32,000 bases of DNA from Mycobacterium tuberculosis H37Rv (GCF_000195955.2 NC_000962.3:1500001-1532000); one strand, 5' to 3'. Counted from the stretch's first letter, positions 1 to 32,000 are shown. The notes: a model not told the origin generated them from the letters alone. Made by a program: numbers and translations.

Positions 1-559
1 TATACGCCGCCCGGGCCGCTGCCACCGCGGCGCGTTCGTGGGTGCGCCGCGAGCCCATCTCGATCAGTGGGCGCCCCCCGGCGGCGCTGACCATGCGCGC
101 CGCTGCCGAGGCGATCGCTGTGTCGTGGTTGAAGATTGACAGCACCAGCGTTTCGAGCAGGACGCATTCGGCGAAGCTGCCGCGTACCGAGAGCACCGGT
201 GACCCGGGAAAATACAGCTCCCCCTCGGCATAGCCGTCGATATCGCCGCGGAACCGGAATTCGCGAAGATACCGCACCGTGGCCGGGTCGAGGAATTGGG
301 CCAGCAACTCGCACGCGTCAGCGTCGAACCTGAACTGCGGCAACGCTTCCAGCAACCGGCCGGTTCCGGCGACAACTCCGTAGCGACGGCCGGTGGGGAG
401 TCGGCGAGCGAACACCTCGAATGTGGTGGGGCGATTGGCGCTGCCGTCGCGCAGGGCAGCCGCCAGCATGGTCAACTCGTACTTGTCGGTCAACAGCCCG
501 GCTGGGTCTTGATTGTCGGGCTCTCCCTCTCGCCGCCTGGCGGCTGGGGGTGGCCCCAC
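1..559 (-). CDS. pncB1: Nicotinate phosphoribosyltransferase, N-terminal portion (gene continues beyond window start); Rv1330c-like
   Basis: Hand translation of the minus strand from GTG at 559-557 gives [64 protein letters not shown]... LLTDxYxLTM is the NaPRTase N-terminal signature. It is missing from the ORF track because the frame is open to the window edge. Confidence 0.85.
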
Positions 560-648
560 AGCGGTCCGACGCGGTCCGCAGCGTCGCCCGGTTGGGACCC
601 AGTCGTTCACACCGCCACGGTATCGGCTCGCGGCCACGGTGCGCTGGG

Positions 649-654
649 TATCCT
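649..654 (+). promoter_or_regulatory. Candidate -10 hexamer (TATCCT) for a leaderless clpS transcript
   Basis: The hexamer fits TANNNT and its last T lies 7 nt before the A of the clpS ATG at 661. No Shine-Dalgarno sequence lies between them. This is the geometry typical of mycobacterial leaderless mRNAs. Confidence 0.35.
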
Positions 655-660
655 GGGGCC

Positions 661-966
661 ATGGCTGTTGTGTCAGCGCCCGCCAAGCCAGGTACCACCT
701 GGCAGCGCGAGTCTGCTCCGGTCGACGTGACGGACAGGGCATGGGTCACCATCGTGTGGGACGACCCGGTCAACTTGATGAGCTACGTGACTTACGTGTT
801 TCAGAAGTTGTTCGGCTACAGCGAGCCGCATGCCACCAAGCTGATGTTGCAGGTGCACAACGAAGGTAAGGCGGTGGTGTCCGCGGGCAGCCGAGAGTCC
901 ATGGAAGTCGACGTGTCCAAGCTGCATGCCGCCGGTTTGTGGGCGACGATGCAGCAGGACCGGTGA
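661..966 (+). CDS. clpS: ATP-dependent Clp protease adaptor ClpS (101 aa)
   Basis: The ATG at 661 lies inside track ORF 421..966. The core [46 protein letters not shown] is the ClpS fold signature. The longer 5' extension is Arg/Pro-rich and looks like non-coding text. Confidence 0.93.
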
Positions 967-1582
967 GATTCGAGGATATTCGGGATCCATCGTGCGCAGG
1001 TGGAAGCGCGTCGAGACCCGCGATGGTCCCCGCTTTCGATCGTCGTTGGCTCCGCATGAGGCCGCCCTGCTCAAGAACCTGGCAGGCGCGATGATCGGGC
1101 TGCTCGACGATCGCGACTCTTCTTCGCCGTCAGACGAACTCGAGGAGATCACCGGCATCAAGACCGGGCATGCGCAGCGTCCGGGTGACCCGACCTTGCG
1201 TCGGCTGTTGCCGGATTTCTACCGTCCCGATGACCTGGATGACGATGATCCGACGGCCGTCGACGGCTCCGAGAGCTTCAACGCTGCCCTGCGCAGCCTG
1301 CACGAACCTGAGATTATCGACGCCAAACGTGTTGCCGCGCAGCAGTTATTAGACACGGTTCCGGACAATGGCGGCCGGTTGGAGCTGACGGAATCCGACG
1401 CCAATGCTTGGATCGCCGCCGTCAACGACCTTCGGCTGGCGCTCGGAGTGATGCTTGAGATCGGCCCGCGTGGGCCGGAGCGCCTGCCGGGGAACCACCC
1501 GTTGGCCGCGCACTTCAATGTCTACCAGTGGCTGACAGTCCTGCAGGAATACCTCGTGCTGGTGCTGATGGGGTCTCGATGA
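926..1582 (+). CDS. Conserved actinobacterial protein of the DUF2017 type (Rv1332-like), ClpS-linked
   Basis: This is track ORF 926..1582. It overlaps the clpS 3' end by 41 nt, and an in-frame GTG at 992 is an alternative start. It has acidic low-complexity stretches ([22 protein letters not shown]). I see no helix-turn-helix. Confidence 0.75.
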
Positions 1583-1598
1583 TCTGCGCGGCGGCCCG

Positions 1599-2633
1599 AT
1601 GAACTCCATCACCGACGTCGGGGGCATCCGGGTTGGCCACTACCAGAGACTGGACCCCGACGCGTCCCTCGGCGCCGGGTGGGCTTGTGGCGTCACGGTG
1701 GTGTTGCCGCCGCCCGGGACGGTCGGTGCGGTCGATTGCCGCGGCGGCGCCCCTGGAACCCGCGAGACTGATCTGCTGGACCCGGCCAACAGCGTGCGCT
1801 TCGTCGACGCCCTGTTGCTCGCCGGCGGCAGCGCCTACGGTCTGGCCGCCGCCGATGGCGTCATGCGCTGGCTAGAGGAACACCGGCGCGGCGTCGCGAT
1901 GGACAGCGGCGTGGTGCCCATCGTGCCGGGCGCGGTGATTTTCGACCTTCCGGTCGGCGGCTGGAATTGTCGGCCGACGGCCGATTTCGGCTATTCGGCC
2001 TGTGCGGCAGCCGGAGTCGACGTCGCGGTCGGGACGGTGGGCGTGGGGGTTGGGGCGCGCGCCGGAGCGCTCAAGGGCGGTGTCGGGACTGCATCGGCTA
2101 CCCTGCAGTCCGGTGTGACCGTCGGTGTCCTTGCTGTGGTAAATGCCGCTGGCAACGTCGTCGATCCAGCCACCGGCTTGCCGTGGATGGCCGACCTAGT
2201 CGGCGAGTTCGCGTTGAGGGCCCCGCCGGCCGAGCAGATTGCTGCGCTGGCGCAGTTATCGTCCCCGCTGGGAGCCTTCAACACCCCGTTCAATACGACG
2301 ATCGGTGTGATTGCGTGTGACGCCGCGCTGAGCCCTGCGGCTTGCCGGCGCATCGCGATTGCCGCCCACGACGGGTTGGCCCGCACCATCCGGCCGGCAC
2401 ACACCCCCTTGGATGGCGACACGGTTTTCGCGCTGGCCACCGGCGCGGTAGCGGTGCCGCCGGAGGCCGGCGTGCCGGCCGCATTGTCTCCGGAGACTCA
2501 GCTGGTCACCGCGGTCGGTGCGGCGGCGGCTGATTGCCTGGCTCGTGCGGTGCTGGCCGGCGTGCTCAATGCTCAGCCGGTAGCCGGAATACCGACCTAC
2601 CGTGACATGTTTCCCGGAGCATTCGGGTCCTGA
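1599..2633 (+). CDS. Peptidase family S58 (DmpA/BapA-type self-processing aminopeptidase) homologue, Rv1333-like
   Basis: The ORF is 344 aa. It has the N-terminal ITDVGGIRVGH block and the FNTTIGVIACDAAL block, which is the Thr/Ser nucleophile region of the DmpA family. It is Gly/Ala-rich with good third-position GC. Confidence 0.85.
   Translation: MNSITDVGGIRVGHYQRLDPDASLGAGWACGVTVVLPPPGTVGAVDCRGGAPGTRETDLLDPANSVRFVDALLLAGGSAYGLAAADGVMRWLEEHRRGVAMDSGVVPIVPGAVIFDLPVGGWNCRPTADFGYSACAAAGVDVAVGTVGVGVGARAGALKGGVGTASATLQSGVTVGVLAVVNAAGNVVDPATGLPWMADLVGEFALRAPPAEQIAALAQLSSPLGAFNTPFNTTIGVIACDAALSPAACRRIAIAAHDGLARTIRPAHTPLDGDTVFALATGAVAVPPEAGVPAALSPETQLVTAVGAAAADCLARAVLAGVLNAQPVAGIPTYRDMFPGAFGS
2586..2611 (+). 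promoter_or_regulatory. Candidate SigH/ECF-type promoter GGAATA-N17-GTT upstream of mec-cysO-cysM
   Basis: GGAATA lies at 2586-2591 and GTT at 2609-2611, inside the 3' end of the S58 peptidase gene and about 30 nt before the mec GTG. It matches the recalled SigH motif GGAAYA-N17ish-GTT. The mec/cysO/cysM genes are recalled as oxidative-stress (SigH) induced. Confidence 0.4.
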
Positions 2634-2640
2634 AACTTCG

Positions 2641-3081
2641 GTGTTGCTTAGGAAAGGAACCGTCTACGTGCTGGTGATTCGCGCAGACCTGGTGAATGCG
2701 ATGGTGGCCCATGCGCGTCGCGACCACCCCGACGAAGCCTGCGGAGTGCTGGCCGGACCCGAGGGCTCTGACCGTCCCGAGCGGCATATCCCGATGACCA
2801 ATGCCGAGCGCTCGCCGACCTTCTACCGGTTGGATTCCGGTGAGCAACTGAAGGTGTGGCGGGCTATGGAAGATGCCGACGAGGTCCCGGTCGTCATCTA
2901 TCACTCGCACACTGCGACCGAAGCGTACCCGAGCCGTACGGACGTGAAGCTTGCCACCGAACCCGACGCGCACTACGTGCTGGTGTCCACCCGCGACCCG
3001 CACCGGCACGAGCTACGCAGCTACCGCATCGTCGATGGCGCTGTCACCGAGGAACCTGTCAATGTCGTCGAGCAGTACTGA
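2641..3081 (+). CDS. mec: JAMM/MPN+ zinc metalloprotease Mec (CysO-cysteine hydrolase)
   Basis: The JAMM motifs are intact: DEACGVL (Glu) and IYHSHTATEAYPSRTD (HxH...S..D). A GTG at 2641 gives 146 aa. An in-frame GTG at 2668 is preceded by AGGAAAGGA at 2651-2659 and may be the real start (137 aa). Confidence 0.92.
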   Translation: MLLRKGTVYVLVIRADLVNAMVAHARRDHPDEACGVLAGPEGSDRPERHIPMTNAERSPTFYRLDSGEQLKVWRAMEDADEVPVVIYHSHTATEAYPSRTDVKLATEPDAHYVLVSTRDPHRHELRSYRIVDGAVTEEPVNVVEQY

Positions 3082-3102
3082 ACCGTTCCGAGAAAGGCCA
3101 GC

Positions 3103-3384
3103 ATGAACGTCACCGTATCCATTCCGACCATCCTGCGGCCCCACACCGGCGGCCAGAAGAGTGTCTCGGCCAGCGGCGATACCTTGGGTGCCGTCATCAG
3201 CGACCTGGAGGCCAACTATTCGGGCATTTCCGAGCGCCTGATGGACCCGTCTTCCCCAGGTAAGTTGCACCGCTTCGTGAACATCTACGTCAACGACGAG
3301 GACGTGCGGTTCTCCGGCGGCTTGGCCACCGCGATCGCTGACGGTGACTCGGTCACCATCCTCCCCGCCGTGGCCGGTGGGTGA
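3103..3384 (+). CDS. cysO: ThiS/MoaD-like ubiquitin-fold sulfur carrier protein CysO (93 aa, C-terminal GG)
   Basis: The protein ends ...ILPAVAGG directly before the stop. It is small with a beta-grasp-type sequence and sits between the JAMM protease and cysM. Confidence 0.93.
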   Translation: MNVTVSIPTILRPHTGGQKSVSASGDTLGAVISDLEANYSGISERLMDPSSPGKLHRFVNIYVNDEDVRFSGGLATAIADGDSVTILPAVAGG

Positions 3385-5074
<1,690 letters not shown>

Positions 5075-5078
<4 letters not shown>

Positions 5079-5890
5079 ATTCGCCGTTGGCGCCCGTCGG
5101 AGTCTTTGATTCCGGCGTCGGGGGACTGACGGTCGCGCGGGCCATCATCGACCAACTGCCCGACGAGGACATCGTCTACGTCGGCGACACCGGTAACGGC
5201 CCGTACGGTCCGCTGACCATCCCGGAGATCCGGGCGCACGCGCTGGCCATCGGCGACGATCTGGTCGGCCGAGGCGTCAAGGCGTTGGTGATCGCCTGCA
5301 ACTCGGCGTCGTCGGCGTGCCTGCGGGATGCTCGCGAGCGCTACCAGGTGCCCGTCGTCGAAGTGATACTGCCGGCGGTGCGGCGTGCGGTGGCCGCCAC
5401 CCGCAACGGCCGCATCGGGGTAATCGGCACGCGGGCGACCATCACTTCACACGCCTATCAGGACGCGTTCGCTGCGGCCCGCGACACCGAAATCACCGCG
5501 GTGGCTTGCCCTCGCTTCGTGGACTTCGTCGAGCGCGGCGTCACCAGCGGTCGTCAGGTGCTCGGTCTGGCGCAGGGCTACCTGGAACCGCTGCAGCGCG
5601 CCGAGGTCGACACGCTAGTGCTGGGCTGTACGCACTATCCACTGCTGTCCGGACTGATTCAACTGGCGATGGGCGAGAACGTCACGCTGGTCTCCAGCGC
5701 CGAGGAGACCGCTAAGGAAGTGGTCCGGGTGCTCACCGAGATCGACTTATTGCGTCCGCATGACGCGCCGCCGGCAACTCGGATATTTGAAGCTACGGGC
5801 GACCCCGAAGCGTTTACCAAATTGGCCGCACGATTCCTGGGTCCGGTGCTCGGTGGTGTGCAACCCGTTCACCCATCGCGCATTCATTAG
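5075..5890 (+). CDS. murI: Glutamate racemase
   Basis: The ORF is 271 aa. It has the [14 protein letters not shown]-terminus and the two catalytic Cys motifs, IACNSAS and LGCTHYP. Its start overlaps the rhomboid stop as ATGA. Confidence 0.96.
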
Positions 5891-5916
5891 GCCATGGAAG
5901 AGATTCTCGTCACCGA

Positions 5917-6738
5917 ATGCGTCGATGTATTCCGCATCGTTGTATCGGGCATGGCACAGTAGTGTCCGTGCGGATAACCGTGCTCGGATGCTCCGGTAGC
6001 GTCGTGGGGCCGGATTCGCCTGCGTCGGGGTATTTGCTCCGAGCGCCGCACACACCGCCGTTGGTTATCGACTTCGGCGGGGGTGTGCTCGGCGCGCTGC
6101 AACGGCACGCGGATCCCGCGTCGGTGCATGTGCTGCTGTCGCATCTGCATGCGGACCATTGTCTGGACTTGCCGGGACTTTTTGTGTGGCGGCGTTACCA
6201 CCCGTCGCGTCCCTCTGGCAAGGCATTGTTGTACGGCCCCAGCGACACCTGGTCGCGATTGGGGGCGGCGTCGTCCCCGTACGGTGGGGAGATTGACGAC
6301 TGTTCGGATATCTTCGATGTTCACCACTGGGCCGACAGTGAGCCAGTGACGTTGGGCGCCCTTACGATAGTGCCGCGGCTGGTTGCCCACCCGACTGAGT
6401 CGTTTGGCCTGCGGATCACCGATCCGAGCGGTGCGTCACTGGCTTATAGCGGCGACACCGGCATTTGTGACCAGCTCGTCGAGCTGGCTCGCGGCGTCGA
6501 CGTTTTCCTCTGCGAGGCCTCCTGGACACACTCGCCCAAACATCCACCCGATCTACACCTGTCGGGCACCGAAGCCGGTATGGTTGCCGCGCAAGCCGGC
6601 GTTCGTGAGCTGCTGCTGACGCATATCCCGCCGTGGACTTCGCGTGAGGACGTCATCAGCGAGGCCAAGGCCGAGTTCGACGGCCCGGTGCACGCGGTGG
6701 TATGCGACGAGACGTTCGAAGTCCGGCGAGCCGGCTAG
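5917..6738 (+). CDS. Metallo-beta-lactamase-fold hydrolase (Rv1339-like; recalled as a cyclic-nucleotide phosphodiesterase)
   Basis: The ORF is 273 aa with the HLHADHCLD (HxHxDH) zinc motif and an [10 protein letters not shown]-terminal strand. Internal GTG codons near residues 15-18 are possible alternative starts. Confidence 0.88.
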
Positions 6739-6754
6739 GTCTAGGGTTGGCGTC

Positions 6755-7534
6755 GTGTCCAAGCGAGAAGACGGCCGGCTCGACCACGAGCTTCGCCCGG
6801 TGATCATCACCCGCGGTTTCACCGAAAACCCGGCGGGATCGGTGCTCATCGAATTCGGTCACACCAAGGTCCTGTGCACCGCCAGCGTCACCGAAGGGGT
6901 GCCCCGGTGGCGTAAAGCAACCGGTCTGGGGTGGCTCACCGCGGAGTACGCCATGCTGCCGTCGGCCACCCACAGCCGCTCTGATCGCGAGTCGGTGAGA
7001 GGCAGGCTTAGCGGGCGTACTCAGGAAATCAGTCGGCTCATCGGCCGGTCGCTGCGCGCATGCATCGACCTGGCGGCGCTGGGGGAGAACACGATCGCTA
7101 TCGATTGTGATGTGTTGCAGGCCGATGGTGGCACTCGAACCGCGGCCATCACCGGCGCCTACGTGGCATTGGCCGACGCAGTGACCTACTTGTCGGCGGC
7201 GGGTAAGTTGTCCGACCCCAGGCCATTGTCGTGTGCCATCGCCGCGGTCAGCGTCGGTGTTGTCGACGGCAGGATCCGGGTGGATCTGCCCTACGAGGAA
7301 GATTCGCGCGCCGAGGTCGACATGAACGTCGTCGCTACCGACACCGGAACCCTGGTAGAGATTCAGGGCACCGGCGAAGGCGCGACGTTCGCACGTTCGA
7401 CACTGGATAAGCTGCTGGACATGGCACTGGGCGCCTGCGACACGTTGTTTGCCGCACAACGCGACGCGTTGGCGCTGCCGTATCCGGGTGTGCTGCCGCA
7501 GGGACCGCCACCGCCGAAGGCGTTTGGCACCTGA
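6755..7534 (+). CDS. rphA: Ribonuclease PH (259 aa)
   Basis: The GTG at 6755 lies inside track ORF 6644..7534; the longer version would overlap the upstream gene. Supporting sequence is [19 protein letters not shown]..., the [19 protein letters not shown] phosphate-binding block and [18 protein letters not shown]. Confidence 0.95.
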
Positions 7535-7572
7535 CCGCGCCGCGACGATGCAGAGCGGAGCGATGAGGAGGA

Positions 7573-8187
7573 GTGGCGCTTGTGACCAAGCTTCTGGTCG
7601 CCAGCCGCAACCGCAAAAAGCTGGCCGAACTGCGCCGGGTGTTGGACGGCGCCGGACTATCGGGTTTGACGCTGTTGTCGCTGGGCGATGTGTCGCCGCT
7701 GCCTGAAACACCAGAAACCGGTGTGACATTCGAGGACAACGCGCTGGCCAAGGCGCGCGACGCGTTCTCCGCGACCGGACTTGCCAGCGTTGCCGACGAC
7801 TCCGGTTTGGAGGTGGCCGCACTGGGCGGCATGCCTGGCGTGCTGTCGGCCCGGTGGTCCGGCAGGTATGGCGACGATGCCGCGAACACCGCGCTGTTGC
7901 TGGCGCAGTTGTGCGATGTGCCCGATGAGCGGCGCGGAGCAGCGTTCGTGTCGGCCTGCGCGTTGGTCTCGGGGTCCGGCGAAGTTGTCGTGCGCGGTGA
8001 ATGGCCCGGCACGATCGCCCGTGAGCCGCGCGGTGACGGCGGGTTCGGCTACGACCCGGTCTTCGTCCCGTACGGTGACGACCGCACAGCGGCCCAGCTG
8101 AGCCCGGCGGAAAAGGACGCGGTATCCCATCGCGGTCGCGCGTTGGCTCTGCTGCTGCCGGCGCTGCGCTCCCTGGCGACAGGCTAA
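7573..8187 (+). CDS. rdgB: Non-canonical purine NTP pyrophosphatase (RdgB/HAM1 family)
   Basis: The ORF is 204 aa from a GTG start preceded by GAGGAGGAG. Family blocks are LLVASRNRKKLAEL, FGYDPVF and the C-terminal SHRGRAL. Confidence 0.93.
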   Translation: MALVTKLLVASRNRKKLAELRRVLDGAGLSGLTLLSLGDVSPLPETPETGVTFEDNALAKARDAFSATGLASVADDSGLEVAALGGMPGVLSARWSGRYGDDAANTALLLAQLCDVPDERRGAAFVSACALVSGSGEVVVRGEWPGTIAREPRGDGGFGYDPVFVPYGDDRTAAQLSPAEKDAVSHRGRALALLLPALRSLATG

Positions 8188-8546
8188 AGCCCGAAGCGGG
8201 CCTTGATCTCTTTGGTCTGGAAGTGCTCGACGACGATGCCGAGCAGCGGAATTGTGCCGGCGAGCAGAACACCGGCTGTTTTGCCGAGCGGCCAGCGGAC
8301 CTTGACCGCCAGGTTCAACGTCAGAAGCAGATACGTGAAGTACACCCAGCCGTGCACCACACCGATCCACGTCGGCGGATTGTCAACCTTGACGACGTAG
8401 CGGACCACGATCTCGTAGCACAGTGCGATGAGCCAGAGGCCCGTCGTCCACGCCATGATCCGGTAGCCGAGCAAAGCGGTGCGAATCCTCTCGACGGCGA
8501 TGGCAGGCTCGGCGTGCTGCGCCGCGGGCGTTTCGGGTGCGGTCAT
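8184..8546 (-). CDS. Small integral membrane protein (DUF3817-like, Rv1342c-like)
   Basis: The ORF is 120 aa with about four hydrophobic helices (WTTGLWLIALCYEIVV, WIGVVHGWVYFTYLLLTL, LLAGTIPLLGIVV). Its ATG overlaps the lprD stop as ATGA. Confidence 0.8.
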   Translation of the reverse strand: MTAPETPAAQHAEPAIAVERIRTALLGYRIMAWTTGLWLIALCYEIVVRYVVKVDNPPTWIGVVHGWVYFTYLLLTLNLAVKVRWPLGKTAGVLLAGTIPLLGIVVEHFQTKEIKARFGL

Positions 8547-8923
8547 GCGGTGGTCCTGTTCTGCTTCCTGGCATCGTCCTTGGCTAGCTCGGCTAGGTAG
8601 GCGTTGTATTCCCGTAGTACGGGATCGTCGGGTGGCTGCTGCGCCGGCTTCGGCCGCTCGGGCAGCAATCCGGCAGGTATCTCGGCGGCGGCGCCGCCGG
8701 TGGGCGGTTGCGGGGGCGTCTCTTCATACCGAACGAAGTTGCGGTACGCGTAGACGCAGAACCAAGCAAACAATGGCCACTGCAACGCGTAACCCAGATT
8801 TTGAAAGGTGCCCGAGGTCGATTGAAACCTGGTCCACTGCCACCAACCCAGGGCCAGGCAACCACAGGTCGCGATGATCACCAACGCGATCAGCGCGGGT
8901 CTGCGACGGCGGGTAGTGGACAC
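8543..8923 (-). CDS. lprD: Membrane-anchored protein named LprD in M. tuberculosis (Rv1343c-like)
   Basis: The ORF is 126 aa from a GTG start. It begins with an RRRR plus hydrophobic N-terminus (ALIALVIIATCGCLALGWWQW). The putative lipobox (IATC/CGC) is not canonical, so lipoprotein status cannot be confirmed from sequence. Confidence 0.75.
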   Translation of the reverse strand: MSTTRRRRPALIALVIIATCGCLALGWWQWTRFQSTSGTFQNLGYALQWPLFAWFCVYAYRNFVRYEETPPQPPTGGAAAEIPAGLLPERPKPAQQPPDDPVLREYNAYLAELAKDDARKQNRTTA

Positions 8924-8989
8924 CCCACGACGTTACCGCGCACTGCTCTATTGGGCGCCCGGGCGCGATGTGGCGATATCCACTAAGTA

Positions 8990-9008
8990 CAAGGCTAGCC
9001 TTGCCTAA
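8990..9008. promoter_or_regulatory. Candidate IdeR iron box in the lprD / mbtL divergent region
   Basis: CAAGGCTAGCCTTGCCTAA matches the recalled IdeR consensus TTAGGTTAGGCTAACCTAA at 13/19 positions. Its first 14 nt (CAAGGCTAGCCTTG) form a perfect palindrome. Confidence 0.55.
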
Positions 9009-9033
9009 TACCCCAGGTGTAGCCTCCTTCGCC

Positions 9034-9288
9034 ATGACCTCATCGCCGTCCACCGTCAGCACTACGCTGCTGAGCATCCTGCGCGACGACCTCAACATTG
9101 ACCTGACTCGAGTCACGCCTGATGCCAGGTTGGTCGACGATGTGGGACTGGATTCGGTGGCCTTCGCGGTCGGTATGGTGGCCATCGAGGAGCGGCTCGG
9201 AGTCGCACTGTCCGAAGAGGAGCTCTTGACGTGCGACACGGTCGGAGAACTGGAGGCAGCGATCGCGGCCAAATACCGCGATGAGTGA
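9034..9288 (+). CDS. mbtL: Acyl carrier protein of the mbt-2 (mycobactin lipid tail) cluster
   Basis: The phosphopantetheine attachment motif is VGLDSVAF. From the ATG at 9034 the protein is 84 aa with Ser at residue 41, which is typical ACP geometry. The track ORF starts at 8968 (106 aa), but that extension contains the iron-box palindrome. Confidence 0.85.
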
Positions 9289-10846
9289 GCTCGCGGCCGT
9301 GCTCACGCGGTCCATGCAGGCCTCTGCCGGCGACTTGATGGTCCTCGACCGCGAGACCTCGCTGTGGTGTCGGCACCCGTGGCCCGAGGTACACGGGCTG
9401 GCCGAGAGCGTAGCGGCCTGGCTGCTAGACCATGACCGACCCGCCGCGGTGGGTCTGGTCGGCGAACCGACGGTCGAGTTGGTCGCCGCGATCCAGGGTG
9501 CCTGGCTTGCCGGCGCTGCCGTGTCGATCCTGCCCGGGCCGGTACGTGGCGCCAATGACCAGCGATGGGCGGACGCGACGTTGACCCGTTTCCTCGGGAT
9601 TGGGGTGCGCACCGTATTGAGCCAGGGTTCCTACCTTGCCCGCCTGCGATCGGTCGATACGGCCGGCGTAACGATCGGAGATCTCAGCACGGCGGCGCAC
9701 ACCAATCGTTCGGCCACACCGGTGGCGAGTGAAGGGCCCGCGGTCCTTCAAGGTACCGCGGGATCGACGGGCGCGCCCCGTACCGCCATCCTTTCGCCGG
9801 GCGCGGTGCTCAGCAACTTGCGTGGGCTCAATCAGCGCGTGGGCACCGATGCTGCGACCGACGTCGGTTGCTCATGGTTACCGCTGTACCACGACATGGG
9901 GCTCGCTTTCGTGCTCTCTGCTGCGCTGGCCGGTGCGCCGCTCTGGTTGGCCCCGACGACGGCGTTCACGGCGTCGCCGTTCCGTTGGTTGAGTTGGCTC
10001 TCGGACAGTGGTGCCACCATGACCGCGGCACCGAACTTCGCCTACAACCTCATCGGCAAATACGCCAGGCGGGTATCCGAGGTCGACCTGGGTGCCCTGC
10101 GAGTGACGCTCAACGGTGGAGAGCCGGTTGACTGCGATGGGCTGACGCGGTTCGCGGAGGCGATGGCACCGTTCGGATTCGATGCCGGCGCCGTGTTGCC
10201 CTCCTACGGGCTCGCCGAGTCGACGTGCGCGGTGACCGTGCCGGTCCCCGGAATTGGGTTGCTTGCCGACCGTGTCATCGACGGCAGCGGTGCGCATAAG
10301 CACGCGGTCCTGGGTAACCCCATCCCCGGTATGGAGGTACGGATCTCGTGCGGTGATCAGGCGGCAGGCAATGCGAGCCGTGAAATTGGCGAAATCGAGA
10401 TTCGCGGTGCGTCGATGATGGCGGGTTACCTGGGTCAGCAGCCGATCGACCCTGACGATTGGTTTGCCACCGGCGACCTCGGCTATCTTGGCGCTGGCGG
10501 CCTGGTGGTGTGTGGTCGCGCGAAGGAAGTCATCTCCATCGCGGGACGCAACATCTTTCCGACGGAGGTCGAGCTGGTGGCAGCGCAAGTTCGCGGAGTG
10601 CGCGAAGGCGCCGTGGTCGCCTTGGGCACCGGTGATCGCTCGACCCGCCCCGGTCTGGTGGTCGCGGCCGAGTTCCGCGGCCCAGACGAGGCGAACGCCC
10701 GCGCCGAACTGATCCAACGCGTTGCGTCCGAGTGCGGTATCGTCCCGTCCGACGTCGTCTTCGTGTCGCCTGGATCACTGCCCCGGACGTCGTCTGGAAA
10801 ACTGCGCCGCTTGGCAGTCCGGCGCTCCCTGGAGATGGCGGACTGA
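9281..10846 (+). CDS. mbtM: Fatty acyl-AMP ligase / acyl-ACP synthetase (FadD33)
   Basis: The ORF is 521 aa. The adenylate-forming motifs are [10 protein letters not shown] and YGLAES, with GDLG and a C-terminal SGKLRR. It overlaps the mbtL stop by 8 nt. Confidence 0.93.
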
Positions 10847-12006
10847 TGACGGCCGGCTCCGACCTCGACGACTTCCGCGGTTTGCTCGCCAAAGCGTTCG
10901 ACGAGCGGGTGGTGGCATGGACCGCAGAAGCGGAAGCGCAGGAACGTTTTCCGCGCCAGTTGATCGAACACCTGGGTGTCTGCGGCGTATTCGATGCGAA
11001 GTGGGCGACCGACGCCCGTCCCGACGTCGGTAAACTCGTCGAACTCGCTTTCGCGTTGGGCCAGCTGGCCTCTGCCGGCATCGGTGTGGGTGTCAGCTTG
11101 CATGACTCGGCGATCGCGATTTTGCGCCGGTTTGGTAAGTCGGACTACTTGCGGGATATCTGCGATCAGGCGATCCGTGGCGCCGCGGTGCTGTGCATCG
11201 GAGCCTCGGAGGAGTCCGGCGGATCCGACCTGCAGATCGTCGAAACCGAGATACGGTCCCGTGACGGTGGTTTCGAGGTCCGCGGCGTCAAGAAATTCGT
11301 GTCGCTGTCTCCGATCGCCGACCACATCATGGTGGTGGCCCGCAGCGTCGACCACGATCCGACCAGTAGGCACGGCAATGTCGCGGTCGTGGCCGTGCCG
11401 GCCGCACAAGTCAGCGTGCAGACCCCCTACCGCAAGGTCGGTGCGGGACCGCTGGATACCGCCGCGGTCTGCATCGACACCTGGGTACCGGCCGATGCAC
11501 TGGTTGCGCGGGCCGGCACGGGGCTGGCAGCCATCAGTTGGGGACTGGCTCATGAGCGGATGTCGATCGCCGGGCAGATCGCAGCGTCGTGTCAACGGGC
11601 GATCGGAATCACCCTGGCCCGCATGATGAGTCGACGTCAGTTCGGTCAGACGCTGTTCGAACACCAGGCGCTGCGGCTGCGTATGGCGGACCTGCAGGCG
11701 CGTGTCGATCTGCTGCGGTACGCGCTGCACGGCATCGCTGAACAGGGGAGACTGGAACTGCGCACGGCGGCAGCGGTCAAAGTCACCGCCGCCCGGCTCG
11801 GTGAGGAAGTCATCTCCGAATGCATGCACATCTTCGGTGGGGCGGGTTATCTTGTCGACGAAACGACGCTTGGCAAATGGTGGCGGGACATGAAGCTCGC
11901 CCGGGTCGGCGGCGGCACCGACGAGGTGCTGTGGGAATTGGTGGCTGCCGGCATGACGCCCGATCACGACGGTTACGCAGCCGTGGTCGGAGCTTCCAAA
12001 GCGTAG
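10846..12006 (+). CDS. mbtN: Acyl-ACP/acyl-CoA dehydrogenase (FadE14)
   Basis: The ATG at 10846 shares one nucleotide with the mbtM TGA (cTGATGa), giving 386 aa. ACAD blocks are present, including [33 protein letters not shown]. The longer track ORF (10732) lies inside mbtM. Confidence 0.92.
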
Positions 12007-12605
12007 AGCGCCATGCGCCGGTTTGTCGTGTCATGCTCACCGAGGAACTTGCATCCGGCCCACTCACACAACCGACGGGTCGCGGTGTTGCGGTGATCGG
12101 GGTCGAACATGATCCGCCGGCAACGCGGCTCGTTGGCAAAGACGCTGGCCACGATCCGCGGTAGCAGCAGCGGGCCGAAGCCCCGATTGACCTTCGACAA
12201 GTCCGCGATGGCCGCGTGCAGCCCCAAATCGTAGGGGTCTGCGTCGTAGTAGTGAGAAATCAAATCCTTTGCTGCCCAGTATAATTCGAGATAACCACCA
12301 TCTGTTCCGTGCCAGCTGCCGATCAATGGCAACGAATAGGTTCCCTCAAGTTGGGCGTTCAGGTGTTGACGCCAACGTGACGCCGGCCAGTCGTACTCCC
12401 AGGCCGCCGCCAGATGAGGACGGTTCATCCACTCCGCCAACATCTCCGCGTCGGTCAGCTGTGCGACCCGCAACCCGTATGGCGGCTCCAACGATGGAAC
12501 GGGCGGGCGGGCGAGGCGTCGTACCTGGTCAGGTAGGTCGAATCGCTCGCGGGCTAGCCGAACCAGCGCGTCGTCGGCCTGGCCAGCGGATGTGGGTTTG
12601 GTCAT
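11973..12605 (-). CDS. mbtK: Lysine N-acyltransferase (IucB/GNAT-like) of mycobactin assembly
   Basis: The ORF is 210 aa with blocks such as [11 protein letters not shown] and [29 protein letters not shown], typical of siderophore hydroxylysine acyltransferases. Its 3' end overlaps the mbtN 3' end by 34 nt. Confidence 0.92.
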
Positions 12606-12636
12606 TGCGGGCCGAGCTTACCGGAGGGCTCGCTGC

Positions 12637-12655
12637 TTAGGTTAGGCATGCCATA
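12637..12655. promoter_or_regulatory. Candidate IdeR iron box upstream of mbtK
   Basis: TTAGGTTAGGCATGCCATA matches the recalled consensus TTAGGTTAGGCTAACCTAA at 14/19 positions, and the first 11 nt are identical. It lies about 30 bp from the mbtK start on the other strand. The minus-strand reading contains a TAACCT -10-like hexamer. Confidence 0.7.
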
Positions 12656-12727
12656 CATGCGTGAGCCGGGATCACGTCGCCCGCTGCCCGGCTGTCCGGG
12701 GGTCGAGGCGGTACGATCGCTACGCCC

Positions 12728-12811
12728 GCGGGCGTGATGAAATTGGCAAACATGCCGGTTTTAGGTGCCGGTGCTCGAAAGAGTTTGAGGGTTCGAGTCC
12801 CTCCGCCCGCA
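12728..12811 (+). tRNA. tRNA-Leu, anticodon UAG, class II (long variable arm); CCA not encoded
   Basis: The cloverleaf was folded by hand. The acceptor is GCGGGCG/CGCCCGC (7 bp) followed by U8. The D stem is AUG/CAU with loop AAAUUGGCAAA. The anticodon stem is CCGGU/GCCGG with loop UUUAGGU, giving U33, anticodon UAG and G37. The variable arm is UGCUCGAAAGAGUUU with a GCUC-GAAA-GAGU hairpin. The T arm is GAGGG-UUCGAGU-CCCUC and the discriminator is A. A TACGAT -10-like hexamer lies at 12712-12717. Confidence 0.9.
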
Positions 12812-12828
12812 CTCCATGGTCCCCGAGT

Positions 12829-12857
12829 TTGACCTTCGGTAAGGCAACCCTTAGTTT
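12829..12857 (+). promoter_or_regulatory. Candidate irtA promoter TTGACC-N17-TAGTTT with an embedded IdeR iron box (12835-12853)
   Basis: The -35 is TTGACC (12829-12834) and the -10 is TAGTTT (12852-12857). The 19-mer TTCGGTAAGGCAACCCTTA between them matches the recalled iron-box consensus at 14/19 positions and overlaps the -10. Confidence 0.6.
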
Positions 12858-13046
12858 GGACGAGATCGTCCGACTGGGGCCGACTGGGTTGTATGCGCGG
12901 GCTGAGTATCAGCGCGGTCGCGGCGCAGCTCGGGGTATCGGCGGAGCGCGACGCCGTTGCACGCCGGTTGGCCGGTAACCCAGCGTTCGTGGTCGCCCGA
13001 TCTGAGAAGTCGTGGCGGATTAGGCCGCCGCGAGAGAGGACCGCTG

Positions 13047-15626
13047 ATGGCACGCGGGTTGCAGGGTGTGATGTTGCGCAGTTTCGGCGCGCGCGACCAC
13101 ACCGCAACGGTGATCGAAACCATTTCGATTGCACCGCATTTCGTGCGGGTCCGGATGGTTTCGCCGACGCTCTTCCAGGATGCGGAGGCTGAGCCCGCCG
13201 CATGGCTGCGGTTCTGGTTCCCCGACCCGAACGGGTCCAACACCGAGTTCCAGCGCGCCTATACGATCTCCGAAGCTGACCCCGCCGCGGGCCGCTTCGC
13301 GGTCGACGTTGTATTGCATGACCCGGCGGGTCCGGCCTCGTCGTGGGCGCGCACCGTCAAACCTGGCGCAACCATAGCGGTCATGTCGCTGATGGGCTCA
13401 TCGCGGTTCGACGTGCCCGAGGAGCAGCCCGCCGGGTATCTGCTAATCGGCGACTCGGCGTCGATTCCGGGGATGAACGGGATCATCGAAACGGTCCCGA
13501 ACGACGTCCCGATCGAGATGTACCTTGAACAACACGACGACAACGACACGTTGATCCCGCTCGCAAAGCATCCCCGGCTGCGGGTGCGCTGGGTTATGCG
13601 CCGCGACGAGAAATCGCTGGCCGAGGCGATCGAGAACCGCGACTGGTCGGACTGGTATGCGTGGGCGACGCCAGAGGCTGCCGCGCTGAAATGCGTCCGG
13701 GTGCGGCTGCGCGACGAGTTCGGGTTCCCTAAGTCCGAGATCCACGCTCAGGCTTACTGGAACGCCGGGCGTGCCATGGGCACCCACCGAGCAACCGAAC
13801 CGGCGGCCACCGAACCTGAGGTGGGCGCAGCCCCGCAGCCAGAATCGGCGGTGCCTGCCCCGGCGCGTGGCAGCTGGCGCGCTCAGGCTGCCAGCCGGCT
13901 GCTGGCGCCGCTAAAGCTGCCGCTGGTGCTCTCGGGTGTGCTTGCGGCTCTGGTCACGCTGGCGCAGTTGGCGCCGTTCGTGCTGTTGGTCGAGCTGTCA
14001 AGGCTGCTGGTCTCCGGCGCCGGCGCGCACCGGTTGTTCACGGTCGGGTTCGCCGCGGTGGGGTTGCTGGGGACCGGGGCCTTGCTGGCAGCCGCCCTCA
14101 CGCTGTGGCTGCACGTGATCGATGCCCGCTTCGCCAGGGCGTTGCGCTTGCGGCTGCTGAGCAAGCTGTCCCGGTTGCCGCTGGGCTGGTTCACCAGCCG
14201 CGGGTCCGGATCGATCAAAAAATTGGTCACCGACGACACGCTGGCGTTGCACTACTTGGTCACCCATGCCGTTCCGGACGCGGTCGCCGCGGTTGTCGCC
14301 CCGGTGGGGGTGCTGGTCTATCTGTTCGTCGTGGACTGGCGAGTGGCGCTGGTCTTGTTCGGGCCGGTTCTGGTCTACCTGACCATCACGTCATCGCTCA
14401 CGATCCAATCCGGGCCCCGCATTGTTCAAGCGCAGCGGTGGGCAGAGAAGATGAACGGCGAAGCGGGTAGTTACCTCGAGGGTCAGCCGGTGATTCGCGT
14501 CTTCGGCGCCGCGTCATCGAGCTTCCGTCGCCGGTTGGACGAGTACATCGGATTCCTGGTCGCCTGGCAGCGGCCGCTGGCCGGCAAGAAAACCCTGATG
14601 GATCTGGCCACTCGCCCAGCAACGTTCCTGTGGCTCATCGCCGCTACCGGCACCTTGTTGGTAGCCACGCATCGAATGGATCCGGTGAATTTGTTGCCGT
14701 TCATGTTCTTGGGTACCACGTTCGGTGCCCGCCTGCTCGGGATCGCCTACGGGCTCGGCGGCCTACGCACGGGACTTCTGGCGGCCCGGCACCTGCAAGT
14801 CACACTCGACGAAACCGAACTCGCCGTGCGGGAACATCCGCGCGAACCGCTCGACGGCGAGGCGCCAGCAACTGTGGTGTTCGACCACGTCACCTTCGGG
14901 TACCGCCCTGGAGTGCCGGTGATCCAGGATGTATCGCTTACGCTGCGGCCGGGCACGGTCACCGCGCTCGTCGGCCCGTCCGGCTCCGGCAAGTCGACAC
15001 TGGCCACCCTGCTGGCTCGATTCCACGATGTCGAGCGAGGTGCGATACGCGTTGGTGGACAGGATATTCGATCACTGGCCGCGGACGAGCTGTACACGCG
15101 AGTCGGCTTTGTGCTACAGGAAGCCCAGCTTGTGCATGGCACCGCCGCCGAAAACATCGCGCTGGCGGTACCGGATGCCCCCGCCGAACAGGTCCAGGTC
15201 GCGGCCCGCGAAGCGCAAATCCACGACCGGGTGCTTCGGCTGCCGGACGGCTACGATACCGTGCTCGGAGCCAACAGTGGTCTTTCGGGCGGGGAGCGAC
15301 AGCGGCTCACCATTGCCCGTGCCATCCTCGGCGACACTCCGGTCCTCATCCTCGACGAGGCCACCGCGTTTGCCGATCCGGAATCGGAATACCTTGTGCA
15401 ACAGGCGCTTAACCGGCTGACCCGGGACCGCACCGTGCTGGTAATCGCCCATCGACTGCATACCATCACCCGGGCCGACCAGATCGTCGTGCTCGATCAT
15501 GGTCGGATCGTCGAACGCGGCACCCACGAGGAGTTGCTTGCCGCGGGCGGACGCTACTGCCGGCTGTGGGACACCGGCCAGGGCAGCCGGGTGGCGGTCG
15601 CCGCAGCGCAGGACGGCACCCGATGA
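13047..15626 (+). CDS. irtA: Iron-regulated siderophore ABC transporter subunit IrtA (N-terminal FAD-binding siderophore-interacting domain + TMD + NBD), 859 aa
   Basis: The ATG at 13047 is preceded by GAGAGAGGA. The N-terminal SIP/ferric reductase fold carries the RAYTIS motif. Six TM helices follow, then Walker [10 protein letters not shown], signature LSGGERQR and Walker B LILDEAT. The 30-codon 5' extension in the track ORF is Arg/Gly-rich and unsupported. Confidence 0.95.
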
Positions 15627-17362
15627 TCCGCACCTGGATAGCCCTTGTTCCGAACGACCACCGCGCCAGGCTAATCGGCTTTGCGCTGCTCGCGTTTTGT
15701 TCCGTTGTCGCGCGAGCGGTGGGCACCGTGTTGCTGGTGCCGCTGATGGCGGCGTTGTTCGGGGAGGCGCCGCAGCGCGCGTGGCTGTGGCTGGGCTGGC
15801 TGTCCGCCGCGACCGTGGCCGGGTGGGTGCTAGACGCCGTGACCGCACGCATCGGTATCGAGCTGGGTTTCGCCGTCCTTAACCACACCCAACATGATGT
15901 GGCGGACCGGCTTCCGGTTGTCCGGTTGGATTGGTTTACCGCCGAAAACACCGCGACGGCACGGCAGGCGATCGCGGCCACCGGGCCGGAACTTGTTGGC
16001 CTGGTGGTTAATCTGGTGACACCGTTGACCAGCGCGATCCTGCTGCCGGCAGTGATCGCGCTGGCCCTGTTGCCGATCTCCTGGCAGCTCGGCGTGGCTG
16101 CACTGGCCGGCGTGCCGTTGCTGCTGGGGGCGCTGTGGGCCTCCGCAGCCTTTGCGCGGCGTGCCGATACCGCAGCAGACAAAGCCAATACCGCGCTCAC
16201 CGAACGGATTATCGAGTTCGCTCGGACTCAACAGGCATTGCGGGCCGCCCGGCGCGTCGAGCCGGCTCGAAGTCTGGTCGGCAACGCTCTGGCCAGCCAG
16301 CACACCGCGACGATGCGGTTGCTGGGCATGCAGATACCGGGCCAGCTGTTGTTCAGCATCGCCAGCCAACTGGCTTTGATCGTGCTCGCCGGCACCACCG
16401 CGGCGCTGACCATCACGGGAACGCTCACGGTTCCCGAGGCCATCGCCCTGATCGTGGTGATGGTCCGTTACCTCGAGCCGTTCACCGCTGTCAGCGAGTT
16501 GGCGCCGGCCCTCGAGAGCACCCGCGCGACCCTGGGGCGCATCGGATCGGTGCTTACCGCACCGGTCATGGTGGCCGGGTCTGGCACGTGGCGTGACGGC
16601 GCCGTGGTCCCGCGTATCGAGTTCGACGACGTCGCCTTCGGCTACGACGGCGGCAGCGGGCCGGTCCTCGACGGGGTCAGCTTCTGCTTGCAGCCGGGAA
16701 CCACGACGGCGATCGTCGGACCGTCTGGCTGCGGAAAGAGCACGATCCTGGCGCTGATCGCGGGCCTGCACCAGCCCACTCGCGGTCGTGTCCTCATCGA
16801 CGGCACCGATGTCGCGACGCTGGATGCCCGGGCGCAGCAGGCGGTCTGCAGTGTCGTGTTCCAACATCCTTACCTGTTCCACGGGACGATCCGCGACAAC
16901 GTGTTCGCTGCAGACCCGGGCGCTAGTGACGATCAGTTTGCGCAAGCCGTCCGGCTGGCGCGGGTGGACGAGCTCATCGCCAGGCTGCCAGACGGCGCAA
17001 ACACAATCGTTGGCGAAGCCGGCTCGGCGCTGTCCGGCGGCGAGCGGCAACGCGTAAGCATCGCACGGGCTCTGCTGAAAGCCGCTCCGGTGCTACTGGT
17101 CGACGAGGCGACCAGCGCACTGGACGCCGAGAATGAGGCCGCGGTGGTCGACGCGCTTGCGGCCGATCCGCGATCACGCACCCGGGTGATCGTCGCCCAT
17201 CGGTTGGCAAGCATCCGTCATGCCGACCGCGTCCTGTTTGTTGACGATGGCCGAGTGGTCGAGGACGGTTCGATCTCCGAGTTGCTCACCGCGGGTGGGC
17301 GTTTCAGTCAGTTCTGGCGCCAACAGCACGAGGCCGCCGAGTGGCAGATCCTCGCCGAGTAA
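15623..17362 (+). CDS. irtB: Iron-regulated siderophore ABC transporter subunit IrtB (TMD + NBD), 579 aa
   Basis: The ATG at 15623 overlaps the irtA TGA as ATGA. Motifs are Walker [10 protein letters not shown], signature LSGGERQR and Walker B LLVDEAT. Confidence 0.95.
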
Positions 17363-17378
17363 CGCGAGAAACCACCGC

Positions 17379-17468
17379 GCCACGCAGATAGCCACTTCCT
17401 CCGTGAATCTGCATCGCGAGGTCGGCCACCTTGCCAGCTAGTTCGGTGTAGAAGAGCTTCGCCGCCGA
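17379..17468 (-). pseudogene. Relic of an acyl-CoA dehydrogenase C-terminal domain (about 30 codons)
   Basis: The minus-strand reading [30 protein letters not shown] is the conserved ACAD helix plus the QxHGGxGY block. There is no start codon and no upstream or downstream continuation. It fills most of the 128-bp irtB-fabG2 spacer. Confidence 0.7.
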
Positions 17469-17478
17469 CGGTGCAAAA

Positions 17479-17484
17479 TATGAT
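17479..17484 (+). promoter_or_regulatory. Candidate -10 hexamer (TATGAT) for a leaderless fabG2 transcript
   Basis: The hexamer fits TANNNT and its last T lies 7 nt before the A of the fabG2 ATG (17491). No Shine-Dalgarno sequence is present. The local tract is AT-rich (aaaatatgatatt). Confidence 0.4.
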
Positions 17485-17490
17485 ATTCGC

Positions 17491-18234
17491 ATGGCGTCAT
17501 TGCTGAACGCTCGGACTGCCGTAATTACCGGCGGTGCACAAGGGCTGGGGTTAGCTATCGGCCAGCGATTCGTTGCCGAGGGTGCACGGGTTGTGCTTGG
17601 TGATGTGAATCTCGAAGCGACCGAGGTCGCAGCCAAGCGGCTGGGCGGCGATGACGTTGCTCTGGCGGTGCGGTGCGATGTGACTCAAGCCGACGACGTC
17701 GACATCCTCATCCGGACCGCTGTCGAGCGTTTCGGCGGTCTGGATGTCATGGTCAACAACGCCGGGATCACCCGCGACGCAACGATGCGCACGATGACCG
17801 AAGAGCAGTTCGATCAGGTCATCGCGGTGCATCTGAAGGGAACATGGAACGGTACCCGGCTGGCGGCGGCAATCATGCGGGAACGCAAGCGGGGCGCCAT
17901 TGTGAACATGTCTTCGGTGTCAGGCAAGGTCGGTATGGTCGGCCAAACCAACTACTCAGCGGCCAAGGCCGGCATCGTAGGAATGACCAAGGCGGCCGCC
18001 AAAGAACTTGCACACCTCGGCATTCGGGTAAACGCAATAGCTCCGGGGTTGATCCGTTCAGCGATGACAGAAGCTATGCCGCAACGCATTTGGGACCAGA
18101 AGCTTGCCGAAGTTCCGATGGGTCGCGCCGGCGAGCCCAGCGAAGTCGCTAGCGTGGCCGTGTTCTTGGCTTCGGATCTATCCTCGTACATGACCGGCAC
18201 CGTGTTGGACGTGACTGGCGGCCGGTTCATATGA
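17491..18234 (+). CDS. fabG2: Short-chain dehydrogenase/reductase, 3-oxoacyl-ACP reductase type
   Basis: The ORF is 247 aa. The cofactor loop is [15 protein letters not shown] is present and the catalytic block is [13 protein letters not shown]. Confidence 0.94.
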
Positions 18235-18656
18235 CACCGAGATCATTGCCACGGTACGGCAATTCGTCAAGAAGGAAATCTTTCCCAATGCACCGGCCCT
18301 CGAACGTGGCAACAGCTACCCGCAAGAAATCGTCGATCGGCTGGGTGTTATTGGCTTGCTCGGTCGCCGGCTGCAAGGGTATCGACACCACCGAGTTCAT
18401 TCTCGGGCGTGCCGGCGCATTCGAGCTGGCGGTGCGCGCTGCCCAGCACCGTCATAGGTACTTGACGATGGTCAACGTCGGACGAGCGCCACCACGTCGC
18501 TGCCGAACGGTATGCATGGCGGCTACCGATACTCCGCGGAATATCAGATTGAACGGCTGATGCCTGATGCGCCCGTTGCTGCTCAGCGGAGCGGGAACCA
18601 GCGCGATCCAGAAGCCTCTGAGGACTCGAAGGCTGGCCTCCGGAGTCCATCGATGA
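18233..18656 (+). pseudogene. Decayed acyl-CoA dehydrogenase gene (N- and C-terminal blocks in three different frames, large internal deletion)
   Basis: Frame A from 18233 reads [44 protein letters not shown], the ACAD N-terminal helices. Frame B at 18512-18570 reads [21 protein letters not shown], the QxHGGxGY..EYPxERxxRDA block. Frame C at 18573-18656 reads PLLLSGAGTSAIQKPL...stop, the IYEGTxEIQ block. The 109-codon track ORF 18231..18560 threads through this wreck in yet another reading. Confidence 0.75.
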
Positions 18657-18762
18657 TGTGCAGTTGCATCGCGATTGCCGCCAGGGGCGTTGTCGCTTGA
18701 GCACATCTGGGCATAGGCTGCCATCTTGGAGGGCAGGCAACCTGCATGATAGGGAGGAGAAT

Positions 18763-19134
18763 ATGGCCCGCACGCTTGCGTTGCGCGCATCGGCGGGACT
18801 CGTCGCGGGTATGGCAATGGCCGCGATCACGCTCGCACCTGGGGCCCGCGCCGAAACCGGTGAGCAATTCCCCGGGGATGGGGTGTTTCTCGTGGGAACT
18901 GACATTGCGCCAGGCACCTACCGCACGGAGGGGCCGTCGAATCCCCTTATTTTGGTGTTCGGCAGGGTGTCCGAGCTCTCAACCTGCTCATGGTCGACAC
19001 ACAGCGCACCCGAGGTGAGCAATGAGAACATTGTCGACACCAACACCTCTATGGGCCCGATGTCAGTGGTGATCCCGCCGACCGTGGCAGCCTTCCAGAC
19101 GCATAACTGCAAGCTTTGGATGCGGATCTCATAG
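18763..19134 (+). CDS. Small secreted protein of unknown function (Rv1352-like, 123 aa)
   Basis: The ATG at 18763 is preceded by a strong Shine-Dalgarno, AGGGAGGAGA. The signal peptide is MARTLALRASAGLVAGMAMAAITLAPGARA with cleavage before ETGE. The mature part has two Cys. Confidence 0.85.
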   Translation: MARTLALRASAGLVAGMAMAAITLAPGARAETGEQFPGDGVFLVGTDIAPGTYRTEGPSNPLILVFGRVSELSTCSWSTHSAPEVSNENIVDTNTSMGPMSVVIPPTVAAFQTHNCKLWMRIS

Positions 19135-19135
19135 G

Positions 19136-19158
19136 GGCCGGCGTACCCGGTACCGGCC
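19136..19158. terminator. GC-rich hairpin between convergent genes (possible bidirectional terminator, no U-tract)
   Basis: GGCCGGCGTACCCGGTACCGGCC starts 2 nt after the Rv1352-like stop. The arms GGCCG/CGGCC plus GTAC/GTAC give about 9 bp with a bulge and a 3-nt loop. It lacks a T-run, so this is only a weak call. Confidence 0.3.
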
Positions 19159-19199
19159 GCGGGCCTACCACGTGCCGGAACTGGAAGCGCAGTAAGCCC

Positions 19200-19985
19200 T
19201 CAACGCGCCACCGCTTTGGCCCGCGCGCCCGGCGTAGGCGCATCGGCGGTGGCCGTGGGGCGGCGCACTGCGACCTCACCAGCGGCTTTCGAGCTTTGTT
19301 CGATCAACCGGCCAGCATGGTCGAGGATGCATTCGAGACCATATTCGAAATTGGTTTCATCGGGGGCCCCGATCCGATGCCCCCTCCCAGTTGCGTGAGC
19401 AAGCAGCGGAGTCGTCGCGGGATCGATGGCCACGGGGTGTTCAATGGCGGATGGTCCGCTGCCCGCCGACTGGCTCTTGCGGGAGAGCCGATCTAGCACC
19501 ACCGATCCGCGCACGTGGACCGAAACCGCCGAGTAGATGTCGAAAGCGTCTTCGAGCGACAGGCCCGCCGTCACCAGATTGGCGATGGCCTTCTCCATCT
19601 CTTGGGCGCCCAACCGCGCCGTTTTCGGGGACAGCGCCGCTCGAATCAGTATCAGATCGCACAGTACGGGGTTGTCCGCGAACGTCTTCCGCATCGAGCG
19701 GGCATGATTGCGCAACGTTTCGCGCCAGTCGCCGGCTTCGATGTACGGGGTAGCGAACACGTACTTGCTCAAAGCGCGGTCGGTCATCGCGTTGAGCAGA
19801 TCGTCCTTCTTGCGGAAGTACCAGTAGATGCTGGTGACCCCGACGCCAAGGTGTTTGCCGAGCAATGGCATGCTCAAGTTGTCTATCGATACCTGCTGGG
19901 CGAGTTCGAATGCGCCGCTGATGATGTCCTCGGGGTTGATGGATCCGCGCTGCCGTCGTTGACGCTTGCCTGGGGTTGTCTGCAT
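19200..19985 (-). CDS. TetR-family transcriptional regulator (Rv1353c-like, 261 aa)
   Basis: The ATG at 19985 gives MQTTPGKRQRRQRGSINPEDIISGAFELAQQVSIDNLSMPLLGKHLGVGVTSIYWYFRKKDDLL, a TetR N-terminal HTH. The 45-codon extension in the track ORF would overlap the upstream gene. Confidence 0.9.
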   Translation of the reverse strand: MQTTPGKRQRRQRGSINPEDIISGAFELAQQVSIDNLSMPLLGKHLGVGVTSIYWYFRKKDDLLNAMTDRALSKYVFATPYIEAGDWRETLRNHARSMRKTFADNPVLCDLILIRAALSPKTARLGAQEMEKAIANLVTAGLSLEDAFDIYSAVSVHVRGSVVLDRLSRKSQSAGSGPSAIEHPVAIDPATTPLLAHATGRGHRIGAPDETNFEYGLECILDHAGRLIEQSSKAAGEVAVRRPTATADAPTPGARAKAVAR

Positions 19986-20004
19986 TGCCGTTACGGCACC
20001 TCCA

Positions 20005-21876
20005 TCAAGATAACGCCGGGTCAGTTGCAGGTATGCAGGTCGGCGGTAGTCGTCGTGCGGACAACATGTGCCGCATGGCCTCCCCGGGGACAGGCCGGGA
20101 GAACAAGAAGCCTTGCGCACGGTAACAGCGCTGATCCAATAGAATTCTGGCGGCAGCCTCGGTCTCGACGCCTTCGGCTACTACATCGAGTTGGAAGCCT
20201 TCGGCGAGTGTCATGATGCCGCGCACAATGACCAGATCGCTAGTGTTGGTTCCGAGTTGCCGCACGAATGTTTTGTCGATCTTGAGCGTGTCGATCGGTA
20301 GCGTCTGCAACAGTGATATGGCGCTATAGCCGGTGCCGAAATCGTCGATAGCGATGTGAACGCCGACTTCTTTGAGTCGAGCCAGGGTGGCTCTGGCGGT
20401 ATGTAGGTCTTGCACCACAACGTTTTCGGTGATTTCCAAACACACGGACGAGGCGTCCAGACCGTGCTGGCCGATCGTGTCTGCGACGAAGTCAACAAAC
20501 CCGCCCGTCACCAGCTGTCCAGCTGAGACGTTGATACGCAGCAGCGCGTCGTGGCCCAAACCGGCTGACTGCCACTCGGAGAATTCATTGCAGGCCCTCC
20601 GCAGCACCCATCTATCCAATTCGCCTGCAAGGTTGATGGATTCGGCCACAGGGATGAAGCAGCCCGGTGCCAGCAGCCCACGGGTGGGGTGCTGCCACCG
20701 GACCAATGCCTCGGTCCCGACAATGTCGCCGGTCCGTAGGTCGACCTCGGGTAGGTAGACCAGGCGAAGGGCGTCGGATTCGATACCACGTCGAAGGTGT
20801 AGTTCAATATCGTTGCGCAGTTCGCCGCTGACCGACATGTCCGCGGTGAAAATCGCGACGCTATCTCCGCCGGCGTGTTTGGCTGCCAGAGCGGCTTGGT
20901 CGGCTCGGCGCAGGAGGTCCGACGGTGTGTGCTGTCCGGGAGTCCCTGAGGCGACACCGATACTGACGGTGCGGGTGAGCACCTCACCGCCGATAGCGAC
21001 GTGGTCCTTGAGCTGGTCGCGAAGACGTTCGGCGAGCGGTTGAGCGGCATCGGCACTCATTGGAGATGCGGGTATGAGGACGAATTCGTCGCCGCCGAGT
21101 CGGGCGATCAGGCTCTCGCCAACGAGTGCGTCACCGATCCGTTGGGCGAACACATGGATGAACTGGTCACCGGCGGCGTGGCCCAGGTAGTCGTTGATGG
21201 CCTTGAGGCGGTCCAAGTCGAGAAATAGCGCCGCGACCGGGCCAGGTTGTCCGGGGGCCAGTCTTTGGTCCAGGTGCTGCAGCAACGCGCGACGGTTATG
21301 CAGTCCGGTCAGATCGTCATGGTCGGCCAGATAGCGAAGCCGCGCCTCGGCGGCGACGCGAGCCTGCACCTGGGCGAAGAGTGTAGCGATGGTCATGAGG
21401 GCGTTAAGCTCGGCCTCGTGCCATTTCCGATCACCGAACTTGATGAACCCCAGCAGTCCAGTGGTGATCTCGCCAGATACCAGCGGCACGGCGGCAGCCG
21501 ACGTTACCGGAACCCCGCGGGCTTCTTCGATGAGGCGTTGATAGTCCTCGGTGGCCGGCTCGGGCCGGAACACGAGAGGCTCTTTGGCGTGTTCGCATAG
21601 CGCAAACACCGGGTCGGCATCAGCGAAGTAGATCAGCCTGAGCGGATCGGGGTCCGGTATGTTGAGGCGAGGTGGCCATTCGGCCACCAGCCTCGTCGCG
21701 CGCCTGTCGCGATCGTTATGACGCAAAAAGCTGACATCTACGCCCAGCTGTTCCACTAGATAGGCCAAAACGCGCTGACTGACTTCGGCTGACGTGGCAG
21801 CGTCGACTGTCATGAGCTGGTTGGCTACGGTGGTGACGAGCTCCTCAAGCTGCGGCGTCGCGGTGTCGTTGCACAT
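20005..21876 (-). CDS. GAF-GGDEF-EAL bifunctional c-di-GMP synthase/phosphodiesterase (Rv1354c-like)
   Basis: The ORF is 623 aa. An N-terminal GAF-like region is followed by the intact diguanylate cyclase site RLGGDEFVLI. The EAL domain has EALVRWQHP and DDFGTGYS. Confidence 0.95.
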   Translation of the reverse strand: MCNDTATPQLEELVTTVANQLMTVDAATSAEVSQRVLAYLVEQLGVDVSFLRHNDRDRRATRLVAEWPPRLNIPDPDPLRLIYFADADPVFALCEHAKEPLVFRPEPATEDYQRLIEEARGVPVTSAAAVPLVSGEITTGLLGFIKFGDRKWHEAELNALMTIATLFAQVQARVAAEARLRYLADHDDLTGLHNRRALLQHLDQRLAPGQPGPVAALFLDLDRLKAINDYLGHAAGDQFIHVFAQRIGDALVGESLIARLGGDEFVLIPASPMSADAAQPLAERLRDQLKDHVAIGGEVLTRTVSIGVASGTPGQHTPSDLLRRADQAALAAKHAGGDSVAIFTADMSVSGELRNDIELHLRRGIESDALRLVYLPEVDLRTGDIVGTEALVRWQHPTRGLLAPGCFIPVAESINLAGELDRWVLRRACNEFSEWQSAGLGHDALLRINVSAGQLVTGGFVDFVADTIGQHGLDASSVCLEITENVVVQDLHTARATLARLKEVGVHIAIDDFGTGYSAISLLQTLPIDTLKIDKTFVRQLGTNTSDLVIVRGIMTLAEGFQLDVVAEGVETEAAARILLDQRCYRAQGFLFSRPVPGEAMRHMLSARRLPPTCIPATDPALS

Positions 21877-21884
21877 CTCGGATG

Positions 21885-24032
21885 CTATCTGTGCGGCTCT
21901 GGTATGGCGTGCCGTACGCGTCGGCGGCTACACACCGACGGCGGTGGCGCGTGGAACAACCTGAAGATCAACACCTCGTGCCCTTCTTTGCCCGGCTTGA
22001 CCAGTTCCCGAAAGTCGAGTTGCAGGCGGTGCAGCTGTGCGGCGAAATGGGGTGACGCTTGGTCGAGGTCGTGGCGGCCACGTGCATACAGGAAGATCGG
22101 TGACATCGGTTGTACGGCCAGTCCATGTTGTTGGGCCACAATCCACACCGCCTGCATGGCTGATCCGCCACGCGCAAAATCGGTGAGCGTGGCGCCATCA
22201 ACGTAGACGATTGCGAGCGCTGAACTCGCCGACACGCGCTCATTGGTGTTGTCTTCGAGGGCTGTTCCGCAATCCCATTGCGCTAGCCGTGCCACGACGT
22301 CGGAGCGTCGCAGGATATCGAGAACCCGCAATTCGCCGGAATCCAGTTCGAGGCTTCGGACATCGATGCCCGCATCGAGCGAAGGGTCGCCCGGCCACCG
22401 GAGCTCGGACATCATTTCCTCATGTAGCCTCGGGGTGAGATAGCGGATTCGGTCTGCAGCCGCTAAAATTGTTGCAGCCCGGTCGATCTCGTTTCGTGAC
22501 AGCAACAGCTGTAACCGCGCACCCTCAGCCGCGGCGGTGTTCGTTAACAACTCAACGGTCGCGGGGTGGACGTGACCGGGCATACCGTGGTGGCGATTGG
22601 TCGTTCTGAGCAGCATCGGCCGGTAAAGGGCCGCAAGGCTTGGATCATCACCACGGCCAAAATGCATTGTCGCTTGCAGCGGCGAGTCGGGCTGGGATTC
22701 GTCGAACTCTACTGATCCCAGGACCCGGTGTGCAGCGGCAGCGACACGCGCGTTAAACATGGCCGCGCCGACGGCCACTGCGCTACCACGAAACGCGATA
22801 TCCATTGCGCTGGTGTGCTCAGGTGCTAGTCGGATGGTCAGCGAATGCTGTTTGGCCACAACATGCCATGGCTGAACGTTGCCCCCTGAAGGCGCGCGAA
22901 TCGCCGCCTGAGCCACGATTTCGCTGGTTGGCTGCGGCTCGGCTGGCGCTGTTGGCGGCACGGACTCGAGCAACCATCCGTTCCCGCGAGACGGCATGGG
23001 CGGTTGATCGAGGCGATCTAGCGCTGCGGACACATCCACCCGTACCCGGCCAGACTCAAGTGGTTCTCCCAGACCGATTCTGCGTACCGCTTCAGCTACC
23101 GTCGCTGCGCCCACCCAGATATCGCCTGCCAACTGCGGCCATCCCCACAACGTCTGGTCAACTTCGATCATCGAAGCCGCACAACGCGCCGAGAGCTCTT
23201 GGCAATCAAGGATGTTGAGAACGTGGGGGACTTTGTCTTTTGTGGTCAGTCCACACAGCTTGTCGGCGTCGATGTCGCCCAATAGCCCATGAAAGATCGG
23301 TCGCCCAGGTTCGACGTCGTAGCGTTCGACATCGACCAGGCCGCGGTCACTGGTCGCCATCAGTACGGGGACACCACGGGCGCACGCGGCTTGTCGCAGT
23401 ATCACTTTGATATCCAGCGAGTCGCATTCTTCGATAACGACGTCAAGGCCGTCGAGGAACTCGTCGACGGATTCCGGCGAGAGCCCGGATGTAACGAGGT
23501 CCACGGCCAGGTAGGGATCCAGCTCCGCGATCCTGCGCGCCGCAATCATCGCCTTGTTGAGGCCAATGTCGAAGACGCCGACCGGCACGCGATTCAGGTT
23601 CGACAGCTCAATTTTGTCGAAATCGGCCAACCGCAGTGTGCCACAGGCACCTTCGGCGGCAAGGGTGTATGCGATCGCATGGCCGGCGCTGAGTCCGACG
23701 ACGCCGACCCGTAGCGCGTGCAGTGCGCGTTGTTCCTCAGCGGTGATGAGGTGCCTGTTGCGGTCCAAGCGCACGGCACGGAACCCCCGGAGACCCAGAA
23801 TGGCAACAACCATGCGCCGCCAGGGATAATAGGCCCATCGCTTCGCTTCTTCTAGCAGATCTGGATCAGGCTGTGGCAGCAGGCGCCGCACGCCCGCTAG
23901 CTGTTCTGCGAATCGGTCGACGAACTCGATGCTCGGATCTGAGCGTAGTCGATCGAGCACCAGGACATCGTCGTGGTCATCGTCACGAAGGACGAGAATG
24001 CCGGTGCTGCCGCCCTCGTGTGGGATGGTCAC
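21885..24032 (-). CDS. moeY: E1-like (ThiF/MoeB-type) adenylation domain fused to a nitroreductase-fold C-terminal half; annotated historically as MoeY (Rv1355c family)
   Basis: The ORF is 715 aa from a GTG start. The ThiF-type core is [21 protein letters not shown] ... [15 protein letters not shown] ... [10 protein letters not shown]. The C-terminal half carries the nitroreductase blocks [23 protein letters not shown] and [24 protein letters not shown] see no CxxC pairs and no rhodanese domain. Confidence 0.88.
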
Positions 24033-24820
24033 TGTTCGGCTCCAGCGGTCGCTGCGGTGGTTGCGCTCAACGCTTCTACATCGCGCAGAAGCTTGCGCGA
24101 CTCGACAAGCATTCTTGACAGTTGTTTTGGCTCGGCATGGTTAGCCAAGGTTCTGCGGTCCCACCAGATCATCTTGGTCCGGTAGCGCTCGTCCGGGTAT
24201 GCTGCCGCCGGGATTCTCGCTGCTATTACTCCCCCCGAAGAACGCCACCGGTCCAGCGCGTGGGCCGCCGCGGTCCCCATCACAAACTGAACCCCCAACA
24301 GGGACATGCTTAGCGGTAGGGCGCGCGCCAAGGCGGCAGCAATCGCATCACTGCGCTGCGCGTCACTATTAACCCACCCGGACTTCACTTCCACGACCCC
24401 GAATGGCGCCCGGTCATTGATCATCTTGCGCACCGCGGATAATCCGGGATTGCCAGCCCATTCGACTACCGCATGCGAGTCATCGGCTGACCGCAGCGGT
24501 CCGATTACCCGAGCGCCCCCGACTACATCTCCTCCAATATCAATGGCGGCAAAGAACAACTGTGTATCGGAACCGTCACTGATGGCGTCGAGATCTAAGG
24601 TACACTCGACTCCGTGCTTACTATAGGCGCGAAGCGCACCCTGAAGGTATGTATTCCACAACGTGGGATCGAGCGCGGGTTGCGATACCACAAGCCGGCA
24701 TTGCGCATCAGAAACCCACACACTGAGATTTTCCGAAAAATGCAACTTCTGCGGTGCGATAGGACGAAGTTGAGCGGTGGTCATGATTCTCCAATCTGTT
24801 AGGTATCCGGCAATTAACAC
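24029..24820 (-). CDS. Conserved protein of unknown function, translationally coupled to moeY (Rv1356c-like, 263 aa)
   Basis: This is track ORF 24029..24820. Its TGA overlaps the moeY GTG as GTGA. Composition is coding-like. I can assign no motif with confidence; a GNAT/acyltransferase-like fold is only a guess. An alternative start is MTTAQLRP, 12 codons in. Confidence 0.7.
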
Positions 24821-24958
24821 GAGATTTGCTGCCCCTGTATCGAGCAGCGCAGACGTTGGGGCTGCGCCCGGAGAATTGCTGCCGTTGCGCAGAACGGCGC
24901 CGCACGGCAGGGTTCAACGCCCGGCCGCGCTGGTATTTATCGAGTCGCTGCGAGAGCC

Positions 24959-25017
24959 GTGAACAAATTGTCACGAAATCGTGCGCACGCGCGTTCACAA
25001 ATACCACGCGCACGCGC
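24959..25017. repeat. Imperfect direct repeat pair, each unit ACAAAT...CACG...GCGCACGCGC, with GTGAAC/GTTCAC inverted ends
   Basis: GCGCACGCGC occurs at 24983-24992 and again at 25008-25017. ACAAAT occurs at 24963-24968 and 24997-25002. GTGAAC (24959-24964) is the inverse of GTTCAC (24993-24998). The repeat lies 140-200 bp upstream of the Rv1356c-like start on the minus strand. Confidence 0.5.
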
Positions 25018-25292
25018 TCGAAAACTACATGACCAGATAGCCAGATTTTTCCGGACCGGCAAAGCGTTGTTCAGTGTTGGTCACGGCTCTTGATCGTATT
25101 TACCCCGGGTGGCGTAGACCCTATCGATGGTGGACCCCGTTCATCGGGGTAATCGAATGGATCATGCAAAATATTACTTTGACGAGTATTCATTCCGATT
25201 CAACCGGTCCCACCCACCTCTCATGCGTGCGGGGCATACTGTTCTACGGCTTGGTGAAACACGCCGTTGCCATCGATCTACACCCACGCGAC

Positions 25293-26216
25293 CTACTCTC
25301 TGAAAAAGTCGACCGGCAGTGCCTTGGCAAAGTGCCAGCCTTGTGCGGCTTTACAGCCGAAGGCGCGCAACCGGGCGGCTTGGCTGGGGGTTTCGACTAG
25401 CTTTGCAGTGACGGTGATACCGAGCTTGTCGCCAAGGTCGATCATTGCCCGGGTGATCTGTTCGTTGGCCAGCCGAGCTTGAATGTCGCCATCGAGGCAC
25501 TCGATGAACTTTCCCCCGAGTTTGACCACGTCGACGGGGAGGCGGGGAAGGTAGGCGAGGCTGGAGAATCCAATGCCGAAGTCGTCGATGGCGATGCCGA
25601 CGCCGAGAGCGGACAATTCTTGTAGCCTGGTCACCGCCTTCTCGTCTCTGCTAAGGCGCGCGTCCTCGGCCAGTTCGAGCTGCAGGGCATGGGCGGGCAG
25701 GCCGGTTTCGCCGAGCACACCTTCGACCAGCACCAGGAAGCCGGGATCGCAGATGGTGCTGGCGGAGACGTTGACGCTGACAAACGGTTGCGGGTCGGTG
25801 CTGTGGTCACGCCAACTGCGGACGTGGCGGCAGGCCTGCTCGAGCACGAAGGCCGTGAGCGGCACCATCAGTCCGTTGTTCTCGGCACGGTCGATGAACC
25901 GGCCCGGGAGTAGCGTGCCCAACGTCGGGTGTTCCCAGCGCAGCAGGGCCTCGGCGCCGATGATGCGGTTGTCGGCAAGCCGGATGATTGGCTGGTAGAC
26001 GAGGAAGAATTCACCGCGATCCAGTGCCACGCGCATCGAAGTGGACAGATAATGGCGAGTGTTGACCTGGTCGCGGTCGGAGTCCGCCCATTGGTCAGGA
26101 TTGGCTACCATCGCTCGCGCTTGCATCGCGCCCCTAAACATCTCTTCGTAGTCGATCAACTTGGTCGGCCTGAGCGCGCAAGCGAACGCTGTAGCGCGCT
26201 GACAACAACGATCCAT
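25293..26216 (-). CDS. Stand-alone EAL-domain c-di-GMP phosphodiesterase (Rv1357c-like)
   Basis: The ORF is 307 aa. The EAL domain blocks are EALLRWEHP, DDFGIGFS and QGWHFAKALP. A short N-terminus precedes it with no recognisable sensor domain. Confidence 0.93.
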   Translation of the reverse strand: MDRCCQRATAFACALRPTKLIDYEEMFRGAMQARAMVANPDQWADSDRDQVNTRHYLSTSMRVALDRGEFFLVYQPIIRLADNRIIGAEALLRWEHPTLGTLLPGRFIDRAENNGLMVPLTAFVLEQACRHVRSWRDHSTDPQPFVSVNVSASTICDPGFLVLVEGVLGETGLPAHALQLELAEDARLSRDEKAVTRLQELSALGVGIAIDDFGIGFSSLAYLPRLPVDVVKLGGKFIECLDGDIQARLANEQITRAMIDLGDKLGITVTAKLVETPSQAARLRAFGCKAAQGWHFAKALPVDFFRE

Positions 26217-26611
26217 CCAAGGGCTGCATCAGGATTCACAGCCCGGTGGGCACCTCGCCGACCGCGGTGGCAACGCGAAGCACACCACCGAAGTCGTCTT
26301 GACCCGAACCGTCGCAGTAGATTCTGGAGTCCTGGGAGGCAAAGATCGTCAGCGATAATGCGTAAAAGTCCGTCACGTACTACGTAGAAGGTCCGTGAGT
26401 GCAGCCGTTCCGGGCATGCACGAACCGGCGCTTACACGTCGAAGGCGGCTGCGCGGCAATCAGTCTCGGTGGGTAACCCATTGTCGGCGGGCGATCGGTT
26501 ACCTCTCGAATCGACGGCCGCCCGCATCTGAGTTAGCCAGGCCAGCGGTTTCCTACGGGCGCTGGGTGCAAAGATACGACTTCCGGGTGCAATAGTTACG
26601 CGCTATCGCTG

Positions 26612-29600
26612 ATGTTCTTGTCCGCACCGGCCTTCAGAGTTGAGCCAACGCGTAGTCGCCACTCGGCACTACGGTGGGCGCGTCATCGACGCTTCGCTGA
26701 CGGCCCGAGGTGGCAGATGTTGCGCTCGCTGCAGATCGCCGATCAAATCGCTCGTACGGGTCACATGCCAGTGAGGCGTCTTGATCTGATCTGGATCAGC
26801 GCACGAAACGCCGCGAGACGGGAGCTTGATCTGGGCGTGGCTGCGCTGGTGGAGGCTGTGACGTTGCTCACTGCTGACGTCGAGGGCTCGACACGGCTGT
26901 CGCAGACGCGACTCAACGAGCTAGCGGCCGATTACCCAACCTTGGATCAGAACATATCGGAAGCTGTCGCGGCCCATGGCGGGGTGACGCGACCGGTAGA
27001 CCAGGAGGTGGGTAGCGGTCTCGTCGTCGCGTTCCTGCGTGCTGGCGACGCGATCGCGTGCGCTTTGGAACTGCAGCTCTCAACGTTGGCGCCTATGCGG
27101 CCGCGTGTCGGTGTGCACACCGGCGATGTCCGGCTGCGCGGCGACGGCACCATCACCGGCTCCGCGATCAACGAGAGTGCGTGTCTGCGCGACCTCGCAC
27201 ACGAAGGCCAGACTTTGCTTTCAGCCGCCACTGGCGATCTGGTCATCGACCAGCTTCCGGCAAATACCTGGCTGACCGACGTCGGCAAGTACCCCCTGCG
27301 GGGTTTGCATCGCCAAGAACGGGTTATCCAGTTGTGTCATCGAGACCTACGCAATGAGTTTCCGCCGCTGCGGATGTCGGTCGGTAACAGATCCAGCCTT
27401 CCGGCCCAGTTCACCACTTTTGTAGGCCGTGACGCACAGATCAACGAGGTGCAAGAGGTCCTGACGAACTACCGGCTGGTGACGCTGCGCGGCGAGGGCG
27501 GTGTAGGTAAGACGCGTCTGGCGATCCAGATCGCGGCCGCGTCGGAATTTCGCGATGGTCTGTGTTTCGTCGACTTGGCACCGATTGCCGATCCCGGCAT
27601 GGTGTCCACCACCGCGGCCCATGCTCTAGGTCTGATCGATCGGCCGGGCAGCTCAACATTCGACACTCTTAGTCATGCCATCGGCAACTGCCACATGCTA
27701 ATGGTGTTGGACAACTGTGAGCACGTGTTGGATGCGTGCGCCGAGCTGGTCGTTGAGCTGCTGGGTGCCTGCCCGGAGTTAAGCATTTTGGCGACCAGCC
27801 GCGAGTCGATCGGCGTGACCGGCGAGGTCACATGGGTGGTGCCGTCGTTGTCTCCGGCGAACGAAGCAATCCAGTTGTTCACTGAACGTGCGCGCCTAGT
27901 CCAACCCAATTTTGAGATCGTTGCTGACAACTTCGACGCCGTGAGCGAGATCTGCCGGCGGCTAGACGGTATGCCCCTGGCAATCGAGTTGGCCGCGGCA
28001 CGATTGCGGTCGTTGTCGCCAAACGAGATCGCCAACAGTTTGGATGACCGATTCCGCCTGCTGACCGGTGGTGCTCGCAGTACGGTGCAGCGCCAGCAGA
28101 CATTACGGGCATCTATGGATTGGTCGTACGCACTGCTGACTGACACCGAACGGATCCTGTTCCGCCGCCTTGCGGTGTTTGTGGGCGGTTTCGACCTCAC
28201 CGCGGCGAGCGAAGTCGCCGCCGCCGGCGGCGACGACTTCGTCGAGCGGTATTCAGTGCTTGATCAACTGACGCTGCTTGTCGACAAGTCGCTGGTGGTA
28301 GCCGAAGAAAGCCGAGGCAGTACGCGCTATCGGCTGTTGGAAACCGTACGCCAGTATGCGCTAGAAAAACTGAACGAATCCGAAGAAATCGACGGGGTGC
28401 GCGCTAGGCACCGGACCCACTACGCAACCATGGCGGCAGGGCTGAACGTTCCCGCCTCCACCGACTATGAACAACGCCTCCTGCAGGCTGAAGCCGAAAT
28501 CGATAATTTGCGTGCCGCATTCACCTGGAGCCGTGGAAACGGCGATATTGCAGCCGCATTGCAGCTCGCATCCGCATTGCAACCGCTGTGGTCGCAGGGG
28601 CGCATGCGCGAAGGGCTGGCCTGGCTCGAATCCATCCTCGAGCGGGAAGGCGACAATCATCTTGTGCCGGCGGGGGTTTGGGCGCGGGCGCTTGCGGAGA
28701 AGGTAATACTCAAGGCTTGGCCGGCCACGAGCCCGATGGGCGCCCCCGACATCGTCGCGCAGGCTCACCATGCCTTGGCGCTGGCACGCGACGCAGGCGA
28801 CTGCGCAGTGTTGGCTCGAGCGCTCGTCGCATGTGGCTGCGGCAGTGGTTGCGACACGGAAGCCGCTCAACCCTACTTCGCCGAGGCGATCGAGCTGGCG
28901 CGCGCCATTAACGATGAGTGGACATTGAGCCAAATCGATTATTGGCAGGTGGTCGGGATCTTCATATCGGGTCAGCCAATTCCTTTGCGAGCTGCGGCCG
29001 AACAAGCTCGAGAGCTCGCCGACAGCATCGGAAACCGGTTCGTCTCACGTCAATGCCGCCTGTTTGCCTGCCTGGCGCAGATATGGGAAGGCGACGCGAA
29101 CGGAGCATTGGCACTATCTCGCGACGTTACCGCCGAGGCCGAGGTGGCAAACGATGTCGTTACTAAGGTACTCGGTTTGTATGTCGAAGCCATGGCACTG
29201 TCTTACATCGGCGACAGCGCCGCCCGGACCATCGCTGGTGCGGCTCTCGAAGCTGCCACCGAGTTAGGCGGGATTTACCAAGATCTGGGTTACGGAGCGA
29301 TAACTCGCGCGGCGTTGGCCGCGGGCGACGTAGCGGCCATTGAGGCTAGCGAAGCGAGCTGGGATCTTCGCAATCAACACAACGTGGTAACGGCACACCA
29401 CGAGCTGATGGCGCAGGCAGCCCTGGTTCGCGGCGATGTGACCACGGCAAGACGTTTCGCCGACGAAGCTGTGCTTGCGAGCACCGGATGGCATCTGATG
29501 ATGGCGCTGATAGCACGGGCGCGAGTGGCGATTGCGCAGGACGAGCTGGGAAAGGCACGCGATGACGCCCACGCCGCGGTGGCGTGCGGCGTCGGTGTGC

Positions 29601-30091
29601 AGACGTACCTCGCGATGCCGGATGCCCTAGAACTTCTCGCAGGTCTGGCCGGTGAGGCCGGTAACCACGGTCAAGCAGTGCGCCTTTTCGGCGCGGCCGC
29701 GGCCCAGCGGCAGCGTACGGGGGAGGTTCGCCACAAGATTTGGGACGCCGGCTATGAGGCCGCCACGGCGGCGCTTCGTGATGCGATGGGCGACGAAGAT
29801 TTCACTGCCGCCTGGGCTGAGGGTGCCGCGGCCCCCTTGGACGAGGCGATCGCCTACGCACAACGCGGTCGCGGCGAACGCAAACGCCCAAGCAACGGCT
29901 GGGACGCGCTGACCCCGGCCGAGCACAAAATCGTAAAGCTCGTCACCGAAGGACTGGTCACCAAGGACATCGCCGCGAGGCTTTTCGTCTCACCGCGTAC
30001 CGTGCAAACACACCTCACCCACATCTACACCAAGCTCGACGTCACCTCCCGTGTCCAACTTGTACAGGAGGCCGCGCAACACTCGACCTAG
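26612..30091 (+). CDS. Large LuxR-family regulator: class III cyclase-homology domain + P-loop NTPase (STAND/AAA-like) + TPR-like helical repeats + C-terminal LuxR HTH (Rv1358-like)
   Basis: The ORF is 1159 aa. The cyclase block is LLTADVEGSTRL ... RVGVHTGDV. The Walker A is GEGGVGKTRLA and the Walker B-like block is LMVLDNCEH. A long Ala/Leu-rich helical repeat region follows. The C-terminal HTH is LTPAEHKIVKLVTEGLVTKDIAARLFVSPRTVQTHLTHIYTKLDV. The true start may lie downstream of 26612. Confidence 0.92.
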   Translation: MFLSAPAFRVEPTRSRHSALRWARHRRFADGPRWQMLRSLQIADQIARTGHMPVRRLDLIWISARNAARRELDLGVAALVEAVTLLTADVEGSTRLSQTRLNELAADYPTLDQNISEAVAAHGGVTRPVDQEVGSGLVVAFLRAGDAIACALELQLSTLAPMRPRVGVHTGDVRLRGDGTITGSAINESACLRDLAHEGQTLLSAATGDLVIDQLPANTWLTDVGKYPLRGLHRQERVIQLCHRDLRNEFPPLRMSVGNRSSLPAQFTTFVGRDAQINEVQEVLTNYRLVTLRGEGGVGKTRLAIQIAAASEFRDGLCFVDLAPIADPGMVSTTAAHALGLIDRPGSSTFDTLSHAIGNCHMLMVLDNCEHVLDACAELVVELLGACPELSILATSRESIGVTGEVTWVVPSLSPANEAIQLFTERARLVQPNFEIVADNFDAVSEICRRLDGMPLAIELAAARLRSLSPNEIANSLDDRFRLLTGGARSTVQRQQTLRASMDWSYALLTDTERILFRRLAVFVGGFDLTAASEVAAAGGDDFVERYSVLDQLTLLVDKSLVVAEESRGSTRYRLLETVRQYALEKLNESEEIDGVRARHRTHYATMAAGLNVPASTDYEQRLLQAEAEIDNLRAAFTWSRGNGDIAAALQLASALQPLWSQGRMREGLAWLESILEREGDNHLVPAGVWARALAEKVILKAWPATSPMGAPDIVAQAHHALALARDAGDCAVLARALVACGCGSGCDTEAAQPYFAEAIELARAINDEWTLSQIDYWQVVGIFISGQPIPLRAAAEQARELADSIGNRFVSRQCRLFACLAQIWEGDANGALALSRDVTAEAEVANDVVTKVLGLYVEAMALSYIGDSAARTIAGAALEAATELGGIYQDLGYGAITRAALAAGDVAAIEASEASWDLRNQHNVVTAHHELMAQAALVRGDVTTARRFADEAVLASTGWHLMMALIARARVAIAQDELGKARDDAHAAVACGVGVQTYLAMPDALELLAGLAGEAGNHGQAVRLFGAAAAQRQRTGEVRHKIWDAGYEAATAALRDAMGDEDFTAAWAEGAAAPLDEAIAYAQRGRGERKRPSNGWDALTPAEHKIVKLVTEGLVTKDIAARLFVSPRTVQTHLTHIYTKLDVTSRVQLVQEAAQHST

Positions 30092-30163
30092 GATTGCGCG
30101 GCCAGCGCAGGCCCGGAGTTCGAATCGGATGCAATACGCAACCAATCTGGGCTCTTCTGCGCG

Positions 30164-30925
30164 TTGTCGCTGATGTTCATGGCTCTTCGCGCCCCCATGC
30201 TTGAGCGCATGAACGGTTTGCATACAGATGACGCGCCGGTCAATTGGCTCGAGCGGCGAGGTGGCCGGCTTACGTCGAGGCGGAGGGTGACGTTGCTCCA
30301 TGCTGGAGTGGAACACCCGATGCGGCTGTGGGGCGTCCAATCCGAGGCGATAACTGCCGCGATGGTGCTTAGCCGGAAGGTATCGGCCATCATTGCCGGA
30401 CACTGCGGTGTGCGCCTAGTTGATCAGGGCGTGGGCGATGGCTTCGTCGCCGCGTTCGCCCATGCCAGCGATGCCGTCGCATGTGCTCTGGAGTTGCACC
30501 AGGCTCCGTTGTCCCCGATCGTCCTGCGCATCGGGATTCACACCGGTGAGGCGCAGTTGGTCGACGAGCGCATCTACGCCGGCGCCACAATGAACCTGGC
30601 TGCAGAGCTACGGGATTTAGCCCATGGTGGGCAGACCGTGATGTCGGGTGCTACCGAGGATGCGGTACTCGGCCGGCTTCCCATGCGCGCTTGGCTAATT
30701 GGCTTGAGGCCCATGGAAGGGTCCCCGGAAGGGCATAACTTCCCCCAGTCACAACGCATAGCACAATTGTGCCATCCGAACCTTCGCAACACCTTTCCGC
30801 CGCTGCGCATGCGCATCGCCGATGCGAGCGGAATTCCTTATGTGGGGCGGATTCTGGTTAACGTTCAGGTAGTTCCCCACTGGGAAGGAGGGTGTGCCGC
30901 AGCGGGGATGGTCCTTGCTGGGTGA
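30164..30925 (+). CDS. Cyclase-homology-domain-only paralogue of the preceding regulator, probably catalytically degenerate (Rv1359-like)
   Basis: The ORF is 253 aa; an alternative ATG lies 3 codons in. It aligns by eye to the N-terminus of the 1159-aa protein: [44 protein letters not shown] and [18 protein letters not shown]. The metal-binding block reads [12 protein letters not shown], so the Asp is lost. Confidence 0.85.
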
Positions 30926-30972
30926 AGCGCCATTGAGGGCCAGACGATAGGTTGGCCAGCGACGTCCTCAAC

Positions 30973-31209
30973 TCAGACTCTCGGCGCGACCTGACCGGCG
31001 GTTACGATCATCTGCTCGGACATTCGCAAGAGAGCGTGCTCGCCCACTCCCTGCGGCAAGGTGTAGGCCAGCTCGCGCAACTTAACCGCGCACTCGTAGA
31101 GCGTCTGGCGGAAATGCGTTTCGGTCATCGGGGTGCCTTCGCTCGTCGGCGAGATCGGCAGCGGTGTCTTGTGCTCATACAGATCAATCTCATTCATCAG
31201 AGCCATCAT
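30973..31209 (-). CDS. Candidate small protein (78 aa), no recognisable family
   Basis: By hand count, 62 of 78 codons end in G/C (about 79 percent), which is typical of genuine genes here. The overlapping plus-strand ORF 30952..31293 gives about 60 percent. The amino-acid composition is balanced (MMALMNEIDLYEHKTPLPISPTSEGTPMTETHFRQTLYECAVKLRELAYTLPQG...). I found no clear Shine-Dalgarno or -10 element. Confidence 0.4.
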   Translation of the reverse strand: MMALMNEIDLYEHKTPLPISPTSEGTPMTETHFRQTLYECAVKLRELAYTLPQGVGEHALLRMSEQMIVTAGQVAPRV

Positions 31210-31334
31210 TCGCCGGCTAGCAGCTGCAAATCATCAGCACATCCACGTATGTCGTCGGCTGCCCAGCGCGCAATGTGTGGCACGGCGAGTTGATGTTCAA
31301 CCTCGGCGTGTCCTGCATACTGGATTTCTTACTG

Positions 31335-31340
31335 TAAAGT
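31335..31340 (+). promoter_or_regulatory. Candidate -10 hexamer (TAAAGT) immediately upstream of the LLM oxidoreductase start (possible leaderless mRNA)
   Basis: The hexamer fits TANNNT and ends 8 nt before the A of the ATG at 31348. No Shine-Dalgarno sequence is present. Confidence 0.3.
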
Positions 31341-31347
31341 CACCCAA

Positions 31348-32000
31348 ATGGGTGGTGCCCGCCGGCTCAAGCTCGACGGGAGCATCCCCAACCAGCTCGC
31401 CCGGGCGGCCGACGCGGCCGTCGCACTTGAGCGCAATGGTTTCGATGGGGGCTGGACAGCTGAAGCCAGCCATGATCCCTTTCTCCCGCTGCTACTGGCT
31501 GCCGAGCACACGTCGCGACTTGAGCTTGGCACCAACATCGCGGTAGCGTTCGCGCGCAATCCGATGATTGTCGCCAACGTGGGCTGGGACCTACAGACGT
31601 ACTCGAAGGGAAGATTGATCCTCGGTCTGGGAACCCAGATCCGGCCGCACATCGAGAAACGATTCAGCATGCCCTGGGGTCATCCGGCACGTCGGATGCG
31701 TGAATTCGTCGCCGCGCTGCGTGCGATCTGGTTGGCTTGGCAGGACGGGACCAAGCTTTGCTTCGAGGGTGAGTTCTACACCCACAAGATCATGACCCCG
31801 ATGTTCACACCCGAGCCGCAGCCCTATCCCGTTCCGAGAGTCTTCATCGCCGCTGTCGGTGAAGCGATGACCGAAATGTGCGGCGAAGTCGCCGACGGCC
31901 ACCTCGGTCACCCTATGGTCTCGAAACGGTACCTCACCGAGGTGTCGGTGCCGGCGCTGCTACGTGGCCTGGCGCGATCGGGTCGCGATCGCAGTGCCTT
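31348..32000 (+). CDS. Luciferase-like monooxygenase (LLM) family, F420-dependent-type oxidoreductase, N-terminal about 217 codons (continues past window end); Rv1360-like
   Basis: Hand translation from the ATG at 31348 gives MGGARRLKLDGSIPNQLARAADAAVALERNGFDGGWTAEASHDPFLPLLLAAEHTSRLELGTNIAVAFARNPMIVANVGWDLQTYSKGRLILGLGTQIRPHIEKRF... It is missing from the ORF track because the frame is open at the window edge. Confidence 0.85.
   Translation, partial: MGGARRLKLDGSIPNQLARAADAAVALERNGFDGGWTAEASHDPFLPLLLAAEHTSRLELGTNIAVAFARNPMIVANVGWDLQTYSKGRLILGLGTQIRPHIEKRFSMPWGHPARRMREFVAALRAIWLAWQDGTKLCFEGEFYTHKIMTPMFTPEPQPYPVPRVFIAAVGEAMTEMCGEVADGHLGHPMVSKRYLTEVSVPALLRGLARSGRDRSA

Follow-up and report, generated by a model that had tools for sequence, protein, structure and literature searches.

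The trzA-trzS oxazolone genes of the Mycobacterium tuberculosis "moeY operon" belong to a conserved module with a c-di-GMP enzyme gene

Introduction

The two upstream genes of the so-called moeY operon of Mycobacterium tuberculosis are those of the published trzA-trzS pathway, which leads to the oxazolones of N-acyl-tryptophan (tryptazolones). Comparative genomics shows that the next gene, Rv1354c, is a conserved third component of this module, translationally close-packed with both of the others, and its product is an enzyme of c-di-GMP turnover. Taken as a whole, an explanation that combines the identity of trzAS and the place of Rv1354c in the module, with a likely coupling of the pathway to c-di-GMP, appears to us highly probable. 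The chemistry at its core is already known: the pathway was predicted in 2023 (PMC10404671), and TrzA and TrzS have since been reported to make N-acyl tryptazolones jointly (Kleetz et al., JBC 2025, PMC12856293). That report gives the c-di-GMP neighbors a single sentence, for M. tuberculosis only; the conservation across genera, the rearrangements, the fusion of GGDEF and ThiF domains and the retention in M. leprae described below are not in it. What is new with respect to the literature is that the c-di-GMP enzyme gene travels with trzAS across distant actinobacteria and that the TetR gene at the end of the run does not.

Results

The gene run and the trzA-trzS pair

The window, the whole stretch of DNA that was analyzed, comprises 32,000 nt of the H37Rv genome (NC_000962.3:1500001-1532000), and positions are counted from its first letter. 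Four minus-strand ORFs lie end to end in it (table 1), with the junctions exactly as the initial sequence-only reading gave them: the trzA stop and the trzS start overlap by 4 nt (GTGA), 8 nt (catccgag) separate the moeY TAG from the GGDEF-EAL ATG, and 19 nt, including a GGAGG, separate the GGDEF-EAL TGA from the TetR ATG. The first ORF is annotated, in its longest form, from a GTG at 24820 (24029-24820, 263 aa). The true start is probably the ATG at 24784, because the homologues are 249-252 aa long and a conserved ribosome-binding box of about 20 nt (ACAGATTGGAGAAT) directly precedes that ATG; this box is the sole upstream sequence that is conserved, M. leprae included.

Table 1. Features of the gene run and its upstream flank, in window coordinates
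Feature	Position	Strand	Remarks and basis
trzA (Rv1356c), acyl-CoA:L-tryptophan N-acyltransferase	24029..24784	-	251 aa from probable start; ORF, homologues, fold, PMC12856293
trzS (Rv1355c, "moeY"), fusion of ThiF-like ATP-dependent cyclase and FMN-dependent oxidase (nitroreductase superfamily)	21885..24032	-	715 aa; NF005901, fold, PMC12856293
ThiF-like adenylation core of TrzS	23280..23765	-	residues 90-251; Pfam PF00899, E 4e-24
Flavin-dependent oxidase domain of TrzS	22056..22913	-	residues 374-659; NF047509, Foldseek
GTGA overlap of trzA and trzS	24029..24032	-	sequence; tight junctions kept in related loci
Rv1354c, bifunctional GAF-GGDEF-EAL diguanylate cyclase/phosphodiesterase	20005..21876	-	623 aa; Pfam, co-conservation, in vitro activity (PMC2994820)
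Rv1353c, TetR-family regulator	19200..19985	-	261 aa from ATG; Pfam TetR_N and TetR_C_1
Region 5' of trzA	24785..25292	-	conserved solely in the last 15-20 nt, ACAGATTGGAGAAT
Rv1357c, EAL-only c-di-GMP phosphodiesterase, upstream of trzA	25293..26216	-	Pfam EAL, E 1e-65

The co-conservation of Rv1356c and moeY, on which the initial hypothesis depended, holds far beyond the M. tuberculosis complex. Of the 80 related loci, 64 have trzS no more than 10 kb from trzA, and the junction between the two is tight in related loci (median predicted gap 8 nt, with many of -4 or -1). The N-acyltransferase gene of the GNAT or acyl-homoserine-lactone (AHL) synthase type that stands beside trzS in the same orientation is thus co-conserved, and in some lineages it is fused: natural single-chain TrzA-ThiF-oxidase proteins of 940-980 aa exist.

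TrzA has the fold of a CoA-dependent acyltransferase

TrzA gave no match in Pfam or in NCBIfam, and its fold had initially been taken as unknown. Its AlphaFold2 model (pLDDT 86.8) resembles most closely, among PDB structures, the CoA-dependent AHL synthase BjaI, with GNAT proteins next in rank, and by this model the fold of TrzA is that of the GNAT-like, CoA-dependent AHL synthases. BjaI and the N-acyl amino acid synthase FeeM (PDB 5W8A, 2G0B) share with TrzA both this fold and the use of short branched or straight acyl-CoA; the sequence identity is only about 15%, with TM-scores of 0.44-0.52, and the acceptor is L-tryptophan for TrzA, a protein with no Pfam match, as against S-adenosylmethionine. 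The activity itself, that of an acyl-CoA:L-tryptophan N-acyltransferase, was shown experimentally, with M. tuberculosis TrzA assayed in vitro (PMC12856293).

TrzS is an oxazolone synthase and not a molybdopterin enzyme

TrzS matches the full-length NCBIfam model of the "Rv1355c family" (NF005901; 1139.3 bits against a cut-off of 476, residues 4-713). Besides the ThiF core, Pfam recognizes a short stretch as nitroreductase (25.4 bits, where the cut-off is 23.5), and residues 374-659 resemble the Acg-family FMN oxidoreductases (NF047509, E 2.4e-33, with a score that stays under that model's cut-off). The fold matches of the TrzS model are 2YMV (an Acg homologue and the top Foldseek match, E 4e-10), AclA, PaaA, MoeB, TcdA, and ThiF, in agreement with the Acg-type nitroreductase fold that had been read in the C-terminal half. 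All six MoeY motifs picked out at that time are present (residues 135, 198, 113, 378, 474, and 628). One judgment on them did not stand: the glycine loop GLSAGH had been called degenerate, whereas G110, G113, S115, G117, and H118 are invariant in all 21 family members compared, distant ones included, and the sequences mark the loop as an invariant signature of an ATP-dependent enzyme, with no sign of decay. Also invariant are D137, D139, N145-R148, K160, and D204 in the ThiF core and R476, N479, R480, D527, R528, and R530 in the oxidase domain. D204 aligns with the ATP/Mg-binding D127 of Escherichia coli ThiF and is, by a 13-residue offset, probably the equivalent of D217, which was mutated in the M. 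smegmatis enzyme.

In the original annotation, MoeY was a MoeB/MoeZ-type adenylyltransferase of molybdopterin synthesis, with a MoaD-like sulfur carrier as the protein that it activates. A ThiF-family domain is indeed present and MoeB is among the fold matches, yet the MoeB, MoeZ, and ThiF models of NCBIfam score only 38-66 bits against cut-offs of 266-647, where the Rv1355c family passes at 1139; for MoeB and MoeZ the range is 38.4-66 bits (NF004281, 66 against 266; TIGR02355, 53 against 376; NF005902, MoeZ, 45 against 647). As had been noted, TrzS lacks the CxxC zinc pairs (none among its eight cysteines) and a rhodanese domain (no match in the Pfam scan), and its C-terminal half is an FMN oxidase domain. 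The sole credible ThiS/MoaD-like ORF in the window with a terminal GG is cysO, at 3103-3384 on the plus strand (Pfam ThiS, E 4e-17). The TetR end of the cluster is 15.8 kb away from it, and trzA 20.6 kb; it had been singled out from the start as the only such protein, with none near the operon. In related loci whose genes carry Pfam labels, neither a MoaD/ThiS-like carrier nor moa genes were seen. Finally, the activity that has been measured is oxazolone formation (PMC12856293). The molybdopterin role is in practice refuted, with a probability that we put close to nil, and the suspicion that the name is an artefact of homology transfer was well founded.

The biochemistry, as published (PMC12856293), starts from free L-tryptophan and proceeds through N-acyl-L-tryptophan. 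The ThiF-like domain of TrzS cyclizes the N-acyl amino acid to an oxazolone in a step that requires ATP; by analogy with other ThiF-family enzymes, this step is presumed to be an adenylation of the substrate carboxylate. Next, the FMN oxidase domain uses O2 to introduce a C-alpha/C-beta double bond, which gives the N-acyl tryptazolone, and this order of steps is obligatory (PMC12856293). M. tuberculosis TrzS was expressed in Rhodococcus, and the purified-enzyme activity is that of the M. smegmatis orthologue; detection of tryptazolones was confined to heterologous expression and to M. smegmatis and Rhodococcus, and the compounds went undetected in M. tuberculosis itself (PMC12856293). The two biosynthetic genes of the window are the very ones in the published account of TrzAS from M. 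tuberculosis, M. smegmatis, and Rhodococcus jostii RHA1, identical in architecture, operon order, and chemistry (PMC12856293). The substrate, which had been left unnamed when the sequence was first read, is given in this literature as N-acyl-L-tryptophan (PMC12856293).

Other known systems resemble TrzAS. In the Pseudoalteromonas rubra system OxzAB (de Rond et al.; bioRxiv 10.1101/2020.06.11.147165), an N-acyltransferase gene likewise lies directly 5' of a ThiF-nitroreductase fusion and oxazolone formation depends on ATP, but this proteobacterial system combines C7-C12 acyl chains with tyrosine or phenylalanine, and the genomic contexts that its authors report hold glycosyltransferases, PKS, and NRPS, with no c-di-GMP genes reported. 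TyzACB of M. tuberculosis itself (Rv2336-Rv2338c; PMC10404671) carries out the same three reactions, and the ThiF-type genes of both pathways were once misnamed as molybdopterin genes (moeW and moeY). In contrast to TrzAS, it has separate ThiF and oxidase proteins, a divergent tyzA, a C12 tyrazolone product, and a nonobligatory order of cyclization and desaturation, and its neighbors are cysK1, cysE, and mmpL9 rather than c-di-GMP genes. The tRNA t6A dehydratase TcdA/CsdL (PDB 4D79, 4YED), which ranks with the best sequence and fold matches of TrzS, is also ThiF-like and lacks zinc cysteines; with ATP it converts an N-acylated amino-acid moiety by cyclodehydration into an oxazolone-type ring. 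Unlike TrzS, it works on tRNA, its GxGxxG loop is normal, and no oxidase is fused to it.

The fusion of an E1-like and a nitroreductase-fold domain had been proposed to act with its coupled upstream protein in the tailoring of a small molecule, a proposal that the published activities bear out (PMC12856293). Its more specific form, a RiPP-type system in which E1-like activation and an FMN dehydrogenase modify a ribosomal peptide as in the thiazole/oxazole-modified microcins, fares less well. TrzS does have fold matches to the ThiF-like proteins PaaA, MccB, and AclA, and nitroreductase-fold dehydrogenases are known from RiPP pathways (general knowledge; reviewed in PMC12596934). Against these likenesses, the coupled partner is an acyl-CoA-dependent N-acyltransferase, the demonstrated substrates are free L-tryptophan and then N-acyl-tryptophan (PMC12856293), and no YcaO or other RiPP-associated Pfam family is matched by any of the five proteins encoded from Rv1353c to Rv1357c. 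When the region 5' of trzA was searched for short precursor-like ORFs, no small ORF or other sequence proved conserved except the ribosome-binding box; nor was there an Rfam match or a promoter or terminator signal above chance. Small-molecule chemistry and the lack of a conserved upstream precursor ORF leave the RiPP proposal with a very slim chance.

The TetR gene stands outside the conserved module

Rv1353c, 19 nt downstream on the same strand and with its own Shine-Dalgarno sequence, had been seen as a dedicated regulator, and short repeats and palindromes do occur 5' of trzA; the gene could on these grounds encode a repressor of a trzA-trzS-Rv1354c operon that takes the pathway's product as its ligand. 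The comparison of loci speaks otherwise: a relative of Rv1353c is present in only 1 of the 80 related loci (missing from 79), TetR_N occurs in only 1 of the 53 genes that flank the cluster on the GGDEF-EAL side, and even close relatives have not kept the repeats. Moreover, overexpression of Rv1353c in M. tuberculosis alters about 94 genes, with fatty-acid synthesis enriched, the behavior of a broad regulator (bioRxiv 10.1101/800334). A dedicated repressor is therefore improbable, and the distribution of its gene places Rv1353c outside the conserved module, adjacent to it in the M. tuberculosis lineage only. Similarly, an orthologue of the EAL-only gene Rv1357c (66-72% identical) lies upstream of trzA, among the 80 loci, only in M. 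leprae, M. lepromatosis, M. uberis, and M. attenuatum. Both genes joined the run later, in the M. tuberculosis lineage.

The c-di-GMP enzyme gene is retained with trzAS

Rv1354c has the three domains EAL (Pfam E 1e-67), GGDEF (E 3e-39), and GAF (E 5e-8), with the motifs GGDEF (residue 261), EALVRW (389), and DDFGTGYS (511), which 83-85 of 86 orthologues retain; 83 have an intact GGDEF motif and 85 an intact EAL motif. It is the protein known as MtbDGC, which like DcpA/MSDGC-1 is a bifunctional GAF-GGDEF-EAL protein, and which makes and degrades c-di-GMP in vitro (PMC2994820). The same paper reports neither a ligand for the GAF domain nor a link to the neighboring biosynthetic genes.

Of the 65 mycobacterial loci with 5 kb or more of flanking sequence on both sides, 64 carry a full-length orthologue of Rv1354c (57-79% identity) no further than 10 kb from trzA. 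The junction from trzS to the cyclase gene is about 45 nt or less in 40 of 43 loci. Outside the mycobacteria, a GGDEF gene is adjacent in all ten contexts examined, which were not randomly chosen and comprise two of Nocardia type, two Gordonia types, three further lineages, and three lineages with the triple fusion. The early suggestion of a tie between this operon and c-di-GMP turnover is accordingly true at the level of gene organization. The four genes are all intact ORFs in M. leprae and M. lepromatosis.

Gene order could have been inherited without any functional coupling. Most of the loci come from one family, the Mycobacteriaceae, where order is often retained; the cluster can be lost in M. 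tuberculosis; and the link between metabolite and c-di-GMP is one of gene linkage rather than of experiment. However, among the 80 loci the cyclase gene is retained in 73, the other M. tuberculosis neighbors in only 1-14. The linkage of trzA to Rv1354c occurs in at least three gene orders, at times with trzS elsewhere or absent, and it persists at great divergence, with TrzA identity as low as 29%. In two loci (L016 and L022), trzA and trzS each precede a separate cyclase copy, and in one Gordonia group a membrane region and an intact cyclase domain (GGEEF) are fused to a TrzS-type ThiF domain in one protein of 775 aa. Inherited order alone, with no functional coupling, consequently retains a small probability.

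Discussion

Some form of functional coupling between an N-acyl-tryptophan-derived molecule and c-di-GMP signaling is, we infer, likely. Gene linkage does not give its direction. Its likeliest route is a response of the cyclase/phosphodiesterase, through the conserved GAF domain, to either the acyl-tryptophan or the tryptazolone. The GAF domain (42-56% identity) is as conserved as the catalytic domains, and TrzA is less so (29-45%). In the Gordonia cyclase a membrane region replaces the GAF domain, so binding of the product by GAF is not a universal mechanism; sensing there might involve the membrane sensor region or the fused ThiF domain. Direct ligand sensing by the cyclase/phosphodiesterase is a possibility that we regard as rather doubtful, and the same tentative standing applies to the picture of trzA-trzS-Rv1354c as a self-contained signaling module of mycolic-acid bacteria, in which TrzAS would make a molecule that resembles an acyl-homoserine lactone, either N-acyl-tryptophan or its oxazolone, and the co-inherited enzyme would sense it directly and so set the level of c-di-GMP. 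The whole cluster is deleted in some circulating strains of lineage 4 (PMC10198500), and in that setting it is therefore dispensable.

The co-conservation of Rv1354c makes a link of oxazolones or N-acyl-tryptophan to c-di-GMP directly testable. If such a signaling module does exist, the oxazolones would gain a physiological role and the main c-di-GMP enzyme of the mycobacteria would gain its missing ligand. It would also explain why the set has stayed intact in the decayed genome of M. leprae.

The trzA-trzS Gene Pair and Its Published Chemistry

Four ORFs are tightly packed on the minus strand at the positions that the sequence-only reading had assigned to them: Rv1356c (trzA), Rv1355c (trzS, also named moeY), Rv1354c (Pfam domains GAF, GGDEF, and EAL), and Rv1353c (TetR_N and TetR_C). 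Direct reading confirmed the GTGA in which the TGA of Rv1356c overlaps the GTG of moeY, the gap of 8 nt between the moeY TAG and the ATG of the GGDEF-EAL gene, and the gap of 19 nt, with a GGAGG inside it, between the TGA of the latter and the TetR ATG. The true start of Rv1356c is probably an ATG that would give a protein of 251 aa; the annotated or longest-ORF start, a GTG (263 aa), would lie 12 codons too far upstream. This assignment is based on the lengths of the homologs (249–252 aa) and on a conserved ribosome-binding box, ACAGATTGGAGAAT, which directly precedes the ATG and is the sole conserved upstream sequence, even in M. leprae.

Every MoeY peptide quoted in the earlier reading was found in the sequence, there is indeed no CxxC among the protein's eight cysteines, and the window holds a single ThiS/MoaD-like GG-ended ORF. 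The GLSAGH loop had been called degenerate, but it is an invariant family signature, with G110, G113, S115, G117, and H118 identical in the 21 members compared, distant ones included. Pfam ThiF matches residues 90–251 (E 4e-24), accompanied by a short nitroreductase match, and the NCBIfam Acg-family FMN-oxidoreductase model matches residues 374–659 (E 2.4e-33). The protein scores 1139 bits against the NCBIfam equivalog "Rv1355c family" (cut-off 476); assignments as MoeB, ThiF, or MoeZ were rejected, all of these NCBIfam models scoring far under cut-off. In alignment, D204 of TrzS corresponds to D127, the catalytic residue of E. coli ThiF. AlphaFold2 gave a TrzS model of moderate quality (pLDDT 70.7, residues 227–365 poorly predicted), which was thus used for domain assignment only; its best match is the Acg homolog 2YMV, followed by AclA, PaaA, MoeB, TcdA, and ThiF. 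The main contention of the sequence-only reading, that the "molybdopterin" name is probably wrong, was upheld. Two of its other proposals, a partner protein of unknown fold and a RiPP-type chemistry, were not: the TrzA model (pLDDT 86.8) has a GNAT-like fold and, within the PDB, comes closest to BjaI, an acyl-homoserine-lactone synthase that depends on CoA and uses isovaleryl-CoA, and these fold matches together with the published work indicate a known fold and a small-molecule chemistry.

The core identity and chemistry of the locus have already appeared in print (2023–2025). Rv1356c is TrzA, which uses short acyl-CoAs for the N-acylation of L-tryptophan (Kleetz et al., J Biol Chem 2025, PMC12856293), and TrzS carries out an ATP-dependent cyclization followed by an O2-dependent desaturation to yield N-acyl tryptazolones (PMC12856293). 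In the enzyme from M. smegmatis, the cyclase variant D217A and the oxidase variant R540A separate the two steps, and Q651 is also among the mutated residues (PMC12856293); R528 of M. tuberculosis TrzS is the likely counterpart of R540. The same group had predicted the pathway in 2023 from its likeness to TyzACB of M. tuberculosis and OxzAB of P. rubra (PMC10404671), the latter being the Pseudoalteromonas rubra system of de Rond et al.

TrzA belongs to a small family of 358 clusters at 50% identity, and relatives were found in 390 species genomes. Among the best 80 loci, no more than 10 kb separates trzS from trzA in 64, and in related loci the stop and start codons of the two genes mostly overlap or nearly abut. 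In several lineages, the acyltransferase, ThiF, and nitroreductase domains are joined in single polypeptides of 940–980 aa, and the fusion gene adjoins a GAF-GGDEF-EAL gene in all three of the neighborhoods viewed (those of P0307, P0322, and P0384). Another related protein, P0331, has an HTH_3 domain preceding TrzA-ThiF. Conservation of the Rv1356c-moeY pair far beyond the M. tuberculosis complex, which had been proposed as a test of the operon hypothesis, was thus observed.

Features of the trz cluster and of related loci (P and L numbers denote related proteins and loci around trzA relatives)
Feature	Position or identifier	Strand	Remark
Rv1356c/moeY overlap	window 24029-24032	-	GTGA
Probable Rv1356c start	window 24784	-	ATG
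Annotated or longest Rv1356c start	window 24820	-	GTG
TetR gene start	window 19985	-	ATG
GG-ended ORF	window 3103-3384		ThiS/MoaD-like
tRNA	window 12728-12811		Rfam match
Repeats upstream of trzA	window 24958-25021		
GerE protein gene	window 26612-30091	+	1159 aa
Deletion-fusion alleles	window 19200-24820; P0142, P0164		M. tuberculosis isolates
Retained cluster	L013:7855-15054		M. leprae TN
Retained cluster	L001		M. lepromatosis
Cluster with trzS in fragments	L002		M. uberis
trzS remnant	L003:10756-11061		residues 596-713
Triple-domain single chains	P0307, P0322, P0344, P0379, P0384; L090:4824-7760, L091:8001-10928		TrzA-ThiF-nitroreductase
GGDEF-ThiF protein	L082:10754-13081; L083	- (L082)	Gordonia, 775 aa
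FAD_binding_2 ORF	L012:12684-13457	-	fast-grower
FAD_binding_2 ORF	L014:14713-15498	-	fast-grower
FAD_binding_2 ORF	L026:14713-15492	-	fast-grower

A c-di-GMP Enzyme Gene as Third Component

In the trzAS paper of 2025, adjacency to c-di-GMP genes is given one sentence, for M. tuberculosis only (PMC12856293). Our comparison adds the depth of this linkage, as seen in genomic rearrangements, in distant lineages, in a Gordonia fusion, and in retention by M. leprae. A full-length Rv1354c ortholog (57–79% identity) is located no more than 10 kb from trzA in 64 of the 65 Mycobacteriaceae loci that have at least 5 kb on either side of trzA. As a control, the remaining M. tuberculosis neighbors are retained in just 1–14 of 80 loci. 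The linkage occurs in at least three gene orders: trzA-trzS-dgc, where dgc is the cyclase gene (31 loci); trzA-dgc with trzS several kb off or missing (17 loci); and trzA opposed to a dgc-trzS pair that it faces (15 loci). The trzS-to-dgc junction is at most about 45 nt in 40 of 43 loci. In two loci (L016 and L022), trzA and trzS are 5–6 kb apart and each is directly followed by its own full-length GAF-GGDEF-EAL gene. The pairing of trzA with the cyclase gene even outlives trzS: in L003, all that is left of trzS is a piece of its C-terminus, so that the cyclase gene comes almost directly after trzA, and this genome holds the closest cyclase ortholog, a mycobacterial one with 79% identity.

Beyond the mycobacteria, a GGDEF gene adjoins in 10 of the 10 contexts examined; these include two Nocardia-type loci, one actinobacterium, a distant lineage with a TrzA of 33% identity, three triple-fusion lineages, and two Gordonia groups. 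The GGDEF motif is intact in 83 and the EAL motif in 85 of 86 orthologs. In the trz-linked cyclases, the GAF domain (42–56% identity to the M. tuberculosis protein) is conserved as well as the catalytic domains and better than TrzA (29–45%); its signature reads FLRxND...AEWPxR...PDPDP...DADP. Searching PDB sequences with this domain returned no meaningful relative, and a Pfam "Autoind_bind" match (E 0.017) was set aside as too weak for evidence. At the level of gene organization, the cyclase/phosphodiesterase gene is hence a conserved third component of the trz module, and the earlier suggestion that the operon is linked to c-di-GMP turnover is sustained, at that level, by co-conservation across loci.

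Neighbors and Upstream Sequences

The TetR gene had been viewed as a dedicated regulator, but a relative of Rv1353c was found in only 1 of 80 loci, where it lies 8 kb upstream, and of the 53 genes next to the cluster at its GGDEF-EAL end, a single one has TetR_N. Rv1353c is a lineage-specific neighbor that should not be counted as part of the system; its overexpression in M. tuberculosis changed ~94 genes (bioRxiv 10.1101/800334). On the same flank, 18 of the 53 loci have a gene with a Pfam FAD_binding_2 match; in the fast-growing species of L012, L014, and L026, this gene runs convergently and encodes ~260 aa whose N-terminal part binds FAD by prediction, and the M. tuberculosis window showed no counterpart. 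The EAL-only gene Rv1357c, upstream of trzA, is confined to the M. tuberculosis/M. leprae branch. Divergent from it, and near the AHL-synthase-like gene, is the gene of a protein that ends in a helix-turn-helix of the LuxR type (GerE); this protein is probably unrelated to the module, since relatives occur in just 3 of 80 related loci.

Upstream of trzA there are two GCGCACGCGC copies with a 25-nt spacing, a 16-nt imperfect inverted repeat, and a CGTGAACAAAT/CGTTCACAAAT pair. These repeats and the palindrome are not conserved in close relatives and were therefore discarded as an operator candidate. No conserved precursor-like ORF was found upstream of trzA, Rfam models matched only a tRNA across the entire window, with no riboswitch near the operon, and promoter and terminator scans of 19000–26600 gave counts no higher than shuffled sequence.

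Retention and Loss

M. leprae and M. lepromatosis, whose genomes are decayed, have intact ORFs for the EAL gene, trzA, trzS, and the GAF-GGDEF-EAL gene alike. M. uberis has only pieces of trzS left, and a second copy of its cyclase gene has decayed. Some M. tuberculosis isolates carry deletion-fusion alleles (MoeY N-terminus + EAL; TetR_N-ThiF-TetR_C), and lineage 4.1.2.1 strains have a 4,752-bp deletion spanning rv1353c-rv1356c (PMC10198500), which means that the cluster is dispensable in some circulating strains. Tryptazolones were not detected in M. tuberculosis itself (PMC12856293).

A Possible Route from Oxazolones to c-di-GMP

According to the published work, tryptophan is acylated by TrzA, the oxazolone ring is then formed with ATP by the ThiF domain of TrzS, and the FMN domain of TrzS desaturates the oxazolone; the ATP-dependent step is presumably an adenylation of the substrate carboxylate, by analogy with other ThiF-family enzymes. 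Gene comparison shows that trzA, trzS, and the gene of Rv1354c, an enzyme that both makes and degrades c-di-GMP in vitro (PMC2994820), form one conserved unit. The metabolite or its acyl-tryptophan precursor is hence probably coupled in function to c-di-GMP turnover, for which the most economical route would be ligand sensing by the conserved GAF domain.

One Gordonia group bears on this route. The neighbor there, present in independent assemblies, is a single protein in which a membrane region of several passes is combined with a GGDEF domain, its GGEEF motif intact, and with a ThiF domain of the TrzS type that shares 34% identity with TrzS residues 56–334; an oxidase domain is absent. Its gene is convergent with a trzA homolog, and we saw no mention of the protein in the trzAS paper (PMC12856293). 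The Gordonia proteins show that the link does not require a GAF domain. The coupling may also run in reverse, with c-di-GMP or the cyclase controlling TrzS, or the conserved gene arrangement may reflect simple co-expression of the pathway and the cyclase. That the trz set is a small-molecule to c-di-GMP signaling module is accordingly advanced as a tentative and still rather doubtful reading.

At its core, our analysis frees two genes of M. tuberculosis from an erroneous "molybdopterin" label, a point on which the literature was ahead (2023–2025). The c-di-GMP linkage turns a one-line remark in that literature into a specific hypothesis, testable with existing strains and purified proteins, and its depth makes the role of the oxazolones experimentally approachable.
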